Virus record (IMG/VR): IMGVR_UViG_3300044806_000313
Coordinates: 1-48,268 of that record
Direction: 5' to 3' (one strand)
DNA length: 48,268 nucleotides
Source: a virus
Taxonomy: Duplodnaviria > Caudoviricetes
This document shows, in pieces, positions 1 to 48,268 of this stretch; position 1 is the first letter of the stretch; every line of letters starts with the position of its first letter. The notes beneath the pieces are model-generated. The model was given only the letters and a program-made list of their open reading frames with translations. It was not told where the DNA came from and ran no database searches. A program made the position numbers and the translations under genes.

Positions 1-127
1 TGGCTCGTTGATAAAAGAAGTCACGTTCGGCATCGAAAGAGAAATGAAGCTTTCGTTTGCTGAACCGAAAAGCGGCAACGTGCGCCGCAGTGATGGGCAC
101 ATCGCGTCGGCACGCGGGGAAGCGCCC
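1..127. repeat. Exact 127-bp terminal direct repeat (copy 1); circular-assembly overlap
   Basis: Bases 1-127 are identical to 48142-48268; 127 is a common assembler k-mer length. Confidence 0.95.
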
Positions 128-295
128 GCCGTTGACACAGGCTTTTTGACGAATTCGATTTTGACAGAAATGACGGGGCCGCTTGAAGGGCTTGTCACAG
201 TCGGCGCGGAGTACGGCTTTTTCCTTGAGGAAATGCTTGATCGCCCGTTTGTTGAACCTGCGATTGATAAGGCAATTGAGGCGGCGTACAGCTAA
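8..295 (+). CDS. HK97 gp10-like neck/tail-completion protein, 3' part (gene starts at 48083 and spans the junction)
   Basis: Motifs 'GEAPAVDTGFLTNSI', 'AEYGFFLE' and 'RPFVEPA' are typical of gp10-like proteins; the frame is continuous with ATG 48083. Confidence 0.8.
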   Translation: MIKEVTFGIEREMKLSFAEPKSGNVRRSDGHIASARGEAPAVDTGFLTNSILTEMTGPLEGLVTVGAEYGFFLEEMLDRPFVEPAIDKAIEAAYS

Positions 296-780
296 TGGAC
301 TACGACGTTCACGAAACCAAAGCGGCAATCAAAACGGTGATCGAAACGTGTGCGCCAAAGGCTGCGGTTTTTGATTGGTGGGTGTTGGGCGATGACTACA
401 AAAAATGGCCGTCATTGCTGCGCTCGTCAAGTGATTTGGGAAGCAACAACAAGCCGCGCACGCACGGCTACGTGGTTGAGTTTGACCGGGCTTTGCCCTC
501 ATTCAATTCACGGCTTGGCGGTGGCGACACGCAAGAATGGATTTTTAAGATTGTCGGCTTGCACTATCACTTGGTCGCCACGACCGATCATTCAAGCCAG
601 CTCTTTTTAACGGAAGTATTCAAGATTGCGGACGTGTTCAAACGCGAGCCAACGGCAGAAATGGCACTGCCCGCGGCTGTCAATCTGACGCAATCGTACA
701 CATTCAAACATATGGCGGGGCCGCTCGGTGACGAGATGTGTCATCAGCTTTTAGCAGAGTTACGAATCAGACAATGCTAG
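295..780 (+). CDS. Putative tail terminator/completion protein
   Basis: 161 aa; lies between the gp10-like gene and the tail tube gene; TAATG coupling. Confidence 0.55.
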   Translation: MDYDVHETKAAIKTVIETCAPKAAVFDWWVLGDDYKKWPSLLRSSSDLGSNNKPRTHGYVVEFDRALPSFNSRLGGGDTQEWIFKIVGLHYHLVATTDHSSQLFLTEVFKIADVFKREPTAEMALPAAVNLTQSYTFKHMAGPLGDEMCHQLLAELRIRQC

Positions 781-793
781 GTGAGGTAAACAA

Positions 794-1873
794 ATGGCAG
801 ACGTAGCATACAGATATTTTACAGAGTACTTGAGCAAAGCGCCCGAAAGTACTTTCAACACGTCAAGCACGACGGCGGCGGATTACGTGCGCGTCACTGC
901 GCAAGATGCGCTTGAGCCAATCTTGCCGAAAATGCGGCAGATCAAGCGCGGCGATTTGCTCGGTTCGAGCGCTTCGGGTTTGGCGAAAGTTTGCAACGAT
1001 TACTGGACGCATCCAGGCATTCCTATTGCCGACGAGTTGACCGATTTTGACGGCTTCGCGGGCAAGCTCGCGTTTCGCGCTTTGGGCGGCACGCCTGCCA
1101 ATACGCCACTCGACAGCACGGCAGAGCAGTGGGATTGCGCACGCTTGGCGGATACGGTTGCGGCTGGCGACCAGTTGCCGGGAACGTCGGTTATTTCGCT
1201 GCTTGGTTCGGCTTCTTACCGCTTTTCGGGCTGCGTCACTGAGTCGTTTGAGATGATGCAGGAAGGCTCGCGCCCTGTGAAATGGAAGGCCAACTTGGTG
1301 GGCACAGGCAAGCACGCGCACCCACATGGCGTTTCTTCGATTGTCACGACTGAACCAACGCAGAAATGCCCATACGGCCAATCGTCAAAATTCATTTGGA
1401 CAGATGCCGCATCAAGCACGGTTGATTGGTCGAGCACGGGCCGCGTGCGCGGTTGGGGCATCGGGTTTAAGCACAATTTGATTCTGAACGACGAGCGCCA
1501 AGGTGACGGCACGAGCACGCCCACGAGCGGCGGTACGGCTTATCACGTTGGACGCATTCGGCGCGGCAAATTTGAAGTTACTTCGGCTTACGTGAAGCTT
1601 GCGATGGCCGCAGCGGACGTTGCCGAATGGATCGAAGCCAGCAAATCAAGCATTTACACAGATGTGACGTGGCGTGCGCAAGGCGCGTTGATTACAGGCT
1701 CAATTTATGAACGCCTGCAATTCGTCGCAGCCTCTGCGGTGATTGATGCCGAGAATATCAGCATGGAAAACGAGAACGATTTGACCGTGCTCAATATCCC
1801 GCTGCTTGTTCTCAATAACAACATTGCCGCGCAGGTTATCAACCAAACAGCAAGCGCAACGGGGTACGCATAA
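794..1873 (+). CDS. Major tail tube protein
   Basis: 359 aa, beta-rich and Thr/Ser-rich; GAGG RBS; upstream of the chaperone and tape measure genes. Confidence 0.75.
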   Translation: MADVAYRYFTEYLSKAPESTFNTSSTTAADYVRVTAQDALEPILPKMRQIKRGDLLGSSASGLAKVCNDYWTHPGIPIADELTDFDGFAGKLAFRALGGTPANTPLDSTAEQWDCARLADTVAAGDQLPGTSVISLLGSASYRFSGCVTESFEMMQEGSRPVKWKANLVGTGKHAHPHGVSSIVTTEPTQKCPYGQSSKFIWTDAASSTVDWSSTGRVRGWGIGFKHNLILNDERQGDGTSTPTSGGTAYHVGRIRRGKFEVTSAYVKLAMAAADVAEWIEASKSSIYTDVTWRAQGALITGSIYERLQFVAASAVIDAENISMENENDLTVLNIPLLVLNNNIAAQVINQTASATGYA

Positions 1874-1877
1874 ACCT

Positions 1878-2066
1878 ATGGCAAAAGAAAATCCGAAGCA
1901 AAACGAAGAAGCAACGGCGGTCGAAGTGCTGCCCGTTGCTGAGCCGAAAGCGGCAACCACTGCGCCACTCGCGAAGCCGTTGGGCGCTATGACGTGGGAA
2001 GAAGAGTGCGCCTATTACAAGGCACGCCGTCCGCAAATCTTGGGAGAAACGAAAGATGCAAAATGA
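1878..2066 (+). CDS. Small hypothetical tail-region protein (MAKENPKQ...)
   Basis: ATG at 1878 directly after the tail tube stop; overlaps the next start. Confidence 0.6.
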   Translation: MAKENPKQNEEATAVEVLPVAEPKAATTAPLAKPLGAMTWEEECAYYKARRPQILGETKDAK

Positions 2067-2820
2067 TGCGGATAACACAGCGCCGGGCGCACTGTGCGCT
2101 TTAGATTGGCCTTTTTATAACGTCACTTTTGCCTACAACGACGGGGAAGTGACGCACCGGTTGAGACGCCCGCAGCGCCAAGCACGCGACGGCAACGATT
2201 TTGTCAATGAGGCGGTCAAGTTCTTTGCTCTGACAAAGAGCGAGACATTTATCAAGAACGGCAAACGGCGCACGCCTGCGGCAAGCGACGACGCCACGCA
2301 CAATTGGCTTTATGACCGACTGATTAAAGACGTGCAAGGCTTTGAAATGCCGTTCGGTGATGGCTTTTGTGATGAGCTAAACGTTATCTACAAAAAGCAA
2401 GCGCTCAACGCTATGGCGGCTTATCGCGTTGAAATCTTGCACGAGAAGACGCGCCGCACGATGAAGGGCGGGTCATACGTTGTTAAAGCTTGGCACGGGC
2501 CGGAAAGCGCTGAGCATCTTGTCGGCGAATTCACTTTTGATTTCTGGTCGGAGGCAACGAAAAGCGCGTACAAGCGCAGCATTTCAATTGTTGAAGAGCG
2601 GAAAGGTGAAGAAGTTGTCGAAACCGTTGATATGTCAATGTTCGAGTACCTAAAAGTATTCGACGCCTGCATTCAATCGGCTACAGGCTGCGGCGTGACA
2701 GTTGGCGACGAGGTACGCCCGGCAACGGTTGCCGAATTGCGCGAGCATGCTGACGATTTTCTAAAGCTGCGCATCGCCGTGCTGCTTGTCACTCAATGGG
2801 AGCGCGTGCAGGGAAAATAG
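2056..2820 (+). CDS. Tail assembly chaperone (lambda gpG-like)
   Basis: Precedes the tape measure gene; ends CAG GGA AAA TAG with an in-phase slippery heptamer. Confidence 0.75.
   Translation: MQNDADNTAPGALCALDWPFYNVTFAYNDGEVTHRLRRPQRQARDGNDFVNEAVKFFALTKSETFIKNGKRRTPAASDDATHNWLYDRLIKDVQGFEMPFGDGFCDELNVIYKKQALNAMAAYRVEILHEKTRRTMKGGSYVVKAWHGPESAEHLVGEFTFDFWSEATKSAYKRSISIVEERKGEEVVETVDMSMFEYLKVFDACIQSATGCGVTVGDEVRPATVAELREHADDFLKLRIAVLLVTQWERVQGK
2811..2817 (+). promoter_or_regulatory. -1 programmed ribosomal frameshift site G GGA AAA
   Basis: X XXY YYZ heptamer immediately before the stop; the -1 frame is open to 3122; analogous to lambda G/GT (GGGAAAG). Confidence 0.85.
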
Positions 2821-3122
2821 CCGGGGCGGTGGAAGATTGCTTGATGGCTTCGTACCGCAAGCAAAGATACACGCCGCCCGAAGAGGCAGGGGAATCATTT
2901 GTGACAGCGTTATGTGAGCGCGCCGCAGACTTGGCGGTCGAAGCCGAGATTGGCGGCGCGTTCGTTTATCAGCTTCCTTTGTTGTCTGTGTGGGAATGGA
3001 TCGGCTTGCGGGCATTGCGCAACGCAAAGAACAAGCTGAAAGACGAGGAAGCGGCAGCGGACGCAGAGCGCAGGGAAGCGGAACGGCAGCGGGCGGAATT
3101 GGCCGCGAGGTTGGGCGGATAG
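2817..3122 (+). CDS. gpT-like C-terminal extension of the tail chaperone (G-T fusion of about 355 aa)
   Basis: The -1 frame runs from the slippery site to the base before the tape measure ATG. Confidence 0.75.
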   Translation: MAGAVEDCLMASYRKQRYTPPEEAGESFVTALCERAADLAVEAEIGGAFVYQLPLLSVWEWIGLRALRNAKNKLKDEEAAADAERREAERQRAELAARLGG

Positions 3123-6100
3123 ATGCCAGGAAAAGAAATCACAATTCGCGTGGTGTTGGATGATCGGGACGCAAAGCTTCCGAACGTCAACAAAGCCAAA
3201 AACGACCTTGCAGATTTCGGCAATAGTGCGCGCTCGGTTGGCCTCGCGCTGACAGCTGGCATTACGGTGCCGCTTGGATTGATTGCAAAAGAAGTGCTGC
3301 GCGTTGGGACTGAATACCAAAACTCGATGAATCTGTTTCAGGCCAACACGCGAGCGACAGCCGCCGAAATGGTTGCAGCCGGAAACAAAGCCAAACAATT
3401 AGGCGCGGACTTGTCATTGCCGACGACTTCGGCGGGCAACGCTGGCAGGGCGATGAATGAACTTGCCAAGACGGGCTTGAACGTCCAACAGGCTATGGAC
3501 GCGGCACGCGGCACGCTTTTACTGGCAGCAGCCGCGCAAATTGACGAAGCACGCGCCGCAGAGATCACAGGGAACGCGCTCAACACATTCAGCCTTAGAG
3601 CGGAAGAATCGGCCCGCGTGACTGATTTACTCGCGGCCTCTGCCTCCGCATCATCCGCTGAAATCACGGACATTGCGCAAGCGATGCAGCAATCAGGCGC
3701 ATCGGCAGCGGCGCTCAAAATCCCCATCGAAGATTTAGTCACAGGCTTGGGCGAAATGGCGAACGCTGGCATTAAGGGCAGCGACGCGGGCACGTCGTTC
3801 AAGACGATGCTGGCAGCACTCACGCCAAACACGGATAAAGCGGCAGTTGCGTTGAAAGAATTGGGAATCAATGCGTTTGATTCTGAGGGGCGTTTCGTCG
3901 GGCTTAAGACCGTAATCGAGCAGGCGCAGCCCGCGCTTGCCCGAATGACTGACGAGCAAAAGGCGCTCGCCATTGAAACGGCATTCGGCAGCGATGCGCA
4001 ACGCGCCGCAAACATCTTGCTCGGCAAAGGCGTTGAAGCCTGGGACTCAATGTACACGGCTGTCAACAGAGCAGGCGCAGCGCAAGACTTGGCAGCGGCA
4101 CGAACAAAAGGACTCACGGGCGCGTGGGAGGGCTTGAAAAGCCAATTGGAAACGGGCGCGATTGTGCTTTTTGAGCGCATGTCGCCGACGCTCGAAAAGA
4201 TTGTGCGCGACTTGGCGGAGTTCGCGTCAAGCACGATTGATTCAGCCACAGCTTTTGCGAAAGCCAATCCGGGCTTGGCAGATTTTGCGATTAAGTTGGG
4301 CGTTGCGCTTGCAGCTATTGGGCCGTTGGCATTGGGCATCGCGGGCGTTGTCTCCGCTATTGGCTTGCTGAGCGGGCCTGCGCTGGCAATCGGCGGCGTA
4401 TTGCTCGGCATTGGTGCCGGGGCTGCGGCTGCATCGGCTGCGCTTGGCGCGATGAGCGGATCATACAAAGAGCTTTCAGGCACGACAGCCGCGCAGGTAA
4501 TCGAATCATACAAGCTTGTTGATGTGCATAAAAAAGAGATTGCAAACCTTGAGACGTTGGCGCGCAAGGGCTACGAGCAAGGCGACAGTTACAAGCAAAT
4601 CCTTGAAACCTATAAAAACCTTGATCCAGTTTCACGCGCTCGCGTTGATTTGCTTATCAGTGAATCGAAAGAAACGGGCGAACTGACAAAGCTTTCGCAT
4701 TCATTGATTCAAGTTAAAAAGGAATTGCTTGAGCAGGACAAGCAGGCGGCAAAAATCCAGCTTGCTCAGCTTGCAAAAGACTTCTTTACAGCAACGGAAA
4801 ACCTCGCAAAAGCTCAAGAAAAGGTGGCAGAGTTAGGCCGGAGCTTTGATTCGCTCACAAAATATGTGCGCGATTATCAGGAAATGCAGCGGCAAGGAAA
4901 GCTTTTGACCGAGGATCAATTGATCGGACTCGACAGCGCACGTCAGCAACTTTCCGCGTTGCCGAAGCAATACGCGGACGCGACAAGCGAAGCGCGCAAA
5001 TATCAGGCGGAAGTCAAAGGCACGGGCGAACAACTGCACATCTTGTCGGAAGCGCTGGGCGTGTCGAATCGCGAGATCGTACAGAACGCGCAAACATTGG
5101 GCGCTGCGTCTGGCGATATGGTTGATTCGCTGAATGCGCTGTCTCGCGCAGGCGTGCAAGGCGCGGACGCGGCGCGCAAGTTCTCGGCGGCATGGGTTGA
5201 CGCGCAAGAGGAAGCGAAGAAAGCAGGCAAGGCGATCGGGCAGGATTTAGTTTCCGGCTTCGTTGTCGGCATCAGTAGTTTTAAGGGCAAGTCGCTTGAT
5301 GCTGTTACACAATGGATGAAGGACGCTAACACGGCGATGCGCGCCGAAGCTCGCGCCAAGTCGCCAGCCGAAACCACAATTGAACTCGCAAAAGACATTG
5401 CCGATGGTTTGATTGTGGGATTCAAGGCTAAAGCTTCGGACGTGGCAAAGGCGACGCGTGAGCTTATCAAATCTGCTCTTGATGATGTCCGCACGGCATC
5501 AGCGGAAGCGGTTGCATTGGCTAACGCCTCGTTGAAAACGCTGCAATATCTCAAGCAGGCGGAAGATGCGCGAGAGTTTATCGAAGCTCTCACGGAAATT
5601 CGCAAGCTACGCCGCGAGATTGGGCAGGATGAAACGACCGCAATTCCGCGCACACGTGAACTTGCGTTACTCACGCGGCAAATGCTGCAAGAGCAAGCGC
5701 GCAACTTGGCGGACGTTAAAAAGAAAACGGAAGAACAAGCCACCGCGTTACTTGACTTAACCGAGAACACAGGCGACTTGCTCAACGCTGAATTGAGTCT
5801 GGCGCGTGATCGCCGCAATTGGGCGGATCAGCAAACGCAACGTTGGCTTGAATCGCAACGCCAAACAGAGCAAGTCATTCAAGGCATCTCACGCGAGCAG
5901 CGAATCCGCAGCGCGGCAATTCAAGAGGCGGTGCTTGGGCAGCGCAAATTAGCAGATGAAATCATTAGCACGCGGGCCGCAATCGAAAACATCAGCATTG
6001 GCAGCATTGAGCGCATTAAGCTTGCCGAACTGAATGCGCGCCTTGAAATCTTGCAGGCTGATGACAAAGCGCGTCAAAGCATCGTTGCATCGCGTGTCTA

Positions 6101-7343
6101 CATCGCCGATCAAACCGTATTCCATTCTGACCGCGCAACCGCGTCCATTCTCGGTCACTTGGCGAAACAGAAGGGCGTGACGGAATCCGTAGCGGACGCG
6201 TTCATTGGCCTTTATGACAACGTGTTCGGCAAGCTGAATGGTCTCATTGACGGATGGACAAGCAAGCTCGGCATCTTTGGCGATTTTGTCGGCACCATAT
6301 TCAAGGGCATCGTAAACAACATCGCAAACAACGTTCTTGGCTCACTGTTTGGGCAGAACGGCTTGCTGTCTGGGATCGTGAATCGCATAGGCGGCACGCT
6401 CGGCAACGTGTTGGGCGGGATCCTCGGCACAGGTGGCGGCGGCGCGGGCGGTGCGGCTGGTGGCATTGGAAACATCGTCGGCGGCATCTTGGGCATCGGC
6501 GGCGGTGCGACAGGCGGCGCAACAAGCGGTGTACTTGGTGGCATCCTTGGCGCGTTGGGCATTGGCGGTACGGCTTCGATTGCGGGCGGCACGACGGCGC
6601 TGGCAGGCGGCGCGGTTGGTCTTTCGACTATCGGCGCGGGCGCGGCTGGCTTGTCTGGTATCAGCACGACAACCGCACTCGGCACGGCGGCAGGCGCGGG
6701 TACGGGCGGCATTGGCGGCGTTCTCGGCAGCATTGGCGCGTTTGCAACTTCTGGCCTCGGCATTGCAACGTTTGGCATCGGCACAGCGGTTGCGGTTATC
6801 GGCACGTACTTGCTCAAGCGCGCAAAACAGCGCCGCAACGATGAGGAAGCGTCGGGCGTTGCGTTACAAGATGCGGTTGATCTCATCAAAAACACAGCGT
6901 CAGAAATTGACGCGGACAAGCTGCGCTTCGGCACGGATGCTGACTCTCAGACGCTATTGAATGACGGCATTCTTGGGCCGTTCAAAAACTTCATAAATAC
7001 GCTGAAAACTGCCAGCGTGCGTGATTCGCGCCTTACCAACCAAGTGCGCGACTTGGAAAACCTTTACAATGAGCTTGTCGGTGCGGCTATCAAAAGGCAA
7101 CAAGAGCGCCTTGCGGCGGCAGCGGCAAATCCAACCACGACCACAACAGGCACGACGGGCACAAGCGATCCGTTCGCGGGCTTCACGGCTACGCCAACGA
7201 CGATCAGCCTTGACTTAGTTGTGAGGCTTGAGCAGGGAACGGACGCGGCAACGAAGGCGTTCGTGGTGAGCGCGAAAACGAAGGAAGGCCGCGACGTGGT
7301 TGTCGAAACGGTCAAGATTGCGGAAAGCAACGGGGAACTATAA
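3123..7343 (+). CDS. Tail tape measure protein (TP901-type core)
   Basis: 1406 aa, Ala-rich and helical; 'NAGIKGSDAGTSFKTML' motif; hydrophobic Gly-rich segments. Confidence 0.95.
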   Translation: MPGKEITIRVVLDDRDAKLPNVNKAKNDLADFGNSARSVGLALTAGITVPLGLIAKEVLRVGTEYQNSMNLFQANTRATAAEMVAAGNKAKQLGADLSLPTTSAGNAGRAMNELAKTGLNVQQAMDAARGTLLLAAAAQIDEARAAEITGNALNTFSLRAEESARVTDLLAASASASSAEITDIAQAMQQSGASAAALKIPIEDLVTGLGEMANAGIKGSDAGTSFKTMLAALTPNTDKAAVALKELGINAFDSEGRFVGLKTVIEQAQPALARMTDEQKALAIETAFGSDAQRAANILLGKGVEAWDSMYTAVNRAGAAQDLAAARTKGLTGAWEGLKSQLETGAIVLFERMSPTLEKIVRDLAEFASSTIDSATAFAKANPGLADFAIKLGVALAAIGPLALGIAGVVSAIGLLSGPALAIGGVLLGIGAGAAAASAALGAMSGSYKELSGTTAAQVIESYKLVDVHKKEIANLETLARKGYEQGDSYKQILETYKNLDPVSRARVDLLISESKETGELTKLSHSLIQVKKELLEQDKQAAKIQLAQLAKDFFTATENLAKAQEKVAELGRSFDSLTKYVRDYQEMQRQGKLLTEDQLIGLDSARQQLSALPKQYADATSEARKYQAEVKGTGEQLHILSEALGVSNREIVQNAQTLGAASGDMVDSLNALSRAGVQGADAARKFSAAWVDAQEEAKKAGKAIGQDLVSGFVVGISSFKGKSLDAVTQWMKDANTAMRAEARAKSPAETTIELAKDIADGLIVGFKAKASDVAKATRELIKSALDDVRTASAEAVALANASLKTLQYLKQAEDAREFIEALTEIRKLRREIGQDETTAIPRTRELALLTRQMLQEQARNLADVKKKTEEQATALLDLTENTGDLLNAELSLARDRRNWADQQTQRWLESQRQTEQVIQGISREQRIRSAAIQEAVLGQRKLADEIISTRAAIENISIGSIERIKLAELNARLEILQADDKARQSIVASRVYIADQTVFHSDRATASILGHLAKQKGVTESVADAFIGLYDNVFGKLNGLIDGWTSKLGIFGDFVGTIFKGIVNNIANNVLGSLFGQNGLLSGIVNRIGGTLGNVLGGILGTGGGGAGGAAGGIGNIVGGILGIGGGATGGATSGVLGGILGALGIGGTASIAGGTTALAGGAVGLSTIGAGAAGLSGISTTTALGTAAGAGTGGIGGVLGSIGAFATSGLGIATFGIGTAVAVIGTYLLKRAKQRRNDEEASGVALQDAVDLIKNTASEIDADKLRFGTDADSQTLLNDGILGPFKNFINTLKTASVRDSRLTNQVRDLENLYNELVGAAIKRQQERLAAAAANPTTTTTGTTGTSDPFAGFTATPTTISLDLVVRLEQGTDAATKAFVVSAKTKEGRDVVVETVKIAESNGEL

Positions 7344-7346
7344 GCA

Positions 7347-10202
7347 ATGGCGCGTGAGATGCCGGCGGGCTTGCTGGCTTATTTAGAAAAAGGCTTCGCG
7401 GAATCGCATACTACGGCGGTGCTTCAAATCGAAGCGATTGCCGGACAGCCGCGCTTTTTCTATCTCGCAACGGCGGGCGTTGAGATTGACGGCGCAACGT
7501 ATACAGCACGACTGGCACCGGACGGCGCAACATCGGTGCTGCGTCAATCATTGGGCGCTGCCACGGATCGCGCTGAGATTGTGATTGCAGACGCTGACAA
7601 CGGATGGCTTGATACGCTTGGCGAGTACGCGCCATACCTTGACGGCGCACGCATTGACATTGGGCGACTGTGGGTAAATCTCGACAGCGGCCAGCAGTGG
7701 CACAAAGTCTTAATGCGCGGCGTTGTCACAGGCACGAGCATTAACGATGCGCGCACGGTGCTAACGATTGCGAATGAGAATTATGCAGTCGGTGCGATTG
7801 GCGGCGGACGCATTGCTGCGCGTGAGTGCCAATGGATATTCAAATCGCGTCAATGCGGTTACACGGGCGGCGAAGAAACGTGCAACAAGCTTTACGATGA
7901 CGCGGGTGGGTGCGATGGCCGCAGCAATCAGCACAGGTACGGCGGCTTTGTTCAGATTCAAGGAATCAGCGCGATTGACGGCACGGCGGGCAACTCTTTA
8001 CCGCCTGTGTTTGTTTCGCCCTCCGTGGTTGATGGTGGCACGAGTTCAGGCGTTGCCGCGACAGATAGAGCGGCGCTGCAAGCGTTGATTGACGCGCTGT
8101 ATTCGGCAGGCGGCGGCACGCTGCAACTGCGCAGCAATGAATACAAAGTTGATTCAACGGGGTTAGTGCTCAAGGACAATGTGCGAATCGTTGGGGCCGG
8201 AATGGGTCGCACGATTTTGAGCAGCACGGCAAACGCGCCGATCTTAAAAGTTGGCACTACGGCGTTCAATGCGTGCGTTGCTGATTTGACAATCAAGGGC
8301 AGCGTGAGCGCAGGCAGTTCGCAGATTGGCTTGCAAATCGAAGGAAGCGGCGAATATTGGGGCTTTGAGGCGCGCAATCTTTGGATTCAGGATTGCGGCG
8401 ATCACGGCATTTGGGTGGGCGATAATCCTTTCAGCGTCGTCATTGATAACATTCACGTTTCAAACTGCGCCGATTATCCCTTTTTGATTTACGCGCCGAA
8501 TAATCCCGGCGTGGTTTTGCGCAACTGCTACGCGCACACGCTGCGCACTGGTGCCACGGTTGGGTTCAGGATCAAAGCAGGCCGCGTGTTGCTCGACAAC
8601 TGCAACGGGACAGACAACGTGCCTGTGATTAGCGGCACACGCTGGGGCGTCGTTGGCCGCAAAAACGGCGTAGACGGTGACAGCACGGACAGCGGCGCAG
8701 ACGTTGAATTGCGTCATTGCAACATTGAAAGCTTTGACGATTACGGCTTGCTCGTTTATCACGCGTCGTCAATTAACATAAACGGCATCACGCATTTTGC
8801 GGGCACGGGCAACGCCAACCAGGTAGGCATTCAGTTTGATTTGGCGGGCGATGGCTCCGCGTACTTTTCGCAATATCTGCCATTCGGCACACTTGCCGAT
8901 ACAGTCAATTTCGCAGACGGCATAACCGCGTACAAGAACTCGCAGCCGATTCACGCCAACGGATTCGCACCGATTCAAACCAATGGGCAGGGGCCGTATG
9001 CGGGCGGGCCTGCGAATCCCAAAATCGGCACGTTTTACAACGATACGACATCTAAGACAGAACGCCTCCCACGCGCCGACGGCGGGCGTCAGATTCGCAC
9101 GATCACAGCAACCACGACGATTTCACCAGCCGCAGCGCCTGAGTTAATTCTATGCAATCACACGGCAGCAATTGACCTCACTTTGCCTAATGCTTTGTGG
9201 TTTGCGCGTGCGTCTTATTCAATCGAGCTAAAAGACATCTCATCAGCGGGCGCGAGCACTTACAACATCAGCTTGAAAGCCACGGGCGGCACGGTTGAAA
9301 ACGTTTCAACGTACACGTTCGCCGTGTCGGGCGGCGGAATAATCCTTCAGCCGGACGGCTCAAGCAACTGGATGATCGTAGGCGGCTCAACGTGTGTGCC
9401 TTTATTCGATGACGCAGGCAACGGGCGCGTGACGAACGTGCGACGCTACGCCGCGCCGACTACGGCCATTGGCGCGCCCGCGTTTTCGTTCACAGATCAA
9501 TACGGCATGGGCATCACGCGCATCTCTGACCGCATCATGGGATTTGCGACGGAGACGACTACGGGCGCGGGCGGAGTTGAGGCGCTGCGCATTGACGGGT
9601 CAAGCGGCACAATTAAGTCACAGTTTAGTGGAACCGTGGGCATTGGCATTACCGCGAGCGCGACCATCCCGCTCGTAATGTACAGCACAACGGGTCAGGT
9701 CTTTGAAAGCAACACAGACCTGGCGGCGGGCAACGCGTTTATGCTTTTGCAGCATTACGGCTCATCGTCGGGCGGTGGCGCGGGTTTTTTAGCGCGGGCA
9801 GCAAACGGCACTTACGCTTCACCGACGGACTTATCGGCAGGCGACCGCATGGGCTTCGTCATATTTGGCGGCTACGCGGGCGGTGCGATGCGTAACGTAG
9901 CGGCGATGAATGCGCTGGTGGGCACTGGCACAATCAGCGGTTCATCACTTCCGTCTTATTTGCAGTTTATGACCACGCCGGACGGTTCGGTGTCGCGGGT
10001 TGAGCGCGTGCGAATTGACCAGAACGGCGACTTCCTAATGCGCAATGCTGGCTCCACGACCATGACGATCACATCTAACGGCGCGATAAAACTCGCGTCA
10101 TTGGCGGACGCAGACGCGCCAAATAGTTCGCTGTATTTTTCAACTACTTCATCAAAGCCAGCATGGAAAGACGCGGGCGGCACGGTGAATAACCTTTACT
10201 AA
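7347..10202 (+). CDS. Tail tip protein: N-terminal lambda gpL-like domain fused to a pectate-lyase-like beta-helix spike
   Basis: 'CQWIFKSRQCGYTG..CNK..GC..YGGF' resembles the gpL Cys motif; 'DRAALQALID...GGGTLQL...NVRIVGAGMGRTIL' is a typical beta-helix start. Confidence 0.75.
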   Translation: MAREMPAGLLAYLEKGFAESHTTAVLQIEAIAGQPRFFYLATAGVEIDGATYTARLAPDGATSVLRQSLGAATDRAEIVIADADNGWLDTLGEYAPYLDGARIDIGRLWVNLDSGQQWHKVLMRGVVTGTSINDARTVLTIANENYAVGAIGGGRIAARECQWIFKSRQCGYTGGEETCNKLYDDAGGCDGRSNQHRYGGFVQIQGISAIDGTAGNSLPPVFVSPSVVDGGTSSGVAATDRAALQALIDALYSAGGGTLQLRSNEYKVDSTGLVLKDNVRIVGAGMGRTILSSTANAPILKVGTTAFNACVADLTIKGSVSAGSSQIGLQIEGSGEYWGFEARNLWIQDCGDHGIWVGDNPFSVVIDNIHVSNCADYPFLIYAPNNPGVVLRNCYAHTLRTGATVGFRIKAGRVLLDNCNGTDNVPVISGTRWGVVGRKNGVDGDSTDSGADVELRHCNIESFDDYGLLVYHASSININGITHFAGTGNANQVGIQFDLAGDGSAYFSQYLPFGTLADTVNFADGITAYKNSQPIHANGFAPIQTNGQGPYAGGPANPKIGTFYNDTTSKTERLPRADGGRQIRTITATTTISPAAAPELILCNHTAAIDLTLPNALWFARASYSIELKDISSAGASTYNISLKATGGTVENVSTYTFAVSGGGIILQPDGSSNWMIVGGSTCVPLFDDAGNGRVTNVRRYAAPTTAIGAPAFSFTDQYGMGITRISDRIMGFATETTTGAGGVEALRIDGSSGTIKSQFSGTVGIGITASATIPLVMYSTTGQVFESNTDLAAGNAFMLLQHYGSSSGGGAGFLARAANGTYASPTDLSAGDRMGFVIFGGYAGGAMRNVAAMNALVGTGTISGSSLPSYLQFMTTPDGSVSRVERVRIDQNGDFLMRNAGSTTMTITSNGAIKLASLADADAPNSSLYFSTTSSKPAWKDAGGTVNNLY

Positions 10203-10204
10203 TT

Positions 10205-10603
10205 ATGGCTGAATTCATTTTACCAATAACGCAGGGCGACACGATTTCTTACGGCTGGACGCTGAAAGAGACGACCACGACGATCGCGGCGGCGACGCCG
10301 ATTGATTTGCAAGGCGCGACAATCTTGATCGAGATTCGCCCGCGTGTTGCAATGCACGACGCGCCCGCGGCTGCGATCATGGCATTTGGAACGGCTGACG
10401 GAACGGTTGTTGTTCCGACGGATGATGACGGCAAGGTTGACGTGGTGTTTACCGATGTCACAGCGGCGACAGGCACGCGCAATCCGGCGCTTGAGAATTG
10501 CATTTTCGATATCCAAGTGACGTTTCCCGATGGCACGGTTCAGACGTTTCCAAAAGACGGGCCACGCGGCGAAGTCGCATTTACGAAGGATGTGACACTA
10601 TGA
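10205..10603 (+). CDS. BppU N-terminal-like baseplate/fiber adaptor protein
   Basis: 'ITQGDT...PIDLQGATI...FDIQVTFPDGTVQT...G..DVT' pattern. Confidence 0.65.
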   Translation: MAEFILPITQGDTISYGWTLKETTTTIAAATPIDLQGATILIEIRPRVAMHDAPAAAIMAFGTADGTVVVPTDDDGKVDVVFTDVTAATGTRNPALENCIFDIQVTFPDGTVQTFPKDGPRGEVAFTKDVTL

Positions 10604-12471
10604 GCACTGTAATCGTTCAAGAGGGAACGCGCACGGTCGTCATTGAGCAGGGGCGGCGCGGGCTGACTGGCACAACGAACGCATCTGAAATCACGAGCGG
10701 CACGCTTGCGCTCGCGCGTGGCGGCACGGGCGCGTCGTTGGCCGATCCGAACGCTGACCGCATTTTATTTTGGGATGACTCGGCAAGCACGACAGCGTTT
10801 CTTTCGATTGGCACGGGCTTGTCAATTAGCGGCACGACGCTAAACGGCACAGCGGCGAGCGCGTGGGGCACGATCACGGGCACGCTTTCAGACCAGACCG
10901 ATTTGCAGAGCGCGTTAGATTTGAAAGCAAACACATCAGCACTCCCCACAGCCGCAAACCCCACAGCGGCGGGCGTCGGGCTAACGGCGATCAATGGCAG
11001 CGCGGCAACATTTATGCGCTCAGACGGTGCGCCCGCGTTGGACGTTTCGATTGCGCCGACGTGGACGGGTAAGCACACTTGGACGCCTAGCGGCACGACT
11101 AACTATTTGCAAGTTGGCACAATTGCAACCAATAGCGTTGACCCTGCAATAAATATCGGGCGCGACATCACAAGCGGCACGGGCAATAGTCACGCATTTA
11201 GCGATTCAACCAACTTTGCGCGACCCGTCAACGGCACGGCTTACAACTCGTTTGACGCGAGAATTACCATAGGTGGTACGGCTGATTTAGACCATTATGC
11301 AGCCTTGCAAGTCGCGCCCGTGTCTACGAACACAGGCACGATGTCGAACTTTTACGGGCTTTACAGCGCGTGGACGGCATCAGCTGGCACGGTAACAAAT
11401 AGTTACGGCGTTTATGTTGCGCCGCATAGTTTGACAGGCAGCGCGGCGGTGACAAATCGCTACGGAATCTTCATAGGCTCCGGCGCTGGCACATCGTCAA
11501 CGTGGGCAATCTACAGCCCCGGCCCCGGCAATACGCAATTAGGCGGCAAGCTTGCGATTGGCGGCGCGTCTATCGGTTCGGAGGCATTGACCGTTACAGG
11601 AGTCGCACGGTTTAGTGGGCAGGTTTACGCCGATCAACCCGGTGGAGGCATTCGCGTGAAAGCGGACGGCACAAACTCGCTTGACGGAATGTTTTATGCG
11701 GATGTTTCGGGAAATCACTATTTAAGTAATTACACTGGCACACGCGGACTGAAAGTTACAGCGGCGGGTAACATTGAAACAATTGCGTCAGGCAACAATC
11801 TTGGCATAAATACAACCGCGCCGACTGCGCAAGTTCAAATTACCTCAAGCACAGCGGGCAAGACGGCGCTTTTATTTAAGAGCGCCGATTCTACGACGCA
11901 AACAATGGTAAGCGGACGCAGAGCGGACAATACTGAAATGTTTGCTATTGCCGCAAACGGTGCGGCAATTTTTGGCGGTGGCGCAAGTTCGGCCACAGCC
12001 TCGCAAATCGTAATGTACTCAAGCGGCGTCATGGGCTTTTCGAGCGCGGGCGCAACGGGATTTGCGACTACCTGCGACACGTCCTTTCATCGGGCAGCCG
12101 CCAACGTCTTTCGTGTTGGCAACGGTTCGACAGGCGCGGGCAGCCTTATCATTGGCACAAGTAGCCATTCAATCGGGACAAGCGGTGTTGGTGTTTTAGC
12201 GATAGGAAACGGCACGGCCCCGTCAACCTCGCCCGCTAATACGATTCAGATTTACGCCGAATCAGGCGAGGCTAAAGTGCGCGACGCGGCGGGCAATATC
12301 ACAACCTTTTCGCCGCACAATTTTTCAGCAATACCGGGCGGGCCCTCGGAGCCTATGGCGTGGGCATATCATTCAAAATGCGACGACAGGACTATTAACG
12401 TTGACATGCTGCGTGTCGTGCGACTGCTTGAGCAAATGACAGGCGAGCAACTTGTTTTTATTGAAGAATAG
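10600..12471 (+). CDS. Tail fiber protein
   Basis: ATGA-coupled start at 10600; G/T/S/A-rich; 'WGTITGTLSDQTDLQSALDLK' and 'FMRSDGAPA' fiber motifs. Confidence 0.8.
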   Translation: MSTVIVQEGTRTVVIEQGRRGLTGTTNASEITSGTLALARGGTGASLADPNADRILFWDDSASTTAFLSIGTGLSISGTTLNGTAASAWGTITGTLSDQTDLQSALDLKANTSALPTAANPTAAGVGLTAINGSAATFMRSDGAPALDVSIAPTWTGKHTWTPSGTTNYLQVGTIATNSVDPAINIGRDITSGTGNSHAFSDSTNFARPVNGTAYNSFDARITIGGTADLDHYAALQVAPVSTNTGTMSNFYGLYSAWTASAGTVTNSYGVYVAPHSLTGSAAVTNRYGIFIGSGAGTSSTWAIYSPGPGNTQLGGKLAIGGASIGSEALTVTGVARFSGQVYADQPGGGIRVKADGTNSLDGMFYADVSGNHYLSNYTGTRGLKVTAAGNIETIASGNNLGINTTAPTAQVQITSSTAGKTALLFKSADSTTQTMVSGRRADNTEMFAIAANGAAIFGGGASSATASQIVMYSSGVMGFSSAGATGFATTCDTSFHRAAANVFRVGNGSTGAGSLIIGTSSHSIGTSGVGVLAIGNGTAPSTSPANTIQIYAESGEAKVRDAAGNITTFSPHNFSAIPGGPSEPMAWAYHSKCDDRTINVDMLRVVRLLEQMTGEQLVFIEE

Positions 12472-12483
12472 AGAAGGGAACGA

Positions 12484-12687
12484 ATGAACATCGAACAAAA
12501 GAAAGCAGAAATTCAAAGCGTAATGAGAAACGCGCAAGCTGAGTTTGAAAACGTCGGCAAGCAAATTGCTGAGCTAAGCCAGCGGCAACAGTATTTGCGC
12601 GAGGTTTATCTACGCGCAGAAGGCGGGCTGGCTACGTTGGCAGAACTCGAAGCAGCACCAGAACAGGCAGCGACCGCGACAGTATAA
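12484..12687 (+). CDS. Small coiled-coil protein, possible fiber chaperone
   Basis: 67 aa with heptad pattern, directly after the fiber gene, good RBS. Confidence 0.55.
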   Translation: MNIEQKKAEIQSVMRNAQAEFENVGKQIAELSQRQQYLREVYLRAEGGLATLAELEAAPEQAATATV

Positions 12688-12689
12688 CT

Positions 12690-14114
12690 ATGCCGAACAT
12701 CCGACCAATAACACGAGGCATTGACACGGGCAATTACACCGCGCCGACGCGATCACTCGGCGCGGGCGGCAACGCCAGCGGCGCACGCGCATTGCCTACA
12801 CGCGGCACGGCGGAAGAACTTGCACCTGTAGGCGGACAACCGTTGGCGCTGCCTTTCGGCAAGCACCGCTTTGACGGCGGGCAGATGATCTTTCGCAAGT
12901 ACGCAACGGGGAATTCTCGCTTTGCAACGGCCTTGGGCGATGGTGGCGAAAAAGGCTGGAATGCGATAACCGCAGCCTATTACGCGGGGCAAGCGTTGAG
13001 CGTTTCGCCGGACAGCACGACGGCGGGCTATCGCTTTCATCCTGGCACGCTCTCAACAGGTCTTGCAGATTCGGTGCAGGGGCGTGATGCGTTCTTTACT
13101 GACGCGCTGACCTACAGCGGCACGGCATACGCGGCAGTTTTGTTGCCTGCGGAATACGCGACAGAGGACACGCCGTACAAGTTCTCGTGCGTAGCTGAGT
13201 GCGCGCTCGTGCCTGATTACGATCAGACGGGGAATCTAACGGGCTGGTCATATTCGACAAACCCGGCGCGGATCGCGGCTTATGGCATTTTCGTTGATAC
13301 GGCGGTGCGTTTGGCCTCGCTTGGCGTTGTGCCGACTGACGCGGTATTTCCGCTCTATTTGCAACGCCGGGTAGATTGGACGTCGTGGTGGCGGCTGCGG
13401 AACATTTGCGACGAAACGATCTCTTGGAACGACGGCACGAGCACGCGAGACATCAAGCGGTTCGAGTGCAACATTATCTTCACGCAATCGGTGAAGCTTG
13501 ACCAATTCCTTGATGCCGTGCTCGCAACGTGCGCAAGTTATTGGCAGGATGACGCGGGGCTGATTAAGTTCGTGACGCCGTTTGACGTGACGCCCGTGCA
13601 TCATTTCAGCGACGGGACGGACGGCTTACGCTGCAACGTGTTCAGCGATTACGGGCTTGAGCCTGCGGACTTGAATACAAAGCTGCGCAACGTCGTGGCA
13701 ACGTTTGGCGACGCAGATACAGATTTGCTTGATGAAAGCCAAGTGCAGTGGCGTGACGAAAGGTTAATTCAACGCTTCGGCGAATCGCCCGCGGCTGTGC
13801 GTCGGTTCCCGAATATGAACGGATCGCAAGCACAGCGATTGCTTGAACGCCAGATGCGGCTTGAGACGCAATTCACGGGCATTCTGCGGCTCACAGGCCA
13901 CGGCGATTCAATGCACGTGCTGAAAGGCGACCGCGTGACAGTCACAAACGCCCGCGCCAAGTGGCTAAATGAATTGTGCCTTGTGCTGAGCGTGGACAAC
14001 GAAAACGCCGAACGCACGCCGGACAAAAATACGTTCACGGTGCAGAAGCTCGACGGCGACTTATACCGCGACGATTGGCATAGGCCAATGCAGCGCGCAA
14101 TCGCTCCGGCGTAA
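12690..14114 (+). CDS. Tail tip hub protein (gpJ/Tal-like core)
   Basis: Motifs 'YSGTAY', 'WSYSTNPARI', 'KRFECN' and 'GDRVTVT' are typical of central tail hub proteins. Confidence 0.75.
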   Translation: MPNIRPITRGIDTGNYTAPTRSLGAGGNASGARALPTRGTAEELAPVGGQPLALPFGKHRFDGGQMIFRKYATGNSRFATALGDGGEKGWNAITAAYYAGQALSVSPDSTTAGYRFHPGTLSTGLADSVQGRDAFFTDALTYSGTAYAAVLLPAEYATEDTPYKFSCVAECALVPDYDQTGNLTGWSYSTNPARIAAYGIFVDTAVRLASLGVVPTDAVFPLYLQRRVDWTSWWRLRNICDETISWNDGTSTRDIKRFECNIIFTQSVKLDQFLDAVLATCASYWQDDAGLIKFVTPFDVTPVHHFSDGTDGLRCNVFSDYGLEPADLNTKLRNVVATFGDADTDLLDESQVQWRDERLIQRFGESPAAVRRFPNMNGSQAQRLLERQMRLETQFTGILRLTGHGDSMHVLKGDRVTVTNARAKWLNELCLVLSVDNENAERTPDKNTFTVQKLDGDLYRDDWHRPMQRAIAPA

Positions 14115-14128
14115 AGGGAAGAGAAGCT

Positions 14129-15757
14129 ATGCCAATCAAAGTAAACCCGCAAAATCTCACAGGCTATCCCGGCCAAACGCTCACATTCGACTTGCGCTCG
14201 GCTGGTAGCGTCGTGCCTTCGTGGAAAAGCATCACGGGCGGCACGCAGGACGCAGCGCGCACGTTGACGTACACGAGCGGCGGGTATGTTGAGGGAAGCG
14301 GGCTTTATCAGCTTTTCGAGACGAACAACGGGCAATTCTCATACACGTTCAACTCGCGCAATCTGCCAACCACGGGCGGCAGCCTGGCGTTCACGTTTCA
14401 ATCACTGACGGAGCCGGATCACTATTTGACGCTCACAATGCCGCCTTCGGGCGTGATGACGCTAACGAACATCGCGCCGGACGGGGCGACGTGGAAAGTC
14501 TCAGGCACGACATACAGCTATGTCATTGGATCGGACGGCACGACAGAAACGAAGAACCTGACGGCAACCAGCATTTCGGGCCTGAGCGGGCAGAGAATGA
14601 CGGTTGAGATTATTCCGCTTGTTGGAATCAATATTCAAATCAGCACGCATATTCGCATTGAATGGCGCGTGGGTTTCGCGTCGGGCCTTGGCTTATTCGC
14701 GGGGCCGTTCGCTTACACGGTGCGTATGACATCGCCGTCGGTCAGCACGCCGCCCTTGCTCGTTGCGCCTGAGTTGATAGGGGATTGGCGACCGGGTTCG
14801 GCAACATCCTGGACGCTCGATTCAGACAGCGGCACGCAATTGACGCTACCATCAAGCACGAGCTACCAAAACAATCTTGGCGTCGGCACTTCCACCTTGC
14901 CCGGCACATATCGCATCACGGCAGCGCAGGCCGCAATCGGCGGCAGTCAGCTTGACGACGCAGTTGCGGTGCTGACGATTCCAAGTTTTACAGTTAATAG
15001 CCCGGCGAATGTCACAATGCAGCCGTCAGAGGTAAAGCGATTCACAACGAACTTTGATGACATCGCAGGCGCGCAACCGACGCGAACGCCATCAAGCGGC
15101 ACGTTCAACGGGTTGAATTACACCGCGCCGTCATCATCAGGCACTTACACGCTCACATTCGTTGCAGCGGGGCAGACACGAATTGTCACGGTTACGGTTG
15201 AGCCATCGCTAACGCCGCTGTATGAGTACGTCATCCCTGGCGAATCAATCACATTCACCACGACAATGAGCGGCACGATTACATGGCCGTCAACGCTTGG
15301 CGGGAATTCGCTCACAGGTTCGGGCGCGTCGCGTGCGTGGGTCGTGCCTAATGCAATCGGCGCAATGTTCCAGCTTTCGATCACGAACGGCGCGGACGTA
15401 ATCAACCGTGACTTAACTGTGCTCGAATCGTTCCCGCATCGCTGCCAAATTCCGCTTGATTCTGAGCGCGGCAAGATGTCAGTTATTGAATCGCTGTCGG
15501 ACGGCACGCCGATTGGGCGCGTGAAGCGCAGAGGGAACAGAGCGACGGAAAGTTTCACGCTCAACGTTGCTGGCTTGACCGCGACCGAGTTGGACGAATG
15601 CACTACGTTCCTCGATAAGTACGATCCGCAGGGCAGATTCATTTTTGAGGACACGGCGCGCACGAAACGCTTTAGCGTGCGGCAGGCAGGGAAGGCGAGG
15701 ATTCAAGTGCGAACGCCAACGGATTGCGCAATCTCAGTGCCTGTGACCGAGGACTAG
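14129..15757 (+). CDS. Tail protein with beta-sandwich/Ig-like N-terminal region and C-terminal gpM/Dit-like domain
   Basis: Thr-rich beta repeats; the last ~110 aa follow the gpM pattern ('F.....SDG......SFTL......ELDECTTFLDKY...RFIF'). Confidence 0.6.
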   Translation: MPIKVNPQNLTGYPGQTLTFDLRSAGSVVPSWKSITGGTQDAARTLTYTSGGYVEGSGLYQLFETNNGQFSYTFNSRNLPTTGGSLAFTFQSLTEPDHYLTLTMPPSGVMTLTNIAPDGATWKVSGTTYSYVIGSDGTTETKNLTATSISGLSGQRMTVEIIPLVGINIQISTHIRIEWRVGFASGLGLFAGPFAYTVRMTSPSVSTPPLLVAPELIGDWRPGSATSWTLDSDSGTQLTLPSSTSYQNNLGVGTSTLPGTYRITAAQAAIGGSQLDDAVAVLTIPSFTVNSPANVTMQPSEVKRFTTNFDDIAGAQPTRTPSSGTFNGLNYTAPSSSGTYTLTFVAAGQTRIVTVTVEPSLTPLYEYVIPGESITFTTTMSGTITWPSTLGGNSLTGSGASRAWVVPNAIGAMFQLSITNGADVINRDLTVLESFPHRCQIPLDSERGKMSVIESLSDGTPIGRVKRRGNRATESFTLNVAGLTATELDECTTFLDKYDPQGRFIFEDTARTKRFSVRQAGKARIQVRTPTDCAISVPVTED

Positions 15758-15828
15758 GCGCGCAGAGTTTTAGGCAGGGAGTAGCGGGGCAACGTGCGCC
15801 GCTAGGTTATTGATGTCTCATCCATCAA

Positions 15829-17061
15829 ATGGCGAAAACACAAGCATTTACTTTAGGCCATTTGGCCTTTATTGCCGCGCAGTTTAACGGCAATCAATCG
15901 CAAACGGCTGAAACGCTTGGCATCCATCGCGATTCAGTCAGCAAGGCAGTCAAAGCGCAACGCAAGGGGCAATTGCAGGGCGTGCAGCCAATGCCGCTTT
16001 CCGAGCAACCCGCAACGCAGCCAGCGGAGCCAGCACCGCCAGCCGCTCCGCCTGAGCTTGTCAAGGCAGACCGCAGGCACGCGAGCGTATCAGCCGAAAT
16101 CAAAGACTTACGCACGAAATACAAAGAAGCTATTGAACAGCTTGGCCTAAGTGAGCAGCGGCTTTCATTGTTGGAAGGCTACGGCGATTCGTCAAAGATC
16201 AAACCGATCGCAATCAACCGCAGCTTAACAGGTGGGCAGGCAGCGGCAATTATCCAGGCAACCGACTGGCACATTGAGGAACGCGTAGACCGTCACTTAG
16301 TCAACGGCCTCAACGAATACAATCCCGAAATCGCACGCAAACGCTCGGCCAATTTCTTTAGCAACGCTTTGAAGCTCGTGCGCAAAGAGCGAAAAGATGT
16401 GGCAATTGAAACGCTGATATTGCACATAGGCGGCGATATAATAACGGGGTATATTCACGAAGAATTGGTCGAATCAAACTTTCTCAGCCCAACAGAATCC
16501 ATTTTGCTTGCTCAAGAATTTTTGATTGGCGGCATCAAGCGGCTTCGTGATGATGGCAACTTCAAAACAATCCGCGTTGTCTGTAATTACGGCAACCACG
16601 GGCGCACGACGCCGAAGATTCGCGTTTCAACAGGGCATCAGAATAGTTACGAATGGCTGCTTTACAAGCTTATGGCACGAGATTTTGCCGACGATCCGGT
16701 TGTGCAATTTCAAGTAGCTGATGCTTACGTTGAATACGTTGACATCTTCGATTATACGCTGCGCTTTCACCACGGGGATGCTATCAAGTACGGCGGCGGC
16801 ATCGGTGGTGTAACAATCCCGCTCATCAAGTACATTCATCGCTTGAACGGGCAACGCCACGCGCAAGGCGATTTCATTGGGCATTATCACCAGCTTACGC
16901 CTTACAACCGCGCCTCCAAGTTTGCGATCAATGGCAGCTTGATAGGCTTCAATCCCTACGCGCTGCGCATTGGCGCATCACCTGAGCCGCCTCTGCAAAA
17001 CTTTCAGCTTGTCGCGGCAGGGAAGGGCTTCACCGTTCACGCTCCGATCTTCGTGGAGTAA
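15829..17061 (+). CDS. Calcineurin-like metallophosphoesterase with N-terminal HTH and coiled coil
   Basis: All five motifs present: DWH, GGD, GNH, HHGD, GHYH; N-terminal 'NQSQTAETLGIHRDSVSKAV' HTH. Confidence 0.85.
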   Translation: MAKTQAFTLGHLAFIAAQFNGNQSQTAETLGIHRDSVSKAVKAQRKGQLQGVQPMPLSEQPATQPAEPAPPAAPPELVKADRRHASVSAEIKDLRTKYKEAIEQLGLSEQRLSLLEGYGDSSKIKPIAINRSLTGGQAAAIIQATDWHIEERVDRHLVNGLNEYNPEIARKRSANFFSNALKLVRKERKDVAIETLILHIGGDIITGYIHEELVESNFLSPTESILLAQEFLIGGIKRLRDDGNFKTIRVVCNYGNHGRTTPKIRVSTGHQNSYEWLLYKLMARDFADDPVVQFQVADAYVEYVDIFDYTLRFHHGDAIKYGGGIGGVTIPLIKYIHRLNGQRHAQGDFIGHYHQLTPYNRASKFAINGSLIGFNPYALRIGASPEPPLQNFQLVAAGKGFTVHAPIFVE

Positions 17062-17063
17062 CA

Positions 17064-17498
17064 ATGCCGCTCAAGTTCACGCAAGGCACGCCGCAAATGC
17101 TTCGCAAGCTTGCCCGCTTGTGGTGGCGTCGCGTTGGCGCGCAAGAGTGGACGTTGCAAATCAGCGTGAAGCCGGAAACAGAATTCGCGGCAACGAATGA
17201 ATCCAAAGAATACGCATTGGCTTATCTTTCAGTTCGCCACGTATTGCAGCCATACATTGATGCGCAAGTTTCAATCAACGAATACACGTTGACGCGAGAC
17301 GAGGGCTTTATTCGTGACACTTTAGTTCACGAGATGAGGCACTTGCATTACGCGAAGATTGCCGAGTTGATGAAGTTTTTGTATGAGTCGAAGCACAGCG
17401 CAACGCAAGACATCGCGCAAAAGCTGATTGCCGATTTGGTGGAAGAAATGATCGAGCGCGATGTGGCGTTGTTTCGGGAGGCGTACAGAGGGAAATAA
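17064..17498 (+). CDS. Small HExxH zinc metallopeptidase-like protein
   Basis: 'TLVHEMRHL' with a downstream 'EE'. Confidence 0.65.
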   Translation: MPLKFTQGTPQMLRKLARLWWRRVGAQEWTLQISVKPETEFAATNESKEYALAYLSVRHVLQPYIDAQVSINEYTLTRDEGFIRDTLVHEMRHLHYAKIAELMKFLYESKHSATQDIAQKLIADLVEEMIERDVALFREAYRGK

Positions 17499-17653
17499 CC
17501 CAATTATCGAAGTCCAAGAAGGTATACCGAGTGCGTCTGATAAACAATCTTATGGGTAAATCCGAAAATCATAAATGATACTTATAGGCAGAATCGCGGC
17601 GCATCCGCGCCAGTTCCACGCGTGAAACCTATTCGCCCGTGGTAAGGGTGGAA

Positions 17654-17845
17654 TTATGCAGCCCACAATTCCGGCTGCGATTTTGCCATCTCATCAATCA
17701 GCGCAACGTAAGCCCGATGCTCAACGAGCGCCCGCGTGCGACAGATCAGCCAGAGTTCGTCATCTGTTGGCTTGCCGTGTGCATCGAACGCGCCGCCGCA
17801 TTGCTCGTACAGCATCGCGGCAAGTTCGGCTAATTCGTCGTTCAC
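17654..17845 (-). CDS. Hypothetical protein (last gene of the early operon)
   Basis: 63-aa ORF, GTGA-coupled to the upstream acidic ORF. Confidence 0.55.
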   Translation of the reverse strand: MNDELAELAAMLYEQCGGAFDAHGKPTDDELWLICRTRALVEHRAYVALIDEMAKSQPELWAA

Positions 17846-18021
17846 GCGGCCTCCGCCAATTGCTCAGCTTCTACCATTTCGGCCTCCGCCAAGATCGCTA
17901 AAATATCGGCGTCGTCATTCGGATTGTCGGATTCGATCAGGCTCAAAAGTTGCTCAAGCTGTGCGTCGTAATCCGGTTGCGCGTCCTCTGTTAAGGTTGA
18001 GCTCAATTGCACGTCTGACAT
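17842..18021 (-). CDS. 59-aa strongly acidic protein (not in the ORF track)
   Basis: AGGAG RBS; MSDVQLSSTLTEDAQPDYDAQLEQLLSLIESDNPNDDADILAILAEAEMVEAEQLAEAA; 16 D/E and no K/R/H. Confidence 0.7.
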   Translation of the reverse strand: MSDVQLSSTLTEDAQPDYDAQLEQLLSLIESDNPNDDADILAILAEAEMVEAEQLAEAA

Positions 18022-18922
18022 TTCGATCTCCTAATCTTTCGATTTTCTGCGCGGCTGCAATCGTAAATGCCCGCACTTCTTTATTCAAAACCACATCAGG
18101 CACTAGGCCCGCTTCCTTGTCCGCTTTTGTCGCTCGGCACCACTTGCCGCCCTTGAAAACGTGCAATCTTTTCCACAGGGCGCGCACGTCCGCGCTTGTC
18201 GTTTTCCATTCGGTGCGCCATTCGCACGGCAGCGTTTTGCCTGTTGGTGCGGGGTTTTGGTGCACGCTGGTGCGCGTTTTTGGTGCGATTGCAAGCAAAG
18301 GGGTTACGGGTTTCGCCACTGGTGCACGCACTGGTGCGGTGTCTTGGTGCACAGCTTCGGCGCCAACGCTCGGCACCAAGTGCAACTTTTGGTGCGCGGC
18401 TTGGTGCGGCACTGGTGCGGCGTTGCTTGGTGCGGAGTTTTCCACAGGCTGCGGCCCGGCTATTCCGGCGGTGGAAGTGTCTCGCCGATTACCTGCCCAG
18501 CCTTGCTGAACAGGACTGATGCCCGCTCCGTTATCAGTGCCGACATTGCAAAAACTGCCAGTAAGCAAAACTTCATTTTTTGCATCACCGTCCAAGTTTT
18601 TACTTGACGCAGCACCGGGATTAATTCTTGCGGAATGCCGAATGTTCGCATTACCCGAAGTGTCAAAGTTGCCATGCCGCTCCCCTTCCCTTTCGGGTGT
18701 TTCTAATGTTTCTGCTTCGTCGCCTACATGTGAACTCCGGCCAGCAGGTTGATTGCCGCTATTGCCGCAAGAATCGCGATGACGAGCCTCCACGCCGTCA
18801 TCTTCCTGGCTGTCTTGTCGCTGAAAATCCATAGCGCCACTAACAGGCTGAACAGCCCCGCCACTATCGCAAATGTGTTCATAGTTATTCCTTCCAGCCC
18901 GGTCTTTCACCGGGCCTGATCT
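17954..18922 (-). CDS. -1-frame extension of the 18907-19449 membrane protein (low-complexity linker, repeat region, basic C-terminal domain)
   Basis: Open for 322 codons from the slippery site; the predicted fusion is about 498 aa. Confidence 0.6.
   Translation of the reverse strand, partial: RSGPVKDRAGRNNYEHICDSGGAVQPVSGAMDFQRQDSQEDDGVEARHRDSCGNSGNQPAGRSSHVGDEAETLETPEREGERHGNFDTSGNANIRHSARINPGAASSKNLDGDAKNEVLLTGSFCNVGTDNGAGISPVQQGWAGNRRDTSTAGIAGPQPVENSAPSNAAPVPHQAAHQKLHLVPSVGAEAVHQDTAPVRAPVAKPVTPLLAIAPKTRTSVHQNPAPTGKTLPCEWRTEWKTTSADVRALWKRLHVFKGGKWCRATKADKEAGLVPDVVLNKEVRAFTIAAAQKIERLGDRNVRRAIELNLNRGRATGLRRTA
18245..18433. repeat. Array of 11 direct TGGTGC hexamers plus one inverted copy
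   Basis: Copies at 18245, 18258, 18268, 18281, 18320, 18332, 18345, 18390, 18402, 18413, 18428; GCACCA at 18373. Confidence 0.85.
18460..18675 (-). CDS. 71-aa hypothetical protein nested in the -1-frame ORF
   Basis: Purine-rich RBS (GGGAAGGGGAG) before the ATG; one hydrophobic stretch. Confidence 0.5.
   Translation of the reverse strand: MATLTLRVMRTFGIPQELIPVLRQVKTWTVMQKMKFCLLAVFAMSALITERASVLFSKAGQVIGETLPPPE
18724..18882 (-). CDS. 52-aa two-TM membrane peptide nested in the -1-frame ORF (not in the ORF track)
   Basis: AAGGA RBS; MNTFAIVAGLFSLLVALWIFSDKTARKMTAWRLVIAILAAIAAINLLAGVHM. Confidence 0.65.
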   Translation of the reverse strand: MNTFAIVAGLFSLLVALWIFSDKTARKMTAWRLVIAILAAIAAINLLAGVHM

Positions 18923-18928
18923 TTTGGG
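18897..18928 (-). promoter_or_regulatory. -1 frameshift signal: C CCA AAA, 6-nt spacer, GCCCGGT-GAAAG-ACCGGGC hairpin
   Basis: In-phase heptamer at 18928-18922 and a 7-bp stem at 18915-18897; the -1 frame is long and open. Confidence 0.75.
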
Positions 18929-19449
18929 ACTCGTGCCCGTGCTGTTCCAACCGCGAAAAACACGAGCGATAGAGCAAGCTCAATAAACCCCAGCAACGCA
19001 GCAATCGTGGCAACCTCGTCACCGAACGCTTTGTCAAGTTTGCTGGCTTGCGTCGCACTTAGCCCAATTTGGTGCGCAATCGTTTTTGAGGTCGTTTTGC
19101 TGGCTGCACTAACCCCTGCCTCAAATTTCTTCACCTGCGCCAAATTGAATGACTCGACGCCCGCCGCCTTTGCGCCGTTGTGGATCAGATAACCAGCGTT
19201 GCAGGCCACGGCAATCGCTAAGACGATTTTCATCAGCGTTTCGCCCTTCACTTCGACGTGGAAGAAAAACAGGGAGACGCAGCCCGCAATGAAGGCAGAG
19301 GCAAAAACCCACGCGCCGAGCTTCGGCCCGTAAGTCTGGAACGCGGCCCAACCGATTGCGCCAACCAAGACGGCGTGAATGAGAATAAACAAGCTCCACT
19401 CGAAAAGGGAGCGCTTCGTTGTCGTTTGTGAGGTCTTTTCGTTTTCCAT
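18907..19449 (-). CDS. Multi-pass (about 4 TM) membrane protein
   Basis: 180 aa with four hydrophobic segments; AGGTGGA RBS. Confidence 0.8.
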   Translation of the reverse strand: MENEKTSQTTTKRSLFEWSLFILIHAVLVGAIGWAAFQTYGPKLGAWVFASAFIAGCVSLFFFHVEVKGETLMKIVLAIAVACNAGYLIHNGAKAAGVESFNLAQVKKFEAGVSAASKTTSKTIAHQIGLSATQASKLDKAFGDEVATIAALLGFIELALSLVFFAVGTARARVPKDQAR

Positions 19450-19474
19450 AATTCCACCTGTGAGGTCGTCCGTT

Positions 19475-19675
19475 TTACTTTGCCTTAGCTTCCTGCCATT
19501 GCATTTCTACTTTATCAACGCGAAACCCGGCTCGCTGCATTGATGACCATTCGCTTTTCCAGCACTCGCAAGCGGCTTTGATGGCCTCTTTGCGCGTGCC
19601 TCGCGTCCAATCCGTAATGATCCACTCTGACCGCTTACCTTGCATTACGATTGCCCAAGCTATTTGCACTCTCAC
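19475..19675 (-). CDS. Hypothetical Trp-rich small protein
   Basis: GTGA-coupled start; part of the early small-ORF array. Confidence 0.5.
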   Translation of the reverse strand: MRVQIAWAIVMQGKRSEWIITDWTRGTRKEAIKAACECWKSEWSSMQRAGFRVDKVEMQWQEAKAK

Positions 19676-19857
19676 GCCGCCACCCCCTTTGCTTTCGCCG
19701 CCCGCGTCAAGCGCGCAACGTAGTTTTTGACAATATGCACGCGCACGCATTTGCACGTGCGGCTTATCGCCGCGCCGTGGTTCGCGTGAACGTGCGCGCT
19801 GTATTTGTGCTGTGTGCCGCAAGGGCAAGTGAAGCTGTGTTTATTTTGGCTCATCAC
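19672..19857 (-). CDS. Small Cys-motif (zinc-ribbon-like) protein
   Basis: CPC...CKC motifs. Confidence 0.55.
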   Translation of the reverse strand: MMSQNKHSFTCPCGTQHKYSAHVHANHGAAISRTCKCVRVHIVKNYVARLTRAAKAKGVAA

Positions 19858-20167
19858 TCACCCCCTGCGCAGACTCAGCGGGGGCCGTAGCCAATAGCGA
19901 AGTCATAGCCCCATGCCGTTCGCGCAGTCGTTTTTCTATTTCAATAAATTTGAGCATCAAGTCTTGCAACGCTTTGAGAGTGACAACCACACGCGCTGTT
20001 TCTATAGCGGTTTCCCGTTTAAGCTCAACGCGGCCATCATCTAACCCGCCCGCTTTAACGGTGTAAGCAAATTCTGCTGTGTTAATAATCAACTCAATCG
20101 CAGCCAGCGGCTTGCCCTCGTCATCAAGCCAATAATCGTTTTCACCGAGCGCGACGATTTGTTTCAT
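19841..20167 (-). CDS. Hypothetical protein
   Basis: AGGAGG RBS before ATG 20167. Confidence 0.6.
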   Translation of the reverse strand: MKQIVALGENDYWLDDEGKPLAAIELIINTAEFAYTVKAGGLDDGRVELKRETAIETARVVVTLKALQDLMLKFIEIEKRLRERHGAMTSLLATAPAESAQGVSDEPK

Positions 20168-20358
20168 TGTGTTGCCTCCTGCGCTTCCGCTTCGCCTTTG
20201 TCGCGCTTGCTCCACATCAGAACAAGCTCAGCCTCTACAAATTCGGGCGATTGCCGCCAATGCTCAAGGCCTGTGCCAGACTCGCCCGCGAATTGGTCAA
20301 CAAACCAGCCAAGCAACCGCAGTGCTTGCTCGTGCGCCGTTTCGGGCTGCTTATTCAT
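20164..20358 (-). CDS. Hypothetical protein
   Basis: Coupled small ORF in the array. Confidence 0.55.
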   Translation of the reverse strand: MNKQPETAHEQALRLLGWFVDQFAGESGTGLEHWRQSPEFVEAELVLMWSKRDKGEAEAQEATQ

Positions 20359-20560
20359 CGCTCACCCCCTGCGCGGCTTCGACTGCCGCTTTGAATGCCA
20401 GGATGCGCTCATCGGCGATCTTGCGATAAATCTTTTGATATTTTGGCGTAATCTTTTGCCAGTATGAAAACTCTTGATTTCGGTCGCCGTCGGAAGCAAT
20501 GCAGAACGCCACGTATTCCCGCAACCAATGCGTTTGCTCGAATGATTTCAATTGCTCCAT
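20351..20560 (-). CDS. Hypothetical protein
   Basis: Coupled small ORF with RBS. Confidence 0.55.
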   Translation of the reverse strand: MEQLKSFEQTHWLREYVAFCIASDGDRNQEFSYWQKITPKYQKIYRKIADERILAFKAAVEAAQGVSDE

Positions 20561-20562
20561 TG

Positions 20563-20847
20563 CTATACTTCCTCCGCTTTGGCGATGGCTGCACGTGCTG
20601 CGTTGAACAAGTCTTCCCAGCTCGTGACGCCCATTCCGTCCGCGTCATCCATTGCGACTAAGCCCTTACACGCTTCCAGTAAATCCAGCGCAGCCGCGAA
20701 TAAGTGAGCATTGGCGCGGTCAAAGCTTTCCGCGAATCCACAAGTCGCAACTTTCATTGAACCCGTTAATCCGCAATCGCCCCAAACCTCATAGCCGCCT
20801 TTGCGAAATTCAACGCGGCAGTTTTTTGTGTGTTTCGTTTCGCTCAT
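20563..20847 (-). CDS. Hypothetical protein of a common phage family ('ANAHLFAAALDLLEACK...ARAAIAKA')
   Basis: The C-terminal motif is frequent in phage early-region ORFs. Confidence 0.7.
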   Translation of the reverse strand: MSETKHTKNCRVEFRKGGYEVWGDCGLTGSMKVATCGFAESFDRANAHLFAAALDLLEACKGLVAMDDADGMGVTSWEDLFNAARAAIAKAEEV

Positions 20848-21002
20848 CTTGCTACCCCCAACAAGCACAGCACGACGACAGCCGCCACCAAGTACCAAAC
20901 GGGCAGCGCGGGCGCGTCAGTCTGCGCAAGATTAAAGTTTCGGTGTCGCACGATGCGACACTTTTGATCGAGTTCTATTTTTCTGTGTGCAGGTAAAGAC
21001 AT
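20844..21002 (-). CDS. 52-aa protein with C-terminal TM segment (not in the ORF track)
   Basis: GGAGG RBS; ends ...PVWYLVAAVVVLCLLGVAR; ATGA-coupled to the next gene. Confidence 0.55.
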   Translation of the reverse strand: MSLPAHRKIELDQKCRIVRHRNFNLAQTDAPALPVWYLVAAVVVLCLLGVAR

Positions 21003-21169
21003 GGTGAGGTGTCCTCCGGTTATTTACACGACGCAGTTGTTCAGGCTGCGCCGTGTTTTGTGGTTTTCAGATACACTCCCAAAGTCCAAGAATTTCACAA
21101 AATGAAATATTTGGTCTCTGGAAAAAATGAAAGAACAGTCAGAGCGGGTCAACCGCCCTCTATCGCCAC

Positions 21170-21553
21170 TTACGCGGCAATCTCGTTTAGCGGCTCAAGC
21201 TGAACCGCGCAATATTCGTCTGCCACTTTCGCGCCGCGTTGCAACACGATCCGATCAATCACCGAATCGTCAAAGCCCAATGTTTTCGCCAGCGCATCGG
21301 CCAAAAGCTTCACGCGATTGTCAATGTCCCGCTTACCGCCGCGATTGAAATAGAACGTCAGCGAAAGTGAAAGCCTTGCGCCTTCCTGGTACTTCCACTT
21401 TTGAACGTGCGCCATGACCATTGCGAACTTGGCAGCTTCCTCTTTGAACTTCCGCGCTTCGTTCGACAGGCACCGCCCGCCACGACCACGCAAGTTGATA
21501 TATGCGTGGTTCGTGGTTGGCGGCATTGGGCAACGAAAAGTGAGTGATTTCAT
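21170..21553 (-). CDS. rusA: RusA-family Holliday junction resolvase
   Basis: Motifs 'PPTTNHAY', 'RDIDNRVKLLADAL' and 'DDSVI'. Confidence 0.9.
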   Translation of the reverse strand: MKSLTFRCPMPPTTNHAYINLRGRGGRCLSNEARKFKEEAAKFAMVMAHVQKWKYQEGARLSLSLTFYFNRGGKRDIDNRVKLLADALAKTLGFDDSVIDRIVLQRGAKVADEYCAVQLEPLNEIAA

Positions 21554-21560
21554 AATTCCT

Positions 21561-21758
21561 CTAGGCCGCAATCGCTTCACGCTCTCGCGCCGTTTCGGAG
21601 CACGAGAGCACGATGAATAATGGCTTGCGTTCTCGCGTTTCATATTGCTGCCCGCACATCGGGCAAACGTAGACGAACACCTCAACCAGCCCGCTAATGC
21701 TGCTTTTGTGCTTGATGAATTTGGGCGTTCGCATTTGGCCTTTGCAGTAGTCCATCAC
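21561..21758 (-). CDS. Small zinc-ribbon-like protein
   Basis: CPMCG motif. Confidence 0.5.
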   Translation of the reverse strand: MMDYCKGQMRTPKFIKHKSSISGLVEVFVYVCPMCGQQYETRERKPLFIVLSCSETAREREAIAA

Positions 21759-21973
21759 TTTGCTACCTCCTCAAATTCGCATAAGGTTAAATCAAGCCCG
21801 CTTTCGTAAGCCGTGCCGCAGGCGTTGCAAATCGCGTCAACCGTGCCCGATTCAGCGCGTTGCAGTATCAGCGTGTTGCAGTGCAAAATCTCAAACCACT
21901 CGTCATCGCCTTCCATTTTGGCGATTTGCTCAAACGATGCGCCGCCACAAGGGCATGTAATTACTTCGCTCAT
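21755..21973 (-). CDS. Small zinc-ribbon-like protein
   Basis: CPCGG...CNACG motifs. Confidence 0.55.
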   Translation of the reverse strand: MSEVITCPCGGASFEQIAKMEGDDEWFEILHCNTLILQRAESGTVDAICNACGTAYESGLDLTLCEFEEVAK

Positions 21974-22185
21974 TTTGCCACCTCAACAGTCACGTTCACC
22001 TTGACCACTTTTGCGCGCTTGCCTGCGAACATTAGCGCGAATTTCGCACGCGGAATCCTTGCGTCGGCGCGGCTGAACGCGAGCACCGGGCGCGGATTCC
22101 GTAGCAGGTCGTGCAATGCGAATTCCTGCGCTTTCGTTTTCTTGTCGGTCAGCAAGATGGCGTATGCGGTGATCGTGTTTTTCAT
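21970..22185 (-). CDS. Hypothetical protein
   Basis: Coupled ORF with RBS. Confidence 0.5.
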   Translation of the reverse strand: MKNTITAYAILLTDKKTKAQEFALHDLLRNPRPVLAFSRADARIPRAKFALMFAGKRAKVVKVNVTVEVAK

Positions 22186-22351
22186 TTCGCCGCCTCTCGC
22201 AAGCACCCTTCCGTGCTCGTGCCTTGTATTGTTTCGCCTCGAAACGTGTAGTAGATCACGCCAAACACGGCGCTGATTGCTTCGATCTTGACGGCGTGCA
22301 TCTTCGCGCCGTCGTAGAATCGCACCCGCTGGCCTATGTGGTATTTCGTGC

Positions 22352-22537
22352 TCACGCTGCCACCTCCGCAGCTTCCGCTTGCGGGTTCACTTCGAGCACA
22401 GTTATGCGCGCCGCTTGCGGGTTCGCTTCACGCGCTGCCATTACAGCCAAGTTGACCATTTCGCTCATGCTCGTGACAGGCACTTCATAGCGCACGGTCT
22501 TGCGTTCGGTAATTTCTATCTGAGCTTCAAAAGTCAT
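22352..22537 (-). CDS. Hypothetical protein
   Basis: Start overlaps the end of dnaB; GGGAG RBS. Confidence 0.5.
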   Translation of the reverse strand: MTFEAQIEITERKTVRYEVPVTSMSEMVNLAVMAAREANPQAARITVLEVNPQAEAAEVAA

Positions 22538-23903
22538 TGCCAATCTCCCTATTTTCAAACCAAGCGAATGTTGGCTCCCAATTGAGCGTGATTGTGCGCA
22601 AAGCGCCATTGCGTTGCTTTGCAATGTTCCATTCTGCCTCTGTTTCGTCGGCGTTCTTGTCGTAGTAATGCTCTCGATGCGGAAAGATAACTACGTCCGC
22701 GTTTTGCTCCAATGATCCAGAATCACGCAGATCTGATAGCTGCGGCCTTTTGTTCGCGCGACTTTCATTCGCGCGGCTCAACTGGCTGAGCAAGATGTAG
22801 GGGATGCCAAATTGCTTAGCCAATGCCTTTTGATATTTCGTAATCCAGTCAAGCAAAACGTTATTATTGTCCGTGTGTCGTCCGCTGTACTGGCAAAAGC
22901 CTAAGTGGTCGCAAAACACAGCGTTGATCCGCTTATGCTTCCGTTCGATCTTGCGCAGAATTGCCCCTTGCGACTGAACAGACGCGGCATCTTGCCCGCC
23001 GTAAATCGTCAATGGCCATCCGGCAATGCGCGCCTGAGCATCGGCAAGCCGCGTCCATTCCTCACGCGTCAGTCGTTTGTTGCGCGCGCGCTGGCTGTCA
23101 ACTTTGGCAATCCCGCAAGCCAAGCGCGCGGCGAACGACTCTGGCGACATTTCGAGCGAAAAAACTATGGTCTGTCCTTCGTCGTTAAATCGGCTTTCAG
23201 CTACGCCTTGCACGAGTCGCGCGGCTGCGCTGGTTTTGCCCATTGAGGGGCGCGCGCCTACCAGAATTAAATCTTCGCGCTGCATTCCGCCGAGCGTGTA
23301 ATCAAGCGCATTCAGCCCGGTCGCCACGCCTAGAAACGGCTTTTCGCTGGCGTACAGTTCGCCAAGCTCGCGCAGGTAAAGCTCAACCGCTTCGCCGCCC
23401 GTGTAACCTTCGCTAATCGTGCGTCCGGCTTCAATGTCGTCAAGGTCTTTGCGTAGCGTTGTGATCTGAGCATCCGGCAAAATTTCGTCATCAATCGCGC
23501 GCGTCATTGCCGCATTGCTCGCGTTTATCAGCCTGCGCGCGGTGGATGCGTCAAGCACGAGCCTGATGTACGGCTCAACGTTCGAGAAACGCGGGCAACC
23601 ATCGAAAAGTGAAGCGATGTAAGCCGCGCCGCCCACGCCGTCAATGTCACCCGTCGCGCGCAGTTCGTCACAAAGTGAAACAGGCTCAACCATTCCCGTC
23701 CGCTCGTGAAGCTTGCACATAGCGGCAAAAATCTTGCCGTTGCTTGGCACGAAGAAATCGCGCGCAGTCAGTCGCGCGGCAACTTCGCCAAGCACGAGAT
23801 TGTCTAGCAGGATGATGCCTAGCAGCATTCGCTCCGCGTCCGTGTTGTGCGGGAGCGGTTTGTCTAAAACGTCTTTGAGTTGTGAGGATTTCGCGTTGCT
23901 CAT
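22527..23903 (-). CDS. dnaB: Replicative DNA helicase, DnaB family
   Basis: N-terminal 'LPHNTDAERMLLG'; Walker A GARPSMGKT; FSLEM; LSQLSR; LRDSGSLEQNADV. Confidence 0.97.
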   Translation of the reverse strand: MSNAKSSQLKDVLDKPLPHNTDAERMLLGIILLDNLVLGEVAARLTARDFFVPSNGKIFAAMCKLHERTGMVEPVSLCDELRATGDIDGVGGAAYIASLFDGCPRFSNVEPYIRLVLDASTARRLINASNAAMTRAIDDEILPDAQITTLRKDLDDIEAGRTISEGYTGGEAVELYLRELGELYASEKPFLGVATGLNALDYTLGGMQREDLILVGARPSMGKTSAAARLVQGVAESRFNDEGQTIVFSLEMSPESFAARLACGIAKVDSQRARNKRLTREEWTRLADAQARIAGWPLTIYGGQDAASVQSQGAILRKIERKHKRINAVFCDHLGFCQYSGRHTDNNNVLLDWITKYQKALAKQFGIPYILLSQLSRANESRANKRPQLSDLRDSGSLEQNADVVIFPHREHYYDKNADETEAEWNIAKQRNGALRTITLNWEPTFAWFENREIGNDF

Positions 23904-24694
23904 TTTGCTTTTTGCTGACAGGTGCATTCTTCGGGCGGGTTCAATGCCACGCCGTTACGCTTGAAAATAAATCCTGAGCCATCACAGGCACAGGCGCGTT
24001 TCGCAGGCGTCGCTCGCGCGCTCTTTCGAGCCTGCCACGCTGCCACCGCTTGATCGTCTTTGCCGTTTTTCAACGCCCACCGCGCGCGATTGATCGCTTC
24101 CGCGTCGGTCACGCATTTGCCCATTTCACGGTGAAAGCTTTCGTAGGTTTGAAAATCGTACTTGCCAACGTTTGCGCTCCCGTCCCTAACCATTGCCGTC
24201 GCTGCTGCTGCGACCCGCTGATAGTGCTTCTGCTCAGCAGCAACGGTTAATATGGTTAATGGTTCTATGTCTATATATGCACCACTCGTTTTGTCACCCT
24301 TTGGCTCGATTTTGTCACCCTTTGATGGCTCGTTTGTCACCCTTTGCGGTTCAATAGGTGCGATTTTGTCACCCTTTGCTGTCACCCTTTCAGCGTCTAA
24401 AGGGTGAAGACTGTTGTCACCCTTTGCGACTTGCGGAAGTGCAATTGTGTAGCGCGTAAAATTACCTTTTCCGTTGCCGCGAACGATTAAAAGTTCGCCT
24501 GTTTTTTCCAGTTCTTTGATGTAGCGGATCAATGTGCGCTCTGAAAGATTGGCTTCGGATGAAATGAGTTCGTATCCGGCTGACGCTGTGAACGTATCCG
24601 CGCTCGCGTGCGTGGCAATGACCATCAGGACAAGCCGTGCCTCCGCTTTTGTGCGTGAATATTTCATTACTGATTCAACCGCCTGATAGCTCAT
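23900..24694 (-). CDS. Replication initiator (winged-helix, lambda O-like role)
   Basis: N-terminal wHTH 'LSERTLIRYIKELEKTGEL'; internal iterons; ATGA-coupled to dnaB; C-terminal Cys motif. Confidence 0.85.
   Translation of the reverse strand: MSYQAVESVMKYSRTKAEARLVLMVIATHASADTFTASAGYELISSEANLSERTLIRYIKELEKTGELLIVRGNGKGNFTRYTIALPQVAKGDNSLHPLDAERVTAKGDKIAPIEPQRVTNEPSKGDKIEPKGDKTSGAYIDIEPLTILTVAAEQKHYQRVAAAATAMVRDGSANVGKYDFQTYESFHREMGKCVTDAEAINRARWALKNGKDDQAVAAWQARKSARATPAKRACACDGSGFIFKRNGVALNPPEECTCQQKAK
24246..24425. repeat. Probable replication origin: six TGTCACCCTTT iterons plus an adjacent AT-rich tract
   Basis: Copies at 24292, 24313, 24335, 24367, 24380, 24415; partial inverted copy at 24399; AT-rich 24246-24280. 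Confidence 0.85.
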
Positions 24695-24704
24695 CGCTCA
24701 CCTG

Positions 24705-24920
24705 TGAAGTGTCACCTAAAACGCAGAAAGCCCGCTCAGCGCAAAGGCTAAACGGGCTTTAGACAAACAAAACCCGCGTAGCCGTTCCTTTACCGACTTC
24801 TGAAGTTGCGACACCTAAGAAGCGAACGCACCACGCGGGCACTTTGATTAAAATCGAATATGTAAAAGAAATCAAACGGCTTGCGGGCCGATGTTCATTC
24901 TTCTTAGGTGTCGCTGAATT
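24705..24920 (-). ncRNA. Structured leader or antisense RNA element (C4/CI-like) upstream of the replication genes
   Basis: Perfect 15-bp inverted repeat 24808-24822/24900-24914, alternative stems and terminator-like hairpins. Confidence 0.55.
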
Positions 24921-25000
24921 CATAATAGCTAACTCGTGCCGCTTTGTACAGAGAAATAACTTGCATTTAGTAACATAGACCACAAATTGCGGCGATTATG

Positions 25001-25243
25001 TTACTCGACCTTCATCGCGTAAATTTCATCAGGCGAGGGCAAGCCTAACGTGCTCCATAAGTTATTGCGGATTGCGTGATCTATCGCCATAAGTTGCTTT
25101 GATTGTTCAAGCGTAATGACGCCTGAAACTGAAATACTGCATTCCGTAAAATCGGCGTAGCGACGATCTACCATCACCTCAAAAATAACGGCTTTACGCG
25201 CTATTGCCATTTCTTTGCATCGTTTCTTTTCTGCTCTATTCAT
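25001..25243 (-). CDS. Hypothetical protein
   Basis: ATGA-coupled ORF. Confidence 0.55.
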   Translation of the reverse strand: MNRAEKKRCKEMAIARKAVIFEVMVDRRYADFTECSISVSGVITLEQSKQLMAIDHAIRNNLWSTLGLPSPDEIYAMKVE

Positions 25244-25431
25244 AACTGATTTTCTCCATTCTCAAATAATCCAAACAGCGGCAAGTCCGGATCTCGCTCA
25301 ACTTCCGCCAATGCTTCAGCGAGCGCCTTTTCAAGCTGTTCAATGCGTTCCCAATACTCATAAGCCGTCCACACGGGCGGATGCGGCGTGGCAAGTAGCT
25401 GAGTTATTTCATCGTGGCGCGTGGCTTTCAT
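25240..25431 (-). CDS. Hypothetical protein
   Basis: ORF in the contiguous array. Confidence 0.55.
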   Translation of the reverse strand: MKATRHDEITQLLATPHPPVWTAYEYWERIEQLEKALAEALAEVERDPDLPLFGLFENGENQL

Positions 25432-25671
25432 TTACCCTTCCAACCCATACGCTGCCAGCGGTACGCCCGACAACGCGATCCACTTGATTACGCGGCGCGA
25501 TTGCGCGTGTTTGTGCCGTTGATAAGCGGCGTAAGCTTGTCGCAGCGGGCAACACGAACGTTCAAAACCTTGGCAGTAACTCAACGTGCATTCAATGCAG
25601 ATGCGCGCTTGAATTTCTTTTGTCCATCGCATCGGTTTAATAGGTGCAAGTTGCTGCTCTGAATAGCTCAT
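25432..25671 (-). CDS. Cys-rich hypothetical protein
   Basis: CxxC...C...CC pattern. Confidence 0.5.
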   Translation of the reverse strand: MSYSEQQLAPIKPMRWTKEIQARICIECTLSYCQGFERSCCPLRQAYAAYQRHKHAQSRRVIKWIALSGVPLAAYGLEG

Positions 25672-25674
25672 TAG

Positions 25675-25881
25675 TTACTTTGCCTTTTTGACTTTCGCCT
25701 TCCGTCTCGGCTCAACTAAATAAACCTGATAGTTGAATATCTTGTGCTCGCGGTCGCACTCGGGGCAGGTATGGAACAGCCATTCGTAAGCGTGCGCGGC
25801 AACGTATGCGCCAAACGCGTATTCCTCGCCACATTCGCAAGTGAACCCTTTGGGAATCGGTTTTGCTATTTCAGTTTGCAT
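25675..25881 (-). CDS. Zinc-ribbon-like protein
   Basis: CECG...CPEC; resembles the ORF at 19672-19857 (FTC.CG...AY/HV.A). Confidence 0.6.
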   Translation of the reverse strand: MQTEIAKPIPKGFTCECGEEYAFGAYVAAHAYEWLFHTCPECDREHKIFNYQVYLVEPRRKAKVKKAK

Positions 25882-26199
25882 AGTTACTAACTCCTAACTC
25901 TTGCAAGCCTGTGCCTGTTACCGATCGGCCTTTGCGATAGCTGCGCGAAGCAATGGCCGCAAACTGGCTTCTGCCAGAATTTCGAGATAAAGAGCGCCAA
26001 GGAAAGCCCGCTGGCGTTGCATCGTGTGCATTTGTTCATCGTGTTGCTCCTTTGTGAAAATAACGGGCGCAGTTGTAAGCCGCGCCCGTGCCTGTGAGTC
26101 TGCCACCGCTTTTCAGATTTTTGGATTAGTACCTCAGTGACTTCGTGACGCTCGCAGGATTGCTGCGGCCTAGTGCCGCTCAGGCAGGCGGCAATCTGT

Positions 26200-26568
26200 T
26201 TATTTAAGACTTGCCGTTTCATATTCAAGCATTGCCAGCGCTTGACGATGTTCGGCGCGCAACCGCTCAATGCGAGCTTCCAAAAACACACGCTCTTTTT
26301 TCGCTTCGGCAATGGCGACCTGTTGAGCTGCGCAGAATTCAGACTCCGCAACCAGGCGTTTCACTTCGGCCTTGCGCGCTGTCTCATTTGAAAAAACTGG
26401 CTTGCCTGCCTCATTCAAGGCGGCAGCAACGTTGGCCTCGGCGGCTGCAATAAAGCCGTCAAGCGATTCTTGAACGGCAATCTCTTTTGATTGCAGGTCG
26501 TGCAAATCAATGCGGCATCGTTCGATAATTTCAGGGTAATTTTTCTCGGTTAAAATATTGGCGATCAT
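26200..26568 (-). CDS. Coiled-coil hypothetical protein
   Basis: AAGGAG RBS; 'FSNETARKAE' followed by a helical region. Confidence 0.7.
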   Translation of the reverse strand: MIANILTEKNYPEIIERCRIDLHDLQSKEIAVQESLDGFIAAAEANVAAALNEAGKPVFSNETARKAEVKRLVAESEFCAAQQVAIAEAKKERVFLEARIERLRAEHRQALAMLEYETASLK

Positions 26569-26683
26569 AATGCTCCTTTGTTAGTTACTAAGTTATTTCT
26601 TACGGGCGCGATCATTCCCACGTTGACCGCGCCCGATGCGCGCAGCTCTCCCTGCCTGCTATCAGGCTTGCGGCGCAATGTTG

Positions 26684-27568
26684 TTAGCGATCCCCATGGT
26701 CTTGCATTTCAGCGTCAAGCTGAGGGTTTTCGTTGGCTTCGACTTCGGCAATCAGCCCGTCAATGATCCCCTGCAAATCGTCGGCGGTGAATTGCTCAAG
26801 CCATTGCTGGAACGTGTAGCCGTTCTGTTCCGGTAAATCAGGAACGTTCTCTTTCATCCAAGCTGTCATGCGTGCTGGTGTGTTATATCCGGCGGTTTTG
26901 GCGACTTTTTTTAGCGTGGCGATTAGCTCGGCCTTACCTTCGTCAACTATTACAGGCTGCGCGGCTTTCGGAGCTTCACGCACGACCGTTGCTTCGACCG
27001 TCACGTTTTGCTCGTTGCCCATTTCTTCTTGCGTGTAAATGCCGCCAAGCTCGGCAGGGAAGGCTTTGCGCAGCGCCAGTGCTTCGGCGCATTTTGCCAG
27101 CATCAAGCGCGGCATCTTGCTCCAAGTGCGGTTTGGGTTGCCGTCCTTCGTCGTTTGCACATATTCATCATAAAAAGCGGTTGCGCTGATTGTGTGCCAT
27201 TCGCCGCCAACGCTCTTTTTGACATAGGCCGTTGCGCTCAAAAGATGCCCATCACGGTCGTATTTCAATTCGGCGTCTTGCCCCGGCACGTAGCGATTTG
27301 TGCGATCAGCCATTGCCCGGTAGCCGTCAATCGTTGTCATCGGCGTGCGAATCTCTTTGCCGAGCTTCGCGTCCCAACGGCCAACCAACGTGATTTGGTT
27401 GCTGAAAATGTCCAACCCTTTGCGCTGCGCAATTTCAATAAAGAGCGCAAGCTCTGCATCTGATGCGCCTTTCGCGTAGGTGTCCTTGATGAGTTGGATT
27501 TGCTCACGGCCATACGTGGCGAGCGATTGCGGTTGTTCGATTGTTGCGAGTGCGGTTGCTTGGCTCAT
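26684..27568 (-). CDS. bet: Phage recombinase, Bet/RecT single-strand annealing family
   Basis: Motifs 'GLDIFSNQI', 'IDGYRAMADRT' and 'WSKMPRLMLAKCAEALALRKAFP...GIYTQEEM'. Confidence 0.93.
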   Translation of the reverse strand: MSQATALATIEQPQSLATYGREQIQLIKDTYAKGASDAELALFIEIAQRKGLDIFSNQITLVGRWDAKLGKEIRTPMTTIDGYRAMADRTNRYVPGQDAELKYDRDGHLLSATAYVKKSVGGEWHTISATAFYDEYVQTTKDGNPNRTWSKMPRLMLAKCAEALALRKAFPAELGGIYTQEEMGNEQNVTVEATVVREAPKAAQPVIVDEGKAELIATLKKVAKTAGYNTPARMTAWMKENVPDLPEQNGYTFQQWLEQFTADDLQGIIDGLIAEVEANENPQLDAEMQDHGDR

Positions 27569-27589
27569 AATTGCTCCCTGTTGCTTCCG

Positions 27590-28153
27590 TTAAGCTGCCT
27601 GCATACCCATCAACGCCGCGCGGCGCGTATGGGCAGTTCTGTGAAGCGTTACCGCGTCACGTTGCATCCGTAATTCGTTGGCGCGCTCGGTGCCGTATTG
27701 CAAAGCATCGCGCAGCCATAAATCTGCATTGTCGTAAGTCACGCCGATGTCAACCATTAGCTTGTGCGCGTCTTTGGCTGCGTCAACGTTGGTCAACGTG
27801 AGCAATCGCGGCGATTGAACAAGATCGGTCAATTCAAGCAAGAGCACTTGAATTTTGGCGAGAAGCTGAGCGGCTGCGCGGGCGTGACCGTAACGGGCAA
27901 TCGGATCGTTCTTGCCAGCGATCACAGCTACGTCGTAAGTGCGCACCTTTGATTGAATGAGATTGATGATCATGCGCGCACGTTGCGGCGTGCCAATGCC
28001 TTCAAAATCGCCCGCGCTTGGCGTGGCAATTTCAAACGTGTCGAAAAGCTCTGTCACTTTGAGCATTTCGCGTAACTCGCGGAGTTCGTAACTATCGGGA
28101 TAATCGGCTTCGATTGCGGCAATTTCTGCGCGAATAGATTCTGGTGTTTTCAT
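27590..28153 (-). CDS. Hypothetical protein
   Basis: 187-aa ORF with GGAG RBS. Confidence 0.7.
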   Translation of the reverse strand: MKTPESIRAEIAAIEADYPDSYELRELREMLKVTELFDTFEIATPSAGDFEGIGTPQRARMIINLIQSKVRTYDVAVIAGKNDPIARYGHARAAAQLLAKIQVLLLELTDLVQSPRLLTLTNVDAAKDAHKLMVDIGVTYDNADLWLRDALQYGTERANELRMQRDAVTLHRTAHTRRAALMGMQAA

Positions 28154-28253
28154 TGCTACTCCAAGGTAAGGTTGAAGCGCCGAGTCCGAGGGATACTAAC
28201 GGACTCGGCTTGTTACTCACGCCACGACGGCGCGAGGGTTGCGGGGGAATAAA

Positions 28254-28364
28254 TCAGTTGCGCTCGTCTTCGCGGTGATCGGGATACCAACCAGCCAGAA
28301 CGGCAATGCCAGCGATGAGCGCCGCGCCGATTACGATTGTGATTGCTGCGATATAAATGTTCAT
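28254..28364 (-). CDS. 36-aa single-TM peptide (not in the ORF track)
   Basis: MNIYIAAITIVIGAALIAGIAVLAGWYPDHREDERN, directly after the previous stop. Confidence 0.45.
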   Translation of the reverse strand: MNIYIAAITIVIGAALIAGIAVLAGWYPDHREDERN

Positions 28365-28366
28365 GA

Positions 28367-28627
28367 CTAGGCTTTTGGAACCGGGCCAAGCGATTCGATG
28401 TTCACGACTCTAAACGCGGCTTTTATTACGTTGTGAATAGGATGCTTGATAAAGATGTGCGAACCCTCGGCGGACTTGATGATTCTGTCAGCATCGTGCT
28501 CTGTAAATTGCTCAGCCTCGTCAATCTTGGCTGTATAACCGCAGCCGCCCTTACGCCAGAAGTGCGCAATGTTTGAAAGTGGCGGTGTTCTATTTTCCAA
28601 GAAATACAATTGAAAATTGAGATTCAT
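28367..28627 (-). CDS. Hypothetical phage protein ('FW..GG.GYT..I..A..FT')
   Basis: 86-aa ORF with GAGG RBS. Confidence 0.65.
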   Translation of the reverse strand: MNLNFQLYFLENRTPPLSNIAHFWRKGGCGYTAKIDEAEQFTEHDADRIIKSAEGSHIFIKHPIHNVIKAAFRVVNIESLGPVPKA

Positions 28628-28835
28628 AAAGCCTCATTGTGAGTTACCAACCGGGCGGGGGATCGCCCGTGCCTATGGTGCGCGCCGTGTCTCGCCTGAT
28701 TGCGGCGTGCCCCAAAATTGAAACCTGCTGATCTACCCGCGTTGTCTTCGGTCTAAGCTATTGGTGACCTAGCAACTTCCCCAGTGTGTGCCTCAAGCGG
28801 CGCGTGGTATTGATTTCATGCTGGCCAGCAGGGTT

Positions 28836-28877
28836 AGTTTTGAAAGATCAAGCACGGCGCGGAGATGCTGCGCCGTC
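28836..28877 (-). promoter_or_regulatory. Hairpin followed by boxA-like sequence (TGATCTTTCAAAACT); possible antitermination site
   Basis: ACGGCGC/GCGCCGT stem, then a sequence resembling rrn boxA. Confidence 0.45.
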
Positions 28878-28888
28878 TCGTCGCGCTG

Positions 28889-29221
28889 TTACACCGCCGC
28901 GACGTTCTCTTTTAGCCGTGCGCGTTTGCCGCGCGGTTTGATCGGCGCAACGATGCGCGCCAATTTGCCAGCAAGCCGAAGCCTGCAATTCTCGACTTCT
29001 TCCAACGTGAACCAAACGCCCGCGCCATTCGGGCGGCGTGCAATAAGGCCGTCTTGCTCGTAGCGGGCGAGTACGCGAACGCTCACGCGCAACACCTTTG
29101 CCGCTTCGTTGCGGCTGAACTCGGTCTGCGCGGGCGGCTGAATTGCGGCCATTTGCTTGGCAACCTCGGCGGCAACCGTGTCAGCTATGAATTGTTCGAG
29201 AGATTCGAGAAGGTTGCTCAT
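28889..29221 (-). CDS. MerR/excisionase-like HTH DNA-binding protein
   Basis: 'FSRNEAAKVLRVSVRVLARYEQDGLI...VWFTLEEV'. Confidence 0.8.
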   Translation of the reverse strand: MSNLLESLEQFIADTVAAEVAKQMAAIQPPAQTEFSRNEAAKVLRVSVRVLARYEQDGLIARRPNGAGVWFTLEEVENCRLRLAGKLARIVAPIKPRGKRARLKENVAAV

Positions 29222-29488
29222 TACTTTTACCTTGCGGCGTGCCCACGTACCGAGCACGCCGCTTGCACCAGAACACGCAGCGCGATTGCTACGCCCCAGC
29301 AGCGCCCCGCTGCCAAGATTGAGAAGTGAATTGCAACGCGCGTAAGGTTATCCGCTGTGCTTACTGCGCGGCATTCTGAGGGCGTCCAGGCTTGCCGTAA
29401 GGGCGTTACTGAAAGGCTCCTATCCGCTACGCATCGCAAACTTGAAAGACCGTTTTCAGTGCCACAAAACAGGCATCCGATGACCTGC

Positions 29489-29516
29489 ATTATCTATAGA
29501 AATTATTCGGCGTCAA
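29489..29516 (-). promoter_or_regulatory. Early leftward promoter TTGACG-16-GATAAT overlapping a TCTATAGA palindrome
   Basis: Near-consensus sigma70 hexamers; palindromes at 29493 and 29525. Confidence 0.6.
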
Positions 29517-29733
29517 GAGTTTTCTCTATAGAAAATGAATTATTAGTGCCAAGAGTATCTAAGTACTTTAGATAGTTAAAGTTAATCGTGCTTTCTGCTA
29601 CTTCGCGCAGCGTTGTGCGAATGGTGCGCCGTACCTCTTCTGGTAAGGCTTTGAACTGCGAAAGGGAGCCTTGAGCCACATAAATAGGCGCAACGGTCAA
29701 TCTTTTCTCTGGTTGTATCGTTGGTCTTGCCAT
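29503..29733 (-). CDS. Small regulator (Cro-like role, possibly ribbon-helix-helix)
   Basis: Starts MARP; divergent from a second MARP protein; has its own promoter. Confidence 0.55.
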   Translation of the reverse strand: MARPTIQPEKRLTVAPIYVAQGSLSQFKALPEEVRRTIRTTLREVAESTINFNYLKYLDTLGTNNSFSIEKTLDAE

Positions 29734-29743
29734 AATGATAGGC

Positions 29744-29773
29744 ATTTTAGGACTAGAGAAAACTAGGCGTCAA
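29744..29773 (-). promoter_or_regulatory. Promoter TTGACG-18-TAAAAT with a very short leader
   Basis: Shares the 13-mer GGCGTCAAGAGTT with the promoter at 29509. Confidence 0.55.
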
Positions 29774-29825
29774 GAGTTATTCACATATATTACCCAAAGT
29801 GTTTTAATCTATAGATAATTAAAAA

Positions 29826-30167
29826 ATGGCTAGGCCGTCTAAGAATCCCGCTGACGTTCTGCAACCACAAGCTCTCGCATTAAACGAGAGTGAGCTGGCT
29901 GCACTTTCCCGCTATGCTTTCGCTCGTGGCATCTACACCAAGGGCAATAGTAAAGCGGCTCGTGAGTTGATCCAGTTAGGGATATTTTTTGCTGACTCTT
30001 TAATGATGGCTGATAAAAACTATAAATCGCTCATAGACAACATTTTGCAGGCGTCCGACGCCGGGCAGACATCCGTCATTAACGAGCAAACTACGCACGA
30101 CGCAGAACCACCAATTCCCGTGATTGCCGTACACCCTCAAGCGCGGGGAAAACCAAGGCCAACTTAA
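29826..30167 (+). CDS. Putative repressor (ribbon-helix-helix/CopG-like)
   Basis: 'ALALNESELAALSRYA...NSKAARELIQLG' fits a strand-helix-helix pattern; GATAAT 6 nt before the ATG suggests a leaderless mRNA. Confidence 0.55.
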   Translation: MARPSKNPADVLQPQALALNESELAALSRYAFARGIYTKGNSKAARELIQLGIFFADSLMMADKNYKSLIDNILQASDAGQTSVINEQTTHDAEPPIPVIAVHPQARGKPRPT

Positions 30168-30190
30168 CCGCCAGTGCAGCGGTCAACCTT

Positions 30191-30496
30191 TTGAGGCAAG
30201 GATCAATGGGTACGACAAAGCTACGCGAGCGCATTGAAATGGTTCAAGCTATAGCCAATACCCAAACAGGCGACAGACTTGAACTTTCCCCCAAGACCGG
30301 ACGCCCACGGTTTGCCGAAATTGTGGATGATCCACGAATCGCCGATGGCTTGGTTGTCGGCGCAGCCCTGATGCTCGGAACGGTGCAAGACGTAAGGGGA
30401 AATTACCTAGTGAACAACGGAAAAACCGTACAGCGGTTTTCAAAAGCCACAGCCAAACTGATAATGCTGGATCATTTTGGCGCATACACCCTCTGA
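30191..30496 (+). CDS. Hypothetical protein
   Basis: 101-aa ORF; start uncertain. Confidence 0.5.
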   Translation: MRQGSMGTTKLRERIEMVQAIANTQTGDRLELSPKTGRPRFAEIVDDPRIADGLVVGAALMLGTVQDVRGNYLVNNGKTVQRFSKATAKLIMLDHFGAYTL

Positions 30497-30500
30497 TTAT

Positions 30501-30513
30501 GGGGGGGGGGGGG
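30501..30513 (+). repeat. G13 homopolymer tract
   Basis: Seen directly; followed by the hairpin GGCGGCTA-GGAT-TAGCCGCC. Confidence 0.9.
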
Positions 30514-30551
30514 CGGCTAGGATTAGCCGCCTTTGCATTATCATTAAGCCT

Positions 30552-31181
30552 ATGAAATACATTCTATTACTCGCCTTCATCATCTGCCCTGTCGCTCACG
30601 CGCAAGGCATCGCGCACATCATCACGACCGCCGACGGGCGCAAAGCAATCCTAAAAACAGACGGCACTTGGAGCTACGCAGGCGCGAGCGAATACGGCGC
30701 GGCATCGGCTCCGGCCTCCGTTGCGGATGGCTCAATCGAATTCGAGGCGGCAATTATGCTGCGCAACAGCGAAGTGCGTCCGGTTGCGCGGGCTGAATTC
30801 TTTTTGCTCGATCAAAGCCTTGAGACCATATTGAGCGGCGCTGGATTTAAGACAGGCTGGCTCAACAAACGAGGCACGGCGACTGATACATTCTGGCATC
30901 TGGTCGCCGCTGCCACTCGCGGGAATATGTTGGGCGGCGGTAAGGATTTGGCCGTCGCACGCGCAGCCGTTGCGGCTCACACGCTCGCCAAAGTTACCAG
31001 CGGCTTTGATGGCAAAGGGAAATTTGAAGGCGTGAAGCCGGGCAGATATTACGTGATCGCGATGCACTACCACGCGATTACGAGGCAAACGCCGTGTTGG
31101 GAAATGGTTGTTGATGTTGCGGCTGGCAAAACTGCGCGGCTTGTTTTTGGCTCAGATAATGCTACGTCGTGGGGTTATTAA
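30552..31181 (+). CDS. Exported protein with signal peptide and prealbumin/carboxypeptidase-regulatory-like beta domain
   Basis: Signal peptide 'MKYILLLAFIICPVAHA'; 'DGKGKFEGVKPGRYYV' motif. Confidence 0.75.
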   Translation: MKYILLLAFIICPVAHAQGIAHIITTADGRKAILKTDGTWSYAGASEYGAASAPASVADGSIEFEAAIMLRNSEVRPVARAEFFLLDQSLETILSGAGFKTGWLNKRGTATDTFWHLVAAATRGNMLGGGKDLAVARAAVAAHTLAKVTSGFDGKGKFEGVKPGRYYVIAMHYHAITRQTPCWEMVVDVAAGKTARLVFGSDNATSWGY

Positions 31182-31193
31182 ACGCCCAAATAG

Positions 31194-31230
31194 AAAAGCC
31201 CGATAGCGTAACAACTATCGGGCTTTTATT
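31194..31230. terminator. Bidirectional intrinsic terminator
   Basis: AAAAGCCCGATAG...CTATCGGGCTTTT between convergent genes. Confidence 0.85.
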
Positions 31231-31290
31231 CAGCCTCACTTTTGCCTAGAACTGGACGCGATTGGAACCCGATTTATTCTAGGCGTTCAT

Positions 31291-31536
31291 CTATGGAGAC
31301 TGTTTTACGGTGGCGCGTCCTTTTTCAGTAACGACAAACCCGTCATTACCTTGTTGCGTAATCAAACCCCGATCAAGCAATAGCTTTAACGCTAAGTCTT
31401 GATCGGTCAGCCCGCGCTCAATTACGCCCCTAAAAAGCGGCGTGCGGTATCCCGCCATAAAGCGCAAGTCCATCATCGCCCTAGTTTCCAAGTTGTTTAA
31501 TCGGTGAAATTCTCTCTTGCATCGCTCGCACAGCAT
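31291..31536 (-). CDS. Small winged-helix-like protein
   Basis: GGAGG RBS; 'LLDRGLI...FVVTEKGR' wHTH end. Confidence 0.6.
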   Translation of the reverse strand: MLCERCKREFHRLNNLETRAMMDLRFMAGYRTPLFRGVIERGLTDQDLALKLLLDRGLITQQGNDGFVVTEKGRATVKQSP

Positions 31537-31669
31537 AACTCAACCTCCAACCTAATAATAACAAAAGCCCGACGACGTTTCCACAATTACGTTCAAACGT
31601 CTAAACGCCCAAAAGCCACACACTGACAGCCCATAGCCAAACGCCACGCGCTGCGATATAAGCACGCTT

Positions 31670-32854
31670 ATGCCCCGACACCCAGGATCAGCAACGCTCA
31701 AGCCCGACGGCAAAGGCGGATTTACCACGCGCCTTGAACTCACTTGGCCCGACGGTCGCGTTCGCCAGCACAAACTTACCGCTCCAACAAAACGCGCATT
31801 GCGTGAACTTGCGGACGCGAAAATACGCGAGCGCGATGCAGCCGCAGCTCCCACACAAATCGAATTGAGCACGATTGGCGCACTGATTGACACTTATTTG
31901 GTCGAGCGGGCGCATCCGGCTACGTTTCTGTCTGGCGTCAAGGTGAGCGGCGTCAAAAATCACAAAGAGCGCAAGCGGCTGTGCGAGGTGGTCCGGTCAC
32001 ATTTCGGCGCAAATTGGTTGGTCCGCGCCGTTGGTCCTGCCGAAGTCGAAGCCTACAAATCCGCACGAATCGCGCATCAGGACCAGAACGACAACACGCG
32101 CAAAATAGCCACAATCAACCACGAGCTTGAAATACTGCGCGCCCTGCTCAACTTCGCCGTCAGTCGCCACATCATCACAGAATCGCCGTTCAAGCGGTTA
32201 CGCGGGATTATCCAAAACAGCGACGAGGACAAGCGGGACCGCGTGCCAACGTTCGGTGAGGAAATGGCAATGCTTGATGCCTGCTACACGGCGGGCAATG
32301 TGCGCCGTGCTTACTTCCGATCGGTGCTGATTATCCTTGCTGATACGGGAATGAGGCGAGGTGAGCTATTGAAGCTCGAAAAGGCGTGGTGCGATTTTGA
32401 AGCGCGGTCAATTAGCCTGCCGCGACAAATCACCAAGACAAACAAAGCGCGCACGATCCCGATGACGGCCCGCGTTGCTGGCGAACTGCGCAACCTGATT
32501 GCCACGAAGGGTAAAGGCTCGCATCTGGTGTTGGGCGGGTTGAAGAATATCTCGGTGATTTTTGACCACGTAAGGAAGGCGGCGGGTGTGGCTGATATAA
32601 GAATTCACGACATGAGACACGCTACGGTGACCAGAGCAATCATTGCAGGCGTGCCACTTGCCGCCATCACAGCCGCCAGCGGTCACCAGTCCGACGAATG
32701 GCGACGCTATGCCAACCCCTCATACGACGGCCTCAAGACGCTGCTACGGCCATTTGGAAGCCAGACAGAGGCAGAGGTAAAGGAATACGCTCGCGGCGTG
32801 CTGTACGGGATTAAGGAGGCGTTTGGGTATGATCTGGATGCGCTGTTGAAGTGA
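31670..32854 (+). CDS. int: Tyrosine recombinase (phage integrase)
   Basis: Catalytic residues R (TGMRRGE), K (TKT), HxxR (HDMRH), H (SGH), Y (RRY); N-terminal arm-binding-like domain. Confidence 0.95.
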   Translation: MPRHPGSATLKPDGKGGFTTRLELTWPDGRVRQHKLTAPTKRALRELADAKIRERDAAAAPTQIELSTIGALIDTYLVERAHPATFLSGVKVSGVKNHKERKRLCEVVRSHFGANWLVRAVGPAEVEAYKSARIAHQDQNDNTRKIATINHELEILRALLNFAVSRHIITESPFKRLRGIIQNSDEDKRDRVPTFGEEMAMLDACYTAGNVRRAYFRSVLIILADTGMRRGELLKLEKAWCDFEARSISLPRQITKTNKARTIPMTARVAGELRNLIATKGKGSHLVLGGLKNISVIFDHVRKAAGVADIRIHDMRHATVTRAIIAGVPLAAITAASGHQSDEWRRYANPSYDGLKTLLRPFGSQTEAEVKEYARGVLYGIKEAFGYDLDALLK

Positions 32855-32999
32855 GTATTTTATCGTCTCGCCGTTTCGTATATTCTGAATAGGCTTGCCA
32901 TCTTATGCCAACGGTAAGGCCAAATAAAAACGCGAAAATAGCAGCGCCAAATGCGCTCAATAACGCCGCTAAGGATTGCCAATAAGTTATGCAATTCAT
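32811..32999 (-). CDS. Small single-TM protein
   Basis: 62 aa with a hydrophobic segment; converges on int. Confidence 0.4.
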   Translation of the reverse strand: MNCITYWQSLAALLSAFGAAIFAFLFGLTVGIRWQAYSEYTKRRDDKILTSTAHPDHTQTPP

Positions 33000-33014
33000 T
33001 CCAATTTGCCTTTC

Positions 33015-33258
33015 GTTTCCGTATCCGTTTCCGTGCCGCTCAATTCCGCCGCTCAGCTAAAGCCAAGCAATTAAACCAATTAAAGCAGCGGAATCTTCGC
33101 GTATAGCCTGCCTGTTAAGCAGATGAAGGATTTTGCATTTTGCGCATTTAGTCGCTTTTATTCGCGTTTTACGGGCGAAAATAGCGGGCGGCCAATGCGC
33201 AAAGCGCACAATTTAGCCTGTTTTAGACTTTGTTTCCGTGTCGTTTCCGTGTTTCCGT
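33015..33258. other. Candidate attP: GTTTCCGT arm-type repeats flanking a tRNA-Asn-like anticodon stem-loop
   Basis: GTTTCCGT at 33015, 33027, 33232, 33243, 33251; CTGC-CTGTTAA-GCAG at 33108-33122; directly downstream of int. Confidence 0.65.
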
Positions 33259-33515
33259 GCTCGTTGCGCTCGCTTTGCCGCCGCCGCCTTGCTCGGCTTT
33301 TTGTGGCGCGGCCTTCCGCCTGTCTTGCCTGCCGCAATTTGTCTGCGCTCTTTTTTGTCGAGGCGATTGAACTGCTCGACGAAGGCGAACAGGCAGGTCG
33401 CAACCTTTTCGCCGGATTGCGTGCCACGAACAGCGAAATAGTCAATGCTGTCTTTTACGATTTGCGCGCCTTGCCGTGCAAGTTCGAGCGCGGCGGCGTT
33501 GTCCGGTCTGGTCAT
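33213..33515 (-). CDS. Basic protein with a 'GKTGGRP' motif
   Basis: K/R-rich C-terminus; the 3' end overlaps the attP arm repeats. Confidence 0.55.
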   Translation of the reverse strand: MTRPDNAAALELARQGAQIVKDSIDYFAVRGTQSGEKVATCLFAFVEQFNRLDKKERRQIAAGKTGGRPRHKKPSKAAAAKRAQRARKHGNDTETKSKTG

Positions 33516-33518
33516 ATT

Positions 33519-33917
33519 TTAAGCCTGCTGGCTCAGTCGGTGCTGAGTGACGACAGCCTCTGCTGCGCGACCACCGCTGGCTATCGGATTGTACATTACG
33601 GCGGCGAAACAATTCACCTCCGTTGAGTACGCCACTCTCGCCGCAGCAGCAGCGGCTGCGTTGTCGCCGATTGCGCCGTCATGTAGGATGCCGCCTTGCC
33701 CGCCGTACGCGGACTCTAAAAAAAGCGCGGCATCTTGCGCTTCTTGCAAGGACGCCTTGCTATCTACCCATAGCCGCAGGATGTAGACGGCTTTCTCCGC
33801 GTCCTCGCTGCGACTTGCAGCGCGTAGCTCTGCGCAATTAAGCGCGCAACGGAGAAAAGATTTGCGCCTGTCTGACCATGCCGGGCTGGGTGTGGGACTG
33901 GGTAATGCATGTTTCAT
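33519..33917 (-). CDS. Ala-rich hypothetical protein
   Basis: ATG at 33917 (MKHALP...); helical repeat-like pattern. Confidence 0.55.
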   Translation of the reverse strand: MKHALPSPTPSPAWSDRRKSFLRCALNCAELRAASRSEDAEKAVYILRLWVDSKASLQEAQDAALFLESAYGGQGGILHDGAIGDNAAAAAAARVAYSTEVNCFAAVMYNPIASGGRAAEAVVTQHRLSQQA

Positions 33918-33960
33918 ATTGCTTCTAAGGGAAAGGGCGACCGGAGCCGCCCGCGTGTGG

Positions 33961-34320
33961 TTATTTTGTTTTGCGAATTTTGAGGATTTTAACGAGTGGC
34001 TCGCCGTCGCTGCCCCATCCGACAATAATGCCAGTCCCGCGAAACTGCTGGCGCTCAGTGATGCCGAAATGCCAGCCGACAAGTTTAGGTTCACTGTTAA
34101 CGACTTCGTAAACGCTAACGCCTTCCTCACTTGTGCCTTCGCGGTGATTAGTGCTAACACCCGAGGCAGGAGGCTTGCCGAAGCGGGCAAATTCAATAAC
34201 TTCGCCGATGCGGGCTTTCTTGCAATCAAGGCAAAGACTATAAACTTTTACGTCATCGCCTTTGCCCCAAGGATCGTTTGTTGAATAGTGGCCGCATTCG
34301 TGAAGGTTATAAATTGCCAT
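33961..34320 (-). CDS. Hypothetical Cys/His-containing protein
   Basis: HECGH...CLDC; first gene after a consensus promoter. Confidence 0.7.
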   Translation of the reverse strand: MAIYNLHECGHYSTNDPWGKGDDVKVYSLCLDCKKARIGEVIEFARFGKPPASGVSTNHREGTSEEGVSVYEVVNSEPKLVGWHFGITERQQFRGTGIIVGWGSDGEPLVKILKIRKTK

Positions 34321-34373
34321 TGCTTTACTTGCTGCGTTTCTATTTGCGTGGGCTAATTCCCAACCGCAAAAGC

Positions 34374-34402
34374 AGTATACTATCCTAGGTTTGTCCTGTC
34401 AA
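34374..34402 (-). promoter_or_regulatory. Near-consensus sigma70 promoter TTGACA-17-TATACT
   Basis: Read directly on the - strand; 17-nt spacer. Confidence 0.85.
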
Positions 34403-34445
34403 CAGGAAAGCGAAAATAATTCGGCGGGTTTGTTTTTTTGATTGG

Positions 34446-35090
34446 CTAAGGCTTGCGCGTCGGCATCTGTCGCGTGCTTGGTGCTCGTTCGACCCGCGTA
34501 AAAGGCCAGCCATCACCAGCCCATAGCCACAGCCCGCGCCCGTATAGCCGCGCCTCAGATTGCGCCGTGTAATAGCTCAGTTCGTCGCCGTCGCTTACTT
34601 CATCCTGCCACGTCAATTCACGCAGCCACGCACGGCCACGCCGCAGCATTTCAAGTGCGACATCGGAGGGTTTGGCGGCGATAAACGAGCCGTTTTGCAT
34701 AGGCCATTGCAGGCGCAGCGCGCAGACGAAACGCGGGCGCTCAAGATAGCGGCGCAAGTTTGCATCCCATTCCGTGACAAGCTCCGAACGCGAGCACGAC
34801 ACCTCGACAAATTGATTTTCGACAATTGAATTCAACGCAAGGGCTGAGTCTTGCGCAAGCTGAGCGGTGAGGTTTCCAGCCGCGTTGGGCGCTTCGATTC
34901 CCGCGATCCGCACATTGAACCATTGCGAATCGAGGCCTTCACGCGGCGTAAGGTGCAGCCATAGCGTATTGCCGGACGTGGCGGGCGGCATGCCCTCGGC
35001 AAGTACGGCATCAGGCACGGGGAAGGCTTGCACGATTTGCACGGGCGGCAGATTTTGGAACGTCAAAAGGCAAAAGAGAAAATAAAACAT
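34446..35090 (-). CDS. Thermonuclease (SNase-like) family protein, probably exported
   Basis: Motifs 'VRIAGIEAP', 'DVALEMLRRGRAW' and 'AQSEARLYGRGLW'; hydrophobic N-terminus. Confidence 0.85.
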   Translation of the reverse strand: MFYFLFCLLTFQNLPPVQIVQAFPVPDAVLAEGMPPATSGNTLWLHLTPREGLDSQWFNVRIAGIEAPNAAGNLTAQLAQDSALALNSIVENQFVEVSCSRSELVTEWDANLRRYLERPRFVCALRLQWPMQNGSFIAAKPSDVALEMLRRGRAWLRELTWQDEVSDGDELSYYTAQSEARLYGRGLWLWAGDGWPFTRVERAPSTRQMPTRKP

Positions 35091-35404
35091 AGGGCACACT
35101 CCTTACCCAAATTATAAGCCGAATAAGGCCAGCTAATACAGATAAATACTTGCTATAAGCTGAGCTAATAGTTAAAATGTGCCTGTTGACACCTTGATTG
35201 CTCCTAATAAAGCGGTTGCCGTGCAGCGGTAAGGGCGACGGCAACCGCTAAAGTTTTCAGAGTCGGCGGCGGCGGATCGTGGGCAAGGGGTTGCTAGTTA
35301 TCTTTTGTTCGTCGGCTCTGATTTGAAAATGCGTGCGGCAAAATTCGGCCTCGTGCCGTGTGGTGCAAGCGATGTCTTGTACCCTATACCGCAGCAGAAT
35401 ATGC

Positions 35405-35641
35405 GATGCGGCGGCGTGGATAGACACGCTCTTTGGCTGTTTTTGAGTTACGGGCGCAGAAGCCGAAAAGGAAAGCAAAGAGGCAGCATCGCTTCTTGCA
35501 AAGTACGAAGTAAGAGGCAAGCGCGGGGCGAGAGTCTTAAATGTGGTGACCATTAAAACACGTCCGGCAACGGAGACTATATCTGAACAGCAGATGCAAA
35601 AAGAACCGTAACGAGCAGGTTAGAATCCTGCCCGCATCGCA
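35405..35641 (+). ncRNA. tRNA-like structured RNA (about 235 nt) with a ~185-nt insert in place of the anticodon/variable arm
   Basis: Acceptor GATGCGG/CCGCATC; D-arm GCGT-GGATAGAC-ACGC; T-arm GCAGG-TTAGAAT-CCTGC, all at tRNA-like spacing. Confidence 0.65.
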
Positions 35642-35671
35642 TTAAAAGCACCTTTCGGCGTATCGGAGACG

Positions 35672-36532
35672 ATGCGCGGCATTACTCACCGAATGCTCAA
35701 TAACAGTTCTGAAAAGCGACTCTCGCAAGTGCATCCCGAATTAGCGCGGCGGGTTCGTTTAGCCATCACGGAATTGAACGGGCAAGAATTAAACATACAA
35801 GTTGTTCAAGGGCTGCGATCATTCGATGAGCAGAATGTGCTTTACGCGCAAGGCCGAACCGCGCCCGGTAAGATCGTCACGAACGCCAAGGGCGGATATT
35901 CAAACCACAACTTCGGCTTGGCTGTTGACCTTTGCCCATTCTTGAGCGACGGCAAGCCGCATTGGAGCGCGTCAGAAGGTACGTGGAAGGCCATAGGTAA
36001 AGCCGCAGAGCGCCAAGGGCTTGAATGGGGCGGGCGTTGGAAAACGTTCGTGGACAGGCCGCACGTCCAATTGCCGGGGCTTTCTGTAGCTGATTGCCGC
36101 GCACTCTACAGGCAGGGCGGGCTTCCGTTAGTTTGGGATCGTGCGACAAAGGCAAGGGCAGCGGCTGAAGGGGTAACAGAAGCGCCCGCTAAGTTGACGC
36201 CAAAAGGCTCAAGCGAAAGTATACAGACGGGACACAAAGCAACGCCCGTGCCAGCGCAAACCATTACCGTCACGAATCCCACAGGCCCAACAATCAGCGC
36301 GCAGGTAACCCCACTCCCGCAGGCTCCCAAAACTAACAGCCCGAATTCAGTAGGATTAGTCGGCAAGGCTTTGCTCGGTTATCGGATCACGCAAGCTTTG
36401 GCAGGCGGTTCAGCTTATGCGGCTATTTTCTGGCAGCAATACAAGACGCCGCTTTTACACTTCTTCGCGTTTTGCGCGGGTTTACTGTTGGCTTGGAATT
36501 TCAAGCCGCTAATCAAAAAGGAAATATCATGA
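35672..36532 (+). CDS. Endolysin, M15 family L-Ala-D-Glu peptidase, with C-terminal hydrophobic segments
   Basis: Motifs 'LYAQGRTAPGKIVTNAKGGYSNHNFGLAVD' and 'EWGGRW..FVDRPHVQ'. Confidence 0.92.
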   Translation: MRGITHRMLNNSSEKRLSQVHPELARRVRLAITELNGQELNIQVVQGLRSFDEQNVLYAQGRTAPGKIVTNAKGGYSNHNFGLAVDLCPFLSDGKPHWSASEGTWKAIGKAAERQGLEWGGRWKTFVDRPHVQLPGLSVADCRALYRQGGLPLVWDRATKARAAAEGVTEAPAKLTPKGSSESIQTGHKATPVPAQTITVTNPTGPTISAQVTPLPQAPKTNSPNSVGLVGKALLGYRITQALAGGSAYAAIFWQQYKTPLLHFFAFCAGLLLAWNFKPLIKKEIS

Positions 36533-36765
36533 CGAAATTGAAAGCGATTCTTGCGGCCCTCGGTTTGGGCGCACTCGCAAGCGCAAACAGCTTGCTCGAA
36601 CTGGTTGCACCGTTGCTCAACTTGCCGCCTTATTATTCGACGTTGCCGGGCTGGGGCAAGATCGTCGCGATCCTGCTTGGCGTCGGCGGCTTGGTTTTGG
36701 CGGCTGCGAAAACGAGCGAAAGCAATCCTGACGGCACGCCCGCCACTTCGGAGTGGAAGCCGTAA
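36529..36765 (+). CDS. Holin-like two-TM protein
   Basis: ATGA-coupled to the endolysin; two hydrophobic segments. Confidence 0.6.
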   Translation: MTKLKAILAALGLGALASANSLLELVAPLLNLPPYYSTLPGWGKIVAILLGVGGLVLAAAKTSESNPDGTPATSEWKP

Positions 36766-37136
36766 TGGGCAAGCTCGCAATTCTCGGCAAGCTTTGGGGC
36801 TACGTGGTGCAATTCTTTGCCAAGCTGTACGGCGCAAAGATGGCGGAGGCCGATGCGAAATACGAAGAGGTGCGAAAGCATAACCTTGAGCTTGCCGTCT
36901 TGGTTGCCAAGAACGCGAGCGAAAAGGCCGATATGCAGCGCGAAATTGATGCGATGCGCGAAGCAAAGCAATCAATGTTTGAGGATTTAAGCGAAGCGCA
37001 GGGCATTATTGAGGGACTTGAACTTGAATTGTCTTATGCGAAAAAACGCATTGCTAATATGCCTGCTTCTGACGTGTGGGATGCGCGGCTTAGCCCAAAC
37101 GCCACCCCTCCCATCATCAGCGGTGGCAACGCCTAA
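36765..37136 (+). CDS. Inner-spanin-like protein (N-terminal anchor plus coiled coil)
   Basis: Located in the lysis cassette; its 3' end overlaps the next gene in another frame. Confidence 0.5.
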   Translation: MGKLAILGKLWGYVVQFFAKLYGAKMAEADAKYEEVRKHNLELAVLVAKNASEKADMQREIDAMREAKQSMFEDLSEAQGIIEGLELELSYAKKRIANMPASDVWDARLSPNATPPIISGGNA

Positions 37137-37536
37137 CATTGAAACCGTGCGCCAATTGCCTGACGGTAATTGGTTGCTGCGCGTCAATGGCGAAGAGCGG
37201 CAGACAATCAACCTTGAGCAAAAGCGGCTGATGCTAACAACGCAGGCCGAGCGCGATTCGTTCGCGTTGCAGATTGCTGCGCTGAAAGATCAAGTCAAAG
37301 CGTTTGAGGCAATCAAGGCAATTGACGAAAAGATCACGGCCAACCAAGCGGCAATGATTGCAAGGCAGGACGCTTGGCTTGAGTCATCGGGCAAATTGGT
37401 TTTTGAATTGCAAGATGCGCTTGAGGCTTACCGCAAGGCCGCAAAGGTGGGCAAGATTGCAAACGCGTTGAACCATCCGGCGTGGAAGATCGGGGCGGCA
37501 ATTGCGCCGTTTTTAATTGGCGTTTTTGTAAGGTAG
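37036..37536 (+). CDS. Spanin-like exported protein with C-terminal hydrophobic tail
   Basis: Signal-like 'MRKNALLICLLLTC', coiled coil, and C-terminal 'WKIGAAIAPFLIGVFVR'. Confidence 0.5.
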   Translation: MRKNALLICLLLTCGMRGLAQTPPLPSSAVATPNIETVRQLPDGNWLLRVNGEERQTINLEQKRLMLTTQAERDSFALQIAALKDQVKAFEAIKAIDEKITANQAAMIARQDAWLESSGKLVFELQDALEAYRKAAKVGKIANALNHPAWKIGAAIAPFLIGVFVR

Positions 37537-37656
37537 AAGATTGACATTCGCGCCGCCGCAAAGGGGCTAAGCGGCGCGGGTAAACAGGGCGGGCGGTAAT
37601 CACACGGGGGTGCGCGCCGTTCGCCTTGCAAATTTATAGGGGAAGGTGAATGGGAA

Positions 37657-37932
37657 GTGATTAGCAAAGATCAGGTGGCAGAGTTCGTGGCGTCTTTTGG
37701 ATTGCCGTTAAGCGGTGGCGTAATTGGTGGGGCTTTCGCAAGCGTTGCCGATTTGAGCCACTTTTACGGCGCGGCATTGGGCGCAGTGGCGGGCCTGCTA
37801 TCAGTCGGACTGCGCGGCTGGTTTCGGTTGAAAGAATTGCAGCAGCAGCACGAAACGGAAGCGATGAAGCTGCGCAATGACAGACTTGTGCGGAAGTTGA
37901 AAAAGGCAGGGATTGACCCTGATACGGAGTAG
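37657..37932 (+). CDS. Holin-like/membrane protein with C-terminal coiled coil
   Basis: Two hydrophobic segments and a basic tail. Confidence 0.55.
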   Translation: MISKDQVAEFVASFGLPLSGGVIGGAFASVADLSHFYGAALGAVAGLLSVGLRGWFRLKELQQQHETEAMKLRNDRLVRKLKKAGIDPDTE

Positions 37933-37934
37933 AG

Positions 37935-38225
37935 ATGGAACCGGAAACGACAACAACTGCATTGATAAAAATTGAGCAGGTTACGCGATGGGTAATCACC
38001 TTGCCCGACGGCGCAAGGCTTGAAGGACTTGAGAAGCAAGACACTTGGAACGGGTTGACGAAATTTGCGCGAACGAATCCTGATGGCTCGGAGTCATGGG
38101 TTATCGCGGCCATGCCAAGCGCAATAGAGCAAGTTTTCATAACGCTTGGTTGGAGTACAGGTCAATATATGCCTGTGCTTTGTTCGACGGATTTGGTTAG
38201 ACATTTGAAGCGCAAGATTTATTGA
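37935..38225 (+). CDS. Hypothetical protein
   Basis: GGAG RBS; 96 aa. Confidence 0.6.
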   Translation: MEPETTTTALIKIEQVTRWVITLPDGARLEGLEKQDTWNGLTKFARTNPDGSESWVIAAMPSAIEQVFITLGWSTGQYMPVLCSTDLVRHLKRKIY

Positions 38226-38342
38226 CTTTGGCGCGGCGGTGCCGCGTTTGCGCCACACGAGACGGGGCGGGCGCTGTCCGGTGGGTGCCGATGCTGATGC
38301 GAGGACACGGCAGCGTTTGCCCCGTACATTTAGGAGAAAGAA

Positions 38343-38630
38343 TTGAGCAACCTCACAAAGAAAGAAATCGCCAAGGCGCTATCTGAAATGCCGTCCGTTG
38401 ATTTGCCCGTCACGAAAGTCGAGGACGTAATCAACGGGCTGATTGTCATCATTCGCAATGGCTTAATGGCAGGCAAAAGCGTTGAACTGCGCGGCTTGCT
38501 GAAAGCCACGATAGTCGAACGCGCAGCACGGCAAGGGCACAACCCGCGCACGGGTGAGAAGGTTGCAATCTCTGCCAAAAAGACTGTGACGATTAAAGCG
38601 GCAAAGGAATTGAAAGCGGCAGTCAACTAA
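38343..38630 (+). CDS. HU/IHF-family histone-like DNA-binding protein
   Basis: 'VELRG...ERAARQGHNPRTGEKVAISAKKTV..KAAKELKAAVN'. Confidence 0.95.
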   Translation: MSNLTKKEIAKALSEMPSVDLPVTKVEDVINGLIVIIRNGLMAGKSVELRGLLKATIVERAARQGHNPRTGEKVAISAKKTVTIKAAKELKAAVN

Positions 38631-38633
38631 ACA

Positions 38634-38942
38634 ATGAACGCAATCAAACGAGCGCGACAACAAGCGGATTCAATCCTAAGCAGGCACGAGATTTCATTCT
38701 GCGTGCTCGTGTTAAATGACGCGCTCGAATGCGATCTTGAGCGGCAGTACGGCTATGGATTGGTTGACATGTTCACAAGTGTCGCGTGGTGGGAGCGTAT
38801 ACGCTTTCGCCGCAAGCTCAAGGCGCTTTATCAAGACGCGCAGGTACGGGCATACATCAAGGCGCGAGTCACGGGGCAAGGCGTCGCAATAATCGAAGAA
38901 TACAAAGCCCGCGAATGGCCGGAATACTTAGACCACATCTAA
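38634..38942 (+). CDS. Hypothetical protein
   Basis: Contiguous 102-aa ORF. Confidence 0.6.
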   Translation: MNAIKRARQQADSILSRHEISFCVLVLNDALECDLERQYGYGLVDMFTSVAWWERIRFRRKLKALYQDAQVRAYIKARVTGQGVAIIEEYKAREWPEYLDHI

Positions 38943-39797
38943 ATGCAACCACCCCAAGCACTCGTTCAAGTTCAATACGCACCAGCCGAACAGCAAGAGC
39001 AGCGGTTCAGTCTGTTCGATGTGCCTGGATTCAACTATTCGCGCACGGGGCTGCAAATTGACCAAGACGTGCCATATGAGCAATGGGAGCGGTATGGCAT
39101 GGGGTTGAAGTGGGCAAAAGATTCTATTGAATGGGCAATAGGCGACTGGATCAACTTCGGCGAAGCAGCGTATGGCGAAAAATATGCACAGGCAATAGCG
39201 ATTACAGGCAAGGCGTATCAGACGTTGATGAATAACGCCTTTGTCGCGTCACGTTTCCCAATCTACCGACGTCGGGAGAATCTTGCTTTTGATATTTATT
39301 CATCTATTGCGCCGCTACAGCCGGATGAGCAAGACAAGATTCTTGACGAAGCGGAAGCGACGGACGCGTCTGTTCGTGAAGTGCGCCTACTCGTAAAGCT
39401 CCACAAGGCTGAAAAGCAAGCGAAGCGCAGCGGCAAATTCTTTGACGCAAACATTGAAGCAGCGCGCATCTTTTGGGAACGGCTAAGGCCGCAGATTGAA
39501 GAATTCCAACAGATATTTCCACCCGCAGCGCTTCACGTCCCAACGTTCCTCGATGACGTAAACGAGGCGCTGGATATGTCATTCAATGACCCGCCGCAAT
39601 TCATCCTTGAAGCGTTGGAGCAACAGCCGCGCACGACGCAAGAGCTTTTGAAAGCTACGGGTTATTGCCGCGATACGTTGGAAGCGTTGTTAAAAGAGCT
39701 TGAGGCAGCGGGCAGCATTGCGGAGTTGTCGCAAGGGCAAGTCACAGAAATGGCACGCGGAGCAGTGCAAACCGTTTGGGTGTGCGTGGAAGGATAA
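38943..39797 (+). CDS. LmbU-like DNA-binding protein with C-terminal wHTH
   Basis: 'WAIGDWINFGE..YGEKY..A...TG..YQTL.N...VASRF...RRRENL.F' matches the LmbU pattern as I recall it. Confidence 0.7.
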   Translation: MQPPQALVQVQYAPAEQQEQRFSLFDVPGFNYSRTGLQIDQDVPYEQWERYGMGLKWAKDSIEWAIGDWINFGEAAYGEKYAQAIAITGKAYQTLMNNAFVASRFPIYRRRENLAFDIYSSIAPLQPDEQDKILDEAEATDASVREVRLLVKLHKAEKQAKRSGKFFDANIEAARIFWERLRPQIEEFQQIFPPAALHVPTFLDDVNEALDMSFNDPPQFILEALEQQPRTTQELLKATGYCRDTLEALLKELEAAGSIAELSQGQVTEMARGAVQTVWVCVEG

Positions 39798-39801
39798 AAC
39801 G

Positions 39802-40107
39802 ATGAAAGACGGCGAACTTATAGCCCGTTTTGGCGAAGTGGAAGGCGCACCGCAAAGAGCGTGCAATTTAATGCTCAAAGTTTGCGCAGACTCACCGGAC
39901 GAAGTGATTAAAGCGCTCAATGCGATGGCTTTTGAGATAGGCGCAGGGCGCGCAACGCATGGCATGAGTTGCGGATGGGGCAGCGCTTACAGTTATGTTT
40001 TTACTGCGCAGAACGGCCCAACGCACGACGAATATTTTGAGCAAGCTGAAAAGTTCTTGGCAAGTAGATCGCAAGGGCAACGCGTTGGCTCATTTGTGGA
40101 GGCGTAG
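39802..40107 (+). CDS. Hypothetical protein
   Basis: AAGGA RBS before ATG 39802. Confidence 0.6.
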   Translation: MKDGELIARFGEVEGAPQRACNLMLKVCADSPDEVIKALNAMAFEIGAGRATHGMSCGWGSAYSYVFTAQNGPTHDEYFEQAEKFLASRSQGQRVGSFVEA

Positions 40108-40109
40108 GA

Positions 40110-40523
40110 GTGGCGACGAAAGCGAAGGCGACAACGCGCAGCCCACACAAAGGCAAGGCGCACGACGATTCAACGCGGGCGGCTGTGATGGCTGCATTGC
40201 TGGCTGGGCAAGGTGTAAGCGAAGTTGCGCGGCAGTTCAAGCTTTCAAAGTCGGTTGTCTCGCGAATGAAATCAGAGATTTCAAAAGGCGAGTTGGAACA
40301 AGTTGGAACCAAAAAGCAAATAGAGTTCGGTGAAAAGCTTGGCGACTACTTATCAAAAACGCTTGATGCGTTAGCGGTTCAAGCTGAGTTATTTGGGGAT
40401 GAAACATACCTTCGTGGACAACCAGTATCCGACCTTGCGGTGCTTCACGGGATTCAAGCCGATAAAGCGGTTCGCCTTCTCGAAGCCATTGAGCGCGCAA
40501 ACGGCGTCGAAGAAAACCAATAA
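40110..40523 (+). CDS. Terminase small subunit (HTH)
   Basis: HTH 'GQGVSEVARQFKLSKSVVSRMK'; directly upstream of TerL. Confidence 0.75.
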   Translation: MATKAKATTRSPHKGKAHDDSTRAAVMAALLAGQGVSEVARQFKLSKSVVSRMKSEISKGELEQVGTKKQIEFGEKLGDYLSKTLDALAVQAELFGDETYLRGQPVSDLAVLHGIQADKAVRLLEAIERANGVEENQ

Positions 40524-41922
40524 GCCGCTCAGCTTTCGGCAGTTCATCGCCATAGCTGCACCGAAATTCAAATTCTACCGACACTGTGACGCGCTCATTG
40601 ACGTTCTGCAAAAAGTGGCAGACGGCGAGATCAAGCGCCTGATGGTTTTCGAGCCGCCACGCCACGGCAAGAGCGAACTCGTTTCTCGGCTATTCTCAGC
40701 CTATTTCCTTTATCTGTACCCACATCGTTTCGTTGGACTTTCCAGCTATTCGGCTGACCTTGCCTATACGCTCTCACGCGCCAGCCGTGAAAACTACCTT
40801 GCGGCGGTTGGCTCACTCAGCGACCAAGCCAGTGCTGTGAAGCAATGGGAAACAGGGCACGGCGGCGGCTTGTGGGCATCGGGCGCGGGCGGGCCTGCAA
40901 CGGGTAAGGGCGCGCATCTTTTGATCGTGGACGATCCAATCAAAAACGCAGAAGACGCCGCGTCTGACACGATCCGGCTCAAGCTCCAAGAGTGGTGGAA
41001 TTCAACGTGGTACACACGCGAAGAGCCGTGGACGGATGGCGACCCAAACGGCGCGATGATTCTTGTGCAAACACGCTGGCACGAGGACGACCTTGCAGGC
41101 TGGTTGATCGAGCAAGAGCGGCAAGCAGAAGACGAAGACGACCGCGAACGCTGGCACATCGTCAACCTGCCGGCCATTGCAGAGGAAGCGGACGCCGAAC
41201 AATTCCCTGAAAGTTGCACGGTTGAACCGGACTGGCGCAGCCCGGGTGAAGCGCTTTGTCCCGAACGCAGGCCAATCGAAAAGCTGAAACGCATAGCCAA
41301 GCGCATTGGCGGGTACTTTTGGGACGCGCTGTTTCAGCAAAGACCAACAGCCAAAGAAGGCGAGTTTTTCAAAGTCGGACAATTTCAGATCGTGGACGCG
41401 TTGCCCGCAAGCCTTATCAGGTGCCGTGCGTGGGATTTGGCCGGCACAGAAGGCGGCACAGGTGCGCGCACGGTTGGCGTAGGTATCGGCAAGGATGCAA
41501 CGACAGGGCTTTGGTACGTTTGGGGCTGCCACGGCGGGCGTTGGTCATCTGAGGAAGTCGAAACGCAAATCAAGAACACGGCGATGCTCGACGGGCAGCG
41601 CGTCAAGATTCATTTACCGCAAGACCCTGGGCAAGCTGGCAAGGGGCAAGCCCGGCAACTTGTGCGCTTGTTGGCAGGCTTCACGGTGAAAGCTGAGCCT
41701 GTGACGGGCAGTAAAGAGACGCGAGCCACGTCATACAGCGCGCAGGTGAACGCGGGCAATTTTCGGCTTTTGCGCGCCGAATGGAACAAATCGTTTATTG
41801 AAGTGCATCGGCAATTTCCACGCGGCAAGATCAAGGACGAAGTGGACGCGGCGGCAGATGGATTCAACGAATTAGCTTTGGGCGGCAACGGTGCGCGCAT
41901 GATCAACATTGAGCGCGGCTAG
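40489..41922 (+). CDS. Terminase large subunit (start uncertain)
   Basis: Walker A PPRHGKS; Walker B LLIVDD; 'QTRWHEDDL'; nuclease motifs 'AWDLA' and 'KDEVDA'. Confidence 0.95.
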   Translation: MSAQTASKKTNKPLSFRQFIAIAAPKFKFYRHCDALIDVLQKVADGEIKRLMVFEPPRHGKSELVSRLFSAYFLYLYPHRFVGLSSYSADLAYTLSRASRENYLAAVGSLSDQASAVKQWETGHGGGLWASGAGGPATGKGAHLLIVDDPIKNAEDAASDTIRLKLQEWWNSTWYTREEPWTDGDPNGAMILVQTRWHEDDLAGWLIEQERQAEDEDDRERWHIVNLPAIAEEADAEQFPESCTVEPDWRSPGEALCPERRPIEKLKRIAKRIGGYFWDALFQQRPTAKEGEFFKVGQFQIVDALPASLIRCRAWDLAGTEGGTGARTVGVGIGKDATTGLWYVWGCHGGRWSSEEVETQIKNTAMLDGQRVKIHLPQDPGQAGKGQARQLVRLLAGFTVKAEPVTGSKETRATSYSAQVNAGNFRLLRAEWNKSFIEVHRQFPRGKIKDEVDAAADGFNELALGGNGARMINIERG

Positions 41923-41966
41923 CACCTCCGCGAAAATTATTTTCCTTATTGTCATACGCTCAACCT

Positions 41967-43478
41967 ATGGCTACTGACGCGAAAGACAAACCAAACTACA
42001 AGCTGCCCGCTTACGAAGAGCAATTGCCCGCGATGAACGTTATGCGCGATGTGCTCGGCGGATCCGAGGCCGTGCGCGCAAAGGGCGAAACATATCTGCC
42101 CAAAGGCCCGCTCGAATTGCCGGAATCTTTCGCGGCGCGATTGGCTGCGGCTGCGCTGTTCCCGGCGACCAAGCGCACTTGGACGGGGTTTCTCGGCTTG
42201 CTGTTCAAGGATGAACCGACGCTTGGCGAAGATGTGCCGCAATCCATTGCAGGCACGGAAGGCGACGGCGAGACGGTCGAAGGGCTGAAAGAAAACATTG
42301 ACCTGCAAGGCAATAGCTTGACCGAGTTCGTCAAGGAAACGGCAGGCAATGCGCTACGCGATGGGCACGCGGCAATCGTGGTTGAAATGCCGCCTGCGGT
42401 CGTGCGTGAAGACGGACAGCCCGCGACGTTGGAAGATGAGCGACGGGCAGGCTTGCGGCCGTATTGGGTAATGTATGACAAAAAGCAAATCATTAACCCG
42501 CAGTACGAAGTGCGCGACGGCAAGACCGTGCTTTCAATGGTCGTCTTGGAAGAGCACACGATGGAGCCTGACGGCGCGTTCGGATCAAAAGCTATAGAGC
42601 GCTATCGGGTCTATCGTGACGTGAATGGCACAATTACTTCGCAAGTATTCACAGAAACGGAAGGCGAAGGCAGCGAAAAAGAGTTTATCGCTGGGCCGGA
42701 AGTGCGCATCGCTAATCAAGACGAAATCCCTATCAGCCCAATGTATGCGCGCAAGACGGGGCGCTTCAAATCTGAGCCGCCTTTGCTTGGAATGGCAGAG
42801 GAAAATCTAAGGCATTATCGCCTGCGTTCAACGCTTGAAAAGCTGTTGATGCACTCGTTTCCTGTGACGATCTCAAAAGGCGATTTGCGAGAGCTTGGCG
42901 TACCAGAAGGCTCGAATCAAAACCTACGCTTTTCGCCCGAAGCTGTATTGACGCTGCCTGATACGCCAGAAGCGACCGCGTTTCTACTTGAGCCAAAGGG
43001 AACAGGCATTGCGCCGCTACAAGCTGAAATCAAAGAGTGCGAAAGCCGTATGGCGCGTCTCGGTCTTTCGTTACTTGAGCCTGCGCAGCAAAGCGGCAAA
43101 ACGAACACGGAAGCCGCGACGGATGAAATGGAAGAACAAAGCGAGCTTGATTTCTTCCGCGAATCAATCAAGGACTGCGTTGAACGTGCGTTGATGTTCA
43201 CGGCCAAATTCATTGGCGAGCCAACGGGCGGCAGTTATGAATTGAAATCGGCAATGGCGAAGCGCAAATTTACGCCCGCGAAACTTGCAGCGTTCTCGCA
43301 GATGGTAACCGATAGGCAATTCCCGTTGCGTGACTTCTTGCTGATGCTCGTTGAATCGGGCGAGGCGCAAGAGACGTTCGACGTTGACAAGGCGCTGGTT
43401 GTACTTGAGAACGCAGCAACGAAAGCGGCGGAACGTCAACGCGGCATTTTTGACGCAGGCTTTACGCCGGGGGCTTAA
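41967..43478 (+). CDS. Portal protein (DUF4055-type)
   Basis: Follows TerL; motifs 'YLPK', 'NIDLQGNSL..F' and 'PPLL..AE.NL.HY'. Confidence 0.88.
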   Translation: MATDAKDKPNYKLPAYEEQLPAMNVMRDVLGGSEAVRAKGETYLPKGPLELPESFAARLAAAALFPATKRTWTGFLGLLFKDEPTLGEDVPQSIAGTEGDGETVEGLKENIDLQGNSLTEFVKETAGNALRDGHAAIVVEMPPAVVREDGQPATLEDERRAGLRPYWVMYDKKQIINPQYEVRDGKTVLSMVVLEEHTMEPDGAFGSKAIERYRVYRDVNGTITSQVFTETEGEGSEKEFIAGPEVRIANQDEIPISPMYARKTGRFKSEPPLLGMAEENLRHYRLRSTLEKLLMHSFPVTISKGDLRELGVPEGSNQNLRFSPEAVLTLPDTPEATAFLLEPKGTGIAPLQAEIKECESRMARLGLSLLEPAQQSGKTNTEAATDEMEEQSELDFFRESIKDCVERALMFTAKFIGEPTGGSYELKSAMAKRKFTPAKLAAFSQMVTDRQFPLRDFLLMLVESGEAQETFDVDKALVVLENAATKAAERQRGIFDAGFTPGA

Positions 43479-43510
43479 AGTGCGGTAAGATTGGCGCGGA
43501 GGAACCAACT

Positions 43511-43660
43511 ATGTTTACTTTTGGAGCGCATTGCAAATTATCCGATCCGCCAAAGCTGCCATTTTGGGTGCGGTGGATTTCGGGAGCACCGCGCAATGCC
43601 GAAAAGCCTGTAAATATTGGCGGGCTTGCGCGATTGCTGCGAAAATTTATAAATGCCTGA
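43511..43660 (+). CDS. 49-aa hypothetical peptide (not in the ORF track)
   Basis: GGAGG RBS; fills the gap between the portal and minor head genes. Confidence 0.4.
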   Translation: MFTFGAHCKLSDPPKLPFWVRWISGAPRNAEKPVNIGGLARLLRKFINA

Positions 43661-44642
43661 CATCTACCAAATAGCCGAACAGCACCGACGCCAATTGCTC
43701 GCACGCGATGAGGCGGCACGCGCACGCATCGCGGCGTCCTATGAGCAAACACGCGCACGCCTTGAACAACTTGCAGCCGAAGTTGCGCAGCGCATCGCCA
43801 CAGCCAAAGAGAACGGGGAAACGATCAGCCGCGCTTGGCTCTATCGGCAGGAAAGATACAAAGCCTTAATTGCGCAAGTTGAACGTGAAATTGACCAATG
43901 GACGCGGCAGATTGTCGCGCCCATGGTCGAGTTTGGGCAAGGGCAGGCCGCATCACTTGCGACGATCCATGCACGCGATTTGATTATTGAAAGCCAGCCG
44001 CTTGATGTAACCCTAAACATTCGCCGCTCTGCTTTTGGTCGTTTGCCAGTTGGCGCAATCGAAAACCTTGTGGGCTTTACCGCCGGCGGCTCGCCATTGT
44101 CGGCGCTGTTGAATGGCTACGGCGCGACGAGTGCTGACTTGGTTACGCAAGCGTTGATTGCAAATCTCGCATCGGGCAGAGGCCCGCGTGTGGCAGCGCG
44201 TGAGATTGCGAAGATTTTGGATCAACCACGCTGGCAGGCTGAAAGATTGGCGCGCACTGAGATGTTGCGGAGTTATCGCGAGACAACTTTAGAAAATTAC
44301 AAGGCGAATGGGATTGGGCAATGGGAATGGCTTTGTTCAAGATCACCTAGAACTTGCGCCGCATGTTTGTCGCAAGATGGCGAATTGTTTCCGGCTACAA
44401 CGCCTATGGCCTCTCACCCCAACTGCCGCTGCGTTCCAATTCCAGTTATCGGCAATCGCCGCACGCGGCAGACTGGTGCCGAATGGTTCGCGCTGCAATC
44501 CGATGAATTGCAAAACAACACGCTCGGCAAGGCCAATGCTGAGTTGTACCGCAGCGGGGAAGCCGGCCTTGCGGATTTCGTTGCATTGAAACGCTCTGAG
44601 AAGTGGGGCGACAGCTACGTGCAGACGGGGTTTAATCGGTAG
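43653..44642 (+). CDS. Minor head morphogenesis protein (SPP1 gp7/Mu gpF family)
   Basis: Motifs 'AERLARTE', 'RTCAAC...DG' and 'HPNCRC'. Confidence 0.92.
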   Translation: MPDIYQIAEQHRRQLLARDEAARARIAASYEQTRARLEQLAAEVAQRIATAKENGETISRAWLYRQERYKALIAQVEREIDQWTRQIVAPMVEFGQGQAASLATIHARDLIIESQPLDVTLNIRRSAFGRLPVGAIENLVGFTAGGSPLSALLNGYGATSADLVTQALIANLASGRGPRVAAREIAKILDQPRWQAERLARTEMLRSYRETTLENYKANGIGQWEWLCSRSPRTCAACLSQDGELFPATTPMASHPNCRCVPIPVIGNRRTRQTGAEWFALQSDELQNNTLGKANAELYRSGEAGLADFVALKRSEKWGDSYVQTGFNR

Positions 44643-44648
44643 GCTTGC

Positions 44649-44906
44649 TCACGCTTTCCCGCCTTCCGATCTTGGCAGCTTGTAATCAATGCCGCGCCGG
44701 ATCGCGCTTAGCTGCTCTTGCTTTTGCGGGTGGCCCATAATTTCGTGGTCTTTGCCTGTGATTTGTCGGTAAATCCCGTTGGCCGCTTCGCGGTGCTCCC
44801 ATCGCGTGCCGATTGCGCCAAGTCCGTCGTTAATTTCCGAATTTAGCCAGCGCAAAAGCAGTTCTTGTTGCTCAGTTGTGAGTGTAATTTGTATTTGATT
44901 GCTCAT
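44649..44906 (-). CDS. Moron-like hypothetical protein, opposite in direction to the head operon
   Basis: 85-aa ORF with its own promoter and an AAAGG RBS. Confidence 0.7.
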   Translation of the reverse strand: MSNQIQITLTTEQQELLLRWLNSEINDGLGAIGTRWEHREAANGIYRQITGKDHEIMGHPQKQEQLSAIRRGIDYKLPRSEGGKA

Positions 44907-44925
44907 AGGTTTGCCTTTCTAGCCC

Positions 44926-44954
44926 ATTCTACCAGTCCTAGTCCATCACGCCAA
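44926..44954 (-). promoter_or_regulatory. Promoter TTGGCG-17-TAGAAT with extended -10 (TG)
   Basis: Read directly; AT-rich tract upstream. Confidence 0.65.
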
Positions 44955-45041
44955 AAATAAAAAAATCTCTTTCCTTACTATCCGCGCTCGTTAGGCAGGA
45001 TGCCTAGCCAAAACCAAACCAACTGAGGGAGTCAGTTACCA

Positions 45042-45782
45042 ATGCCAGTAGAACAAATCTTTGACACGAAAGAAGCAGCGCCGGAATTCCTGCGCGACCA
45101 TTTAACGGAAACAGACGGGAAGTTTGTTTTTCGTGCCGAGCTTTCCAACGAAACCGCCGGATTGAAATCCGCGCTCAAAGCCGAACGCGACGCAAAAAGC
45201 GCGCTCGAAAAGTCTTTGAAAGGCTACGAAGGAATTGACGCCACCAAAGCCCGCGAACTGCTCACGCAGCAGCAAAAGGCCGAGGAAGACAAGGCGAAAG
45301 CAAACGGCGAATGGGAAAACTGGAAAGCGCAAATGCAGGCAACCCACGAAGCCGAGAAGCGAGCGCTTGAGGACAAGCTGAGACAGGCCGAGACGGATTA
45401 CGAAACGGAATTCGTTGACGCAAAGGTCACGGCGGAAATCGCAAACGCAAAAGGCCGCCCGCGACTGTTAAAGCCTTGGCTGGGCGCGAAGTCGGTTCTT
45501 GAAAATGGGCAGCGTGCAATTCGCATTTATGACGATAAGGGCAACCTTCGTTACGGCAAAGACGGCGCGCCAATGACGGTAAGTGAACGACTGGCAGAGA
45601 TGAAAGCTGACCCCGAATTTATGGTTGCGTTTGAGGGATCAGGCGCAGGCGGCAACGGGGCGCACAACACGCCAAACAGCAGCAATACGGGTGCAAAGAC
45701 AATCACTCGTACAGCACTAGACCAATTATCACCGAACGACCGTTCGGCTTTCTTTAGAGACGGCGGCAAGGTTTCGGATTAA
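45042..45782 (+). CDS. Capsid scaffolding protein
   Basis: Charged coiled coil ('GLKSALKAER'), Gly-rich C-terminus; precedes the capsid gene. Confidence 0.85.
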   Translation: MPVEQIFDTKEAAPEFLRDHLTETDGKFVFRAELSNETAGLKSALKAERDAKSALEKSLKGYEGIDATKARELLTQQQKAEEDKAKANGEWENWKAQMQATHEAEKRALEDKLRQAETDYETEFVDAKVTAEIANAKGRPRLLKPWLGAKSVLENGQRAIRIYDDKGNLRYGKDGAPMTVSERLAEMKADPEFMVAFEGSGAGGNGAHNTPNSSNTGAKTITRTALDQLSPNDRSAFFRDGGKVSD

Positions 45783-45802
45783 CCAAATAGAGGACATTCA
45801 CA

Positions 45803-46951
45803 ATGGCGAATACAATTTCCGCAATCCTCCCAACTATTTACGAAGCCGCTGATATTGTGGCGCGTGAGTTAGTCGGGTTTATTCCTGCCGTTTACAAGAA
45901 TTCAACCGCCGAACGAGCGGCGAAAGATCAAACCATCACTTATCCGGTTGTTGGCGCAATGGCTGCGGCTGATGTGACGCCCGCCGCAACGAGTTCGAGC
46001 GGCACTGATCGCACGATTGGCTCCGGCTCAATGACGATCAGCAAAAGCCGCAAGGTCACGTTCAATTGGACAGGTGAAGAGCAAACCGCGCTCAGCAATG
46101 GCGACAAATCGCAATACGGCAACGTCGTGCGCGATCAGTTTGCGCAAGCTTTCCGCACCTTGACCAACGAAATTGAGGCCGACTTGTGGGCTGCGGCTTA
46201 CAAAGGCAGTTCGCGTGCTTACGGCACAGCGGGAACCACGCCTTTTGGCACGGCTGGCGATTTGTCCGACTTTGCGGGCGTTCGCCAAATTCTTGATGAC
46301 AACGGCACGCCGAAAAGCGATTTGCATTTGGTTGTGGGCAGCGCGGCAATGGCAAAGCTGCGAGGCATTCAATCGGTACTGTTCAAGGTCAATGAGTCGG
46401 GCACGAGCGATTTCTTGCGCAATGGCGTTCTTGGTCAAGTCATGGGCTTGAATATCCATGATAGCTATCCCATCGGCGTGCATACGAAAGGCAGCGGCGC
46501 AAGCTACTTGCTCAATGGCGCTTTAGCCGTCGGTAGCACTTCCTGCACCGTTGACACTGGCTCTGGCACGATCTTGGCGGGCGACATCGTGACGTTTGCG
46601 GGCACTTCGACTAAGTACGTCGTTAATTCGGCCTTGGCTTCCAACGTGTTCACTATCGGCACTCCTGGCTCACTCGCCATCGAGGCCGACAATGACGCTG
46701 TGACGGTTGGCAATAACTACACGCCGAACGTTGCCTTCCACCGCAACGCGTTGCACTTGATTACGCGTGCGCCCGCGATGCCTGCGGGTGGCGATAGCGC
46801 GGATGACGTTTACATGTTCACTGATCCGGTAAGCGGCATTTCGTTTGAAATCGCGCTGTACCGTCAGTATCGCCAGTTGACCTATGAGGTTGCGGCGGCT
46901 TGGGGCGTTGACGCGGTGAAACCTGATTTCATTGCCACCTTGATTGGCTAA
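45803..46951 (+). CDS. Major capsid protein (P22 coat-like HK97 fold with insertion domain)
   Basis: 382 aa; strong GAGGA RBS; 'ILAGDIVTFAG' insertion-domain motif; 'NVAFHRNAL'. Confidence 0.92.
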   Translation: MANTISAILPTIYEAADIVARELVGFIPAVYKNSTAERAAKDQTITYPVVGAMAAADVTPAATSSSGTDRTIGSGSMTISKSRKVTFNWTGEEQTALSNGDKSQYGNVVRDQFAQAFRTLTNEIEADLWAAAYKGSSRAYGTAGTTPFGTAGDLSDFAGVRQILDDNGTPKSDLHLVVGSAAMAKLRGIQSVLFKVNESGTSDFLRNGVLGQVMGLNIHDSYPIGVHTKGSGASYLLNGALAVGSTSCTVDTGSGTILAGDIVTFAGTSTKYVVNSALASNVFTIGTPGSLAIEADNDAVTVGNNYTPNVAFHRNALHLITRAPAMPAGGDSADDVYMFTDPVSGISFEIALYRQYRQLTYEVAAAWGVDAVKPDFIATLIG

Positions 46952-46957
46952 ACCTAC

Positions 46958-46992
46958 GGGCGGGCGTGAAAGCGCCCGCCCTTTATTCCTTC
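46958..46992 (+). terminator. Intrinsic terminator after the capsid gene
   Basis: GGGCGGGCG-TGAAAG-CGCCCGCCC followed by TTTATT. Confidence 0.75.
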
Positions 46993-47002
46993 TGCGAATC
47001 CT

Positions 47003-47164
47003 ATGGAAATCCCAACAATTTCAGTGACGAGCGTTGATCCTGCCTATCACGGCGGCGAAGCGTTCACGATTAACGAAAGCGACTTCGACCCGGCGCAGCA
47101 TAAGCGCGTGGACGAAGCCGAAAAGGCAGAGGCGGCAAAGCCTGTTAGCAAAGCTAAGAAGTAA
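47003..47164 (+). CDS. 53-aa head-associated protein (not in the ORF track)
   Basis: MEIPTISV...INESDFDPAQH...; a motif often seen after capsid genes; abuts the next ATG. Confidence 0.7.
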   Translation: MEIPTISVTSVDPAYHGGEAFTINESDFDPAQHKRVDEAEKAEAAKPVSKAKK

Positions 47165-47710
47165 ATGGCAATCACGCTCATCACCACAGTTGGCGGCAGC
47201 ACGTCGGACAGCTACGCGAGCGCCGATGAATTCGACACGTTTCTAAAGCGGCGTCGGAATGGTGATGACGTGTTGAATATGAGTCCTGATAAGAAAGCGC
47301 AAGGCCTATTGGAAGCGATGACGTTTCTTGCGCCGCTGCATTGGCCGGGTTCAGTTGTTTCAGCAACGCAGGCATTGGCGCATCCGCGCTATGGCTTGCC
47401 GAAGCCGAACAGCGAAAGCTTGGATTATTACTCGGAAAGCAGTCAAAGCAATCTCCCGATTTATTACGAAAGCACAGAGATTGCACCGCCTGTCAAAAAC
47501 GCTCAATGCGAACTGGCGTATTTGATCTTGAGCGAGCAATTCAACACAGACGAAAGCGAGTCGGCGGCAATTCAAAGCTTTTCGGCTGACGGCGTTTCGG
47601 TCAACTACGCCACAGGTGCGCGCACGCGCTCAAAGTCCGGTCAATTGCCGCCCTCGGTTGGGCGCATTCTTGCGGGCCTCGTGATGGGCACGCAATTCAG
47701 GTTGGGCTAA
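47165..47710 (+). CDS. Head-tail adaptor (DnaT-like phage family)
   Basis: Motifs 'DSYAS', 'QALAHPR' and 'VKNAQCELA'. Confidence 0.85.
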   Translation: MAITLITTVGGSTSDSYASADEFDTFLKRRRNGDDVLNMSPDKKAQGLLEAMTFLAPLHWPGSVVSATQALAHPRYGLPKPNSESLDYYSESSQSNLPIYYESTEIAPPVKNAQCELAYLILSEQFNTDESESAAIQSFSADGVSVNYATGARTRSKSGQLPPSVGRILAGLVMGTQFRLG

Positions 47711-48078
47711 TGGCAACGCCTTTGCTGAGCAAGAACGTGCTGAACACGATGCGCCGCGCACTGTACGGGCGCACGGCAGTTCTGCGGCTTTATCGCTTGC
47801 CGACGGGCGCGGAGCCTGAGTTATTGGCAACGATTACTGATGGTTGGTACGTGCAACGGCAGGCGTACACGAAGGGCAACGAATCGGAGCCGAAACAGAG
47901 CCTTTTGCACTTGGCAAAGCTTGCGGTAGCAGAGGCGGAATTGCACGAGGCGTCACGGGCAGAGATTGACGCGAACGGCGAAACGTTCACGTTTAACTTT
48001 TCGGACGTTGCACCAATGCAGCAACTAGGCTCGGGCTACATCGTGCCGCTTCTGCAAGTGAGCGCGACGACGGACTAG
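47710..48078 (+). CDS. Putative head closure/stopper protein
   Basis: 122 aa; between the adaptor and the gp10-like gene. Confidence 0.55.
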   Translation: MATPLLSKNVLNTMRRALYGRTAVLRLYRLPTGAEPELLATITDGWYVQRQAYTKGNESEPKQSLLHLAKLAVAEAELHEASRAEIDANGETFTFNFSDVAPMQQLGSGYIVPLLQVSATTD

Positions 48079-48082
48079 GGCG

Positions 48083-48268
48083 ATGGAAGTCACGATCACT
48101 GTTGACCAAAACGCAATTGATAGCCTCATCCGCGAAGCGGCTGGCTCGTTGATAAAAGAAGTCACGTTCGGCATCGAAAGAGAAATGAAGCTTTCGTTTG
48201 CTGAACCGAAAAGCGGCAACGTGCGCCGCAGTGATGGGCACATCGCGTCGGCACGCGGGGAAGCGCCC
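48083..48268 (+). CDS. 5' part of the gp10-like gene (continues to 295 across the circular junction)
   Basis: MEVTITVDQNAIDSLIREAAGSLIKEV... is in frame with ORF 8-295. Confidence 0.8.
   Translation, partial: MEVTITVDQNAIDSLIREAAGSLIKEVTFGIEREMKLSFAEPKSGNVRRSDGHIASARGEAP
48142..48268. repeat. Exact 127-bp terminal direct repeat (copy 2)
   Basis: Identical to bases 1-127. Confidence 0.95.

Follow-up and report, generated by a model that had tools for sequence, protein, structure and literature searches.

The DNA analyzed here, hereafter called the window, is a whole stretch of 48,268 bp from a virus record and carries direct terminal repeats. It encodes a terminase, a portal, a capsid, a tape measure, an integrase, RecT, a replication initiator, DnaB and RusA, a set that therefore designates a temperate long-tailed phage. 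The module described below (Table 1) lies on the minus strand, where the leftward early operon ends. It includes a membrane protein gene ending in a slippery heptamer and a stem-loop, a long open -1 frame that runs beyond the stop codon of this gene, two small ORFs nested in that frame, a DNA repeat array and a partner gene.

Table 1. Features of the module, with their positions in the window and the evidence on which they rest.
Feature	Positions	Strand	Evidence or remark
Short form, 180-aa membrane protein	18907..19449	-	Four helices predicted in the membrane; founder of a small, undescribed family
In-phase slippery heptamer C CCA AAA, 19 nt upstream of the stop	18922..18928	-	Homologue comparison and control ORFs
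Stem-loop, 8 bp after a 5-nt spacer, containing the 0-frame stop codon	18896..18916	-	Folding
Open -1 frame of 322 codons, comprising a linker, a repeat region and a basic C-terminal domain; long form predicted at 498 aa	17954..18922	-	Open frame; P0028
Nested 0-frame ORF, 52 aa, two hydrophobic stretches	18724..18882	-	Ribosome-binding site; counterparts in 10 other loci tested
Nested 0-frame ORF, 71 aa, one hydrophobic stretch	18460..18675	-	Strong ribosome-binding site, kept in MW202444.1
GCACCA array	18137..18433	-	11 copies share one orientation, with spacings of mostly 10-15 nt, and 2 are inverted; all three frames
Basic C-terminal domain of the long form, ~90 aa, predicted array reader	17957..18226	-	Net charge of +12 over the last 95 aa
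Acidic 59-aa partner gene, 0 frame	17842..18021	-	Net charge -16; 68-nt overlap with the end of the -1 frame
63-aa ORF, possible part of the module	17654..17845	-	GTGA overlap with the partner gene; last gene of the leftward early operon

The sequencing runs that best match the window are freshwater metagenomes. A search of GTDB gave four weak matches alone (E 2e-4 to 4e-4) and did not identify a host; the ORF ends of these matches resemble what is presumably IMP dehydrogenase, and the four were left out of all counts. The module had no match in the plasmid search. There was no RNA run among the listed runs, and the one RNA run checked gave 0 contigs on this stretch. A second viral contig is identical to the window across 2001 nt, and contigs of two runs (X3, the possible source sample, and X4) span the junction between the two frames without change or gap, which makes an assembly error unlikely.

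In the relatives, the module is placed at the end of an early operon or, in L006, L022, L040 and L043, right after the integrase gene. The neighbours scanned in 18 loci (105 of the 152 listed ORFs) were phage replication and nucleotide genes, or an integrase directly upstream (L006, L040, L043). The module of the GenBank phage MW202444.1 has the same genomic context.

An apparently undescribed family of membrane proteins

The hydrophobic stretches of the 180-aa protein fall at residues ~14-38, 44-65, 71-89 and 145-170. Its AlphaFold model is all-helical (pLDDT 73.5), with no coiled coil at the N-terminus; fold searches with this model gave no informative match, and the matches in the ESM Atlas (0.79-0.81 only) are leads. 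DUF2637, which we take to be the SpdB2 family, matched 0 of 20 family members and nothing in the genome at E 10.

Relatives of the membrane protein were found on viral and metagenome contigs, plus the one GenBank phage. A profile search of 1.84 billion representatives retrieved 23 matches, 22 of them of 92-281 aa, the last one (1684 aa, E 1e-3) being a repeat match. In-frame fused forms were found neither among the family matches (longest 281 aa) nor, in what is a weak test, at 418-2000 aa. The first-pass annotation had not recognized the module as a described family, and this impression held: no family of Pfam, PHROG, NCBIfam or PADLOC matched the 180-aa protein above the cut-off, and the literature searched, mostly open-access articles without their supplements, held no description of a family combining such a membrane protein with a frameshift. 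The module is conserved and apparently undescribed.

A conserved signal at the junction of the two frames

It had been noted from the letters of the window that the four-helix gene ends with an in-phase C CCA AAA, followed 6 nt downstream by a 7-bp hairpin, and both features were found again. The arms of the stem (18916-18909 and 18903-18896) can be counted as 8 bp after 5 nt or, equally, as 7 Watson-Crick pairs after 6 nt, and folds of 51 and 58 nt at the junction, compared with shuffled sequences, reached z = -2.7 to -2.8. In the whole window, just 3 sites have a long ORF with an in-phase heptamer close to its stop together with a long -1 frame. One of them is a G GGA AAA with a stem, found at 2811 immediately ahead of the tape-measure gene, which is the usual place of tail-chaperone frameshifts.

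To place this signal among relatives, 67 loci were examined, of which 57 were left once the 4 weak GTDB matches and 6 loci ending before the stop codon had been dropped; collapsing close relatives gave 35 distinct junctions. An in-phase XXXYYYZ heptamer lies 7-28 nt upstream of the stop codon in 56 of the 57 loci and at 34 of the 35 distinct junctions (22 CCCAAAA, 9 GGGAAAA, 1 CCCAAAC, 1 CCCAAAT and 1 AAAAAAA), L043 having no canonical site. The segment from the last helix to the stop differs greatly in length across loci, and the heptamer is still near the stop. The best stem begins 5-6 nt downstream of the heptamer at 27 of 35 junctions and directly after it in 6 GGGAAAA loci, and it has at least 6 bp at 31 of 35. 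Stem sequences differ, with 24 different 5' arms among the 35 junctions, but pairing is kept: the 11-bp stems of L011, L049 and L056 have different sequences and all pair. For 23 of 33 loci, the fold of the segment after the heptamer is in the best 5% of its own gene. A short-range stem is absent in L068 and L015, an upstream Shine-Dalgarno-like stimulator is present in 8 of 33 loci only and is thus not conserved, and the Rfam search gave no match.

As a control, the other ORFs of the same loci and of the window were scanned. An in-phase heptamer was present in 6 of 483, including the phage's own site before the tape-measure gene, and 0 had at least 130 open -1 codons. The hairpin also figures on the list of a terminator scan, but its reading as an opposite-strand terminator was rejected, as it leaves unexplained the always in-phase heptamer, the switch from CCC to GGG and those loci in which every neighbour points in one direction.

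Independent initiation at GTG 18910, named in the first-pass annotation as the other possible source of the product, cannot account for the family: only 5 of 33 loci have a start codon overlapping the stop, 0 of them with a Shine-Dalgarno match, and the first in-frame start of L049 and L068 lies 447 and 552 nt downstream, past most of the tail domain. The homologues do not lose the heptamer or fill the -1 frame with stops, either of which had been named as evidence against a shift, but keep heptamer, stem and open -1 frame. The junction thus combines a heptamer, a 3' structure and a -1 frame that codes, is under selection and has no start of its own. The comparison strongly supports the frameshift, and we consider it very probable that -1 frameshifting occurs at this junction.

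The -1 frame and the tail domain

The 322-codon open -1 frame, from which a 180-aa short form and a long form of ~498 aa had been proposed, was confirmed; the predicted length of the long form is 176+322 = 498 aa. Among 4000 Markov resamples of the region, 0 stayed open for as long as 322 codons. Complete -1 frames range from 116 to 322 codons across the loci.

Comparison of related loci indicates that the -1 frame does code for protein and lacks a start of its own. In all 26 pairs compared (types A, A2, B and E; the pairs are non-independent), the tail domain has a pN/pS of 0.06-0.31 in the -1 frame, the other two frames giving at least 1.0. In type D, the partner gene overlaps the entire tail domain and both frames are constrained, with pN/pS of 0.50-0.64 and 0.80-0.84. 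The sole relative of the window's tail, protein P0028, is 86% identical to it over the last 114 aa, and its frame stays open through the divergent nested region. We infer from the family that the window's own tail is under purifying selection as well. The protein sequence of the linker is not conserved.

The C-terminal domain of the window is basic, as first described (Table 1). Most tails are basic, those of type A being near neutral across the last 95 aa. Tails had no match in Pfam and PHROGs (0 of 19) or in PADLOC (0 of 5), and the window's tail domain matched no family or atlas entry. For type A, which is not the tail of the window, the model has three strands then two helices (pLDDT 87). 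This layout is also found in integrase arm-binding domains, and the structural match to one of them, 3jtz, is weak (rank 32, Z 3.3, rmsd 3.9, 56 aligned). Foldseek with the models of the type A tail and of the membrane protein gave no clear match and no clear known DNA-binding fold.

Small genes nested in the linker

The nested genes proposed for the window correspond to two 0-frame ORFs with ribosome-binding sites (Table 1), and in 13 of 33 loci the linker holds ORFs of this kind, small, hydrophobic, in the 0 frame and equipped with ribosome-binding sites. In two pairs that can be compared, the nested 0 frame has a pN/pS of 0.15 and 0.41, and the -1 frame of 2.2 and 2.9, that is to say drifting yet never closed. 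A third pair is weaker (0.79 in the 0 frame and 1.40 in the -1 frame), and the divergence between the nested ORFs of the window and of MW202444.1 is too high for pN/pS to be judged. Random synonymous recoding keeps the -1 frame open under both nested ORFs of the window with a probability of 0.045, and under all 15 nested ORFs tested, which are not fully independent, with a probability of about 1e-11. Since the -1 frame is open under the 15 nested ORFs despite these figures, translation of the linker in both frames is likely. The module shows dual-coding DNA under selection in two frames, with a DNA repeat code in the same bases.

Tails, partner genes and other membrane anchors

The 33 products of the -1 frame fall into nine groups by their C-termini, and their comparison points to at least nine types of tail domain, most with their own array and overlapping partner gene. 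Profile comparison among the nine types gave a best probability of 20%, with no convincing kinship. An overlapping 0-frame partner gene of 59-120 aa is present in 30 of 33 loci and follows the tail type. The partner of the window is acidic, as the first-pass annotation had stated (Table 1); most partners across loci are near neutral.

L028 and L029 have identical membrane domains and ~94 aa in common after the slip site, then different tails; likewise, L047 and L053 have identical membrane domains with different tails, and the window and MW202444.1, whose membrane domains are 82% identical, differ in their tails. For each of the tail types B, C and D, a single clade was rejected in AU tests on 23 rows (p 7e-6, 5e-74 and 4e-6), the types having been set from the C-termini before these tests and the tree having already been seen.

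A search with the tails only retrieved 20 loci, 16 on known contigs and 4 new, among which L095 ends before the junction. In the 3 informative new loci (L098, L102 and L103), the upstream ORF has 247-265 codons, is hydrophobic and multi-spanning, and lies outside the family profile, which the anchors of L098 and L102 do not match. All three junctions have an in-phase GGGAAAA or CCCAAAA with a stem and carry the tail in the -1 frame, and in L098 the type A palindrome comes together with the type A domain. Different membrane proteins are here joined to the tail by the same kind of signal, and the design is therefore wider than one protein family. Tail, array and partner form an exchangeable cassette common to several membrane anchors.

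Repeat arrays in the DNA of the module

The DNA repeat array noticed in the gene was found as described: the 13 copies of GCACCA make up the densest cluster of any 6-mer in the 48-kb genome, a number that 0 of 4000 Markov resamples reached. The array of the window consists mostly of direct repeats. Across the loci, a 6- or 7-mer reached a nominal P of at most 3e-6 in 26 of 33 loci, the array being weak or missing in 7 of 33, including all three A2 loci. Many arrays are palindromes, among them TGCCAC-NN-GTGGC in type A, TGCCAACGTTGGCA in type B, TGCTCCCTAGGGAGCA in L028, GCTAGTACTAGC in L029 and GTGAATATTCAC in L048. The repeats of types A, B and W fall in several frames and are therefore DNA words rather than peptide repeats. 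The palindromes of L029 and 8 of the 11 copies of L049 sit mainly in one frame; these are ambiguous and could be peptide repeats.

Motif cross-counts track the tail type. The type B palindrome is confined to the module in 2 of 2 genomes, and type A sites were also found elsewhere in 3 of 5 genomes. Ranked as a 6-mer cluster in six relative genomes, the array was top in 3, tied for top in 1, behind a different repeat region in 1 and absent in 1 (G004). Between L049 and L068, whose tail domains are 68% identical, all the repeats have changed together. However, the array adjoins the tail, and therefore linkage alone would make both travel together.

Predicted function and alternatives

What the module does is here a reasoned prediction. 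DNA binding by the tail is predicted because of the arrays, the basic charge of most tails and the precedent of SpdB2 and SpdA2, and binding to repeats in the own gene gains indirect support from the fact that each tail type carries its own array. We regard sequence-specific binding of the array by the tail as rather probable. Whether the module as a whole makes, by frameshifting, a membrane protein whose exchangeable tail binds the array of its own gene and holds phage DNA at the membrane is to us an evenly balanced proposition. Most ribosomes would stop at 180 aa and a minority would slip by -1, adding the tail. Short form, long form and nested small proteins would assemble into one membrane oligomer with few DNA-gripping tails, the long flexible arms of which would grip the array in the phage's own DNA, so that this DNA would be held at the host membrane. 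The partner would probably modulate this grip, either by regulating the tail or by completing it. The purpose would most likely be the positioning or the retention of replicating or excised phage DNA, and exchange of cassettes would provide every phage with an address of its own. Neither this phage nor five relatives (3 of the 5 at least 90% complete) gave a match for a TraB/FtsK pump, so DNA transport would have to proceed without a visible motor.

If the predicted binding is true, at least nine new domain-target pairs could be read straight from sequence, L049 and L068 would represent a near-natural experiment on domain-target pairing, and the placement of DNA by temperate phages without a partition ATPase or a DNA pump would become testable. 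More tentatively, the module might stand for a general phage design, in which the -1 frameshift is a standard socket that plugs unrelated membrane anchors into self-addressed cassettes (DNA-binding tail, target array and regulator), with extra membrane subunits overprinted in the linker. Each temperate phage could in that case have its private membrane attachment or partition, and the cassettes together would form a natural library of DNA-binding specificities.

It seems unlikely to us that the long form, made by a real frameshift, is instead a membrane-held regulator whose tail sits on the array of its own gene, as an operator or a roadblock, and adjusts expression of the nested genes, of the partner and of the other genes in the operon. 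Palindromic sites are typical of operators, and the palindromes of the arrays have this operator-like character; the place of the module at the ends of early operons or right after the integrase, and the type A palindromes at a few other places in the genome, would also suit a regulator. However, the arrays lie in mid-gene rather than at promoters, a scan of 17300-20200 gave no sigma-70-like promoter, and the two extra sites inspected in G003 are coding region with peptide repeats. Besides, a regulator would need neither a conserved oligomer-like membrane partner nor many cassette types.

We are equally doubtful of a polymorphic toxin or exclusion module, with variable toxic or sensing tails on a conserved anchor, the partner as immunity protein, and a frameshift that keeps the toxic form scarce. 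Polymorphic toxin cassettes have a constant N-terminal part, an exchangeable C-terminal domain and a matched downstream partner, and features of RexAB enter this reading too. The module resembles the former in its conserved N-terminus, its swappable C-terminus and its type-matched downstream partner; the tail of the window is basic and its partner acidic, and the anchor of L098 has a faint SieB match (E 0.077, below the cut-off). Unlike these cassettes, its parts are joined by a frameshift and its tails carry DNA arrays, and the type-specific palindromes in several frames would be left unexplained by a toxin. In addition, most partners are near neutral, and no toxin, nuclease or defence match was found in PADLOC, Pfam or NCBIfam, which cover known families only.

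Finally, a separate gene translated from GTG 18910 by translational coupling, or a mere shadow of the nested genes, would agree with the overlap of this GTG with the stop in the window, with the separate CDS given by GenBank in MW202444.1 and with the unconserved linker, but we hold either to be very improbable given the rarity of overlapping starts, the lack of any start before most of the domain in L049 and L068, the -1 frame left open under 15 nested ORFs where synonymous recoding usually closes it, and the heptamer and stem kept with other anchors and across lineages whose protein shares ~42-53% identity with that of the window.

Comparison with known systems

By analogy, the module would work like a functional blend of SpdB2 and SpdA2/sps, joined by a frameshift of the tail-chaperone type, while being a member of none of these. 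The loose likeness to Spd systems suggested at first sight stands for the architecture (four helices) and falls for kinship, with neither DUF2637 nor TraB/FtsK found. SpdB2 of the Streptomyces plasmid pSVH1, whose spd operons also occur in some actinophages, is described in the available part of its source as a four-helix protein that oligomerizes in the membrane and binds DNA irrespective of its sequence (PMC4447253). The module likewise combines four membrane helices, small overlapping hydrophobic genes and a mobile element, with DNA binding predicted for the tail. Unlike SpdB2, it has no DUF2637 match, no TraB/FtsK and no N-terminal coiled coil in its membrane protein, and it has a probable frameshift, none being described for SpdB2 in that part of the source (PMC4447253).

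In the available text on SpdA2 of plasmid pIJ101, this protein binds a palindrome (sps) inside its own coding region and aids segregational stability (PMC4170104). The module is similar in that a repeated or palindromic site lies within its own gene, in 26 of 33 loci, its binding being predicted. SpdA2, however, is a 135-aa product with one conserved palindrome, whereas the module has many type-specific arrays. Neither 'transmembrane' nor 'frameshift' appears as a word in the SpdA2 article, which does not bear out the idea of SpdA2 as a membrane protein (PMC4170104).

For the tail assembly chaperone G/GT, the accessible text describes a -1 shift close to the gene's 3' end that gives a short and a C-terminally extended product (PMC5009743), and the module would be alike in both respects. 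It lies, however, within the early operon that runs leftward (in relatives, in the early or integrase region) and not between the major tail and tape-measure genes, and it encodes a membrane protein instead of a soluble chaperone. Phage frameshifting, in the portions of the literature consulted, concerns tail chaperones and capsid or tail extensions (PMC5009743, PMC10885494). The module would add a conserved frameshift family in non-structural phage genes, which annotation splits into two hypothetical genes, as in MW202444.1, and in which an exchangeable cassette, complete with its own DNA array, nested genes and partner, forms the extension.

Junction variants and partner overlap

At the loci of the lineage carrying the GGGAAAA heptamer (L011, L049, L056, L027 and L068), a stem of 11-13 bp begins immediately 3' of the heptamer, in some cases with a loop of 24-27 nt. 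These stems would be a second stimulator geometry. At the junction of locus L043, the canonical heptamer is absent; the -1 frame nevertheless spans 237 codons, and the 13-bp stem is common to L043 and L048. The tail of L043 (the exchangeable C-terminal domain in the -1 frame) is also found in L103, there behind a canonical site. The L043 junction may be a decayed site or one at which slippage occurs on the stop codon.

In the six loci with the type D tail (L022, L040, L049, L054, L055 and L068), the tail domain lies over its full length within the overlap with the partner gene (90-120 aa), whose Shine-Dalgarno sequence is provided by the conserved Trp-Arg codons of the tail.

Other candidate sites, and further features of the window

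Candidate frameshift sites and other features
Feature	Location	Strand	Basis or content
Junction of locus L043	L043 3318-3327		end C CGC CCT TAG
G GGA AAA immediately 5' of TAG, then stem	window 2811-2820	+	sequence
21-22-bp repeat, three copies, within replication initiator gene	window 24285-24346
113-aa ORF with in-phase heptamer and open -1 frame	window 29826-30496	+	sequence
284-aa ORF, 5' of terminase genes	window 38943-39797	+	LmbU regulator family hit below cut-off

The heptamer-stop site upstream of the tape-measure gene, where the -1 frame is open for 101 codons, is expected from its sequence and position to be the tail-chaperone frameshift site; the same heptamer-stop arrangement was found at the L027 and L048 junctions. 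The 113-aa ORF lies in a repressor-like position, where operons diverge. It carries an in-phase G GGA AAA at 30146, six codons before its stop, with a weak stem (-6.5) and 114 open codons in the -1 frame; no relatives of this ORF were found in the viral contigs searched. This site may represent a third frameshift of the phage.

The three repeats in the replication initiator gene are likely iterons. In the early operon, a 20-nt direct repeat (95% identical) was observed at two gene junctions (19851-19870 and 20355-20374). Also, a perfect 12-nt inverted repeat (17647-17658 / 19447-19458) flanks the entire module, with the membrane gene's start codon at one end and the stop codon of the 63-aa ORF at the other. 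The 284-aa ORF scored 112.5 bits against the LmbU regulator family, below the cut-off of 125.
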